Shown piece after piece: positions 1-56,870 of a stretch of DNA of 56,870 bases. Source of the stretch: Klebsormidium nitens. Its lineage: Eukaryota > Plantae > Klebsormidiophyceae. A program made the position numbers and the translations under genes. The stretch is from contig DF237050.1 in assembly GCA_000708835.1 (NCBI GenBank), positions 1 through 56,870 of the forward strand, given 5' to 3'. The notes beneath the pieces were generated by a model, which saw only the letters and a list, made by a program, of their open reading frames with translations, was not told the DNA's origin and ran no database searches. Numbering within the stretch: the first letter of the stretch is position 1; every line of letters begins with the position of its first letter.

Positions 1-412
1 CGCGTCCCCCATCTAGCGCCGCATGCCCCGTGGCGGCAGTAGCTGCCTGGACCGCCCGAGTTGCGGAGGCTCCAACCCCCACCCCAAATGTGTTCGCCCC
101 AGCGGCGAATCCGCTCCCCCCGCCTCCCGACTGCGCTGAGCTGAACCTCTCGACAACAAGTCCAAGACGCGCTAGCTTATCCGCATAGTCCCCAAGAAAA
201 CGCTCCCCGGCGCAGAGGCTTCCCATGTCCGAGTCGGGGAAACACATGGCCCACGTTTTGAGCGGCAGACCAACGCGCGACATCGGCCGCCAGTGCTGCG
301 TGAGCACTTCAAGGACGGCACTTGCAACGCCAGCCTCCATCATGACATCCTTGACGTCACGCTGGAGATCAGGGAGGGGGCGGCCGACCGGGGTGCTCTT
401 GACAATGAGCAT
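1..412 (-). CDS. Partial unidentified reading frame running off the left edge (possible host-gene exon or retroelement ORF1/gag-like)
   Basis: Stop-free minus frame from ATG at 412 to base 1: MLIVKSTPVGRPLPDLQRDVKDVMMEAGVASAVLEVLTQHWRPMSRVGLPLKTWAMCFPDSDMGSLCAGERFLGDYADKLARLGLVVERFSSAQSGGGGSG... It is absent from the ORF track because it has no stop in the window. The frame stays open upstream to ~469 and contains a possible TGTGCAG acceptor, so the ATG may not be the true start. No family recognised. Confidence 0.4.
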   Translation of the reverse strand, partial: MLIVKSTPVGRPLPDLQRDVKDVMMEAGVASAVLEVLTQHWRPMSRVGLPLKTWAMCFPDSDMGSLCAGERFLGDYADKLARLGLVVERFSSAQSGGGGSGFAAGANTFGVGVGASATRAVQAATAATGHAALDGGR

Positions 413-590
413 AAGCTCGGAGATCAAAATCTGCTGCACAAGTGCGGGTTTTATACCCCGACGCCCACTTTAAGGTACACGAGTACGGGTGGGGTTAGTT
501 TGGTGGTTAGGGTGGGTTCGGGTGCGGAGCAGGTGAGTTTGTTCTTAGGGATTTAGTGTTGGTTAAACCACCACCCAGTAGTTACATATA

Positions 591-647
591 CGGCCGGGAT
601 GCCGGCCGTCCTCAGAACTTGAACTTCAAGTCCGAAGTTCAAGTTCT
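591..647. repeat. Two adjacent short inverted repeats (hairpins)
   Basis: CGGCCGG-gatg-CCGGCCG (591-608) and a perfect 14-bp stem AGAACTTGAACTTC-aagtcc-GAAGTTCAAGTTCT (614-647). Confidence 0.85.
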
Positions 648-776
648 ACTCATGGGCGCACACATTTGGCACTTGAAAAGGGCTCTCATCTCGCTGTAAG
701 AATGTACAAAACATGGTTTTCAATGGCGGTGCCAAGCCCAGTCGCCCCAAAGAGGCCTTGCAGGAAGGCGCCAGGC

Positions 777-875
777 TTTTCAGCTCTCAAAACCACCAAA
801 AATAGCTCCTATAGGCTGAGAGTAGCTTTGTAGGGCCTCCAGGCCTTGTTTTTGACGGTTTTCAGAGCTGGAAAA
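777..875. repeat. Imperfect ~26-bp inverted repeat pair (MITE-like foldback)
   Basis: TTTTCAGCTCTCAAAACCACCAAAAA (777-802) and TTTTTGACGGTTTTCAGAGCTGGAAAA (849-875) are near reverse complements separated by ~46 bp. Confidence 0.6.
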
Positions 876-1742
876 GGGAGCGCGTTCCCACGGGGCCTGT
901 TCCTAGCGACCAGGCTTGACACCGCTGGATTTGGTGAAGGTTTGATACAGATTTCAGGAAGAGGAACCACCATTTCGAGTGTTCAAGAAGATGCGCCCCA
1001 GGGTCGCAGTTTGAATATTACGATCTCGACGACCGTTGGCAGGTTATGCCACGTCAGCATTTTAATTTGCCCGATTATAAAGTCTCGGTGGTGGTTTAAG
1101 CCAAGAAATTGAGTACTTTCAGTACCTAAGATCCTTATTATTATTAGAGTTTATGGTTATCTGCACACGCCCCAATGCGGCCCCATGCCTTTGATACGCA
1201 CGGGCTGATCATTGGATGGATACCGGGGAAGTAGGTATCCATACCGGTATAGCCTGTAGGTATGAAACTGGCTGCTGGCACCAGCTGCTGCCGGTTTCAA
1301 GTGGTTCATGGTCGACGTTTTGCAGATCAAGCAAAATCCTGAAGGCTGCCATCTACGTATGCAACCAAAATCCTCAATATACCGTATGCTTATAAATTTG
1401 ACGAGTTGGTCGCTTTTGGGGGGTGCATTCCAGGCTCAAGTTGGGAGGGGGCCGGAGATGCAATCAAATATCGGCGCATCAAGCCGATTCAAGGACCTTG
1501 CAACTCCCTTGCAAGTTGCAGGTAGATACCTAGGTAGCTTTGCAAAATGCAATTCAGCCACAATTCCAGCCTCAATTCCAGGTTCCTTTCATGCATTCAA
1601 TGCATTTGCAGTTCTGCCTTGTGGTGAAGGCACAGAGACATAGAGCAGCAGCCAGCTTCGTACAACTTACTCGCAGCAACATGCAGCAGCTCTCTTAGAT
1701 CATCTAAGTTTCTTTCCGGGTCTAACTGCACAGATTGTGAAG

Positions 1743-4700
1743 ATGGATGTCCAGGTTGTGAGCCGGCGGTCGCTGATTCAAGGGACGCAAATTGAACGCT
1801 GCGCACACATCAGGGGTGCACAATGCCATCAATTAGCAGCGTGCTTGAGCGGCAGGTTCCAGGCTTCGACACAGCATGATCCAGTCGTTTCTTCTAAGAG
1901 CAGTCTGCGGATCATACCACAAATCAGCCTCCATTCACGAGATCAGCATGCATTTATTAGCTCAGTCCGCCCTCAGGCAGGCAGCAACGCTGCAAGAAGG
2001 GGCACCATCCGGGCGGTGCAAACTAGAGAGAGGGGGTCTGGAGGCCCCCCCGGAGATCAGCAGCCGCCAGGGCCCCCAGGGCAGGGGGGGGACATGTCGT
2101 ATCTCGGGATGTGGAAGGCCGCTAGGGACAGGAAAGAAGCTGATAGGAAGCGGCAGGATGAGGAAGAGATTAAGGCCAGGCTAGAGGCGGAGGAGGCAAG
2201 GAGAAACCAGGTAGATCTGCGGGATCGGCAATACGCTTTTTTCCCCTTCCTAGGTGACATTGTATTGCAATCCATGCTTTAGGTGCTTCGTTAGGCATCA
2301 TGCTAGATCGAACGCCTGAAGAATGCAGTAAGGAGAGCGTAATTTATGGTTTTGGCGATTCACAGATCAATCGATTTGGTGGGCACAGGAAGAGGGACTT
2401 CTTACAACTTGGACCCTAACTCCTTAAGTATCCATTCAAAAGGCGGCTATACAGGCTTAATCAAAGACGCAGATACCTTTACGCTTTGATAATCTGACAT
2501 TTCTGGTGGTCTGTCGCCAACATAGCACCGACGCTGACGTAGCAAAATTCACTGGGCGAGCAACCATCAAGAACTTTATTCACATGACACAATCTGGAGG
2601 GACTGGACTACCAGCGATTGTCCTGAAAGTGACCAACTCTTTTTTCAACAACCTCCATAGGTGCCCTCTCAGAACGTCCTGCTTGTCAGAGGCCGGCTGC
2701 AGCGGACTTGATTAGCTTTCCTTATTTCTGCATTCAAGAATTTTCCATAAAGTTCCCCGGAAAATGTCAAATCCTGGCATGGCCATCCCTGTAGAACCCA
2801 AGCTGGCTATTCGGTCCCATGGCCATGGCTTTTGTCTTCAGGGCTAGGAGGGGAGGTACTCAGGCTAACCGCCGCGTCCACCATCAGAAAATCAGACACC
2901 TCAACGTGTTAGTTTCATCATCCATCAAGCCACCCTATTTTTGAGCCCAGTTATGAATCTACCGACACAATGTTCCTGGGACTTCCGCAGATCGACAAAA
3001 AATCATTCTTTTGTGCAAGACGCTGAGTATCCCGAGGGGATTGCTCAGAGTCCTCAATAGACCAGCGGAATCGTCACCCAATTTTTGTGTCTGTACTCCC
3101 ATCAGGACACAGAGGCCAGCCAGCGCCGCCGACGTGAGCAGCAGTTCTCCAGCATTCTCTCCGTCCCCTCCGAGGAGCGCGACCGCGTCGAGCGCGCCCT
3201 CGTCCTCGACCGTGCCGCCGCCGCCATCGCCGCAGCTAACGCCGCGCTCGAGGCTGCCGACGAGGGCCGCCGCACCTGGTCCGCCGCCGCTCGTGAGAGA
3301 CCGACCTCCGTCCCCAAAAGAAGCGTCTTTTTGGAGACGAGAGAAGGAGCGCTGACGCCTCTCGGCACATCGGGGGTGCTACTGACGAAGAAGCCTGGGG
3401 AGGACGCGGGGGCAACTAGACTGGAGCGTGGTTCTGGAGGGAGTGGCGGGGGGTTTTCAAAGGGGGGCGGAGGGGGCTCGCTCACGTTGGGGGAGGATGC
3501 GACGCCCGGGCCGGACTTCTGGAGCTGGACTCCGCCCGAGGGGGGTACGGACGGCAGTCGGGGGGCAGAGACGCCAATGCTGAAGAGGGCGGAGGCGCCC
3601 AAAGCGAGGCCGCAGCGGGAGACGATGGTGATGGACAGGCCGACGAGTAAGTTTCAGAAGGCGGCATGAGGCTGTACTGGTTTTGCTCTGGTTCCGGAGC
3701 ATCCGATTTCCATTTTGTCCTTCTAGGGTGACGTACATTTTGTTTCTTCGCAATCTTTCAGTCTGCTCAACAGCATTGTGGCAGCGCCAGGGAGTCTTGG
3801 CACCCAGCTTACGCAACACGACTTGCAGAATGGTTTCGAAAGTTTCTTCGAAGTTCAGCTTACATCCTCTCAAAGGTTCGTACAAATTGACTATCCGTGT
3901 CTCATTGTGCCCCAAGTCGGATGAGAATGTCAATTGACCTTGGAAGGGGTTCAAAGATAGTCTCTGTTGTAGAAGCTTACCGGAGAAAGCTGACCTTTTG
4001 CCTCTTTCAAGAGAGACCTGACCCCTCCCCTCTCGTGCGCAGGTTTCCAGACGCTGTCGCTGCCCTTGCAGAGCCAATCTCAGGCGGAGAGCTCGATCAC
4101 GAGCCTCCCTCCCCTGCAGTCCATGCTAGACGTTGCAGTTGGTCAAGAGGAGGGTGAGCGCACACGCCAAGAGCAAGAGCTAGCAGAGGCGCACGCCGAG
4201 CAGGCAATTCAGATGCCCGAGGGTTTGAGGGTTTTGGAGGAGGCGGGGGCGACTTCGGACAGCGGGGTGGAAGCAGACGGGACCAGGTGGGGCTGGTGTA
4301 GCACGACGGCATTTCTCTTTCGTGAAGACGTCATTGAGTTGGCCAGGTGTCGCTCTCCTATATCCTTGTTTAGGTCTTCTACTTGACCTTGGTGAACGGT
4401 GGGGTTGATGAGGTCGGTCGTAGAGGCGTGTTGCTTCTCTGCTCAACATCAATTGCGTCGATTAAGGGGAGGGTAAGTATCTTGATTTCCCACCGTTTCA
4501 CGTGAAGCGCATTGCATGTTGGAATCGACGTTGAAGAAGTTATTTTTCGTAGGAGAATTATTGTCGTCGACCAACTTTTGTACTGTTGGGTGGTCGATAT
4601 GGTCTTATTATTACGGCAAGCAATTGCACAAGTCCGACAGAGGTTGGTTGATGCACAGCGGTTGTCCCTCTCTAAGTAATAAAGGTGGCTCCTCAAAGGT

Positions 4701-6950
4701 AGAATTGTATAGCCTCTGTTGCTCAATTGCGGACGAGAAAAGTACGAATCAAGGGTCCGCCTAAAGATCTCGTATTTTCGACTGCTAGGTGGTGGAAGGA
4801 GACCGGCACCGAGGAGCGGGCGAACGGGGAGGTGTGCGTCTGGACGGTCGTTCGGGGAGTCAGTGCGGACGGCGCTACAGAGTGGGAGAACAAGTGGTGG
4901 GAGGTGAGGCACTCCACGTCACGTCATCGGGGCTCTTTCTTACATCGACATTCCCTGATGCATTTCATCACAGCAAAGTGGGTGCGAAAAGGTGCATATC
5001 GTGTTTGAGAATTAGTGTCAATAAGTACACTTTATGATTCGTGCAGAAGTTCGTTCAGGCGCAGTTGTCATGCGGTGCCAGCTTTGCCAGAAGCCTACCG
5101 CAAATCGTCTCTTGGAGAGCGGTGCTGAGCTTGGGTTAGATCTGCTAACGCGTTACCTGCACCATGAATATGCGACCAAAGTGTGGGACGCCAGGGCTCT
5201 TTGCGGTTCGCACACTTGGCACTATCAGTTCTCGGCCTCAAATCCAGAAACCCCTGTTCTCATCGCACTTCGTTGTTCAGGTGAGCGACGAGTTCGACTA
5301 CAAAGAACTAGGCGCGGAGAAGTCTGGACGCGACGCGTACGGCGCAGTGTGGCGGGAGACGTGGAAGGAGGGCATGTGGAACGATGCCAAGACGGGGCTT
5401 CCGCACATCGAGAGGAGCGCCGACAAGTGGTCTCGGGCGGGTGATGGAGCGGAGTGGCACGAGAAGTGGTGAGCGCGGCTTTTGAGGATTTGGTACTCTG
5501 CACTGGAAGTAGATTGAAAGGCTTATATGTGGGTGTTGAAAAGAAGACAGTTGGGTGCTCAGCGCGAATGCATGGGAAGCTAGGAAAGTCCGGTCAATGC
5601 TGCGTAGCGGTCAAGAGCGGCCGATGCGCGCGTCACGCTCGTAGCTAAGGGGCCTTGTATATGCATGGCTGATCGAGTTTCTTTTGAGTCAATTTGCAGT
5701 CCACACCTCAGACTCCCAGCTTATGACCATATCCTGACGGAGCTGGGAATTCTGACGAGTCTGGTCATGCGACGGATTTCGTTTCTTTGAAGAGTCTGGC
5801 TGACCATCTTTAAGTCAGGCCGCGGACTGGCACGATTGGTTTGCTCTTGCGCCTTTCAGAAGAGCCGAAAGGCTTGCAAATCTTGAAACGTCCATGATAT
5901 AAGCGGCGATAAGTGGATATACATCAGCTCGGGTGAACGTGGTACAAACCCACCTCGCAGAGCGGGCAGTGAACTCCGTTGCTCGCTGCAACTAGTCGCG
6001 GCAGATAGTGTCGACTTCAGGCATTGTCGCTTGGTTCTTAGAGCTGTTTGCGGCGCTGGCAGGTACGAGCACTACGACGCGACGAACAAGGTGCAGAAGT
6101 CGGCGGACAAGTGGGCCAAGCTCGCGGACGGGGTGGACCCCGAGCCGGGGCACGCGCACATCTGGCACGAACGGTGGGGGGAGGACTTCGACGGCAGAGG
6201 CGGCGCGGTCAAGTGGACCGACAGGTAAGCGCAAGCCTGCCCTCTTCTTTTCCGCTTGCATTTCTCCGTTAAACTGCTCTTGTGCTCTGGCATCAAGCGT
6301 TGCTGCGGTTGCCCGAGCTACAAGGTTGCAGGGGGACTATGCGAAACTGTCGGATCGAAACGTGTCAGTCAAGTACAGTTGACGTCCACTGTGCGGATGT
6401 AGTTTAGCAAACGTGCAACCCCCTTATCACTGCAAAGTGATGTGTATCTTCATGCAGATCTTGCCGCAAGCAGGTTCACTTGAAGTCGAACGTCTGGCTG
6501 ATTGGATTGCCCATTATCATCAACAACCGTCTTGTCAACCGGCACGATCTCAGAGTCTAATTGTGCTTTTGGATAGGTAGAAAGCACAGAGCATCTCGTA
6601 CTGATTCGGACCACATGTACAGGTGGGCGGAGAAGTTCGAGGCCGACGGCAGTACCACCAAGTGGGGGGACAAGTGGGACGAGAAGTTCGACCGCTACGG
6701 CAAGGGCCAAAAACTGGGAGAGACTTGGCAGCAGGGTTCTGGTGGAGATTCTTCGAGGACGTGGGGCGAGAACCACTTTGGCAACGGGCAAGTACAGAAG
6801 TTTGGGAACAGCACTACAGGCGAGCATTGGGATACGACGGAGTCCATGGACACGTGGTACGAAACGAAGGCGCACTTCGGTTTCCAAGACTGTTTCAACC
6901 AAGCATATAAGCTGCGGCAGGTTGGACGCAAAAAGAAGCAACAGCTCTAG
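1743..6950 (+). CDS. LESV: LIKE EARLY STARVATION 1-type Trp-rich starch granule-binding protein, 7 exons, ~681 aa
   Basis: Phase-consistent exons 1743-2210, 3106-3646, 4043-4286, 4789-4903, 5281-5468, 6063-6224, 6623-6950. Motifs as I recall them for Arabidopsis LESV: SYLGMWKAA, EERDRVERALVLDRAAAAIAAA, TPGPDFWSWTPP, WWKETG, YKELGAEKSGRDA, GHAHIWHERWGE, KWGDKWDEKF, GEHWDT. The GHAHIWHERWGE segment and the long N-terminus favour LESV over ESV1. The basic Ser/Arg-rich N-terminus fits a plastid transit peptide. Confidence 0.92.
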
Positions 6951-8482
6951 GCTGAGGTGCTGTGCAGATAGCGAGGTTGGCTTGTGTGGACACCTTGTAC
7001 GCCCCACCCTTAGCTGAAGGATCTGAGAAGTGACGTTGCTTTTTGAGGTACACAGGCTGAGAGCAAGCGGCTTAACAGGTGTCGATGTTGAATGTAGATT
7101 ATGTAAGTGTCTTCTGTCTAAGGGGTTGATCACGATGTTGCTCCTCTTCTTTATGGAAACAATTGTGATGTGATGTGGTCTTCAGGACCTCACACTGATT
7201 CCATGCTGCATCCAACAGCCTCGTCACATCACGATGCACACACTCATTCGAGGCATGCCCGACAACGAGAAATGTGGGAAGACAGGGTCGACTCAGGATT
7301 TTGCATGCGTGTTTGTAACATATAGGCACATGTGTCCGGACTCGTATTGGTTCGGCGAACTTCGGCTACGACCCGGCTACACTGAAGGGCTGGACCAGGG
7401 GCCATGCAAGAAGAGGATGTTTCTCGAGCAACACGTACACGGCTGCTAATGTGCCAGATTGTACTAAACTACTAGCGATGCAATTCTTAAGCTGTCGCTG
7501 GGCCGCCCGCGGCGCGGCCGCCCAAGAGGACGGCCGCGTCGCGCAGGGTCAAAAATGACCGTACAATCAGAAGTGCATCTTCAAGACGTGCCGTCCGATG
7601 AGCAATCAGCTCCTATCTCTAACCGTCGGATCGGCATGATTCTAGTCGCCTCCTCAGCATACGTCACCTTTGTCAGCCGGGACAAGTGGCAGGATGCTGC
7701 CCATCATTAATGCAAGCGGGGCGCTGACGTCAGCCGGCTGTCTCATATGTGGCTTTGCCAATTATGCACCTGCCACTGGTTCTCGGCACTCATCTTGTCT
7801 GCGAGGACAGCTGTTTGGTCGCAGTCGAAGGCAGCTGGATGCGACATGGCGCCAGTTTGCGGGTGCAACCGCTGCACAACTTTAAGACTAAAGAGCAAGG
7901 GGTGAAGAGAAAAAGACAAGCATGGCATGCAGTGCAGGCTTTGATTTCATTCGCGATCTGGTTTGACTCGATGAAGCCTAGCAACCGCAGGGCCGGATCT
8001 AAAATCGCTGGAATGAATCCTCCAATGTTTATGCATTCTTCAAACGACCCGGTGCAGCTCAGGAACGTGTGGGGTGAAAAGGCCTAGGCCTAATGCTTAA
8101 AGAGAGCACAAAGATTCTGCTGAGAAGTCAGCAGATCTCTACAGATCTCTACTTGTGGTGAAAAGCAAAGCATGAGCGCGATGCTCAGCGGCCATCAAAG
8201 AAGCTATTGTCAGATCTACAGGTTGCTGCACCCTCTGTGTTGAGGTAGGGACGTGGACTGTCGCCCCCCTGCTTTGAGCATCTTCTCAATCCTGCTGTGG
8301 TACAGAACTTTGTTCATAGAAGGTGGTGCATTGTAGATCGCAGTTGGAAGACATGTTCTGCCTCCATCAAAAGACTCATCAGGAGAGCAACTCTGCGCAG
8401 CTTCGAGCAATAGGCTGGTCTTTCCTGATACCTGCCTATCACATTGACGTGCAGGTCAAAGGGGCACTTCCATTACAGAAGC

Positions 8483-11400
8483 ATGACTAGGCTTGGAGAG
8501 CCTCTCCTGGGGGATGGTGGGATGTTTCTTTCAACCAACTATGTTGATGACCTGGCTACCATCCAGGAGCAGCTTGACGGCGCTCACAGCAAAGCAATTC
8601 CCAGGGAGGATTCGGAGGCCGATGGTTCGCGAGCCCTGCTGTATTCAGCGCAGGCACTCCTCTTTGATGGACTAGGTGCGTAATGTTGCGTTTTTTGTTG
8701 GAGGCCTGTCTGAGCAACCTTGTGGAGTCACATTGGATGTTGATTTGCTAATCAATAGGGCCCTCCCTGAAACCTGCGGTGAGGCCTCATGATTGATTTT
8801 GGCTCTGGCCTCGTTGACCTCACTAGAAGGATGGTTGATCATTGAGGTTCATTGGTTTTGGGGCCCTGCCAGAATCAGCGGTACCATTTGCTGCGGATTG
8901 TTGGAGCACTCCCTCTCTTAAACCACAGCGCTCCTGGTTTGCCTGGTCTAGAGCCTGGAACACCACCCCAATCATGCTGACTCCTTGTCGCGTTTGCTTG
9001 ACAGGAGAGGGGAAACTAATGAGGCAGAGCCTGGAGAGTGCCAGGCGAGCAGCTTTGGACGAGCGGCAAAAGCTTGTCTTTGACAGCTGGGCCAAGTTCC
9101 AGTCTAATGGCCTCCTTGAAAGCAGCGCGGGCCTTCTTAGGAGGCAGAGCAGGAGCGCTTCAATGAAACTGAGCCCCGATGAGGGAAACGAAGAGGTGGC
9201 TGGGGCTGAAGTGTCTGGCGATCGGTGCCGGGTGTGCAATGGCACCAGAAATTCTGTTCCTGGTTCTGCGGGGGCGGAAGGTGGACTGAGGACAGGGGAA
9301 TCAGAAGAAAGTCGTCAGAGGTGGTGCATACCGGCTGCTGAGGATGTGGTACTGCTCACTGTGGCTGGACAGTTTGTGGCGTGCTCCCGCTCGAGCCTGG
9401 CAGAGCTGTCTGCGCCATTCAACGCCATGCTCTTGGGGCAATATCAAGAGAGCCGGAAAACGGCCATACCGTTTGACCTGAACGGACTCAGCCCTGCAGG
9501 TAAGGGATTGATATTCGCCTTGAATAATGTTGATGTTGCCTCTACTAGGTGAAAGTGCTTTTAGATCCATACCTATGCTGGCATCCAGAGGAAAGATAAG
9601 ATGAAGTACCTCAAGGTTTTCTTTGCACATTCAACACCATTTGAGTAAAGCAGTTGCAATCTGGAATCAAGAATTTGTTCGTACCCTCCCTTAAGACACT
9701 TGGTGCCCTAGCATAAAGTCTATATTCTACAATTTTGCTAAAGACCACTGAATGCAGCTTCAGGATTGCACTTCCATGTGGCAGTCCCCTCTTCTTCAGT
9801 TCAGTGCCAGGTCAGCGAGAAGCTGATATGAAGCAAGATCAGGAGTACATTTGAAGACTTAATCAATCGTCTTGTTTTGCAGGTTTGCAAGCAGTCGAGA
9901 GGTTTAGTAGGACGGGCTCCCTAGAGGAGCGTCCTGGTGCCACGTGTGAGCGCTGGCTGTGTGGAGCAGGGAACAGCGCTTGCGCCCTGCGCCAGCCTGC
10001 AGTGTCAGAGTCCTCAGGCAGCCATCACATGTCAGACGCAGAGTGGCAACCCTCTGCAGAGTCAAGCGACGAAGAAGAGTCGGATACAGAGGACGAAGAG
10101 AAGAGCATCAGTCCCCGAACAGCTAGGAGAGTGCCGGTCTCGAACAGTGAACTCTTTGCAGCGACTACGTGCGAAGAGTGGCCTCAAGAGAGGCCTGTAG
10201 CATCAGCGCACGAGCCTCTTTCGGATCCAGGCAGCCAAACGGAGTCAAGCAAAGATGCAACTAGACTGGACTCCACCGAGAGCTCGTCCCTAGGTCGAGG
10301 CATGAGGCGCATGGTTCCGAGCAAAGCTTTGAGAAGCGAGTTCAGTGGGGGTTTTGGCAAAGGGATGAAGATCAGGGTAGGGTCGAACGGGGATCTGAAG
10401 GCGCTCGATGACGATGCACAGGCGTGTGCGCTCAGCTGCGTGGAAGCAGGGCGAGACCAGGTGTACACGGACTTGGTCGTGGAGGTTCTGCTCTTTGCAA
10501 GCCGGTTCTGCTGCGAGGGCCTCAAGGCGCACTGCGATGAGCGTCTTGCCAAGATGGTGAGTTGACAAGTTACCCACGTCTCATAAAAAGTCCCAAGACG
10601 TCTCATAAAAAGTCCAAGATCTTTGGTCAGAAGAGCATCGAACCACCTGCCCGATACCTTTCTGAATACCCAGGATCGCACCTTCGGCAGGATACAAAAT
10701 AACAGGAAACTGCTTAAGACCTCAATATTAGAAGGTCCAACAGAAGCTTGTTGCAGCGAGTACACCAGTCTCAACATCCTTCAGGCTTTCGAGAGTCCAT
10801 TTGAGGTCAGAGCTGCTCATTCACTTTCGTCTTTTGCCCTCCTCTTATTTTCCTATGCGCCTTAGACGCCCGTTCCTGTACGAAATCTGCGAGCGAAACT
10901 TCTGTCCTCGGGCCCTACAAAAGTTCAATTTGTCCGATCTGATATATTGCATTGGACTAACAACATTTGAAACGTAGGCTAGTGTCGTCGACCCTTTGAC
11001 GAAAATTCCTGCCTGCTTGCAGGTCAACACGAGCGAGGAAGCCGTCTCCAACCTGGCCTTCGCTCTCGAGGAGTCGTGCCCTGTCCTCACCACCCGCTGC
11101 CTAAAGCTTCTCCTCGAGAGAATGCCACGTGTCCTGATCACCGATCCGACGGTTGCGGAGCTTCTGCTCAGCAAGGACGGGAGGCGCCAGCTGCAGCAGG
11201 CCGGCTTCGCCTCTTTTGCGTTCTACTTCTTCCTGGTAAGTGCCGTTCCCATCTTATAGGTTGGCAGCCTGACACTGTGAGAGGAAAAGTGATTATATCG
11301 ACCTCTCAATCTGTTTTGCCTCTTGCTGTGCTTTGAGTGGACCTATGTGTTGACTACCCAATCTAGCCAGTTGTGTTCCAACGCACTCGTTTTTTGCAGC

Positions 11401-14400
11401 TCCATGTGTTGGATGCTTTGGAGTTGCGAATCCTAACTGACGGATTCTCAAACCTTGCCGTGTTAAGGGAATCTCGTTGCGCTTGACTGAGGGTAGACAT
11501 AGGGCTGACATGGGCAGAGTAGTCTCTACTTGCTCGTTTCCTGATCTAGTCTTTGTACCCTTCCAGGCACACACCCTCTTCGACAGCATTTTCGGCCCCC
11601 TCGCCTGCTCCCCGCCGTTCCGCAAGAGCAGAGCCGTCGATCTCGCATCCGCGTGCCTGAGAGCTGCCCTCACATTTCCCAGCCCAGCCATACTCACGGC
11701 GTTCGCCCATTATCGCATCGGCTGCCTGGACCTGCTTTCTAAGAATTTGCCCGATGCCAAAGCTGCGTTTGAAGCGGCCGTGATGGCGGGGTATGCACCA
11801 GCCAGAGCGGGGCTGGCCCGAATCTTGGCTCTGCAGGGCGACAGGTAAGGCAACTGGTAGCGCGACTAATAGTCCCGATTGTAGGTTGCTCCATAGTCCC
11901 AGAATCTTTTTCGTGAGTTGCCTGCCCTAAGGAAGAATTTGGCTCTCACGCTGACGGCTGTACCGTCTGACGCGTTCTTAGCTCAGGGCTGCTGGTCCGG
12001 CCGCTTCGTTTTGTCACTTATGTGGTTTAAGCCGCTCTCAACATGCTGATGAGAGGGTGAAACGGAGAGGGTAGTGGCTAAATCTGGAACTTTTTTCTTG
12101 CAGGCTCGGAGCACGTCAGGAGGTGTCGAGGCTGCTTTCGAGTGCCGACGTGGCAGCTGGATGGATCTTCCAGGAGCGGGCCATTTGCTCGGACGGAGGC
12201 AGAAGACGGGAGGACCTTGAGACTGCTACCATGGTAAGTGACTGCCTCATGTCACAATACTTCGGAGGAGCCTCTGTCCTCTTACTTGTGGGGTGGTGCT
12301 TTTCAAACACTCATGCGGACCTGGTCTGGCCAAAGACTGTACTGTATCTCTACGGCGAGGCAAACGGCTGATCATGCGAACGAGCTTCTCGGTTGACAGC
12401 TTTGCCTTCACCTGCCGTTCTCCAAGGTACGGCTCACCTCATTAGGGGGCTCTTACAGAGTCTTCAGGACCCATCCCGGCGATCTGATTGGTCGAGTGAC
12501 GTAAGCTCAACACCGTCACCGTGATTTCAGACTCCGCATGAACATTGCAGCTGGGTTGGTGTTAATAATCAGGACCGAGGCAGACTGTGATGTGGTGTCA
12601 AGGCTCCGCGCCGAGCCGCAGTCTGAATTTGTTGGCACTTCCTCCGGGTTTTCGGTAGTGATAACGCTAAACCCTCAGGCAGCACTGTAAGTGGTCCCAC
12701 CGATTTTATTGTTTGTGTCAATGTTCCTGCATAGCAGCGTGTTATTGAAGAGTGACACTCTGAGCAACGTTCGGTGCACAAATGCAAGCTTGGAGGCCTG
12801 TTTGCCGAGCTCGCACCGATATTGCAACTGGTGTCAAGCAGTCAAGTTGAGCGTGCACGTTGAGGTCGTTTGCACCAGGTTCGACAGTTTGGTGACCGAT
12901 TGGAAGTGTCAGTAGATGCGGGTATGTGCTTCGCTTGCCTCTGTTGACACTACAAAGCATCCGGGGGCCCAAGAGCCCCCGGCACGCCTAGTTCTGTCAA
13001 CTGTTGAGAGCATCTTTAAGCCCTTGAAACATCAGCTCTTTCTGGTCTTCTCGGCTTTGCGCATTGTAAGCCGCCTCCCTTTTCTGTGATAACCGAAAGC
13101 ATCCTCCCACACATGTCGGGACTCTTAGCACTCTGCTTTCCTCGTCCCCCTAGCTCTGCCCCACGCTGACGTACCCGTACAAGCACCGCGCGACGCGCCT
13201 GCTGAAGGAGGGCAAGCCCGACCTCGCGCGCGCGGAATTGGACCGCGCGCTGCGTTTTATGGTGACGCCCGACCTGCTCGAGTTCCGGGCCTACTGCGCC
13301 ATCGTGCTCCAGGTGCGAAAAAATTCTTTCGACAAGAACCCCTTCTTCTTTTAGTTCAACTTGTGTCAACTTCCTGATTGCGGGCAGATGCCGAGGTTCA
13401 GTTAGACCTTCGGCTCCCTTTAATTCAGATGGATAATAATAGGGTGTAGTAGCGGCCAAAGTGCTGTGCTTCGTCCTCCTTCCGCTCCTAGCGGAATTTA
13501 CTTCGGCAAACCATCAAGACGTTTCTCCCTTACTGTTGAGATGACATTCCTCTGGTTTGCGAACGCTTCTCGCAACTTCGCTCCCTTTCCCATTGCCAAC
13601 GGGTCAGCTAAGCCAACAGCTTTGGACGGCCATTGGCGATCAATCCGGGCTCTTAGCTCACACTCAACTTTCTCGGTCCTACGACTGACGTCATCCTTCT
13701 ATATGCCAGGACTTTGGGCCGTGAGCCGCGACCTGCGCGAACTACTGACGTTCCTTGCCTCGCGACTGACGTCATCTTTGTGTTTGCCAGGACTTCGAGG
13801 CCGTGGCCCGCGACCTGCGCGTGCTGCTGACGCTGGAGCCGCAGTACCTGCTGTACGGCGGCCGCGTGTCGGGCGCGCAGTTTCTGAAGCAGCTGGCCAA
13901 GAAGGTGGCCCCGCTCTCCAAGGGTGACTGCTGGCTGCGCCTCTACGAGCGCTGGAGCGCCGTCGACGACATCGGCAGCCTCGCGGTCGTGCACAGGGTG
14001 CGGAGGATTCTCACTCTCGGCATTTCTGTCTCGTACTTTCAAAGGCATAAGAAACCTGGTGTCTCGGTGCTGGCATGCTTAAGCTTAAAAAGCGCGGAGC
14101 ACGAGTTCGGGTTTGTGATACCCTGGTTGTTCGTTTCCTCGAAACTTTTCTACCTCTTTGTTTTGAAGGTTTGCTATCCCGAATACGTACGGGAGGGTGC
14201 CACTCCTGTGCGCCTCGTGCAGTTTCTCAGGCTTTCAATAAACCATATATATCGATCTTCACCTAAAGCTCACGTGATTTCAACACAGTTGTTCACCCTC
14301 AACGATATTTCCCGGAATCCTCAAGCGCCTCAAATCGAACCTCCGTTCGCTTTTCCCTGCAGATGCTCGAGCTGGAGCCGGGCAGCTCGGCCATCCTCTT

Positions 14401-16808
14401 CCGGCAGTCCCTCCTCTTGCACCGCATCGGCTGCTCCGATGTCACCATGCGGACGCTGCGCGCCGCCCGCGATCACTCACGCTCGGAACACGAGCGGCTC
14501 ATCTACGAAGGCTGGATCCTTTTCGACACCGGCCGCCGCGCAGAGGCATTTGAAAAGGCGCAGGTGGGTGACGTAGCTCTGGGGGACGTCTGAGTAGTGG
14601 TTTTGCCTTTGTGGGCTTACCTTCGTTCTGCAAACGATACCTTACCAAAGAAACGGTTGCTTGTTGCGGGTACTCTCTCGTTGGAGAGCTTTTTCGGCTA
14701 AGGAACAGACACTGGCCCCGTCTCGTACTGACCGGTGTCCAATCTCTTCCAATGCAATTCTGGGCCCGCTTAGTAGAGCAGCTTGGAAAGAGACTTATGG
14801 ATGTGCCTCGCGATGCTTCTATTTTCTTCAGTCAGGTTTCGAGGAAAGAAGCCGCTTTCTCAGTCCTCGATGACACTTCAACCTCAAAGCACAAAGTCCG
14901 CCGAGCGCTATTCAGGCCGCCCACGATCCTTCTGACCCCTGACACGTCTTCTCATCTGTTTGCCAGATGTCGGTGTCTCTGGCCCCCTCCTTCGAGGGCT
15001 ACTTCCTCCAGGCGTACGCTCTCTCCGACTCCTCCCTCACCGACCACAGCCCGGGGTCCGTCATCGAGCTGCTGCACAAAGCGCTCAACTGCCCCAGCGA
15101 CGGACTGCGCAAGGGCCAGGCGCTCAGCAACCTCGGCAGGTGAGCCCCTCTGCCGCCTACATTTTCGACACTAATCTGTCGTTCACCCGCTGAAAGTGAG
15201 GGCTCCTGATCAGATTTGGAAGGAGAAAGACCTTGCTTATGACGTCAATAGATGTCACTGCTCGTTCGATTTGGAAGTCGCCGTTCTGGTCCCTCGATGG
15301 GACCGACTCTTCTAAGATCTGCGTTCCTTTGCCTGGCCTTTGCTTGATTCGCTGCGGTCGCTTCTCATTCTGCCTGCTCGCTCTGTGTGTCCGAGCTGAC
15401 GTCACCTTCCTCCCTGGGTCCTCAGCATGTATGTTGACTGCGGCCGCTACCGCGAAGCGGCGGAGTGCTTCACGAACGCACTGCGCATCCGCCACACGCG
15501 CGCACACCAGGGGCTGGCGCGCGTGCATGCCATGCAAGGCAACCGGGAACGGGCATACGAGGTACGGTCCTCTCATCTTGTCGTGTCATTCCGGCAAGAA
15601 CTGGATATGAAGAGGTCTCAAACAAGCAGTCCGTGACGCGTGCGTTTGTTGGCGGCTGCTCGTCTTGCTTACTTGTAGTCTATCTGCCATACAATCGTTT
15701 CTGCGTTCGTCTCTTTTCCTTCCAAAGAAAATACACCCTGTATGGTGCGGCTTTCTTTGGATGTTGCTTTTGTTCTGCAGAGTCACTCTATCAATGCTGT
15801 GCACTGAGGTCAAACGCGCATTCAGTCGCTGGTCAACACCCAGTCAATTATCGGGCTCGATTGAGGCTTCGTAAGACAAGCCTTAGCGGTGCTGCTGCCA
15901 CAATTCCTATGGGTTTACCTCGCAACTTGATCGCATACGAACCCGGACTGCTCGATACCGCTCGATATCAACGCCTTTTCTTCACCGCGCATCATCTCTG
16001 TTTCAGGAGATGACCAAGCTGATCAAGAGCGCGCAGAGCAACTCGTGCGCGTTTGAGAAGCGCTCCGAATACGGCGCGGCGGGGCAGGGCCTCGCGGACC
16101 TGGACACCGTCACGCGGGTCAACCCGCTGCGCTCGTACCCGTACCGATACCGGGCGGCGGTCATGATGGACACGCTGCGGGAGCGGGAGGCGATCCAGGA
16201 GCTGTCGCGGGCCATCGCGTTCAAGGTCAGTTCGCGACTCTGTTTTTCCCACAACAGGCGTAGCACGGGGGAAAGCGTGTCTATCTGAGCCACACGGGGA
16301 AACGAGACTCTTCGGATTTCGATGGCGTTACAAAAGCGGAAGGCAACTTCGATGTTTTACAGAAGAAGTTTCTCTTCAAGCAGGGCGGAACAAGCAAAGC
16401 CGCAGCTTATTGCCTTCTTTCTTCTGCCGTGCCTTGGACGTACCAGCCTCTGACCAGCAGCCTGTACTTCTTGACGAGGCCGCGTACTATAACTTCTAAG
16501 ACTTGCCAAGCAAAGCGTCTAAAAGGAGAGATTGGGGAGAGCGTCTGGAAAAGTCTCAGCCATCTTATTGGCAGGCTTCGTATGAGAAGGGCTACAAGAG
16601 CGGGTAATTGAGCTGAAGCAACTTCTGGGGTTTGCAGGTGGACGTGAGCCTCCTCCATCTGAGGGCAGAGTTCCACGAGTGTCAAGCAGATTTGGACGCC
16701 GCGAGGCGGGACGCCAGGGCGGCGCTCGCCATCGATCCCAACCACGTGGCAACACAGGAGCTATGGAAATCCAAGTTGGATTTGTCGAACGCAAGGAGGC
16801 CTGGCTGA
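8483..16808 (+). CDS. ETO1: ETO1/EOL-family BTB/POZ-TPR protein (CUL3 E3 substrate adaptor); true start uncertain
   Basis: Phase-consistent exons ~8483-8675, 9005-9499, 9883-10556, 11023-11235, 11567-11844, 12103-12232, 13154-13312, 13791-13997, 14363-14563, 14967-15139, 15426-15561, 16007-16225, 16638-16808. Diagnostic ETO1 segments: LSAPFNAML, FASRFCCEGLK, CWLRLYERWSAVDDIGSLAVVH, EHERLIYEGWILFDTG, CPSDGLRKGQALSNLG, HTRAHQGLARV, PLRSYPYRYRAAV. A further upstream coding exon is possible (acceptor at 8454). Confidence 0.93.
13682..13831 (+). repeat. 81-bp-period tandem duplication of an ETO1 3' splice site plus exon start
   Basis: CGACTGACGTCATC...GCCAG|GACTT..GCCGTG..CCGCGACCTGCGCG..ACTGACG occurs at 13682 and again at 13763. 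The upstream copy reads GAC TTT GGG CCG TGA. Confidence 0.85.
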
Positions 16809-19063
16809 GGAGCCTAAGGCGCGCAGGCCATGGGGCAGATACGTATTTTCGACAAGTCCGTATACGGACTATATTTGGCTGAATTTGTTTGTGCAAAAGA
16901 GGGTTAGTAGAGTAGCGAGTCTGCTTCGATCAGGATCAATTGTACACTAACCGATTATTTTGTGATTGTCTCAATTCAGTGGACTAGCACTGTAAGATAC
17001 ATGTGGTTAGGTGGGTAGGATGAATTATGGAACAGAATCTTGACCTGGCGTGTAAAAGTAGAGTCTTGCGAGTCCTTGTAGGTATCGGACACATTGCCCG
17101 ATAGATACCAAAAAGGGACTATTGCAGCCCTATGATTTGACAATACAAACATTGGATTGGAGCATTATAAAGTCGTGGCCCATGACTACTAGTTAGACAT
17201 ATAACCTTTCTCCCCACGCCAGACAGGATGGCCAGCGTGGCTTGTGCATGTGATCGATAGGTCGATTAAGTCATAACCGCAAAATTGACTCCTCACTGAA
17301 CTATCTTAGTGACGTACAGTAGCTGCATGGGACGACGTATGATTGGAAGGAAACTTGCACTCTAGAACAAGTTGTTGAGTAAAGTATTTAGTATGTGCTA
17401 GCTAACATAAGTTAGTCGATCTCATGCACGCACTGAGAGCATGAAGTCTGTACACAAGTTCATGCGGGGCCCAAGCTGATTGCAGCGCATGTTAGCCGGG
17501 TATGTTTTCTGAATGAAAGACCATCGAGCCAATCAAAATTAGCGTAGTACGACACGCATGCAAGAATAGGGGTGCATTTGTGGCAACAATTCGTACGGTC
17601 TGTGCCGGCGGGTGTCCCTTGTAGTAATTAATTGTACGTAGCTGCGCGGCCGCCCATGCATGCGCTCGATCATGCAAGCTGAAATGGTGATCGATGCTCC
17701 AGATGCAGAAGGAAAAGTCATGTGCGGTGCGCTTGTCTCAGTGAACGGGTCATCATGTACGCATGGCACATGTTCAGTCTGGCACTCACACAAACGTATG
17801 TCAGAAAAAGGCGGCCAGGATGCAGCAGCAGTCTCTGCATCAAAATCTTTGCATGCTCTGAGCCCGAAGAACAACTAACTGTTTGCATGGTGTTTTACGC
17901 TTTCAAAGTCCTCCTCACGATGCAGCTCTCGTACGCAGACGTGCAAGTGCAACACCTATGCGCGCACAGAAGCTTCTACCGTTTGGTCGAATCATTAAAG
18001 ATAAGTTCACTGAATCGTGAAGGCCGGCACACCCGTTGGTATAATTACACAGGTTAGCCATGTACTACAGACGCTAAGGAGCACACGTGATCTCTAAGGT
18101 CGGTCGTTGTATAGATTCCTACATTCGGCATGGTATACCGCTTGACGAGAGCTAGTGCGAGATCGAGATTGACGTTGTGCAGCATTTGGGCCGTCCGATG
18201 GGAGCTGAACGTCGATAATCGAAACGCTCAATTCCGTGCGATCTGCAGGCGTCGGTTCGAGGCGGGTTTTGGTCAGGCGGTGAGATCAGCTGCATGAAAG
18301 TTGATAGTTTGATGGAAGCGTTCATGTGCGGGGCGCTCTTTGCGTCCTCTTAAGTGAAAACGAGCTCACTACTGTATCAGCTTTGCGACCTCGCTTTGAA
18401 AGAATCTGATTCTGCGGTTCAGGAAAAAGTGTCATCGGCCTTCTTCTGTTTTTCACTTTGCTCGGGCGCTGGGAATTATGACCAGCAGCAGCTCAAGAGA
18501 GGACCAATCTTTGCTATGATTGAGAGGCGAGCGCCTGATCGCTCTCCTTGCGGTGGTGACTGAGGACCTCCAGCGGATTCAGAGCTCCAAGGTCTTGAAG
18601 TAATTTCTCCAGGTAAACCAAGAACAACGTTCCTTGCGAGGAGCTTGGACTCGTGCTCAGAACGCCATGGCTCATTTTGTGCCAGAACAACCTAGGTGTC
18701 TGGTGCAGGCTTTGCTTGGCTACTTTTCGTCTTCGTGCATGCCTCTAATCCGGTTGCAGCGAATGGATCAGAATCAGGCAGTAGCTCCTAGAATCTCTTG
18801 CTGAAGTTGTACAACTGAAAATCGGGCACAAATTAGGCGCAAGGATATGAATCCCATGCAAAGGGACTGAGAGTCTGATAGATATCACTCAAACACAAAG
18901 AGGGAGTCAACTAAAGACGTTGAATATTGCGTTCAGTACTCTGCATAGGTCCCCTTTTTGACCAGATTCGACGTCAAGACAGCAAGAAAAAGTCGCACAG
19001 ATTCAGATTCAAATCCAGTCCGTGTTCTTCTGCAGCAAGGGCGTTGATATTGTTCTTTCTCAG

Positions 19064-21723
19064 ATGGGACCCAAGAGCAGAATGAAAATACCAGACCTGG
19101 AGATCAAGACAGACAAGGAGACATACTTGTCCATTGTGTACAAGGTTGCGCGCAAGCTGCGCTTGAACATCATCCGGAAGCCGGCATCCGTTGAAGAGCT
19201 GGACTACATCAGTTTCCTCCCTCCTGGGAAAGGTCTTGGTCAGCTAGAATCTGCAATAGTTTTTAGCCTGCAAAGGGGGTACGAGAAGGCCAAGCACTGT
19301 TCTCCGGACGAAGTCTTTAGCCAGACGCAAGGCAGCCTTTCAGGGTTTCAGGTCCAAGACAACATTCATCAAGCAGGCTTTGGGGAGGGATCAGCGTCGC
19401 TTGATAACCTGTACCCAACGGTGCAGCCCAAGCGGGTTTTTGACTCGTACATGCTGAGCGGCGGAAGGAAGACGCCAGACCGGGGTGTCTTCTACCGGCC
19501 GTGGTCTCCCGAGAGCCCGGACCCCTGGATAGGGCTAGTCTTCGGCTTCGAGACCGCGCCCGGAATATTCCAAGACGCCTGGGTGACCAACCCCTTATGC
19601 CTGCAAGCTTTCCAGAGGCCCTTCGACGCCTTCAAGCGGGCCTTGCAGAATCTTAAGCGCAGGACAGAGGGCCAGGTCACAACCTGCATCGAGCCGTCCT
19701 TGAAGGCGGTGACGCCACACTGGGGAGAGTACAAGAGAAGCGCCTGTCACGCCGTGCGCTTCGGGCAGCCTCCAAGCGCGGTCTACGTAACGTTCTTTGG
19801 AGATCATCGGGACTGCCCTCGATTCCTCCTTCCGATTGTCGTCCAGGGTTTCGCGGACGCGCTGAAGTGCCACCCGGAAAGTGTGGTGAGCTCCTCCAAA
19901 GTTTCTCGCAAAGCTTCTCCATATACTCATCTCACAGTATTAATTCGAACTGGCACTTGCGTTGGGTTCGCCTTTAAAAGAACCTTTTTGGTTCAAATCC
20001 TGGTAGGTCTGCCATTCCGCTAATCGAGAGCACAAGATTGAAAGCCGTTCAAATTCTGCCCCCGGTTATGTTAACGGTGTAAGAACGGATGCTTTGAGAC
20101 TCTACGAGGTACGTCGCAACAGCCATCTTGCACAATGTCCGGCGGCGATACCGATCCAATTGAATCTCGAAGGCGACTCCCAAGGAAAAGTGTCCAAATT
20201 TAAACATTCAAACCAGTCATACTGCAGATAAAACCCTCGACCACAGTCAAAGCTTGAAGCAGATAATCGTTGTCTTTCCTTGGCACTTCCGTCTCTGGAT
20301 AGCTCATTTTGTGGTAGGCAGATGTCCGGTCACTTCAGTGATTATCCGCGTCCTTCAAATGTCGCCTTAAAAGCAGGCCCCTCAGTCTCCAACGTACTGC
20401 CGTTTGGTGTAGGTTGAAGGCCACCTTTTACCTTTGGCTCTCACAGGTTGTGGTTTTGTGGACGAGCCAGCAGGTCCACGTGGCGTCAGCAGAGGACCAG
20501 ACGGCAATGTACACTCTGGGACGGATGCAGCATCTGCACAAGTTTCAGATTGACGCCGCGGACTACAAGGAGCGGATCTGTGCCGCGCCTTTCCAGGTGA
20601 GCGCTTAAGCTTAAGGTTGCAAACCTGTTTCGTTATTTAGGCGTTTTGTGACAGGAAGGAAGCGGACGACTGGTGCCTTAATGGCAGGAGCACGTCAGAA
20701 GGAAAGACAAGAAGGTCAGAAGGGCTTCCGTTCCCGTGCGCTAGTTTCTGAAGGAGATTTACTTGCTGAAAGGCATCTTCGTCTCTGCAATAAGGCGACG
20801 GCAGTCCCCGTCGTTTGAAGGTTCAAGCAGACCCTGTGTCAGTAGCACCAATTTCGATGATAGAAGTCGGGAAATGAAACGGAAGGGAGAAAGCGAGCGA
20901 AGAGCCGAGCCGAATAAATCCAATCCTACAGACAGGTTTTGTGCGCATTTCGCAGTTCAGTGGGTTGTCCAGCGACGGGTATCTGGTGGAATGGAAGCCC
21001 TACCCGCTGTACGGCAAGACGGAAGCTCTAAGGGTCCCACGTGGCACGAGCTCAGAGTCGATGCGTGTCCTGTACCCTGTCCCAAGAAGCGAGGCCGTGG
21101 CGCGGAAGCTGGAGCGACTGGGGGATAAAATCCCCATCGTGACAGAGCTCTCGTTACCCCAATGTGCAAAGGTGATTGTACATGGGGCATCAAGTTTTCA
21201 CAATCTCAAAGTGGTTGTCTTGCAAGATTGTGACGATTGAAAGGGGCCGCCGGCCTGATGTCTCTTTATTCTGGTCCTTGAGATTCCGGTTTGGTCCGGG
21301 AATTTGGCGCATGCTCGCTCTCAAAGTGTCTGACGTTGGTTCATCGCTAAGAACAGGACCGCTGGATCTTTCAAACCCCTCTCTGTTTTCTTTCACAGCG
21401 TGTGCTGATCCGAAGAACTTGTCACAAAGAGATCTTTTCTGTGTGGAAGCTGGAGCCTCACAACACACTTAGTTTTAAAAACACTGATGATCCACGAGAT
21501 AATATAATGGATAGGAGACTCTTGCGAATCTTGAGAGCGCTCTCTCGTCTAAGAGCAACTCCGTCCACCCCAAGTTCTAAGTCACTCCGTAACTTTTGTG
21601 CAGTGTGGAAAGAAGGGTGAGGACCTTCTCCGATGTGCGAGGTGCCGAAAGGAACGGTACTGCTCTCGGGGCTGTCAGATCAAGCACTGGGCGGCTGGAC
21701 ACAAGAAAGTATGCACACCGTGA
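19064..21723 (+). CDS. MYND-type zinc finger protein with an N-terminal uncharacterised (DUF1444-like?) domain, paralogue A, ~435 aa
   Basis: Exons 19064-19885, 20447-20596, 20956-21171, 21604-21723, all phase 0. The spliced C-terminus CAK-CGKKGEDLLRCARCRKERYCSRGCQIKHWAAGHKKVC is a canonical zf-MYND (C-x2-C...C-x2-C...YCS-x2-CQ-x2-HW-x3-HK-x2-C). An upstream exon is possible. Confidence 0.85.
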
Positions 21724-23581
21724 CGACGACCCGTGATTTAAGTGCCTTGCCGATACAGTAGCGATGCTTCTAACTTTCGAGGCGCAGATAAGTCTGATCT
21801 GAGAAGGAATCCGACAATTTCTTCCACGGGTGTTTAGTCGGCTTTGCTTTTGCATGCAGGAAGATGGAGAATGGCAATCCATCAATCTTCTCGGTTATTT
21901 GGAGTTGCGCCGGAACTTGAATTCAGGCAGCAAAAACAATTCCGATGCCTATCTTCGCGTTGGATGAATACAATTGTTTGATCATCGGCCAACCAAATTA
22001 ATGCTGCATTGCAAGTACTGGACCGATGTATGACCTCCATTGAGGTTGCAGCATGGTCGCACAGGTTTCTTACTCACTCTTGGCTCCCTTCCCAATTCAA
22101 TTGTTTGCTCAATGTGTATCGATCGTTCAACTCTAAGCCATGAAGAGCATATGCAGATCCAGAACAATGAATTGGATACAAATGATGGATGTATCGTTTG
22201 TCAGATGGTATGCGGATGCTGATTACGATTTACAAGTTCAACGGTACTCTGATGCATCAATGTTGGTTTCTAGTGTATCGACACAGCAGCAGGGTGCCAT
22301 CGATCAAACGTCGGTCCACGCACGCCGACGCACGGAGGCAGATGCAGCGGCGTCGTCTTCACATCTTCAATGACGCTCGTTGAAGGCCGGATAAGTGTAT
22401 CTCCATCCTTCATGGCACCATGTGGCTTTTGTAAGCATACGTCCTGTACAACAATCATTCACAGAAGCGTGCACCGTCTGGATTACTATATTTGGTTGCT
22501 GATCAGAGTTGCAAAGTAGGCCGGCAACCTGGAGAAAGTGCGCAGTCCTCCAGGCATGACGCCAGTTTCACCGTTTTGCTTGAAACTTCGCGCAAGGCCG
22601 CATGCAGTCGCATGTACTCGACCAGTTGCAAGCATTTGATTTTGTGCAGATAGCAGCAACTGGGCATTCGATAGCCGAACTTGGCCGAACTCGGTGATCG
22701 AAGGGCTCAGTGACCGTCTGATCTCTGGGGTTCGATTCAGGTCCGGCGCTCACACCAGCTTTGAATCGCGGTTTGCAGATCGTTTTGATCTTGATGGAAG
22801 GGTCGCGGCGCCGCGCTCTTTGAGTTGGCAGCTTTGGTGGTGAGATCACTTGATCAGCTCTTTGCCTTCGCTTTGACGGATCCTCAGCTCTTCAACGCAG
22901 GGACTTTTACCAAAGCGGCCTTTTATCTTGTACCGCTTAGTCGCTGGTACTTCAAGCTAGCAACAGGTCAAGGGAGAAATCCATCTTTGCTGGCAGTCCA
23001 GGAGCGAGCTGAACCAATCTGGTGGTCATGCGTGACACAGACCCTCTAGCAAAGTACAACTCCAAGGTTTTCAAGCAATCTGATTTCCAAACGAAGCAAT
23101 GCTCAGGAACTCATTGAACTCGTGCTGAACGCCTTCGCAAGGCTTTCCACTAGGTATCATTGTGGTCCACGCTCTTGCTGGCCTTCGTGCATGCATCTAG
23201 CTGGTTCATAGGTAGCAGATGATTCGAGGATAGGGAGTAACTCTAAAGATGTTCTCAGGATTACTCGCAAAAAATTGGGAAAACTTTGGACGACAGAAGT
23301 TGCTGTTATCTTCTTCATGCAAACCTGACATTCAATCTAGAATAGAAGGTCAGGAATCAGCTGAAATCAGTGATCACAAAAATTTGGGGGGAGATAGCAG
23401 AAGAGTTGGAGAAACAGCTAAAAAGGAGAATACTTCAAATTTTCATTGTGCCTAAAACTTTGGTCTAACTAGATATGCTTGAAAAAGACAGCGCGAAGTT
23501 AAGGGTAGGAAGAGTCCGCAGAGAGACAGATTCAGAACATACTCTTTTTCTGCAGAAAGTGTTTTGATAGTTCTTCTCAAG

Positions 23582-26242
23582 ATGGGGCCCAAGAGCAAGA
23601 CGAAGATACCAGAAGTGGAGATTAAGATCGACAAGGAGACGTACTTATCCATTGTGTACGAGGCTGCACGCAAGCTGCGCTTGAACATCATCCGGAAGCC
23701 TATATCTGCTGAAGAGATGGACTACATTGATTACCTCCCTCCCGGGGCAGATTCTAGCATAAAAGAAGCTGCAATAATGTTCAACCTGGAAAGTGCGTAC
23801 GAAAAAGACAAGCACTTCTCTCCAGACATAGTTCGACGCCACACCCTCGGCGCACTTTCGGTATATCAGATCCAAGCTCAATTTCAGGCAGTCATTGATG
23901 GAGACCTGACGTCGCTTGATAACCTGTACCCGACAGTGAAGCCCAAGCGGGTATGTGACAATTACTTGCTGACAGACAAAAGGAAGACGCCAGACCCGGG
24001 TGTCATCTACCGGCCGTGGTCCAGTGAGAGCCCCGACCCCTATATAGCCCTAGTATACGGATACGAAACCGGGCCCGGGGTGTTCAAAGACGCCTGGGTT
24101 TACGATCCCTGTTTCCTGCAAGCTTTCCAGAGCCCCGCAGATGCCTTTGAGCGGGCCATTCAGAATCTCGGGCGCATAACCGTGGGCCAATTCAAGATCT
24201 GCGTCGAGCCGTCCTTGAAGGCGGTGACGTCACACTGGGGGGAGTACAAGGGGACGAACTGCCGGGCTGTGCGCTTCGGGCAACCTCCAAGTGCGGTCTT
24301 CGTCACTTTCTTCGGAGACCACCGAGACTGCCCTCGGTTCCTCATCCCAGAAGTCGTCAAGTTGTTCGCGGAGGGGCTGAACTGTGACTTAGAAAGTGTG
24401 GTGAGCTTCTTCGCTAATATCTGGATCTTGGTTGGAAGTTTACGAACGGATTGAATCAGCAATAAAGTTTCACTCCTTTTGTTCAAAAGCTTCTCTTTGC
24501 TGAGATTATCAGTTCGGTCCTTTTGATGGAGGACCGACCTTATCTGACGATAAGCTTGCGTCATCAGCCAGAGCAGCCATCGTGTTATATCCGATGGCGT
24601 TGCCTCTCGTCCACACTTTGACTGCCAAGGGGGCCATTATTTACCAGTCAACTTTTCAGATGCTCGTACTGTAGAATGAATCTAAGTTGCATCCGATCTT
24701 CGATCTACCAAAAATATTTCCTCTTCTTTTGCATGTCTTTCTAACTGGAAGCTCAGATTGGGGAAGATCTGGACTTCCAATTCCGGTGACATCAGGCGTC
24801 TTCCAAATCGGGCTTGAAGAAGGCCTCTTCGTTTTTGATTCTAGGGTCAAAGGATTTACCGTTATAATAAGATTATTTACCTGTTGATCGCGCAGGTTGT
24901 GGTTCTGTGGTCTGGTCAGCAGGTCCACGTGGCGTCAGCGAGGGACCAGAAGGCAATGTACACTCCTGGACGGATGCAGCACCTGATGAAGTTTCAGACG
25001 GAGGCTGCTGCCTACAACGACCGGATCTGCGCCACGCCTTTCCAGGTGAGGAGCGATGAGCTGCTAATGTCGGCACTGGACTGAAACAAGAAAGGAGCGC
25101 AAGTTTCATGCCTCAAATGTCAGGAGGCAGCCAGACAAGGAAACAAGAAAAGTCGGAGCGGTTCCGTTTTTCAGTGTGCTATCTACTCGGCATAACTTCA
25201 TAAGTAGACACTTTCAAGCGGTCCTCTTTGTTGCCACAACTTGAATAAATCTTGAAGCGTAAGGCTCACGCAGATCTCGTAACAGAAGCATCTTTTCCGA
25301 TGAAAAGCAACGGGCAAGAAATTTTGGAGGCTAATAGAGCCATTCAGATCCTATTAGGAATAGTGTTCTGAGCGTAACAATGACCCTAAAGACGGCTCTT
25401 GCCGTACTTACGCAGGTCAAGGGACTGTCCAGCGATGAGTCCCTGGTGGAGTGGAAGCCCTACCCGCTGTATGGCAAGATGGAGGCTCTCAGGGTGCCAC
25501 GTGGCGGCGAGCCAGGGTCGACGCGTGTCCTATATCCTGTCCCGAGGACCGAGGCCGAGGCGCGGAAGCTGGAGCGACTTGGAGACAAGATCCCCGTTGT
25601 TACAGAACTCTCGTTACCTCAGTGCGCCAAGGTGAAAGATCTTAACATACATGGTCTATCTTGAATGCATCTTGAGTGCTTCCATTTTTTAATATTTTCT
25701 AGCAAGCTCGTATTGTTGAAAGGCGGCTGTCCGCTTGATGCCTCTGTGTCTCAAGATTTTGAATCATTCATTTGCATCGGAAGCGAGGCGCATGCTTGCT
25801 TTTGAAGTAATAGTCATCAGATAATCGAGGTGAAACTCCCTCATTTGTCTTAGAATCAGGCCTGATCGCTCAGTCTTTTCCCCGAGCCTTTTGTATGTTT
25901 TGACAGATGTTTTTACCAAGCATTACAAATCAGTAGCCTAGCTTTCTACATGGAAGCTAGGTTCTCACAAACGAGTGTTCGTCCTTTTGGAACACTATGA
26001 GATTAAAAACCCAGTGAGAGCTTGAGTGATCTCGTGAACCTAACGTGCTTGCTTGATTAAGGTCGTTAATCAGTTCCTCCTCCTGATCTCGATCGTTGAA
26101 TGATTGTGTTACGAATGTGCAGTGTGGGAAGAAGGACGAAGATCTTCTCCGATGTGCGAAGTGCAAAAAGGAACGGTACTGCTCCCGGGACTGTCAGATC
26201 AAGCATTGGGCGGCTGGACACAAGAAAGTCTGTGCACCGTGA
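23582..26242 (+). CDS. MYND-type zinc finger protein with an N-terminal uncharacterised (DUF1444-like?) domain, paralogue B, ~434 aa
   Basis: Exons 23582-24400, 24896-25045, 25416-25631, 26123-26242, with the same intron positions as paralogue A. Identical blocks include DKETYLSIVY, ARKLRLNIIRKP, SLDNLYPTV, EPSLKAVT, FFGDHRDCPRFL, VEWKPYPLYGK. The C-terminus is CAK-CGKKDEDLLRCAKCKKERYCSRDCQIKHWAAGHKKVC. Confidence 0.85.
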
Positions 26243-28565
26243 CGGCGATGCGTGACACAAAGTGCGCTGCTATAACGATAGTTCGACTTTTGAGGCTGAC
26301 AACTGAACGCTATGTCAATCTAATCAGGACTCCCAACAGATTGTTAACGCCTGCCGTTTTCTTCAACTGTTCCTTTCGGCACACGGGGACTGGACGTCAT
26401 TGACGGGTCCATCTTCCTACCTCTTTCCTGAATGGCAATCTCCACGGACAATTTCTATCACGTATAGGTTTTAAAGCGAAAACGCATTTTCAAAAACTCG
26501 CTTGTCTCAAACCGATAGATGCATTCAACGTGATTCAGTTCGCGGATTTGTGATGATGTCACGGTGGAAGACTGGAAGCGCTAGCATGGATTGTTCTCGG
26601 TTCCTGGGGCAGTCAACACCCCAGCACACTGGGATTAGGTAAAAGTCGGTCGCAGTGCTATCTCGAAACCCCGGAGGCACGATTGCTTATGACAGGGTTA
26701 ATTCAAAGCAAATCATGTTGTGTCAGGAGTGCCAGACAACAAGAGGCTAGAAAAGCTGGTTTGCAGGAGTATCGTAGTGTAGCTTGTTCGAACTCGTTAG
26801 AATCCTGTATTGACACCCTTCGGGCCCATGGCTTCGGCTACAGTCCTTATAATAGAAGCATGAACGAATGTCGTTAGAGCTCCACTTAGTCTAGTATGAC
26901 CATTTTGTGTCCCAAACGAATAAGTATCATTTTGGATGTTGAGATCCTTGGCGGAATACAAGGGCTTGCATGAAAGGAGCACATATCGTGGAATTTCATG
27001 AGCTTGCAGATCAACGTTAAAATTCGGCAAGTACTATCCACGATAATCTGTTTGTTTTGCGCATATCTCTGCCGGAAGCGTTCTGATTTTGGTTTGTTTT
27101 CGCCGAAAGGTGTGAAAGCTCCTCTGAGGTCCGCTAAAGCATTGAGGGGCGCACTCAACTACAGTACATGATCTATACGTACATACTTGGTACATGTTTC
27201 ATGCTTGAAATCAAAATTACATGCGTGTACAGCAAATGACAAGCTGGAGATCTCGGTCCTGGCCTTGATCTATCCGATCAATTTGCAAGGTCAATTCTGC
27301 GCCAGCATATCGTGACATGTGGCTCCCCTGTTCATCTCTCGACATCACTTTATGCTTTCCGATGCCGCGGTTTTGTGACGCGCCAAATTCCAACAACTGA
27401 CAAAGCGCTCGATATAGAGCTTGATTGCAGATGCTGACAATATCTACGATACAATAAAAGCTGTTTGTAAAACCAACGCAACCACAATTCTAATCAAACG
27501 CATTTCACCTTCCCTTCAGAGTCTGCATCACTTCTTGCAAGGGATCATCTTTCCCTTTGAAACGCATTAAATGTCAGCGCATTGGATGCATCGCATAAAT
27601 CATTTGTATCTTCAATATGTAAATGGGGACACTCGTTCACGAGCAGGTAAACAGAGAGATCTTCGGTCAAAATCGGGCTTCTCATTTATCATCTGGATTG
27701 CTTTCATACAAGAACTCAATAGTTGGTAGGGCTACTACTGTAAACCTCAAAACCTATTCACGTGCACTTTCTCGTCTACAGAACACCAAATTCAGCACTC
27801 TAGTACTGAACTGAGCCAACAAGCTACAATTTGCCTACCAGCCAGCCAACGCTTTGATTCCTTCCACTTTGAAATGCAGACCGTCTGATCTGCTTTCTTT
27901 TCTGCCTGGCCGGGGTTCACTGACTTGACACAAAATCTGGCACAGCCACCAGATCGTACTCTTGCCCCCTTCTAGGATATATGTTCCTTCCCTTCCGGCT
28001 AAGGGCCACTGTCCCAGCTACCTTGACGGCTAGAGTCCCTTCCTGAAGCATGCAACTGGAGGAGGTCTTGTGCAACTCTGTCCCTGAATTGCTTGAATGC
28101 AACTCCTTCCTAATGCAACGCTTACATCTGATGCAGAATGCAACCCCATCGTCTGATCGACCTCCCGGATCGCAAACTCCAGAGGGAATTCTTTCCGTCT
28201 CTTTCCGTCCACCACCTCCGAGAACCGCGATGGCCATCTCAAAGTTTGACGATGACGCCCCCTATCCGTATAAGGCCCAAGTTTCATCTTCAGGATGACC
28301 GATGACCCAGCATCTATCCATGGCTTGCTTGCCGAAATTCTCGACCAACTTTGACCGGAGTTCACCCTATACCTGAACCGCTACCGGAAGCCACAGGATG
28401 CCGATACGCCGACTCATCCGTTTACCTTTTTCAAGCTCGATCACTAGGTTCTCACCGGTCTACCAGACACCTTCTATCAGTTTACCTCCCTCTCAGCTTA
28501 AGTACCCGGGTATGATTGCAATTTGACGACTAGCCCATGTGTTTCCACCCCTAGCAGCCAGACCT

Positions 28566-31500
28566 CTAAAAGCCGTCCTCAAAGAGCGGAACCCAGCGAT
28601 AGACCACCGAGCGGCAGACGTTACATTCGACGAAGGATGGATTGCCGACCGCCTCCTCCTTGCACGCGGTGCAGAGGCAGCGGTGGCCGCACGGTAACGC
28701 CGCCCACGTCACGCGCCGTTCCCAGCACCTGCGGCAGGCGTTCTCCGGCGGGACACGTGGCGCGCGCGACGGCGGGGGTGCAGGGGCCGCGGCTGGGGGA
28801 GGCTGCAAGAAGGTTGGATTCGAGCGACGTAAGTGGAGGGAGAGAGCTTAGGCCTAAAGATCGGTTGAAGAGGTAGCGAATTCTGTTTCGAACGTGAACA
28901 AAAAGACGGCAGGGCCACTTTACTCATCTTAACAGACTGACACATCGTGGGAAAACTTTCACGGATGGCGCTCTCTCCCTACGGCAATGACACACGAAGG
29001 ATACGCAAAGGCCTATGATATAATGTCGCCAAGCCCGACTATCTTTCATTCAGATCCTTCAGACTACCTCACATGCAAGTCAAAGAGCCCTGGCCAAACC
29101 CCCACGCCTCAATGAAGCTCTGTTTTGTCAACATCTGGAACACTCATCAATTGTTATAGCCCTTCTGTAATCTTACCTTCCAGTCCATGAAAGAGAGGAA
29201 AGAGCGCCCGGTGGGCGCCTCCCGAGCACCAAACGGGGTCCACTCTCGCTCCTGCTCCGGCTGGAAACTCGCCCCGAGGTGCATCCCCGCCTCGCCGTAC
29301 CGGGAGCCCTCCACGAGTGCTCGGCCCGGCGAGATCCCCCCTCCAATTGCCCCCAGACGGCTCTGCAGAACTCCCCCCATGTCCGGAACCGGGCTCTCGG
29401 TGAAAGTCCGTGTGCGCCCATCGGGGGTCAGCGACCGGAAGTCGAACGCGTTCTGCGGGCGGTTGAACTCGCCGCGCCGGTAACGGTCGCCGGGGGGTGC
29501 TCCCGGGGCGTTGGGCTGGCGGAGCAGGTGGTCGAAGTTCTGGGGGCGCAGCGGGCTCGGGGAACCGGTGTACGGCGACGGGCCCCGCGAGGGGGGGTGC
29601 GGGGCCGGGCTACGGCGCCCGGGGATAAGGCCCGGGTGCTGGGCCATCCGCTGGAGCATCATCTTGTGCTCGAACATCTCCCGGTCGATCTCGTGCGGCG
29701 ACCGGGGGCTGTTGAAGAGCTGCCGGGCGGCCGCCCCAAGCGAAAGCTCCCGGTGGATATCGTCGGGGGGGAACGCATCGGGCGTCGGGCTGCCCAGGTA
29801 GAACTCGCGGTCCTCCTTCCGGAAACCAAACCCGGGCGGAACCTGGAGCGCTTCCGGGGCGGAACGCCGACCCGGGAAACCAAAGGGATCCCCCGACGTG
29901 GGCTCCGTTGAGTTGCCCCGGGCGGTCGAGTTGGGTGTCGGGGTAGGGGGAAGCGGGGTGAAGGCTGTCAGAAGGCTGCTCGGGGGCCCCTCCGACAGGT
30001 CCGGCGTGCTCGGGAAGGGTTTGGTTGCGGGGCTGGCGGAAGGGGGGGTCATTTCGCCTGCCTTGAGATCCCCCCCGGTGGATTCCGCAGCCTGTTCCTC
30101 TGTGGGCTGCTCCGCTGGAAGTTCCGGCGAGTCCGCTTCCGTTTCGCCCAGCTCCTCTGTTCCGTTCGGCTCCTCCACGTTTTCGTCCGCGTCTCCCTTT
30201 TCCTCAGGGACGGCTTCCGGCTCGGGAGCTTCCGTTCGCTTCTCGGAAACTGGTTCCGACTCCTCCCCTTCCTTGCTTGGCCCCTTGTCCCCCTGCGCGG
30301 CCGACGCGTACGACCGCCCGGAGGAGACGAACTTGGTCGGGGGTTTGGGCGGCGGCGGCGGCGCGGCCGCGCGCGGCGAGCGCGGCATGAGGACCACGTG
30401 GGTGGAGGCGCCCGTCCCGGTGGGCACGATCTTCATCTTGACGACGTCGGGCATGGAGCGCAGGAAGTCGCTCAGCTTCACGAAGCCCAGCTCGTGGTGC
30501 GGGATCTCTAGCCCGAAGCACGCGCGGAAGTCGCCCTTGAGCGACGACATAGCGTATTGGACGCCGCGCTTGGTGGAGAGGTAACCGGGCAGCCACTGGC
30601 GCAGCTTCACCAGCCAGGGCGGGCACTTGACGCTCCCGGGGATCGCGACCGGAGGCGGGGGCGACGCTTCGAGCGCCGGTGGAGTTTGCTCGGGGGACGT
30701 CACGCGACCGTTGGGTTCGTCACTCGTTTCCGTCGGGTGGGTTTCCGTTCCGGTCGCGGACAGGGGCGGGGCGTCGAGGGGTTTGGCGAGGGCCGGTGGT
30801 TTCTGCCACGGCGACTGGAGGCGCTTCTCCTCCCAGCTGTTGACTTCCCAGGGCACCGGCTCTGGCGAAGGCGCGGCCGCGGCCGCGGCCGCGCGGGCGA
30901 GGCTGACGGGGTTTGGGACGTGCCGGGAGGTCAGTCGTTCCGACTCCGGCGAGCTCATTCCGTCTGCGGGGCTTTCCGGAATGCGAACGAGGACGGAAGC
31001 GGGGGTGTCTGGGGTTTTGCATTCGGGGGGTTCCTCCCAGACGAGGGAGTCGGGTCGTGGAACGGCCGCCTTCACTTCCACCTGGAGACAAGGAAACGGA
31101 GGAGAGGAAGTGTTGGCAGCTGTACTTTGGTAGAAGCAGATATTCGAGCAGCTGCTGAGCCGGATTATGGAGCTGGAAACGGCCTTTCTGCAGAAGCCTT
31201 TAAGAGATTGCGAACTTTTCCAGCGTCAATGGATAAAATTTTGGTTTGTGTGCCGAAATTTGAGGAAAATTCAACAGTTGGACATACCAATCTTCTTCAC
31301 ATATCCACACAGTCTCCTCATTTCGTGACTTCAGGGTAGACAGGCTCGTCCTGATCCTAGCTCCAGCTATCAGCGTGATGCTATTGGACCATAGTGCAGA
31401 TCTCCGTATCAGGCCTCACCTTTTTGCCGAATATGACCACGTAGTGTTGCCTGCAGGCCTTCTGCGCTGTGACCTCGCTCTTGAAGGCGACGAAGCCAAA

Positions 31501-34500
31501 GCCGCGGGAGTGCATCCCGGTCGCCGTCTGAGACCCGATCACGATCGCGTCGTCAACGGGGCCGAAGTTGGATTCGAAGTACTCCTTCAGGTCATCTGCA
31601 GGGTTCGAGAAAAAGATAATTTGAATCGACGAGGAGATTCTTGGCATAAATGTAGCGTTCAGAAGCGCTTCAAAGCTGTAGTCGGTCAAACAGGAAATAA
31701 GGGACACGAGAAGCAGCGCTCTGTGACACCCAAAGAAAGTCGGGTTTACCAACGACTCAGGATAGAGACCCTTTTGACCGAAAAGGATAGTGGTTCGTTG
31801 GAAAAAGAGGCAAAAGTGAAACTCTATAACGATAGAAAGTTTCCTTCCCTCAAAGCTCTGACTTACCAGCGTCAGCAGATTCGGGCAGGCCACCGACGAA
31901 AATCTTGCGGTTGAAGTCCTCGGTCTTCCACTGCTGCAAAAAGAGACAGTAAGCTGTGCGTTCAGAGTGGTTAACCGGGCCAAAAATAAAGCAAGCTTAG
32001 AGACTCGATAGTGTAACGGATTGGCAGAAGAAAATATGAAGGTTCTCGGTCACCAACCACACTAGAACTTCAGAGTTTCGAATGCAAGAGAATCTCTTCT
32101 GGAGTCACGCACGGCACAGAAATGTGGAACGCCCCTTTCAGCGGTAATGAACCATTATTGCTCTCAATACCAATCCCAAAAGTGACATCGCTATGGACAG
32201 GTCCAACGCGCTCAAACGTCAACAGAACGCGCCAGGATGATTATGCACGAACGGCTCAGAAGGCTCATGCAAGGTCGCAGCAGCAAATGCACTTTCACGA
32301 CTTGCCTTGAGCTTCTGCCGGGAGAGGCTGCCCGGCTCCGCCGCATCGCCCAGCATGCCCTTTGGCGGCGCCAGGGGGACCAGCTCGTGTTCCCCGTGCG
32401 CGAAGAAGCACTTTTCGCCGCGCGCGCACCCGTGCGCGGTCCCAAAGTAGCGGCAGAGCTCGGTCTTCGCGTTGGAGGGCATCATGACCGTCTTGGCGGA
32501 AGAGGGCCTCCTGGCAAGAACGAAAAAGTGGGCGAGGAAATTGCTTGGATCATTACTGAAGTCGGTGAGGACCTGTAAGGCTGGATGTTCCAGTTCGATT
32601 ACGGTTCCATCCCAGAATGTCCGCGAAACGAATTCTGTGGTAGAAGGGACCCTCAAGATTGTCGAAGCTTTTTAAGGGACTTCGAAGCACTTGAAACAAG
32701 GTTCACAAGGCCAGTCTTGAGAAATCTTAACGGCATGTATGAACAGTGCTCGCGAGGTCTTCTGCAACATTTTCTCAAATCCAGATCAATGTTTCTGCTC
32801 CGTAGGAGTTCTACTTTGCACACGACGTCTAGAGGCTGAAACCGCCCAAAAAACACACTTTGACATATCTGATGTACACTTACGTCTGGTCGCCCTCCTT
32901 GGTGCCTTTCTTGGCCGCCTCGACGGCTTCAGCGAGCACGTTGTCTTTTCCTGCGCACATGAGAAGCGGCGTTACAATTCACCCCTGTTTTCCTAAAATT
33001 GTGTGGAAGATCAAAAACTTCTTCGAGAAGCACACCAAGCCTCATCAGATGGTACAGGAGTTCCGCAGACGCGGTAGGCAGCAAATAGAGATTACGAACG
33101 TCGTCAGCTACAGCTTCGTGACATCCCTCACGTAAAACTGCGGTGCCGGACACAGTGCAGCCGTTTCCAAGCCCAGATCAACGCTTCTTTTGTTTGATAT
33201 CTAGCTCAAACCAACTTACTAAAGAGTGAATCAAATACTCGGTGTGGGCCTTTTGAAGATCAAGTGTTACCTGTGAAGGCCTCGTCCGGTTGGCGCAGCA
33301 TCTCGCGCATGGGAGGCGATGTGGCCACGTCAATGGGTCTCTGCTTTCTGCAGTTGTAGAAAAAAGCAGGATTGAGCTCAACTTGAAGGACAGACACATC
33401 AACTGGGAGCACTTTAGAAATCTGCTTCTTCGTCAGCACGAATGACCGGAAACTCGCCACTCGGATCGAACAAATTACAGCTCCCCCGTCATAAATAGGA
33501 CAGGCGAACCTTATACTTGCCATCAGGAAACTGAGTGAAGTGCGTTCGGGAAGTCCACTTGGTTTTTGAATTGAAAAGGGCGCACGGAAAAATGGAAAAT
33601 TGCCCGGAGCGTACCTGAGGTTGACCAGCAGTCTGTTCGCGCCAGCCTGCAGCAGCAGCCTGGCGCACTCCACGTGGTCATTCTTGACGGCCCAGAAAAT
33701 GGCGGTCTCCTTGGTTGCGGCCACAATGTTCACGGCCGCAGGCTCCTTGGTCAGCAGGATCTGAAGATGAAGCAGGCCCACGTGTCAGCAAAAGGCAGTG
33801 CTTTAGGCAAAGGCGAAACCCACAAAGCGAGAGAAGTTACATGGTGACAAGAAGCAGCCGCATCCTAAACTAGGGCACTAAGATGCTCCAAATCTGGATG
33901 CCCTGGAAGATTGGTCGCTTTGAACAAATTGCCTCTACGATCAGCGAGAATTTTCTAGCAAGAGCGGGTCAAATCTCACTTAAAGATAGGCTTGACCTAG
34001 AGTCTCCGTCTAAAAAAGTGCTCGTCCAAAGAAGTTTCAGTGCAAGAAAAGGTAAGGAAGCCAACCTTGAGAGCCTCGTAGTGCCCATGAGCGGCCGCCA
34101 CGTGAATTGCTGTGGCGCCGATCTTATTTCCGATGGATCCGCGCGCACCGCCGTCGCTCAGCTGCTGGATGATGCTGCAAGGGTGAGTTGAAATAGCTCA
34201 AGCATCTGTCAGATCAAAGACAGAGAGACGGAGGCAGAGGAATGCAGGATGCCCGACAAAGGCACAGGAAATATTATGCATACTTCAGCAGAAGAAAACC
34301 AACGGTCAGCTGGTAAGAGGTCTCCTTTTTGAACAAATACAAGTAAGTGGCGCAGCAGTTTCAGCAAGTATTAGGAGGCGTGGACCCTGGGACCGGTTCT
34401 CGGAGCGTATGATCGGCGCACCTGACGTTCAGAAGGTTCTTCCCAAGTCGCAGGCACCAGTGAAGAGCAGTGTTGCCGTCTGGATCAGCCTCGTTGGGAT

Positions 34501-36905
34501 CGGACCCGAAGCGCAGCAGCAGGGCTACAAGAGCCTCGTCGTTAGCCTGCACAATTGCAGTGCCTGCTGCGTCAGCCCAGCTTTTTGCTGGAAGATATCT
34601 CGCACTGAAGCTTGTTCAACTCAATCTGGAATTCGAGAGAGATCCATCTCTGCTACAAAACCGTCTGCTGTGATCAAAACCTTCGCTGATGTGCGGCTCA
34701 AAGACAGTCCGAGAAGTATCACTTTCTGACTATATTGACAAACAAGTGCTCTGATCAAACATGAACACGTGGCGTCAAGCGAACAAATTTCTGAAGGACA
34801 CAAAAAGGATATTGATTCTTGAAGGGGCATCCACCTGTGCGGCCTTGATCAGCGGCGCTGTGGGCCCCTTGGAGAGCGGCCCAAACCCCTTCGGCCGGTC
34901 GTTCTTCCGCCGGCTCAGGTGCGGCTTCCACCTCAGCACGGCCTCCAGCACCCGGAGCACGGGCGCGCGCGCGCGCGGCCCGCCCTCCGGGTTTTCGCGT
35001 GCCTGCGCGAGCGCCTTTTGCACCAGGAAGTCGACGACGGTGCCCTCGCCGAAGTCTGGGTGTTGCAGGACGGTGTTCATGATGGCCTTGCCGAAGTGGA
35101 TGTAGAGCGAGATGAGGGGGACGAGCTTGCACGCGAGCGCCAGCTCGCAGCCGAAGCGCGCGAGGTCCTTCATCTGGTTGCCGAGCAGCTTGATGGCTGT
35201 CAGGTCCTGCGGAGGGACCAACGCATACAGGTGGGTTTAGAAGTGAGCTGGTGGCCAATCTGGGGCTGCCATAGATTGTGACACCAGCAGAATGCAGCAC
35301 AACCGACTGGCAATCCTTAATTGGCAATCCTTAAGGGCTGCAAGGCCTGGGGTCTAACGCCTGTCTGAGAACAGAACAGGCTGGTCTCTAAAATGGAGCT
35401 TGCACAGTACTTCTGAAACCCATTAAATGCAGGATCATGAGGTGTTTTTGCAATCAGCTACGAAGGATTGTCAACGTGTCTTGGGGGACGAATTTGTCAA
35501 AATTGAAAGAAAACTTCACTTTTTTCTGAAGAAATAACTTGAGAACTCCTTACCATCTCCTGTAGCTTGATAACAACGTCTCTAGGAGGTGCATGATCTA
35601 CGTCCAGGGGAGGCCTGCACAGGTGAAATATGATTCAATGCATCAATCTACACATGAAACTGGTGGAGTATGCTTCTCGCGGACATTGCAGGCCATAAAT
35701 GGAACAAGCAAGTGACGCTTCAAAAACGTATGCTGTGAAGGTGTTTTAGAAAAAGGCTAAAAGAGGGCTCAGATGATCGATCCAATCCGAATTATCAAAC
35801 TGTCAAAGGACTTCATCTGAATTTCAGGCAGAATCTCTCAAGATCCACCTATTTCTTCTACATGATCTGGATCTTTTAAGATGTGTATTAACGAAGAGAA
35901 TTGTCTCTCAAATTACCATCTCTCTCCAGCACAAAGAAAACCTCGTTCCTAATCCCTTCTACAAATGGCTACCACCCATCAAGATAGACACTTGCCCTCA
36001 CAGCACCTTCATAAACTGGATCTCTTTATCTCTACTCTAATTCAAAGGCATGAAACCCAGCCAGAGCATCCAATGCACAATCCCATCTTTGCACAGAAAC
36101 CTCACCTAAGGCTCTGCATGGCAGATTCCAGAGGAGTACACCCTCTGTCGTCTTCGAGATCAACCTTGGCCCTCCTCTTTATGAGAAGCTCGATGCACTC
36201 CAGGCTGTGGCACTCAGCAGCATGGCGGAGAGCTGTCCTCCCCCTCTCATCACAGTCGTCAATGGGAATCGCTGGAAGACTTGAGCAGTCGAGAAGCATC
36301 TCAGCCACATGCACGGCATCGCATCTGCACGCTTCGTGCAGGAGCTGCCTCAGCAAGGCCTCGTTAGACCTCCGGTCTTCTGTCCTGTCAGAGCTGATGA
36401 GATCGAGCAGCGCCGCAGAGAGAGCTTTTGGCTGGTCCTTTTGGACCAGCTTGGAGAGTTTATCCATCAGGCCTGCGGAAAGGACCTTCTTTCCGCTCGG
36501 ATGCAGGATCACTCTGGACTTCTCAAGCACCATTTCTTCGTCTTCCTTGGCTTCCGACATTTCTGAAGCACCAGCTGAGTCGACGCTGGTACCAATCTTC
36601 GCCTTCAAGATAGCAACAAGCTGAGCACGATCCAGAGACTGGTTCTTGAGAAGCTCGAGGGTGTTCTTCTGGAGAAGCGATCCAACCATAGATGAGGTCA
36701 CTGCTGGATCATTTGCAGATTGGATCCCAGACCCATCTTGACGAGTATCCTCGGCAGACTCAGATTGATTACTACCTTCCTGCAGCGTGCTCAGGAGGTC
36801 TCCTGCTATTTGCCAAAGAGCTTCGTCTATTGAAAGCTCTTGAGCTTTTGCAAGGGCTTGCGCAGCAGTTTCTGCAGTGCCGATCGATCCTCCTTTCTTG
36901 GTCAT
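28566..36905 (-). CDS. Multidomain protein, ~1448 aa: ankyrin repeats - CCCH zinc finger - RRM - OST-HTH/LOTUS - Pro-rich region - RING-HC
   Basis: 13 exons with consistent phases: 36905-36106, 35614-35554, 35206-34835, 34546-34422, 34174-34066, 33760-33615, 33347-33271, 32950-32884, 32510-32306, 31933-31867, 31595-31420, 31081-29177, 28802-28566 (4347 nt). ANK motifs GRTALRHAA, GNTALHWC, GATAIHVAAAHGH, ETAIFWAVKNDH. CCCH: KTELCRYFGTAHGCARGEKCFFAHGEHEL. RRM: KIFVGGLP...RGFGFVAF. LOTUS: SSLKGDFRACFGLEIPHHELGFVKLSDFLRSMPDVV. RING: CRRC...LPCGHRCLCTAC...CNVCR. Confidence 0.88.
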
Positions 36906-39528
36906 CTCCTTTCCTTCCGTTGTAGATGGCCGAATCCTGGCACGTCAAGGATTCAAAAGTCGAGGAGAAAGCTTGAAAGCGGACCGAAAGGAACCATATG
37001 CTTGCGCCAGGTGGTTTCTAGCTGCGCGAAACAACTCGCCTAGAAGCTTCTCCTAAATGCTCTCAAAAGCAATACAACTTGCCTGCGCCTGTCTTTGTAC
37101 CTTGTGCTAGGAGAGGATTGGCGCTTTGCAACAGAAAGAATGAAGGCTTTCTGCTCCGAAATATGAGGAGATATGCGCCCCTTCCTCCTAAAGATGATCA
37201 TTGAATACTAATCCGACTCGACACGGAGGACGACTTTCTGTCGTCATGTTGCAGAACTGAATCAAAGCAGCAGATTGCAGATCAGCTTCTTGCTTAAAGA
37301 GGGCGCGCGTGCGCTGTTAGAAAGGCGCCAGGTTGGAAGGGACGCCATCCAGAAACTCCTCTGAAGAGACCCGTCTCAGTTACGAACATGAAAGGACCAA
37401 CCAGAGGACGACGACAGGCCAACTGCTTTTGTCGCAAGCGATTCATGCACGAATAGGACCAAACTGGAAGTCCTTTATAAGAGACTCTGGGTGGCTGCTG
37501 CCAAAATGCTGATGAAAGAGACGGGTCATCCCCACACCAGACAAGCAATGATGGCCACACAAGATCCAGCGCCGATTTGAACCGCCAACTTTCTGGCACA
37601 TGCACACTGGTTTTCAGTTAGACAATAACTACAGCTCTGTGAGAACGGAGACGCGACAGGCTGGCAATGAACGAAAGGGCCAATAATGCAGAACACGTTG
37701 CTCCGACTCTCTTGAACTGAGACTTCGGATATCTGGCGGGTCAGTTTGTCGCTGGGAGTTCACGTGCTTCACTGGAGAAGAATCTCCTTGGAGGATCTTA
37801 CATTTCGGGACGAGTCGAGTTTTTTCCTTGACGATCACGTGACACAGCTCAGTTGGACTGAGAGAATCCGATCCTCTTGTTGAGAGAGACTCCAGTGACG
37901 TCGTTCTGACGATGCGGCGAATCAGCAATAGAAGGCTGTGGTCACTTCGAATTGGATAAGTGCAGACTGCACCTCGTACGGGTGTTGATGAATTGGACAT
38001 GCACGTCCATATTTTGAGGTCGAAATATACCTAAGCATTTTGATTCCTCACGAAAGTTGACGCAGAAGCAAACGCACTTCGAGACGCCTTCGAGACGCAT
38101 GGTAGTCCGTCATTACGCATGGAGAAGCGACTCCGTTCGTTGCGGCTCGCGCACATTGCATGCAACATCGGTCAGCCGTTCAAGCGCTGCTTCGCAAGAC
38201 TCCCTGCCCCGTTGACGATCTCGGGTTAGCTCGACAAGACGCAGGAGAGCTCACTCGACGCAAAGTCGAGGATTAAGCGAAGTTTGTTACGGTGTAACAA
38301 CTTCGCCGGTTTGCTCTCAAATCAGACCCATTCCGCGCAGCTCGAGAAGCAAGTGCTCTGCGCGCTTGAGAATTGAGTGCTGTAGCCTGGAGGACGAGCG
38401 CGAGGCGCGCCTTTGCTTATCGCATCCTTAGTTTCTGATGGGCAGTCTTCAGCTTTGATCTGAGAAGCTTTGTGTCAAGCGGGAGGGAGCCAATAACTTC
38501 CGCGGATATCACGGCACGCAGCTTCGCGAAGAACCCTCAGTCTGCAGTCTGAAGGTGCACAAGAAGACTTCCTTCAAGCACATAGATGTTGACTATATTG
38601 GGGACATGCAACGTCGCATCGTTTTGGCACATCAATCATTGCTGTCTGAGCCAATCTTACATAGATTACCGCACGCCCTTGCGCTTTCAACATGCGTTTG
38701 CGCATACAGCCAGATGAGAACTCCGGTTGGCGGCCATCGCATTGATGTACGAGGCGGGGCCCACGTTTTTACACTGCAACGTAACAGCTATTACTTTTTT
38801 ATCGCATTGATCATGCAACGAAGCTCGCGAACCTTAGCATACACGGAGGCTATTGCAATTAACTTCCCTCTGACTCTCGATCAGATTGAAGCCATGCAGT
38901 AGGCTAATGGATATCGCCGATCTAGCAGGCGCAAAAATTTAGACGGCACCCGTGGCCTAATTGCCCATGCGAAGTCGGTCAAGCTGCGGACCCGTTTGCC
39001 CGGCTCCGAAGGTTCGACTTTTGTGTAATTAAAATGGCGTGCAGTCGGTGTTGACAAGCGCCGGAAGCTTCAATTAGCGACGCCGCATATGTTGCGTTCA
39101 CATCTTGCAGAATCCTGGTCCATCTAGCAACTTGCAATGAGACATCCAAAACGCCAGGAAAAACTAGGACTTCCTCCTTTATTGAACGGCACCGGCCACG
39201 TATTTATATAATATCGTCACTATTAGTCTGCTGGATCCTCGGCTTGCAATTTCTCTTAAGTCCTTTTGAGTACATAATGTGCCTTTGATCCATCTGGAAT
39301 GGGAGTATGCACCTTTCAAATTAGCCGAACACCCTGCGCAAAAGTTTCTCGCAGTAGACTAAACAAACACCTCTAAAACCCCCGGTCAACGAGTAAGCGG
39401 CCATCCAATAGAATGTCTATCTGATCGCCAGGCTGGTTACAAAACGCTTAAGCGAAAGCCTAGACTTTCCAATCAAGGTAAGCTACGAAGCCCCTTTATT
39501 TCGCAAGGTAGCAGTACGAAACTCTTGT

Positions 39529-42500
39529 CTACTTATCCTCCCTGTTCATTGCGCGGACTCTGATAGGCAGCCCGTACAGCTTGATGAACCCGGCGGCATC
39601 TGCCTGGTCGTAGATGTCGTTGCCCTCCTCGAACGTGGAGATGTCTTCCCGGTACAGGCTGTTGACGCTTCGCCGGCTCGCAACCGAGATGCTCCCCTTG
39701 TACAGCTTCAGCTTGATGGACCCCGTGCAGCACTTGGTGACCTCCGTCACGAACGCGTCGAGCGCCTCGCGCAGCGGGTCGAACCACCGGCCCGCGTACA
39801 CGAGCTCAGCGTACTTGAGGGCTATTTGGTCCTGTCAAAAACGAAGAGAACACTCCGCTGAGAACGAGAAGGAACTGGAAAAGGTTTCTTGTCGCTTTTG
39901 TGACCGTCAGTCCCAGCAGCAGTGCAGACAGCAGAGGCAAAGGTACCTGAAGTGGCGTATTTTCTGCGAAATTTGAATTGGCCCACAACTGAACGACGGT
40001 TTCGAAAGGCTGCCAGGAAGGAAGAGCAACTTCCATTCTACGACCTGCGGAAGCGAACCATTTTCTAAACATGCAGCCCTGACGAGACCGCCAACAAGAC
40101 AGCTCGTAGTGCCCATAAAGAAAAGGCTTGACAGCGGATCAACGTGATGATTGCCCCACGCAGAAACTGCAGACGTTCGTGATACGATGCCCACATCTGG
40201 GCAGCGGACTGCCCACCTCATGCGAGAGCTCAAAACCCCGAAGGGAAAGGTAGCTTACCTTGTACTGCATGGTCTCCCTGTCGAGTGTTAGAGACTCGAG
40301 CTCACGGGCCGCTGCCACTAGGATCGTGCCACCTGGCGTCTCGTATACGCCGCGGCTCTTCATGCCCACCAACCTGCAGGACCACGTCAGTGTCAGTCAA
40401 GAATACGGGACTCATTCGTGGCAAAGGGAAACATGGTGACGAACGAACACTGCGAAAGTGTCACAAGGTTATGGGGACCATCCGAGCAGACGGGCTCCGT
40501 TTGGGTGCCCTTTTCAAGGTGCAAACAGGCTCTTAGAAATCCGGCCTTCAACTTTCCGAAGCTCGTCTGTATGGACGAATGCAACCGGCCGCGATCGCAT
40601 GCAGAAATGACTGACAGAAGCCCTTTCAGTTCGAGCAGCGAAGGGTAAAGTCGCGACGTTGAGTCCAGCCCTGCCGCCCACCTGCTCGCATGCAACCATC
40701 TGCAGAAAACCACCGCGACAACAATCGAAAGCGTCGCGGCCGCTCACCTGTTCTCGACCATGTCGCATCGGCCAATGCCGTGCTTGCCCCCAAGGTCGTT
40801 CAGCTTCGTCAACAGCTGCGCCGGGGAGAGCTTCTCCCCGTTGACACTGACGGGCGTCCCCGACTCAAAGTCGATCTCGACGTACTCGGGAGTGTCAGGA
40901 GCGTCCTCGGGATCCACGGTCAGGACGTACATGTCCTTCTTGGGCTCGTTGGCGGGATCCTCCAACACGTCACCCTGCGATATAGGCAACATTAAAATCA
41001 GGTCAATACGATGACAATCAATCCACGTCCTCTCTCGGGTTCTCACTTAATGTCTTGACAAGAAGGTGGCGACTTGCCTTTCCAAGGACAAACGGCTGAA
41101 TAAGAGGGGAATATAATCACATATGCCAGCCGCAAACTCGGAGCTCGAGTACTATGAGCAAGAGGGCAAGGAAGCAGTCCTATTTGGTCGATTAACGGGC
41201 ACGTTCGCTGAAATGTTTTCCGAACTCGCCAAGGAAGACACCCAGACTCGTTCTAGGACGAGACCCTTTTTGATGCATGCTCATGTCTCAGCAGAACCAA
41301 GTGGGCTTACCTCGTGGCTGATGTGCCACAGGTTGCGGTCGCGGCTGTAGATCGACTTTTTGGTGACTGGGACAGGGATGTTGAACTTCTTGGCGTACTC
41401 GATGGCGTCTTCTCTGCCCTTGATATCCTGCAGAATAAGTTGTAGATGGTTAAGGTACGAATGATCGTCGAGACACGATACTCGCTGTAAGGAGTGTTGT
41501 TCTGTGAACAAACTATCTTTTCAGAGGCTTAGGCCAGCATCTCGCATGCCCCTGCGTATTGAACTCGACTCTATCTGTTCACAAAAGCTAATGAAGCCAG
41601 CGTCGGCGACTTTCCCATCGCGATTTGCACGCGGAAACGACATCATTGCGGGTGCACGTCCAACGGCCTTGTATATGACAGGCGCTACTGCTGACTCTGC
41701 GGAGTTGAGATGAAGAAGAAGGACACCGACTTTGTAGATGGCCGCCTACTCAAAATTCAGAATTCAGAAGAGGGAGGGGAAAGACTCCCCTTACCCACTC
41801 TCTCCAGGGAGCGACGACCTTGAGCGAAGGGTTGAGCGCGAAGAACGTCAGCTCGAAACGGACCTGAAAGAGGGTTCACAAGGAACATGTTCACATTCGC
41901 CTGTCCGTTCAATCGCTCCTGTCCAAGGAAATAAGAGCAACGCAAGCACCAAACCGGATGTATGAATCTGCGGCTTGAATAGCAGGCGCCCAATTCAATG
42001 CTCAAGAAAGAAGGCTCGAAGGCTCGGTGAATGTTCCGCAAATCAAATCCCCATCGAACGAAGCTTGCTGAACGAGCAGAGAAGCATCAATTGGTGACTA
42101 GAGAGAAAAAGCAGGGGACATGTGGAAACTGACCTGATCGTTTCCCTTCCCCGTGCAACCGTGAGCAACAGCATCGGCGCCCACCTCCCGAGCAACGTCG
42201 ACCATGGCCTGAAGAAAAGCAAGCGTTTGAGACACCCTTCGAAGTTCCAAGAACCTCCAATTCATCCCAGGAAAACCCCAAAAGGCCCGTACTTACACCT
42301 TTCCCTCACGTCAGTTTTTGCTCAAGAACGAAATAGTGCTGAAGCAAGGCCGAGACTTCGACGACTTCCCTCCTTATCTCGAAAGCTACATGATCTGCCT
42401 TCTATCCTTTTACTCCTGAACACGGAACAGTGGTGCCTTTCGTCTTCGTTGGTCACGAGAACTTTGGACCGATGCGAGCAGATCCAGGCGAGCCGGAAAT

Positions 42501-44933
42501 TTTGAGGACTACCAAAGGATCAAGTCGCTTTGGCATTACGGCAAGAGAAGAGTCAATTCTCCGTCGGACTCGTTTTGAGCGGGACGGTACCTTAGCAATA
42601 ATTGGACGGGCCATCGACGTCCCCAGCAGATACTTGCGCTCATAAACGGCCCCCGCCCTCACGCACGGGAAGATGTAGTCCCTGACAAACTCTTCCGTCA
42701 GGTCGCCTGGCAAGAGAGCGAGTCGATTCATTTAGATGAACTATTTCTGGACTGTAACCACAGCAGCCAGCATTGCCAAAACGTCCTCGAATCGGAGTTG
42801 GAGTCGCACTTTGCTCTGGCTGCCCCACGTTTCCAGACAACTCAGAGCCGCTTTAGTTACTGCACCTTCCAGACAACGCAAATTCGGATATTATAACCCA
42901 GGCTTACCACATCAGTGTTATTAGGAACTCATGTAAAGGTGGATTCTGGTATGCGGAATTTTCAAGCTTCGAAGGGTCGAGATCTGCAGGCTTACCCACA
43001 ACCAGCTTGCTGGCTCCGCTTCCGAGCGCCTTCTTCTCGAGGCCGTCCGTCTCCCCGACGCCCTGGCCCACGTCCGCAGTGAAGCACACCACCTCGCAGC
43101 CGTAGTTCTCCCTGTTGAAGAAGTTGAATGCTTCAGAAGGTCGACACAATGCAAGGATGTGCTACCGAAGACGGGCTGGAAGGTTTTGTCAATAGCATAC
43201 GGAGCGCCAGAGGCGAACGAGAATGTCAAGCGACACAGGGGCCTGTTGCTCAGGTTCGTACCAAGGATATGCCGGTTTGAAGCAATGAAATAGAGCATAT
43301 GAAAAGCTCGTAACTTGCCAGTCAAACGATTGGTCAGGATTCTCAAAGATGCACGTAACGTGCACAACTTTAGTCCATTAGTGTGTTGCTGTGGAGCTGA
43401 TGAGCCTGGGGCTTACTTGAGCCAAGGAACAATCACCGATGTGTCAAGTCCACCGCTGTATGCAAGAACCACCTTGTTCAGCTTGCCTCGTGTCCCGGTC
43501 TTGACCTCCGTCTGGGGCGCAGCAGCCGCAGCAACAGAGACTGCAAAAGTAGGACGGAGGTCTACTCAACTTCAATTGGACCTTTCAGTCCACTGGTTAC
43601 TAAAGTTCGCTAGAAAGGCAGCACACTGACTTGTTGTGGGCAGCATGTCGCCTCGAAGGTCCGACTCTCTGAGTCCCTATAAGGAGAAAGACTCACGAGG
43701 ACTGCCACACTGCCCCGTCACCTGAATTACATGAAGAAAGGCCCCAAAGATGGCACTGCAAAGCTTCCGGAGTGAGCTTCTGACATAATGCACAAAGGGC
43801 AACACATCGGCACAGCATTTCAACCCACTTCTTCTCTCTGCGCCACCCGACTTCCAACAAATAGCCAGAAGGCAGTGACTTGAGTTTTGAATGCCTAACT
43901 TTGACCTTGGTCTTCTGTGTTACTGTCAGGCGCCTCACACACTGGACGGATACTAGGTAAAGCATCAAGAATCAGCGTTTATTCCCACACAGCCCCCAGC
44001 ACAGCGAGATAGAAGTATACCACCACTTGTCGTATCCTGCCATTCACCATGTCTCAGACAATCACCTGCATGATGGCGGTGCGCCACCTTCTTCACAGGA
44101 AGGTCTACAGAGGTCGCCAGATGGAGGCCGGTCACTCTGCTTGATGCAGAGAAGCCCAGGCCTTCAGCCTACCAAGGAAGGATTAGTGGCAATCAGTGCA
44201 AGGTTCCAGGAAATATAGGGTTGGCCTTGTAACCAGGTGATTGGCCAAAGTCAGCGTGATGGTGCCTGGTGGCTGAAGGAATCCACCGGTGTTCCACAGC
44301 AGCAAGCCGCCTCCATGATGGGGGAAGTGGTCGCAAGGTTTACTTTTAAAATTTGTCCATCAAGAAGGTGATGCAAACGATCTGATGGAATATCTTGCAA
44401 GCGTTGAGAGCCGATCATACAACAGATGCTGTTTGAAACATAGTTGCAGCACCTGATTCCAAAATTGGTAAAATACTGACAGTGAATCATTTCAAGATAG
44501 GAAAAGCTGCACCATTACCAGATCTGTTGGCAGAGATGGACGTAATAGCACACTGCCATTTTGTCTAGGATGCAATCAAAGACAAATTTTGTGTTGCATT
44601 AACCCACATTTTGACTGCCCTTTCAGAGCAATTTCAAGATCTGCTTGTGACAAGCTAAGTTCTTAAGCCAGCTGGCCACCAGGTACAGAGATCAGGCGTA
44701 GACTTGTCTTTCACACACAGGCTGGACATGATCTCAAAAGAATGTGAGCTAAACAAGAACTGTGTGATTGAGCAATTGGAGTGAATTAGACTCAGTCAGC
44801 ACAACAGTTCCGCATTGATTACCTTGGGCAACAACACTGGCATGCCTCTGGCCTTCGCAGACTGCTGGCATTGTGTTGCACCTCCGAGAACCGCCTGTAC
44901 TTTGATCAGAGAGGCAGACGCAGTCGATGCCAT
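39529..44933 (-). CDS. ASS: Argininosuccinate synthase, plastid-targeted, 11 exons
   Basis: Exons 44933-44823, 44168-44066, 43530-43417, 43111-42996, 42706-42591, 42208-42134, 41863-41795, 41427-41311, 40974-40748, 40373-40259, 39831-39529. Signature motifs [66 protein letters not shown]. The Ala/Ser-rich N-terminal extension fits a transit peptide. Confidence 0.97.
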
Positions 44934-45164
44934 TGTGGCTGTAAGCAGAGAATACAAGCAGCGTTCTTGCTTTGGTTCCTGAACAATGCCCTTGAGATTT
45001 GCAGCCCTGAAATGGAAGAAGCGGCTCTTGATGTGGATCAAGAGGTCACAGCATTGCACTTTTCGTCCACCATGGATGAAGGGGCCAGCCAGGCTGTTTG
45101 CAGCGCATGCTGTCTGTCACAATACCTCGATTCTCAAAGGGCCTCAACCGTTCAATTCAAAATC

Positions 45165-45330
45165 CATCGGACGGTCCACAAGAACTACCGGTCAGTCTTC
45201 TATCGACGGTCGGAAGGCACCGAGATGGGCAGTACTCCATCGACGGCTATTAGATGAGCAGCGTCGTCGCATAACCAATCATGTGCCCCCAAGATAAGCC
45301 CGCCGCTATCGGACCGTCCATGTTCAGCCC
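45165..45330. promoter_or_regulatory. Divergent ASS/ClpC promoter region with repeated ATCG(G)ACGG-type motifs
   Basis: CATCGGACGG (45165), ATCGACGGT (~45202), CATCGACGG (~45238) and ATCGGACCGTCC (~45308) lie in the ~880 bp between the two start codons. Regulatory function is inferred. Confidence 0.4.
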
Positions 45331-45812
45331 CGCAGTTTCGAACCGCAGAGTCGATGACGTAGACGGCACAGCGAAGATTCTACATGACCCGAGTGCCTTC
45401 TAAGCGTATCCATACCGTCGGTTTTTCAGCATGGACGGCTTCGATCGTATCGTCTTTGGGCCGGTTGATCACCCCAAGTCTGAGTCGCAAGTCGATTTTT
45501 CGACCTTGAAGTTGCAGGGGGCAGATTGAAGAGCTTCTTCCTCGCTTTCTCGAGCTCAAAATCTTGTTGCTGCGTGCGCTTTTCAGGCCCTTCAAGTTGG
45601 CGGAGTCTAGCCTGTGTAGGACAGACTCTTGGAGACTCGGAGGCCTGGAGGAGTTTTTGGCGCCTTTTGGTTGGTTCAAAAACCTTTCTTGTAGATAGAC
45701 ATTCGCTGGCGTGAAGCGAAGCGGCCCAGCAACATCTGTGCGACTTAGGTTTATTTGAAGCGGCCAAGCGGGAATCTTGTAGGAGGTTTGCGACTTTAGT
45801 CAGCAGGTTACA

Positions 45813-48800
45813 ATGACGTCGTCTTTGGTCAGGGCTGGGCTGCAGTCTGGGCAGCTATCCCTTAGCAGCTCGCTTGGCCTCCAGCAGCAGACATGCCAGG
45901 GTGCGCCTCAGGCCGCGCTCGTGCGCATGTCTGCCACTCGGCGACCGAGGAGGAGCGCTCCTGCCAGGTCTCTGGAGTCCTTTTCAGGGATGCGGAAGGC
46001 GAGCGTTGTTGATGTCGCAGGGGCTAGGGGTGTACAGTCAGCAGACTTGAGAGCAGCGGTGGCTGCCTCCATGGAGGCTGTGCCTGTGGGGAGGCAGGCT
46101 GGCAGGCGGGGCGAGACAGTGGCCATGTTCGAGCGGTTCACAGAAAAGGCCATCAAGGTTATCATGCTAGCGCAGGAGGAGGCACGGAGGCTAGGGCATA
46201 ACTTTGTTGGAACAGAGCAGATCCTGCTGGGGTTGATTGGCGAGGGCACGGGGATTGCTGCGAAGGTGCTCAAGTCCCTGGGGGTCAACCTTAAGGAAGC
46301 CAGGGTGGAAGTGGAGAAGATCATCGGGCGGGGGAGTGGTTTCGTGGCCGTGGAAATTCCTTTCACTCCAAGGGCAAAGCGGGTGCTGGAGCTGTCCCTG
46401 GAAGAAGCACGCCAACTGGGTAAGCAACCTCCTAGCAATTGAGCAATTGTTATGAGCAGGCTTGATGGCCATCATCCTTGTTCAGAAAGACCATATCCGA
46501 TGCTTTAAGGGTCAAGAAAGTGGTGTGTCGGTGTTTTCTTCCCTGGCCATTACCAGGTGCACATGAGCAACCTACATTTTGCCCTTGAGCTTTTCTTTGC
46601 GTGATTTTTCGCAGTGTAGTCAAGCAATGCTGAGGCTGTTGGCGCCTCTAAGAGCCTCAGAAATGGACAAGAGCTTTGGAACTGGAAAAGAAGGGATTCA
46701 TTAGTAGTCTTCCTAAACTTGAAGCTCCCTGCCGAAGGAGTGTCTTCTGGATATCTGGTCGTGTCTGCTAAGGCAGGCAGTTTCTTAGGGTTGTCTGGGG
46801 CCACTTGTTGTGATTGTTTGCATTCATGGTGTACGTTAAGAATAATTGCTGAGAGTTTGCAATCTTGTTGCAGCAAGAGCACGCAGTGCTTTGCATTTTT
46901 GTCAGAGGTCAGAAGCAAAGACCTGTGAGTCCTCCTCCAGGGTCATGTATGCTTGAGCACCTTGAGATGTGCCTAGTATTGGCCACAGTTTCAGACTTTT
47001 TGAACACCATCCTTTGCAGGCCACAATTACATTGGGACCGAGCACTTGCTTCTTGGGCTGCTTAGAGAAGGGGAGGGCGTCGCTGCCAGAGTGCTGGAGA
47101 ACTTGGGAGCTGACCCTGGCAACATCAGGACACAGGTAGAGATCGGAACCCTTTGAAAAGAAGGTTCGAGACCAATTTGTCATGAGATTGCTACAAAACT
47201 GCTACACTGGTAATGGTTGATCTAGGCTTTTCGGGCGGTTGACTTTCTGGTGACTGTGTGGGCAGGATCTCTTCTAGAAGAGGCTTTGTTCGATCTTCAC
47301 ATATTGTGGCCCGTCTAGTTAGTGCTCAAGCTTCCTTGCAGCTTGATCAATTGCAGGGCCTTTGCTTTTGTAACACCAGGATTTGGTTTGTTGAGATTCA
47401 TATTAAGGGTAGCAATACCTCTTCTGGATGCAAGAATAGCACCAGTTTTGTTTGGTGCAAGAAAATGAGCACGGCGTCTGGCAGCTGACGTGATGCAGCT
47501 GCAGAACAGCGGCTTGCCTGCAAGCAGAGCTGTTGGCATCTCATCTGCAGTGCATCAGAGCAGCACAGCACTGTTTTTGTTTGTGCAGCGATGGTGAAAT
47601 TGGTGTTTGTTGTGCAGCGAAGATGAAAGTGGTGTTTGTTCTGCGATGACGAAAGTGGTGTTTGTTTGTGGAGCAATGATGAAAGTGGTGGTCAACTTTG
47701 CAGGAGCAAGTGGAGGTGGCGGGTTTTCAACTTGATTTGTACTCTGCAGGTCATCCGGATGGTTGGTGAGAGCGCTGAGCCCGCGGTTGGCGTGGGCGCC
47801 GGCGGCGTGTCTGGGAATACCAAGATGCCGACGCTGGAGGAATATGGCACAAACCTGACAAAGCTTGCTGAAGATGTGAGTTGTTGTTGTTTTCGCTGCA
47901 CATGTTCAGTTGCACAGCAGCTGCAGTACTTCTTTGTTCCTTTGAAATAGGGTCTCTTGCTGCAGAGTGGATGAAGAGTGGTCTAGAGTCGGGCACTGAA
48001 TACAGAATTGTTGATTATTATACAGTACGGCACAATGTGATGAAGTCTGTGGTAGGATGCAATGTGTTGCTGCTTCTGTTTCACTGGTCCCACTTTTGAA
48101 AGTGGCGCGGAAGGAAACTCTGGGGCTTTTTGGAGTGCAACACGTCCAGATGGCAAAAGAAGCACTAACGAGGACTCTCGTAGTTCGCTTCTTTGATGTT
48201 CTTGGCATTGAGCAATTCTGTGGCAGAAAGCTTTTTTGGTTCTTAGCGATGTACTAGCTGCTTTGCTTGGAGCAAGCACTTGGTACAGTTGTTCTCCAGC
48301 CATATGTTCCGCTCTGTATCTCTCTGCTGGCGCCTAGTATGCACTTCCTTGGTTGTGTAGGGTTTCTCTTTGAGCAGCTGTTAGACAAAAGTTAGGCACC
48401 TCTGCATCAGCAGATCGTTGTCACTACATTTCAACTACTAATTAGTCAAAGCTCGCCTTCAATTGTGCTTTTAGCTACCTTTTTCAATGCAGTATACTGT
48501 GGTGGAGTGTTTTCTGGTCACAGATGATCCATCCGCGCTGCACTTTTCCCTCACCTAAGTTACAAATGCCTACTGCACTATACGTTGCACTTCCTCTTAG
48601 CAAATCAAAACCCTCTTGCTTGCAGGGCAAGCTTGACCCTGTGGTAGGCAGGCAGCCCCAGATTGAGCGTGTCACCCAGATCCTCGGCAGGCGTACGAAG
48701 AACAACCCTTGCCTGATTGGCGAGCCCGGTGTCGGAAAGACCGCCATTGCTGAGGGGCTGGCTCAGAGGATTGCCTCAGGAGACGTTCCCGAGACAATTG

Positions 48801-51800
48801 AGGGCAAGAAGGTCATCACTTTGGACATGGGTCTGCTGGTGGCTGGTACAAAGTACCGAGGAGAGTTTGAGGAGCGGCTGAAGAAGCTGATGGAGGAGAT
48901 CAAGGCCGCGGATGACATCATCCTCGTGATTGATGAGGTGCACACGCTCATTGGTGCGGGTGCTGCAGAGGGCGCCATCGATGCGGCCAACATTCTGAAG
49001 CCCGCTCTGGCGCGTGGAGAGCTGCAGTGCATTGGTGCCACCACGCTGGACGAGTACCGGAAGCACATTGAGAAGGACCCTGCCCTGGAGCGGCGGTTCC
49101 AGCCTGTGACAGTGAGATTACTCAAACGATTATTTGTTGGATGGATTTTGGAACATGTCAAGCAACGAGTTTGGAGAAGGTCATTGCTGACAGGCGATGA
49201 TGTACATAACATTCTGCGGCAATTTTGTTCCTGGGAAGGAGCTGGTGGTTGCCTTACAGGCTTTTATCCATCTGGTCGTGTAGTCTCGCCAGAGATGGAA
49301 CGTTATCAGCGCTTTAGGTTGCATGAGCTGCAAAATGTAGACAAAGGAAACATACAAGCGGCAAGAAATTTCGATAAGTGAGACTTGTACTCAAAGCTTT
49401 TTTTCTTTCACAGGTTCCCGAGCCGTCTGTGGAGGAGACAGTGGAGATCCTGAAGGGCCTGCGCGAGCGGTACGAGATTCATCACAAGCTGCGCTACACC
49501 GACGAGGCGCTTGCCGCCGCCGCGCAGCTCTCCTACCAGTACATCAGCGACCGTTTCCTGCCCGACAAGGCCATCGACCTCATCGACGAGGCTGGGTCCC
49601 GCGTGCGCCTGCAGCATGCACAGCTTCCCGAGGAAGCGCGCGAGCTCGATAAGCAGCTCCGTGCGCTGACCAAGGAAAAGAACGACTCTGTGCGTGACCA
49701 GGACTTTGAGAAGGCGGGCGAGCTGCGGGACAAGGAGATGGAGCTAAAGACGCAGATTGCAAACATCATTGAGAAGAGCAAGGAGGGGCAGAAGGCGGAG
49801 CTGGAGGCTGGGGATACCGGCCCGATGGTGACGGAGGCGGACATTCAGAAGATCGTGGCGGCGTGGACGGGCATCCCTGTGGAGAAGGTGTCGGCGGACG
49901 AGGGCGACAGGCTGATGAAGATGGAGGTGAGGGGTTGTGAAGTTGGAGGCAGACTTCCGCTTGACACTTAGTATCTCGTGCAGTAGAGTTGTGTGCAGCT
50001 GTGTGTGGAGGGTTGGTTCCGTTTTTGGTCCTTGGGTATAGGACAATGAGGCGCGTTTCTGACTGGATGCCATGTGTGGTTGCTGAGACAACTACGAGTT
50101 CTCGAGGCTTCTTGAGGCACTGCTTCTGAATGTCAGGTTGCTCTGCTCAAAATTGTGACGGGTATTATTTTTGCAGATCTTTGTGCTGAAGCTTTTGTCC
50201 TCTGTTTGTGCAGGGAACGCTTCACCAGAGGGTCATTGGTCAGGACGAGGCCGTGAAGGCTATTTCTCGTGCCATCCGGCGTGCGCGTGTGGGTCTCAAG
50301 AACCCCAACCGGCCCATTGCCAGCTTTATCTTCTCTGGGCCTACTGGTAAGTGCTTGCATATAAGGTGACCGGTCTAGTCTGCGTGCAGCATCACAAATT
50401 GAGTGACTGCTTTGAGGACGTTGTACGTGCCAGCTTTGGTTAGGCTTTGCAAAATGAATCTAGTGCTCGCATGTCTATGTCATGCTCCATTCCTACCTCA
50501 TGCTCTAGGGCGTTGCCAGCGGTCTCTTGTGGTCAGAACCAAAACAGTCTATTCTTCTGCTATTGCTTAGAAACCGAAGGCTCAGCCTGCCCTTCTTTTG
50601 TATCAAAACACAAGCATGGCTTACACCTGCGTCATACACTGCCAGGTGTCGGAAAGTCCGAGCTGGCCAAGTCCTTGGCCTCTTACTACTTCGGGTCAGA
50701 GGAGGCGATGGTGCGTCTCGACATGTCCGAGTTCATGGAGCGGCACACGGTGTCCAAGCTGATTGGGTCCCCCCCCGGTTACGTTGGCTACAGCGAGGGC
50801 GGCCAGCTCACGGAGGCGGTCCGGCGGCGACCATACACCGTCGTGCTGTTCGATGAGATTGAGAAGGCGCATCCCGATGTGTTCAACATGATGCTTCAGG
50901 TGGGTGCTCGGAAGTTTGGATGGGAATCCATTTATCGAAGAGCGTGGCAGGAGAGTGGGACCAAGCTGGCAAGGATGGATTACAAAGATGTGCATCCAAG
51001 TCTGCAATATCAAGGCCGGTTCGTGTATCCGAGAATGTCGATGGGTGTTCGGCTTTCAGATGACAACTAAGGACGTTTCTCAAACCTTTCACACAACTAA
51101 ATAGTGAAAAGCGATAAATAGTGAAAGCGACAAGTCGACCCTCGCTGTTTGCAACATTGCTGAGGAGGAGAGATAGGTCAAGTTCGTGAGTCCTATTGAT
51201 TTTCTGACTTCGCTGTTTTTAGAGGGACGGTGAGCTCACTGTTGAATCTGCTGCCTGCAGATTCTCGAAGACGGGCGGTTGACGGACTCGAAGGGGCGGA
51301 CTGTGGACTTCAAGAACACGCTGCTGATCATGACCTCCAACGTGGGCAGCAGCGTCATTGAGAAGGGCGGCGGTGGCCTCGGCTTCCAGCTGGACAGCGA
51401 CCCCGTCGACAGCAGCTACAACAGGATTAAGAACCTGGTAAGCTTGGCACTTGTCTTGTTTGATTGCTCGACCTCGCTTGTCATCTTTTCAATGTAACGT
51501 CATCATTTGCAGTCTGTGGGATTCTCTGACGGGATGAGAATTCAAAGAGTTAGAAAGAGTTGGTTTTGTCCATCATTCGTTGATGATTTGAACAATGATT
51601 TGAACGATGAAAGAAAGCAAAGCTCTTCAGACTGAGGGAAGAAAAGCCATATGAGAGGGTGGTGTTGTGTTTTGTGGTGGTGGATGTGCTTGAGAGCTTG
51701 TTTTTTAAGAGCTCCACACATGGCCCCTGTTACCTAAGAGATCTGGTCTCGTTTCCTTTCTATTCCTGCGGGTTGCTTAGCGTCTATCTGGCCTGATAGA

Positions 51801-52669
51801 AGATTCAGTATCTTGCAACATGAAATGCACACTCTGACGTGTCGTTGCCTGGTGCTTCTGCAGGTGAACGAGGAGCTGAAGCAGTACTTCCGGCCCGAGT
51901 TCCTGAATCGGCTGGACGAGATCATCGTGTTCAGGCAGCTCACCAAGCTGGAGGTCAAGGAGATTGCCACCATTATGCTCAAGGAGGTCTTCGGCCGCCT
52001 TGAAAAGAAGGGCATTGACCTCCAGGTAAGCCTCCTGAAAATCTGTGACTCCAGCTTGTAGCGCGCCCTTCTTCTTGCGGAGGGATCGAAGCCCGATCAT
52101 GCGTTAATTTGCAGAGGGAACCGACGTACGATTGGGGCTTCTGCAGTTCGTTAGTGGCCTGTGAATAATGGACTTGTGCAGGCCAGCTGTGGGTTTGGAA
52201 GGGTCACTTGCATTTCCGGAGTTTTCCTGGAGGAGGCACGAGTTTACGACTCTGTAGAGAAGAGTCGTCAGTCGTCCTCAAGATATGCTTCGAGCGTACG
52301 TTTCTCCTTTCCCTTCTTCCAAGTCGCACCCCTACGGCCTGATCTGGCATTCTCCAATTGCGACCCCCAATGTGCGCGTCAGCAAGCGCAAGCACTTACT
52401 GATTTCTACTGGTGCAGGTCACGGAGAGGTTCCAGGACCGCGTTGTAGATGAGGGGTACAGCCCCAGCTACGGAGCCCGGCCGCTGAGGCGTGCAATCAT
52501 GCGACTGCTGGAAGACAGCATGGCGGAGAGGATGCTTTCCGGCGAGATTAAGGAGGGCGACTCCGCCATCATCGATGTTGACGCCAGCGGAAACATCACG
52601 GTGCTCAACGGCAGCACTGGCACCGCCTCCACCATCGAAGTAGATTCACAGCCTGCTGGCATCGCATAA
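45813..52669 (+). CDS. CLPC: Chloroplast ATP-dependent Clp protease ATP-binding subunit ClpC (Hsp93), 10 exons
   Basis: Exons 45813-46419, 47020-47135, 47750-47875, 48626-49111, 49414-49926, 50214-50346, 50646-50899, 51261-51437, 51864-52025, 52418-52669. Motifs [32 protein letters not shown], Walker A1 [24 protein letters not shown], Walker A2 [39 protein letters not shown], preceded by a transit peptide. Confidence 0.98.
47572..47688 (+). repeat. Degenerate ~26-32-bp minisatellite, about 4 copies, in ClpC intron 2
   Basis: Units resembling TGTTTGTT(T)GTGCAGCGATGATGAAAGTGG start at ~47572, 47604, 47633 and 47659. Confidence 0.8.
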
Positions 52670-54730
52670 GGTCGAAGAGCCCACTAGCGATAATACTTTT
52701 GCACGGGCAGGCTAGGTTAGCGCACTGGAAAAGAGCGGGTGTCTGGGCGGTTGGTCTGTAATAAGGGCATGTTAGCTTGGTCTGCCCGTGCTCATTGCGA
52801 GGGGGACGATTGATATCCATTCTTGACAACTTTCAAAACAGCAAATCTGACTGGATGGCATAGGAGTCTTGAAGGACGTCCAAGGTAGTTGTGCAATATG
52901 TAGTTTATGGAGCGTGACCATTGAAACCACGTCTTCTTGTTGGACCGATTTGCGCCTTATGCCAAGGGTACTTTATAACATGTCAGTGCTTGGGCTGGAA
53001 TTCGTGGGCGGTTTTCATGCAAAATGGAATCGTTCTTGTCGTTGATAACATACCTTACAGGTGTGCCCTGCATCTTCGACCCAACATATACCCTTTCAGG
53101 ATGTTGGTCATAAGATATGACGGTCGATTCACAACCAGTATTGTCGGTGAAAGATTGTTTCAATACTTTCAGCACTTTCGTTGAAGCCGGAGGCTACATA
53201 TACAATGGCCAATGCTGAGGCTTTCCCAAGCCGGCTGGACTGGAGCTGTTTACATGCATGTGCATCAGTGAGACCTGCTTGCAGACGTCAATAGCTCATA
53301 TACGTAGTCCAAAACACAATAAGAAAGATATATGACCTCGTGGTCTGTATACCTGATAGTTACTCAAGAAGAGTGACAAAAGCAGTCATGCAAGCTCGGC
53401 AAACCCGCCCAGCTTGTCTGGGGATAGCTGGGCCACCGTGCTCTTTCATTACGGTCGGACGATTGCTTCGTGTCTGCTTGTGTCCATCAAAGAGGAGTCG
53501 GTACGCACTCTTACCTTCTCAATGCGCGCGCATGGTCAGGGCGCTGCAAAGAGCAAGCTATTCGATGCACAACGACTACAGTAAGTTTTGTCATGCAGTT
53601 ACGTCAGCCAGACTCCACTGCCACGGGTTTCAGTGTTTAAAATTGACGGATTGACGGGATGACAGATCCATGGACTGCTCAAGACTCGGAGTCTTTCAAA
53701 ACTGGTCAAGCCGGTGACCCGGGACCAGCTTACCTGATAGCACTTGCTTGTTGGATGTTCTACATGTGCTCTCCTCGAGATTGAGCTCGGGCCGCCGTTG
53801 TCTATCGCCAAGAAGCCGCGGAGCAAGCTCGGCTCTCGTGGGAGGGGTTCCCTTTTTCCTGGGTCCAGCGTTGCGGCAGAAGCAAACCAGAAGAAAGGGT
53901 CACACAATTTGAAAAAGAGCTCTGCATCAGATGCGGTCCCCGAGATGGAGGGCCAGACGAGTTAGGGCCCTGGATCCTTCTCAGGTCTTAATGAAATATC
54001 GACGCAAGTACAGCACGTGACGGGCAATCCTTTAGCTGGTCATTGCTGGTAAGCGTTGCATCGAACCTATTTGACCTTCCCACCGTCAACTAAAGGGATT
54101 TTCTTGGAAGCAAATGCCAAAGATCGGCCTAATTCTAATCTGAACTCCCCAGTCCTTTGGAAACCTTTTGGACCTTGGAGCTCGGGATGGTTTTTGTGAC
54201 CCGCAGTAGCGATCTTGATTTCTGCTCTTCTATTGGTCTGATCCAGTTTAGGAAAGACTCCGGCCCGTCTTTAAGTGCAACTGGTGAAGCAGCGAATGGG
54301 GCATTTTGGAAATACAGCATGTACATGTAAAGGCGACAAATTCGAAATTCTGATGACGAGCATCATCGGCTCAAATCATCAGAAGCTGCTATTACAGGTT
54401 AATGCCTCAACAGGCAAGCTTTCATCGAGTCTCCGTGAAGCAATGTACAGTATACGTGAAGCAAGCTTGCTGATCTTGTTTGACTGCCATGGAGCATTGC
54501 GATGTGACCGTCTAAAAGTGTCCACCCCACGAAAAAAGTGCCCCTTAACGCGTCATTCAACTTAGGCGACTAAATTCGTCCCTCTTTTTTCCTCTGAGGT
54601 GTTCTCCGCAACGGCTCGCTTTCTTGACACTGCTCTTCCTGAGCATTGCATGGCTCGGTTCGAGAAAGCCCAATCTGTTTCCCCAATTGTTTGCAGATAT
54701 TTGTTAAGAGAGTCCGCTGCTTTTCGCACC

Positions 54731-56870
54731 ATGGCTGCAAATTCGGTCTTCGTCGGAGGCGTGCCGCCCATGTGCGCGAGCTCTGAGCTCGCGCTGAGCA
54801 TTGTCCAGGCAATCCGCACAACCACCGGGCTCAAACCCAAAGAGTGCACGGCGCCCGAGCCGAAATTACCTGGCCGCGCGCGCTTTGCTTTCGTCACCTT
54901 TCGATCCGAAGAAGAAGCGCGCGAGTGCATCCGCTACGACCAGCACATCTACCTCGGGGGCGTGTCTCTGACGGTCAGGGCTCGCCGGAACGGAACGAGG
55001 CGAACGGAAACGGAAGAGGACAAAGTGAGACTAGACAGGGGGGTGCGGCTGGAGATGGGACATCTGACGGGTCCGAGAGAGGTTTGCGTGACGTGGAAAG
55101 CGAACGGAACGGACGGAACGGACGGATTGAAAGGGGCGCCCAAGGAAGTGGCTCTCGAAGCAGACTTTTCCGCCAGAAGATTGAGTCTGGTCGTGCGTTG
55201 CGCGGATCACGACCGGGGCTCGTCAACCGGGGAAGAACCAGAACCAACATCCCCCTTAGAGGAGGTTTTGGGACGGTTGCTCCATTCCGGGAAGAGAAGC
55301 CGGTCGGAATACAGATGGAGTTTCTCTTCCGTGATATTTCGGACGTCAGAGAGATAATGGGCCAACGGTCGGGGCAATGGAGGGCCGCCGTCGAAGGACT
55401 GATTATCGACGTCAGGAGCCCCCCCCGGTGTTTCTTCAGACTGGAAGCGGATTTAGACCCCCTAGTAGGGTACGTTTGCAGCGGCACTGGCAGCAGCCCA
55501 CAGGCTTCCACGTGGCGGGAGGAAGACGAATGGTCCAGGACCGTCGATTTCACGGGCAACGACAGCATCGGACGGTCGTTCTGCTACGTCCTCTTCTTCC
55601 CTAACGACGAGACCAACCGAAAGATTGCCCGGGAGTTGTGTCGAGGGTTCGGCCGCTTCCATCTTTTGCGACACGCGGTCTCTCTTGACCAGCTCATTAT
55701 GCGCGAGTGGGAGCACTGCAGGCGGGGCGCGGTCCAAACCCCGGAGGTTTCGTCGTTTCCGACAGTGCACGGCATCCGCGGCGTTCTGTTTCACCTCATG
55801 TTTCAGGTAAATTCAAATGCTCTGGGCTGCTTGCTTTTTGAATTGTTCCTATTTCTCCTGTATCTGCCTGGTCTTTTGCCTTCTGAGATTGATACAAACT
55901 GTGACAATGAAAGTTCATCTAAGAATTTCATGGGAGCCCATGCCACAACCATGGAATCGATTCTCAAAGCGACGGACACCTTTTTGAACAGTTTCCCTGA
56001 TTCGGCTGAGCGCTAGATTGGTCGTTTGTTACGAAGCATCTGTTCTAAGCGAAGCATATGCCTCATATGGTACTGAGGCATGAACCTTTGACCTTATTCT
56101 AGTATGTAATGATTTGTAGCACCCGTTTGGAAGAATCGGCCATTCAAGGCAAACTTATTTCCTCTCGCGAACCCCGAAATCCAGCGCAAGAGAGCCATCA
56201 CTCCACCTCAAAAGCGAGTCTCAAAATTCACAAGGAACGCCAATTGCAGCCACCCAATCTTTTTCTCGCATACAGGTGCAACAGCTTGTGCAACACGGGG
56301 TGGTTGCCGAGAGCGCGCTCGCACGCGACGCGCGCTTCTACGCGCAGCTCCTCCCCGCCTCGTGTTTTGAGGAACAGATCGCGGAGCGCGCGCTCAAAGA
56401 GATGGTGGGTAGTTCCGCCTACATTTTCCGCCCGGCGGAACGGCTCTCAGAGATCCGCCGGAAGCTCCGGAGGGGTGCACAACGACCGGTCGCTCTGCTC
56501 GACAAACCTGCCCCCGTCGCTCGTTTCCGTCAGGCGGTTAGAGGTAACCCCGACCAAGGTTTACTGCTTGGGGCCAGAAACCGGGTTAGCAAACCGGGTT
56601 ACTCGGAAGCTGGGTGGGGCCGACCAGTTGATGCGTGTCACGTTCCGAGACGAGGGCGGTGGACAGCTGTCATCCCGAGCGTTGCAGTCAGACGAGTCCG
56701 AAGATAAGTGGAGCGATGGGGGAGCGATGTGTACCATCGTATCGAAGCTTTCCTGAGGGACGGCTTTGTTAGAAGTATTTGCGCACTGCCACTCGGGCTA
56801 CACTGGCGCCAGTGTAGCCCGAGTGGCAGTGCGCAAATACTTCTAACAAAACTGCGGCGACCGGACTGGG
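54731..56870 (+). pseudogene. RDR: RNA-dependent RNA polymerase (RDR1/2/6-type), 5' part, disrupted in this sequence and truncated by the window end
   Basis: N-terminal RRM-like segment (SVFVGGVP...RFAFVTF), then MEFLFRDI, SPPR, EDEWSRTVDFTGNDSIGRSFCY, LFHLMFQ, intron 55807-56275, VQQLVQHG, LVSVRRLEVTPTKVYCLGPETGLANRV, MRVTFRDE, VYHRIEAFLRDGF, in the conserved RDR order. Three frame changes are needed (~55314, ~56500, ~56720), and a palindrome interrupts it at 56765. Sequencing error is not excluded. Confidence 0.75.
56765..56850. repeat. Perfect 86-bp palindrome (2 x 43 bp, no spacer) inside the RDR coding region
   Basis: TTTGTTAGAAGTATTTGCGCACTGCCACTCGGGCTACACTGGC (56765-56807) is followed immediately by its exact reverse complement (56808-56850). 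Confidence 0.97.

Follow-up and report, generated by a model that had tools for sequence, protein, structure and literature searches.

Remote homology to the DUF1444 superfamily in a small Klebsormidium family of MYND-finger proteins

Klebsormidium is an alga in which the path to land plants, and the genes acquired along it from bacteria of the soil, are studied. In Klebsormidium nitens, the window analysed here (the whole stretch of 56,870 nucleotides from contig DF237050.1) carries two tandem paralogues on the + strand, each with four exons, encoding 435 aa (gene A; database protein KFL_001010040, P0001) and 434 aa (gene B; KFL_001010045, P0002). They lie where a sequence-only reading had placed two paralogues of ~435 aa with the same exon structure, each ending in a MYND finger behind a long unannotated region. 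This region, ~390 aa upstream of the finger, indeed has no Pfam or NCBIfam match even at E <= 10, in single exons or full proteins. The exons are as follows.

19064..19885, + strand: gene A exon 1, 274 aa, bulk of the DUF1444-like domain; open reading frame with donor GTGAGC, equal to P0001 residues 1-274
20447..20596, + strand: gene A exon 2, 50 aa (VVVLW...PFQ); CAG acceptor, GTGAGC donor, starting at P0001 residue 275
20956..21171, + strand: gene A exon 3, 72 aa, last part of the DUF1444-like domain, conserved linker and first two MYND cysteines (QCAK)
21604..21723, + strand: gene A exon 4, 39 aa and stop, remaining MYND finger; PF01753 E 2.2e-12
23582..24400, + strand: gene B exon 1, 273 aa; RNA contig joint 24400|24896
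24896..25045, + strand: gene B exon 2, 50 aa; RNA contig joint at 24896
25416..25631, + strand: gene B exon 3, 72 aa, domain end, linker and MYND start
26123..26242, + strand: gene B exon 4, 39 aa and stop, MYND finger; PF01753 E 1.7e-12

Exon sizes are nearly the same in the two genes (274/50/72/39 aa in A, 273/50/72/39 aa in B), and every junction falls in phase 0; the donors read GTGA and the acceptors CAG. The donor of gene A exon 3 (21171|GTGATT) is proposed from homology with gene B. The public model of gene A places this donor at 21152|GTTACC; in that model the MYND exon is out of frame, so the finger is missing and the tail of P0001 differs. Read in the MYND frame, exon 4 of gene A has a dN/dS of 0.135. 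Analyses at full length were run on the database proteins P0001 and P0002, whereas the MYND-bearing form of gene A was analysed through its exons. Intron 1 of gene B is spanned exactly by one RNA-derived contig (24400|24896, GT..AG), so gene B, at least, is transcribed and spliced; this single contig is the only RNA evidence listed, and nothing was listed over gene A or over either exon 3/4 junction. Rfam gave no matches in the window.

The finger (zf-MYND, PF01753) comprises the last exon plus the three final codons of exon 3 in both genes, and the boundary of exons 3 and 4 falls inside its first C-x2-C (QCAK|C). Both A and B carry the complete set of eight zinc ligands (C-x2-C ... C-x2-C ... 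C-x3-C ... H-x3-C). Exon 4 scores 47.2 bits in gene A and 47.6 bits in gene B, above the gathering cut-off of 22.7 bits, and full-length P0002 scores 45.3 bits (E 9e-12, residues 393-432). The C-terminal finger proposed from the letters alone is thus present in both proteins, at about 47 bits and E 2e-12.

The pair had also been read as a duplication, and the comparison bears this out. The two proteins are 70% identical across 390 columns. At the DNA level (blastn), similarity is limited to the exons (76-88%) and ~80 bp upstream, while the introns are not alignable. One blastn segment (18985-19895 vs 23507-24410) extends beyond the start codons and defines the following feature.

18985..19063, + strand: conserved upstream stretch, ~80 bp before the gene A start codon; counterpart 23507-23581 before gene B

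This stretch is likely a 5' UTR or core promoter. Between A and B, dN/dS is 0.33 at a dS of 0.54, which indicates purifying selection on both copies.

The pair belongs to a small algal gene family, previously unrecognised. In a HMMER search over the full library of 1.84 billion representative proteins, 16 relatives came up: three more MYND proteins of K. nitens, with the others on eukaryote-like contigs. In this library, the domain is carried by no eukaryotes other than Klebsormidium-like algae. K. nitens, the only named carrier there, has at least five members; three are named no more closely than 'MYND-type domain-containing', the other two 'uncharacterized' or 'hypothetical', and UniProt uses only the first two of these names. 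No bacterial protein appeared at E <= 1e-3. Word-index protein searches returned only the two window genes and one relative already known from HMMER, and PHROGs gave no consistent match. Two subfamilies are separated with full tree support (100/100) and match each other in hhalign at E 1.5e-38; the spliceosomal introns 2 and 3 are conserved in the family. Among loci with sufficient sequence, the linker and MYND exons also lie downstream in four more (L001, L002, L124, L125); at a fifth (L123), the contig ends after the linker. The MYND fusion is older than the split into two subfamilies, and the tandem duplication of the window pair is younger than that split.

The identity of the N-terminal region had been suggested by motif order in DUF1444 (UPF0354, YtpQ-like) proteins. 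This was examined by profile-profile comparison between a family profile (a 17-sequence alignment, Neff 3.5) and DUF1444 templates verified as PF07285, for which bacterial controls scored 34-440 bits. The family profile matches verified DUF1444 with an hhalign probability of 92.8-95.3% and E 3.9e-7 to 2.4e-8 (93.4%, E 2.4e-7 in a repeat run), in a collinear alignment of 210-261 columns; reversed and column-shuffled templates gave E >= 0.09. All six motif pairings proposed from the letters recur in this alignment. Homology to DUF1444 therefore holds at the family level but not for the window pair alone (pair-only profile, E 0.23; three-member subfamily profile, E 0.023; neither significant), and since the pair by itself falls below significance, it is linked to DUF1444 through its paralogues. 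The domain is placed as follows.

23618..25478, + strand: gene B DUF1444-like domain, residues ~13-344, introns 1 and 2 inside; hhalign Q22-350, which are profile columns equal to P0002 residues 13-344
19100..21018, + strand: gene A DUF1444-like domain, residues ~13-345, introns 1 and 2 inside; placed by identity to gene B

The match runs through nearly the whole 265-aa domain of YtpQ. The shared motif order is xxP-[TV]-[VI]; A..N-L; D-x5-R-[ILF]-L; P-F / S-F; and L-E-P, with V-P-x-x-D at its DUF1444 place in algal subfamily 2. Compared with DUF1444, the algal proteins have a lengthened loop joining the central lobe to the C-terminal one, an extra ~50-aa linker and the MYND finger, and their genes contain introns. 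Identity to bacterial DUF1444 is ~12-17%. Bacillus YtpQ lies farther from the family than do divergent DUF1444 proteins of Planctomycetota, and against Bacillales DUF1444 alone the family reaches only E 0.047.

Structure prediction points the same way. An AlphaFold model of the gene B domain (pLDDT 73.9, pTM 0.70) predicts a three-lobed alpha/beta fold, shared with the compact three-domain fold of YtpQ. Its nearest ESM Atlas folds include DUF5688 clusters, at TM 0.51. A DUF1444 cluster is also among them: 207 residues align at rmsd 3.8, with a TM of 0.62 by target but 0.45 by query. Both sides of this comparison are predicted models, and by query the TM values, 0.45-0.51, are borderline. Neither sequence profile nor Foldseek nor the VIA wide search (best Z 5.0, 67 residues) turned up a solved structure like the model, and BFVD viral structures gave no match. 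Two other models were of too low quality to use, that of P0002 in the ESM Atlas (pLDDT 0.43) and one from AlphaFold with two sequences (pLDDT 36); SAM-methyltransferase neighbours of the Atlas model (TM < 0.32) were dismissed as noise. An automatic 'EspG family' label on one Atlas neighbour was left unused, with no EspG chain found in PDB searches.

Could the resemblance be chance or convergence, the region being an orphan domain born in the alga? The insignificant pair-only and subfamily 1-only profiles, the pair's lack of any Pfam match, the marginal E against Bacillales DUF1444 alone and TM values by query near 0.5 would all fit this explanation. Three methods nevertheless concur: profile-profile alignment, fold search and language-model features, whose top three clusters for P0004 carry DUF1444 (0.88-0.89). 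The collinear columns moreover pair the most conserved motifs of both families, at E values that the shuffled controls do not approach. A chance origin of the likeness is thus quite improbable, and the evidence places the N-terminal ~330 aa, as a distant homologue, with the bacterial superfamily of DUF1444 (YtpQ/CgoN) and DUF5688. Neither finding that would have spoken against the DUF1444 idea, an absence of profile and structural similarity or a match to a widespread, vertically inherited eukaryotic domain, was made.

DUF5688 (PF18941), an uncharacterised family of Bacillota, is the sole Pfam family matched by the N-terminal sequence of algal members. Nine of the 18 family members match it at E <= 0.15, at profile positions ~139-190; the best match (P0004, 21.1 bits, E 2.5e-4) stays below the cut-off of 34.5 bits, which no member reaches, and the window pair gives no match. 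The DUF1444 cut-off (PF07285, 23.8 bits) is likewise reached by none of the 18, with no matches even at E <= 10. Since no member passes either Pfam cut-off, the algal proteins form a new family within the superfamily rather than members of DUF1444. Verified DUF1444 proteins also match DUF5688 weakly. In Bacillota, DUF5688 commonly occurs joined to modules such as ArdA, DUF3846 or an XRE-type HTH; like the algal domain it is one module of fusion proteins, but the partners differ and none of the bacterial ones is a MYND finger. A tblastn search for DUF5688 genes on plasmids and phages yielded nothing or chance matches (a Brevibacillus AAA_23 protein and a Rhizobium GntR regulator). The results connect DUF1444 with DUF5688, show that DUF1444 extends well beyond Bacillaceae, and give five K. 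nitens proteins both a superfamily and a fold.

In the libraries searched, the DUF1444/DUF5688 superfamily gains with this family its first branch in eukaryotes. Horizontal transfer of the domain is plausible, and its most likely origin would be an old transfer from bacteria to the lineage of Klebsormidium, after which it would have gained introns and been fused, much as the sequence-only reading had it. No bacterial donor clade was identified, and the low identity to bacterial DUF1444 precludes a reliable tree with bacteria. The alternative, which concerns origin only, is that eukaryotes or streptophytes have had the domain since early times by vertical descent, and that elsewhere it has been lost or has diverged too far to be recognised. 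The missing close donor (none at E <= 1e-3), the conserved spliceosomal introns 2 and 3 and the deep divergence within the family lend this some weight, yet K. nitens is the only named carrier among the 1.84 billion representative proteins and the other superfamily members seen here are all bacterial. Vertical descent is accordingly possible though somewhat doubtful. The family is small and lineage-restricted.

The residues kept and lost bear on function. Relative to DUF1444, the window pair keeps P117, A192, N195, D246, R252, L254, F322 and P338. In the DGYDASRIL motif, however, only D246, R252 and L254 are kept, whereas G, Y, D, A and S are not; since the templates were retrieved by means of this motif, its invariance among them is built in. 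At VPxxD, gene B has L277/G280 and gene A has L/S, so the invariant P and D are lost; they are also lost in P0003, the closest relative of the pair, while subfamily 2 mostly retains them (P 82%, D 67%). Judged from the replacement of VPxxD, any ancestral activity has most likely been lost or changed in the window pair.

DUF1444 had been taken as a domain of unknown function, but YtpQ is now reported as CgoN, an oxygen-independent FAD-dependent coproporphyrinogen III oxidase of Bacillaceae (PMC10965808). CgoN is slow (kcat 0.63 per min), its catalytic residues are undefined, and the cleft between its lobes is the proposed site for FAD and the tetrapyrrole (PMC10965808). Because of this slow activity and the undefined catalytic residues, loss of VPxxD cannot confidently be equated with loss of function.

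The algal domain might still be catalytic, as a flavin-dependent oxidoreductase whose substrate would be a tetrapyrrole or a related compound, with the MYND finger only targeting it to a complex or compartment. The homology to CgoN covers the whole three-domain length, the D...R-[FL]-L core and A..N are retained, subfamily 2 also retains VPxxD, and the domain is under purifying selection. Against this stand the window pair and P0003, which lack the invariant P and D, and the kin family DUF5688, whose fusions to ArdA, HTH and DUF3846 in Bacillota are non-enzymatic contexts. Heme synthesis in photosynthetic eukaryotes also follows the protoporphyrin route, in which coproporphyrin III has no role. 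An enzymatic role is thus unlikely.

The preferred reading is an adaptor role. Each protein consists of the ~330-aa DUF1444-like domain, the ~50-aa conserved linker and the C-terminal MYND finger. MYND fingers of ZMYND11, MTG8 and DEAF-1 dock proline-rich (PxLxP-type) motifs on partner proteins, and by analogy the algal finger probably docks the protein on such motifs. The DUF1444-like domain, by analogy with CgoN, probably binds a small ligand or client in its interlobe cleft. The proteins would then be ligand-dependent adaptors rather than heme-pathway enzymes. Taken as a whole, a Klebsormidium-lineage family of ligand-dependent adaptors, built from a DUF1444-superfamily domain of bacterial origin, a linker and a MYND finger, is the probable account. 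The defence or stress role that had been floated for such adaptors or sensors found no support in this analysis.

Compared with known MYND proteins (ZMYND11/BS69, MTG8/ETO, DEAF-1, SMYD), the algal proteins share a zf-MYND finger with full C4-C2HC ligands, here in C-terminal position. They differ in their N-terminal module: in place of a chromatin reader, SET or SAND domain it is a bacterial-type DUF1444-like domain, a MYND architecture found annotated nowhere. A narrower version of the adaptor role, for which the odds are long, is a small-molecule sensor of tetrapyrrole or redox state: a CgoN-type flavin- or tetrapyrrole-binding bacterial domain would have been captured by an early streptophyte alga and wired to a MYND finger, and the sensors would recruit partner complexes, e.g. 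co-repressors. If this were true, the proteins would link plastid or heme metabolism to nuclear regulation by a path peculiar to this lineage.

Two genes with a common four-exon plan lie in tandem on the + strand at 19064-26242, and a word-index protein search recovers their annotated Klebsormidium nitens products, KFL_001010040 (gene A, P0001, 433 aa) and KFL_001010045 (gene B, P0002, 434 aa).

Exons of the tandem pair
19064-19885, 20447-20596, 20956-21171, 21604-21723, + strand, gene A exons 1 to 4
23582-24400, 24896-25045, 25416-25631, 26123-26242, + strand, gene B exons 1 to 4

All introns are in phase 0, start with GTGA and end with CAG, and measure 561, 359 and 432 nt in A and 495, 370 and 491 nt in B. 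Splicing of B intron 1 (24400|24896, GT..AG) is seen in one contig from a probable RNA run; among the RNA runs listed, gene A and the remaining junctions had no coverage. A zf-MYND finger (PF01753, E about 2e-12, 47 bits, cut-off 22.7), its eight zinc ligands all in place, is encoded by the last exon and the final codons of exon 3. Exon mapping and this match confirm the tandem, MYND-ending paralogues of identical exon structure of the sequence-only reading, which had also called the upstream region unannotated; the ~390 residues ahead of the finger match nothing in Pfam and NCBIfam up to E <= 10. The DUF1444-like domain ends at about residue 344, within exon 3, and is followed by a conserved linker of ~50 aa (pLDDT <50) and then the finger. 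GC content is ~0.60 at 28001-32000 of the window, against 0.46-0.55 elsewhere in it.

In the public model, exon 3 of gene A ends at 21152 (TC|GTTACC) and is joined to the acceptor at 21604; the MYND exon is consequently read in the wrong frame and ends 13 nt later (21604-21736). Sequence comparison favours the donor 21171|GTGATT, because GTTACC is also present in B yet unused there, AAG|GTGATT fits a donor site better, and gene A's MYND frame is strongly conserved; this choice would restore a complete finger, as in the neighbouring paralogue.

At the DNA level A and B resemble each other only in the exons (76-88%) and over ~80 bp 5' of the start codons; the introns are no longer alignable. Summed over individual exons, dN/dS is 0.33 and dS 0.54, and therefore both copies are old duplicates under purifying selection; dN/dS is 0.135 for exon 4 in the MYND frame. 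They are sisters in the family tree (support 98/93), with a longer branch for A (0.31) than for B (0.11).

A full-library HMMER search with the A/B alignment, MYND removed, yielded 16 relatives; at E <= 1e-3 none of the hits was bacterial. Three are additional K. nitens proteins (KFL_000070590, KFL_001480120 and KFL_000340170), each named 'MYND-type domain-containing'; the rest derive from JGI metagenome 3300060285, Logan assemblies (two traced to SRR14092358 and SRR23617307) and one short NCBI contig. The contigs fetched look eukaryote-like, with few ORF calls and a retroelement. On metagenome contig L001, a reverse-transcriptase (RVT_1) ORF at 1930-3684 lies 2.3 kb upstream of the gene for P0003, a relative. 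All loci with enough sequence (L001, L002, L124 and L125) have the linker and MYND exons downstream, and thus the DUF1444-like/MYND fusion is constant across the family. Introns 2 and 3 keep their positions in the metagenome relatives L001 and L002; intron 1 is absent there, window exons 1 and 2 forming a single uninterrupted ORF (L001:6001-8399, L002:6001-9313), and L002 has an additional intron within the finger. The tree separates A, B and P0003 (subfamily 1) from the rest (subfamily 2) at 100/100 support, and the profiles of these subfamilies align at hhalign E 1.5e-38.

The proposed kinship with bacterial DUF1444 (PF07285) is supported at family level. In single-protein scans no family member matched PF07285, and 9 of 18 matched DUF5688 (PF18941), all below cut-off and at the same profile region (best E 2.5e-4). 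Templates came from a collection of bacterial genomes, searched at the DNA level with a short degenerate probe for a DUF1444 motif; 91 complete ORFs were extracted, ten of them verified as PF07285 (34-440 bits).

Profile comparisons with DUF1444 templates (probability; E; columns)
Algal family, all 91: 92.8%; 3.9e-7; 261
Algal family, 28-sequence set (tool's own hhalign): 93.4%; 2.4e-7; 210
Subfamily 2, all 91: 95.3%; 2.4e-8; 254
Algal family, seven Planctomycetota members: 94.6%; 7.2e-8; 157
Algal family, 77 Bacillales-type members: 1.1%; 0.047; 251
Subfamily 1 alone, all 91: 2.1%; 0.023; 161
A/B pair alone, all 91: 0.3%; 0.23; 49

The family alignment to all 91 spans nearly the full length of both profiles, and reversed and column-shuffled templates reached at best E 0.09. 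These profile matches and controls thus support DUF1444 homology for the family; the A/B pair alone does not reach significance, and homology extends to the pair via its paralogues. All six motif pairings of the sequence-only reading recur in the family-DUF1444 alignment, where P0002 has P117, A192, N195, D246, R252, L254, F322 and P338 at conserved positions. VPxxD has lost its invariant P and D in B (L277, G280), A (L, S) and P0003; most of subfamily 2 retains both.

Predicted structure agrees at the family level. The nearest ESM Atlas folds to an AlphaFold model from a 17-sequence alignment (pLDDT 73.9, pTM 0.70) include predicted models of DUF5688 clusters (TM 0.51; Bacillota, fused to DUF3846, HTH or ArdA), unnamed actinobacterial clusters and a DUF1444 cluster (TM 0.62 by target, rmsd 3.8 over 207 aligned residues). 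Language-model features of P0004, another relative, rank three DUF1444-carrying clusters first (scores 0.88-0.89, 189-192 features shared). These results support a new MYND-fused eukaryotic family within a known bacterial superfamily. PDB searches returned no solved structure resembling the model, in agreement with the lack of a similar structure for CgoN (PMC10965808).

YtpQ, tied to iron homeostasis in 2011 (PMC3176815), was described in 2024 as CgoN, a coproporphyrinogen III oxidase that works as a monomer, depends on FAD and needs no oxygen. It consists of three domains, between which a ligand cleft is proposed, and has a kcat of 0.63 per min; its catalytic residues are not defined (PMC10965808). 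The literature search found no paper on DUF5688 or eukaryotic DUF1444. MYND fingers of other proteins dock on proline-rich motifs of their partners. By analogy, the algal finger would dock onto such motifs, and the DUF1444-like domain may hold a ligand or client in its inter-lobe cleft; these would then be adaptor or sensor proteins and not heme enzymes. Weak pointers to the same role are the loss of VPxxD from A and B and the occurrence of DUF5688 in non-enzymatic fusions.

DUF1444 has been described as almost exclusive to Bacillaceae (PMC10965808). Divergent Pfam-positive members (34-51 bits) occur in Planctomycetota of the Phycisphaerae/Tepidisphaerales (L023, L025, L045, L058, L070, L102, L120), and Chloroflexus likewise has one (L073); among bacterial members, these lie closest to the algal family. 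Within the protein library searched, Klebsormidium-like algae are the only eukaryotes that carry the domain, a distribution consistent with its putative transfer from bacteria. Verified DUF1444 proteins also weakly match DUF5688 (E 1.7e-5 to 5e-3), and therefore these two Pfam families, listed as separate and of unknown function, look like kin.

DUF1444 proteins with a weak DUF5688 match
L071:3027-3890
L073:1745-2551
L025:3623-4402
L120:968-1741

Follow-up and report, generated by a model that had tools for sequence, protein, structure and literature searches.

The window is a stretch of 56,870 nucleotides of contig DF237050.1 of the alga Klebsormidium nitens, and a gene on its minus strand was rebuilt from position 36905 to position 28566. 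The gene model has 13 exons and 12 in-phase introns, and its coding sequence of 4347 nt comprises 1448 codons plus the stop codon. In the list of open reading frames (ORFs) the coding parts are present only as scattered minus-strand fragments, as a preceding sequence-only reading of the same DNA had stated. That reading had also proposed 12 in-phase introns, a protein of ~1448 amino acids and the last junction 29177->28802, and the rebuilt model arrives at the same structure.

The model was derived from a blastn comparison with two related algal contigs, L001 and L002, which revealed 13 conserved blocks with diverged DNA between them. The exon edges were set by the GT/GC-AG sites at the borders of these blocks. 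The largest block, exon 12, was split by blastn into two pieces with a diverged middle between them. L001 and L002 share all 12 junction positions and have canonical splice sites there, and their exon lengths were equal to those in the window or differed by multiples of 3. The dN/dS values (NG86, window versus L001/L002) were between 0.0 and 0.3 for the individual exons, and every exon is under purifying selection.

The first exon (36106..36905, 800 nt, ending in phase 2) starts with the ATG at 36905, the first one in the open frame; it encodes an N-terminus that is not conserved, and the first block of ankyrin repeats. Pfam detected Ank_2/Ank at residues 189-264, and residues 149-265 aligned with columns 67-186 of a family profile (hhalign, E 1.2e-17). 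The first ~70 codons are not conserved, and therefore an additional exon may be present further upstream. The donor site is GTGAGG, and its counterpart in L001/L002 is GTAAGC. Exon 2 (35554..35614) is a conserved block of 61 nt with 86% nucleotide identity; its length and its AG/GT sites are unchanged in L001/L002, and dN/dS is at most 0.02. Between the ankyrin blocks lies exon 3 (34835..35206, 372 nt), which encodes a helical region that is specific to the family. This exon matched no Pfam family, but it aligned with profile columns 210-343 (E 3.1e-11), and it has 85-87% nucleotide identity and a dN/dS of about 0.1 versus L001/L002.

The next four exons encode the remaining ankyrin region. 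Exon 4 (34422..34546, 125 nt; Pfam Ank/Ank_4) aligned with columns 344-379, directly adjoining those of exon 3 (E 2.4e-15). In exon 5 (34066..34174, 109 nt) an ankyrin-like motif was seen in the translation; the block is conserved with 87-89% nucleotide identity, and its length and splice sites are unchanged in both relatives. Exon 6 (33615..33760, 146 nt) contains a further ankyrin repeat (Pfam Ank; columns 422-469, E 3.3e-20; dN/dS about 0.01). The end of the ankyrin region is formed by exon 7 (33271..33347), a conserved block of 77 nt that has unchanged length and sites in L001/L002 and zero non-synonymous changes versus either. The Pfam scan was run on the ORF fragments, and it placed Ank/Ank_2 in the minus-strand ORFs 36102-36905, 34361-34552 and 33260-33781.

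Exon 8 (32884..32950) is a conserved short linker of 67 nt, which has 70 nt in L001/L002, i.e., the phase is kept in spite of the 3-nt difference. The following exon 9 (32306..32510, 205 nt) encodes a C-x8-C-x5-C-x3-H zinc finger (Pfam zf-CCCH/zf-CCCH_4, minus-strand ORF 32219-32656), which aligned with columns 536-572 (E 1.4e-15). In the window the intron after this exon begins with GC (GCAAGT), and in both L001 and L002 the donor at this position is GT. An RRM begins in exon 10 (31867..31933, 67 nt), which carries a KIFVGGL-type RNP2 in the translation and again is a conserved block (86% nucleotide identity, length and sites unchanged in L001/L002). Its main part with RNP1 is encoded by exon 11 (31420..31595, 176 nt; Pfam RRM_1, minus-strand ORF 31381-31983), which aligned with columns 600-657 at 59% identity (E 1.5e-25).

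Exon 12 (29177..31081, 1905 nt) encodes the end of the RRM, a LOTUS/OST-HTH domain at about residues 150-235 of the exon, and then a spacer. The OST-HTH match of Pfam (E 1.8e-8) lies in the minus-strand ORF 29147-31081, and residues 150-261 of the exon aligned with columns 742-866 (E 5.2e-27). The LOTUS domain is identical in the window, L001 and L002. The spacer behind it, of about 400 residues, is rich in Pro, Glu and Ser, as the sequence-only reading had described for a long Pro/Glu-rich linker between LOTUS and RING, and it is variable among the three algal copies, with indels. In an AlphaFold model the pLDDT was above 90 across the LOTUS domain, and the best matching folds in the PDB were the LOTUS domains of TDRD7, Tejas, TDRD5 and Oskar. 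In the model no helix follows the beta-hairpin, and therefore the binding of a DEAD-box helicase, mentioned in the sequence-only reading, would be less likely than the binding of CCR4-NOT or RNA that is reported for PAM1 and MARF1-type LOTUS domains.

The last exon, exon 13 (28566..28802, 237 nt including the stop codon), encodes a C-terminal C3HC4 RING of the IAP/MUL1/MEX3C type (Pfam zf-C3HC4_3, E 1.3e-9, minus-strand ORF 28566-28808). All eight zinc ligands are present with C3HC4 spacing in the window, L001 and L002. The exon aligned with the C-terminal RING of the family, columns 1100-1151 of 1177 (E 5.6e-13), and it shares 50% identity with the RING at the C-terminus of a homologue from Closterium. 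Thus eight exons (1, 3, 4, 6, 9, 11, 12 and 13) are colinear on one family profile, and the Pfam domains by exon, together with the 12 junctions kept in both relatives, agree with the single chain and the domain order that had been proposed before.

The phase-0 junction between exons 12 and 13 has the sites GTAAGA...TTGCAG, and the splicing of the two exons is predicted from comparative evidence. The RING exon could instead lie outside the main product, either as part of a separate downstream gene or because the usual transcript stops after exon 12, so that the product would be ANK-CCCH-RRM-LOTUS and would lack the RING, like the Chara and Amborella forms. RING-less family members do exist, and the length of intron 12 varies from about 375 nt in the window to about 1170 nt in L001/L002. 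However, both relatives keep the exon 12 donor and the exon 13 acceptor at the same place and in the same phase, the RING exon has dN/dS values of 0.27 and 0.20 versus the two (76 codons, NG86), and it matches the C-terminal RING subtype of the family itself. The RING lies in an open frame that lacks an ATG and therefore cannot start a protein, and the next annotated downstream genes (19064-26242) are unrelated DUF1444-MYND genes. A RING outside the main product is, thus, very improbable.

Relatives were searched exhaustively with HMMER, using only the LOTUS piece as query, so that the results cover LOTUS relatedness and not that of the ANK or RING parts. The search gave 122 matches, 85 of them with E<=1e-10; every match that was looked up and carried a name was from a streptophyte, and the others had no name. 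The nearest relatives were streptophyte proteins with the layout ANK-(CCCH)-RRM-LOTUS-(RING) from Cryptomeria, Ceratopteris, Diphasiastrum and Closterium, and nine long matches showed this layout by Pfam. The gymnosperm Cryptomeria has the complete five-domain layout by Pfam. One fern, one lycophyte and one zygnematophyte alga showed ANK-RRM-LOTUS-RING, and in the fern a CCCH motif was also detected by regular expression.

These results were compared with the MEL2-like (MEL2L) family, whose published consensus is ANK-ZINC(C3H1)-RRM-LOTUS-RING and is present in several angiosperm families (bioRxiv 10.1101/2021.03.24.433842). The algal protein has N-terminal ankyrin repeats, the C3H1 finger between ANK and RRM as the fifth consensus domain, and the consecutive RRM-LOTUS pair that is the stated core of the family (RRM_1 in exons 10-12, OST-HTH in exon 12). 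Beyond a long domain-less spacer it has the C-terminal C3HC4 RING, the joining of exons 12 and 13 being predicted as described above. The protein has a LOTUS domain, which speaks against an assignment to the outgroup of LOTUS-less ANK-ZINC-RRM proteins. Its relatives include recognised MEL2L proteins by way of the Chara, Amborella and Poaceae proteins and an Oryza cluster among the matches; none of the HMMER matches was labelled MEL2 or PAM1, and this tie is by features and not by label. One such feature set is that of the Leersia match, whose domain coordinates resemble those of PAM1 and whose PVPTRKP-type repeats are like those in the MEL2 spacer. The locus very probably is one 13-exon gene for a streptophyte MEL2L member with the full layout of ANK, C3H1, RRM, LOTUS, disordered spacer and RING.

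The algal protein therefore adds a member to the family and is not a new kind of protein, since the layout is already the published consensus. What is new is a complete five-domain MEL2L member in a Klebsormidium-type alga, a lineage that is absent from the MEL2 preprint and the PAM1 paper. The sequence-only reading had taken the architecture to be previously unseen and had named land-plant ANK-CCCH-RRM-OST-HTH proteins without a terminal RING. Some land-plant and charophyte members are indeed RING-less, e.g., the Chara braunii and Amborella matches, in agreement with the MEL2 preprint (bioRxiv 10.1101/2021.03.24.433842). However, terminal RINGs are present in PAM1 and MEL2, and Pfam detected a RING in Cryptomeria, Ceratopteris, Diphasiastrum, Magnolia, Closterium, Sphagnum and other homologues. 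An unseen architecture has practically no chance of being correct and was rejected on the grounds of the family literature and the RINGs of the homologues. The lack of the RING suggested for land plants holds for Amborella, but not for the gymnosperm, the fern and the lycophyte.

The founder of the family is rice MEL2 (LOC_Os12g38460). The algal protein matches the family consensus in domain order, with a long disordered stretch separating LOTUS from RING, and its homology to the family is colinear over eight exons. In contrast to the algal protein MEL2 itself has no CCCH finger, its spacer contains proline-rich tandem repeats, and it acts before meiosis in a flowering plant. MEL2 is part of RNA granules in the cytoplasm, which in turn associate with P-bodies and stress granules, and granules are formed by the RING alone and also by the spacer (bioRxiv 10.1101/2021.03.24.433842). 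The earlier idea of a link between RNA or RNP granules and a RING protein fits these results. Maize PAM1 (PNAS 2026), assigned to the same family, has ANK, RRM, LOTUS and zf-C3HC4_3 RING in the order of the algal protein, but two C-terminal C3HC4 RINGs and no CCCH finger (PMC13187813). It binds ASY1 via ANK and CCR4-NOT via LOTUS (PMC13187813); these partners and the role in the splicing of meiotic transcripts are features of PAM1 and could be extended to the alga by analogy only. The nearest full-length relatives found are uncharacterised entries, i.e., XP_057871357.1 of Cryptomeria japonica (P0004), which has all five domains, and CAI5468373.1 of Closterium sp. (P0009), which has ANK-RRM-LOTUS-RING. 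They have 1125-1189 amino acids versus 1448 in the alga, mostly because of a shorter spacer.

Other proteins share parts of the layout. Arabidopsis AtC3H18/AtC3H18L and Brassica BcMF30 have CCCH, LOTUS and RRM in common with the algal protein and are sited in cytoplasmic mRNP granules, but they lack ANK and RING, have about 536 amino acids and thus a different architecture; the residue ranges suggest that LOTUS precedes the RRM in AtC3H18/BcMF30 (PMC9335048). The similarity to the animal proteins MEX3C, Roquin, MARF1, TDRD5/7 and Oskar is confined to single domains, i.e., the RING Pfam type and solved chain for MEX3C and the LOTUS fold for TDRD7, TDRD5, Tejas and Oskar, without common architecture or orthology. 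The animal proteins pair KH/ROQ with RING, or LOTUS with Tudor/NYN. The plant XB3/XBAT ligases have N-terminal ankyrin repeats and a C-terminal RING of the zf-C3HC4_3 type. Unlike the algal protein they are not known to carry CCCH, RRM or LOTUS, and no XBAT-like architecture was found among the domain-scanned matches of the LOTUS-based search.

Whether the RING could act as a ubiquitin ligase was judged from its residues and its relatives. The closest solved chains are those of cIAP2, cIAP1, XIAP, MUL1, CGRRF1 and MEX3C, all active E3s and, in the case of MEX3C, an RNA-binding ligase. Two residues that touch the E2 enzyme in IAP-type RINGs differ in exon 13, where C-x-V/I-C is replaced by C-R-R-C and C-P-x-C by C-N-V-C. 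Aligned with cIAP2, exon 13 has Arg for Val and Asn for Pro, and L001 and L002 have Lys or Gln at the Val position; these differences weaken the reading as an E3. In this MEL2-like member the RING may thus serve as a module for the assembly of RNA granules or for interactions in them and not as an active ligase, which we regard as a real but somewhat doubtful option. The MEL2 RING alone made granule-like foci in rice protoplasts and its deletion led to a more diffuse signal (bioRxiv 10.1101/2021.03.24.433842). Neither that preprint nor the PAM1 paper (PMC13187813) mentions E3 ligase activity; the word "ubiquitin" is absent from the former, and "ubiquitin" and "ligase" from the main text of the latter. 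A 2024 rice paper merely labels the RING as an E3 ligase domain. On the other hand, a RING that is not a ligase is at odds with the retention of all zinc ligands and of the Arg right after the last Cys (the linchpin position of active RINGs), with an aromatic tail at the C-terminus that resembles the one in dimeric RINGs of the IAP/MDM2 type, with the purifying selection on exon 13, and with the activity of its nearest solved relatives.

A mode of action can be proposed in which all functional steps are transferred from grasses, across a very long divergence from the alga. The CCCH finger and the RRM would bind target mRNAs, and the LOTUS domain would recruit an RNA-processing partner, which is the CCR4-NOT complex in PAM1. 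The ankyrin region would dock the protein on a partner, the axis protein ASY1 in the case of PAM1, and the long disordered spacer and the RING would promote the assembly of cytoplasmic RNA granules, as in MEL2. By likeness to active C-terminal RINGs, the RING possibly ubiquitinates granule or RNA-bound proteins, too. To our knowledge, no sexual cycle has been described for Klebsormidium, and therefore a meiotic role may not apply.

The presence of the RING in the Klebsormidium-type alga and in Closterium, together with five domains under purifying selection, points to the full layout as the ancestral state, from which the RING-less forms would have arisen by loss. A more far-reaching proposal, which is tentative and rather unlikely in its entirety, is that the ancestor shared by land plants and Klebsormidium-type algae already had the complete five-domain MEL2-like protein, before any sporophyte and in a lineage for which no sexual cycle is described. 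Its original job would have been a general one, e.g., in stress, as an RNA-guided granule-resident RING ligase or a CCR4-NOT adaptor; the meiotic timing in grasses would be a later specialisation, and the forms of Chara and Amborella secondary losses. The gene adds to the data on a family that has become genetically important in crops because of rice MEL2 and maize PAM1. With it, a simpler filamentous alga becomes available for studies of the role of the family beyond meiosis and of a possible activity of the RING as an RNA-coupled ubiquitin ligase. The RINGs of the Klebsormidium-type alga and Closterium contrast with the RING-less member of Chara, which is the sole alga in the MEL2 preprint, where Klebsormidium is not mentioned (bioRxiv 10.1101/2021.03.24.433842).

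Only scattered minus-strand pieces are present in the list of open frames for 28566-36905, as had been noted in the sequence-only reading. When Pfam was run on each open frame separately, three fragments matched ankyrin repeats; the further matches were a CCCH finger (C-x8-C-x5-C-x3-H) at 32219-32656, an RRM at 31381-31983, an OST-HTH/LOTUS domain within the 644-codon frame 29147-31081, and a zf-C3HC4_3 RING at 28566-28808, all on the minus strand. These are exactly the domains, in the same order, that the sequence-only reading had listed.

The LOTUS part of the twelfth exon (E12) was used as query in a word-index protein search, and only two close relatives were matched. Both are single-exon gene calls from JGI samples and are uninformative on architecture, but they led to two loci for comparison, L001 and L002. 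These contigs, 62 and 86 kb long, are labelled as metagenomic (JGI samples 3300060285 and 3300060284), and the gene calls on them are prokaryote-style single exons. Their gene has the same 13-exon structure as the gene in the window, with 68-89% nucleotide identity within the conserved exon blocks, and both contigs evidently stem from a Klebsormidium-like alga.

Blastn comparison of the window region with L001 and L002 revealed 13 conserved blocks with unalignable DNA in between, as expected for exons and introns. E12, the longest of these blocks, appeared as two pieces that flank a diverged middle (homologues at L001:9995-11956 and L002:9995-11950). GT/GC-AG pairs were enumerated at the block edges and open frames were required, which left one pair with a strong consensus per junction. 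Junction peptides of up to about 40 residues, most of them below 25, were translated as a test of phase and of the absence of stops, while searches, family scans and folding were all made exon by exon. The resulting exons, defined by block edges and splice sites and all on the minus strand, are E1 (36905-36106, with the first ATG as predicted 5' end), E2 (35614-35554), E3 (35206-34835), E4 (34546-34422), E5 (34174-34066), E6 (33760-33615), E7 (33347-33271), E8 (32950-32884), E9 (32510-32306), E10 (31933-31867), E11 (31595-31420), E12 (31081-29177) and E13 (28802-28566). Together they comprise 4347 nt, equal to 1448 codons and a stop, and, thus, the protein size of about 1448 aa proposed earlier was reproduced. 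The proposed junction 29177->28802 was also recovered from the sequence (GTAAGA ... TTGCAG, phase 0).

All 12 junctions have the same positions and canonical sites in L001 and L002, and the exon lengths are identical to those in the window or offset by multiples of three. The pairwise dN/dS values (NG86, window versus L001 and L002) were 0.0-0.3 in each of the exons E2-E13. The RRM extends from E10 through E11 into the start of E12 and is complete with RNP2 and RNP1 only once these exons are joined, which lends independent support to these two junctions. Indels are numerous in the LOTUS-RING spacer and nowhere else in the gene. In L001 and L002 the spacer contains a tandem peptide repeat of the SHRLSGxD type in two to three copies, which is missing in the window. 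Two further differences concern the introns. The E9 donor at 32300-32306 is AAG|GCAAGT in the window (a GC-AG intron), whereas L001 and L002 have GT at the same position, and intron 12 has about 375 nt in the window (28803-29176) versus about 1170 nt in L001 (11957-13130) and L002.

For the identification of the family, a 196-residue LOTUS-bearing piece (window:30287-30874, minus strand) was used as query in an exhaustive HMMER search. It yielded 122 matches at E<=1e-3, including 85 at E<=1e-10, and an Oryza cluster (RSSG8 / OsI_38941) was among them. In the ESM Atlas the LOTUS part retrieved only generic LOTUS clusters, with scores below 0.9. Pfam layouts were determined for 18 of the 122 HMMER matches, and the layout of the MEL2-like family, which includes rice MEL2 and maize PAM1, recurred among them. 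All five domains were detected in the Cryptomeria japonica protein, and ANK-RRM-LOTUS-RING in those of Ceratopteris, Diphasiastrum, Closterium and Magnolia, the last with two RINGs; a regular-expression search revealed the CCCH motif also in the Ceratopteris and Magnolia proteins. The Sphagnum protein has CCCH-RRM-LOTUS-RING, and the proteins of Chara braunii and Amborella have ANK-CCCH-RRM-LOTUS and are RING-less. A Leersia protein has domain coordinates nearly equal to the published ones of PAM1. The repeated PVPTRKP-type peptides at about residues 856-896 of Leersia perrieri P0051 resemble the proline-rich spacer repeats in the MEL2 preprint and mark P0051 as a protein of the grass MEL2/PAM1 type.

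Single exons were also compared by hhalign with an alignment of 13 full-length matches (1177 columns). Eight exons matched this profile with E-values from 3e-11 to 5e-27, namely E1 (columns 67-186), E3 (210-343), E4 (344-379), E6 (422-469), E9 (536-572), E11 (600-657), E12 (742-866) and E13 (1100-1151). They follow one another on the profile in strictly colinear order, with E3 and E4 directly adjacent, as in the spliced model.

The RING exon might in principle be a separate gene, but on the sequence evidence this is very unlikely. The open frame of E13 contains no ATG, so that the RING frame is unable to start a protein. The acceptor and the phase of E13 are kept in L001 and L002, all eight zinc ligands are conserved in the window and both relatives, and the dN/dS of the RING exon was 0.27 and 0.20 over 76 codons (NG86, against the two relatives). 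On the family profile, E13 aligns to the C-terminal RING (E 5.6e-13), and it is 50% identical to the terminal RING of the Closterium homologue. A separate RING gene was therefore rejected, based on the ATG-less frame, the conserved acceptor and a RING of the family's own subtype.

The ANK-C3H1-RRM-LOTUS-RING architecture is already that of a named family. The sequence-only reading had proposed a novel single-chain RNA-binding E3 ligase candidate, and this novelty does not hold on that reading's own terms, because the MEL2-like consensus has been published. Rice MEL2 contains ANK, RRM, LOTUS and a C3HC4 RING plus a long disordered spacer, and MEL2-like proteins have been reported from land plants and Chara, with RING-less Chara and Amborella forms as named exceptions (bioRxiv 10.1101/2021.03.24.433842). 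The two RING-less matches described above coincide exactly with these exceptions. A 2024 rice paper describes MEL2 likewise, and maize PAM1 has two ANK regions, an RRM, LOTUS and two C-terminal zf-C3HC4_3 RINGs (PMC13187813, 2026). The view that the land-plant relatives are devoid of a terminal RING was thus mistaken, as MEL2 and PAM1 carry it. AtC3H18-type CCCH-LOTUS-RRM proteins were rejected as the family, since they are far shorter and have neither ANK nor RING; their domain order also appears to differ from that of the window protein.

Judged from its predicted exons, the gene is very probably a complete five-domain MEL2-like member in the Klebsormidium lineage. Neither the MEL2 preprint (bioRxiv 10.1101/2021.03.24.433842) nor the PAM1 paper (PMC13187813) mentions Klebsormidium, and a literature search on MEL2 and Klebsormidium jointly returned a single, unrelated paper. 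Together with the RING-bearing Closterium protein, the five-domain Klebsormidium member suggests that the full layout is older than implied by the RING-less form of Chara. The outcome is a modest phylogenetic extension of the MEL2-like family, a kind of system that was already known.

The words "ubiquitin" and "ligase" are absent from the main text of the PAM1 paper (PMC13187813), and "ubiquitin" is absent from the MEL2 preprint (bioRxiv 10.1101/2021.03.24.433842), so that E3 activity is putative for the whole family. The RING could instead be a non-catalytic assembly module, which we regard as a plausible though somewhat doubtful explanation. Among solved structures, those closest to this RING are active C-terminal RINGs (cIAP2, cIAP1, XIAP, MUL1, CGRRF1 and MEX3C, an RNA-binding ligase), the Arg immediately after the last Cys is retained, and a conserved aromatic tail with a Trp four to seven residues past the last Cys ends the window protein and several homologues, all of which argues for a ligase. 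An assembly module would better fit the two E2-contact positions of IAP RINGs, which are Arg and Asn in the window, and Lys or Gln, and Asn, in L001 and L002.

The predicted LOTUS structure had a pLDDT above 90 over the domain, with helices and a beta-hairpin, and its best solved matches were the LOTUS domains of TDRD7, Tejas, TDRD5 and Oskar. Beyond the hairpin the model is disordered and contains no helix. A terminal helix separates extended LOTUS domains, which bind Vasa-type helicases, from minimal ones without it. Because this helix is missing in the model, we think that helicase binding is less likely than binding of CCR4-NOT or RNA. By analogy to the characterised members, the CCCH finger and the RRM would bind mRNA, the LOTUS domain would recruit a partner, and the ankyrin region would dock on another protein; in PAM1 these partners are CCR4-NOT and ASY1, respectively (PMC13187813). 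As in MEL2, assembly into cytoplasmic RNA granules may be brought about by the spacer and the RING; the MEL2 RING forms foci on its own, and the MEL2 spacer influences granule size and stability (bioRxiv 10.1101/2021.03.24.433842).

By eye, open-frame fragments at 39529-41046 (minus strand) resemble an argininosuccinate synthase gene, and fragments at 45813-46442 (plus strand) the N-terminus of a ClpC-type chaperone. Both are ordinary neighbours with no relation to the MEL2-like gene.
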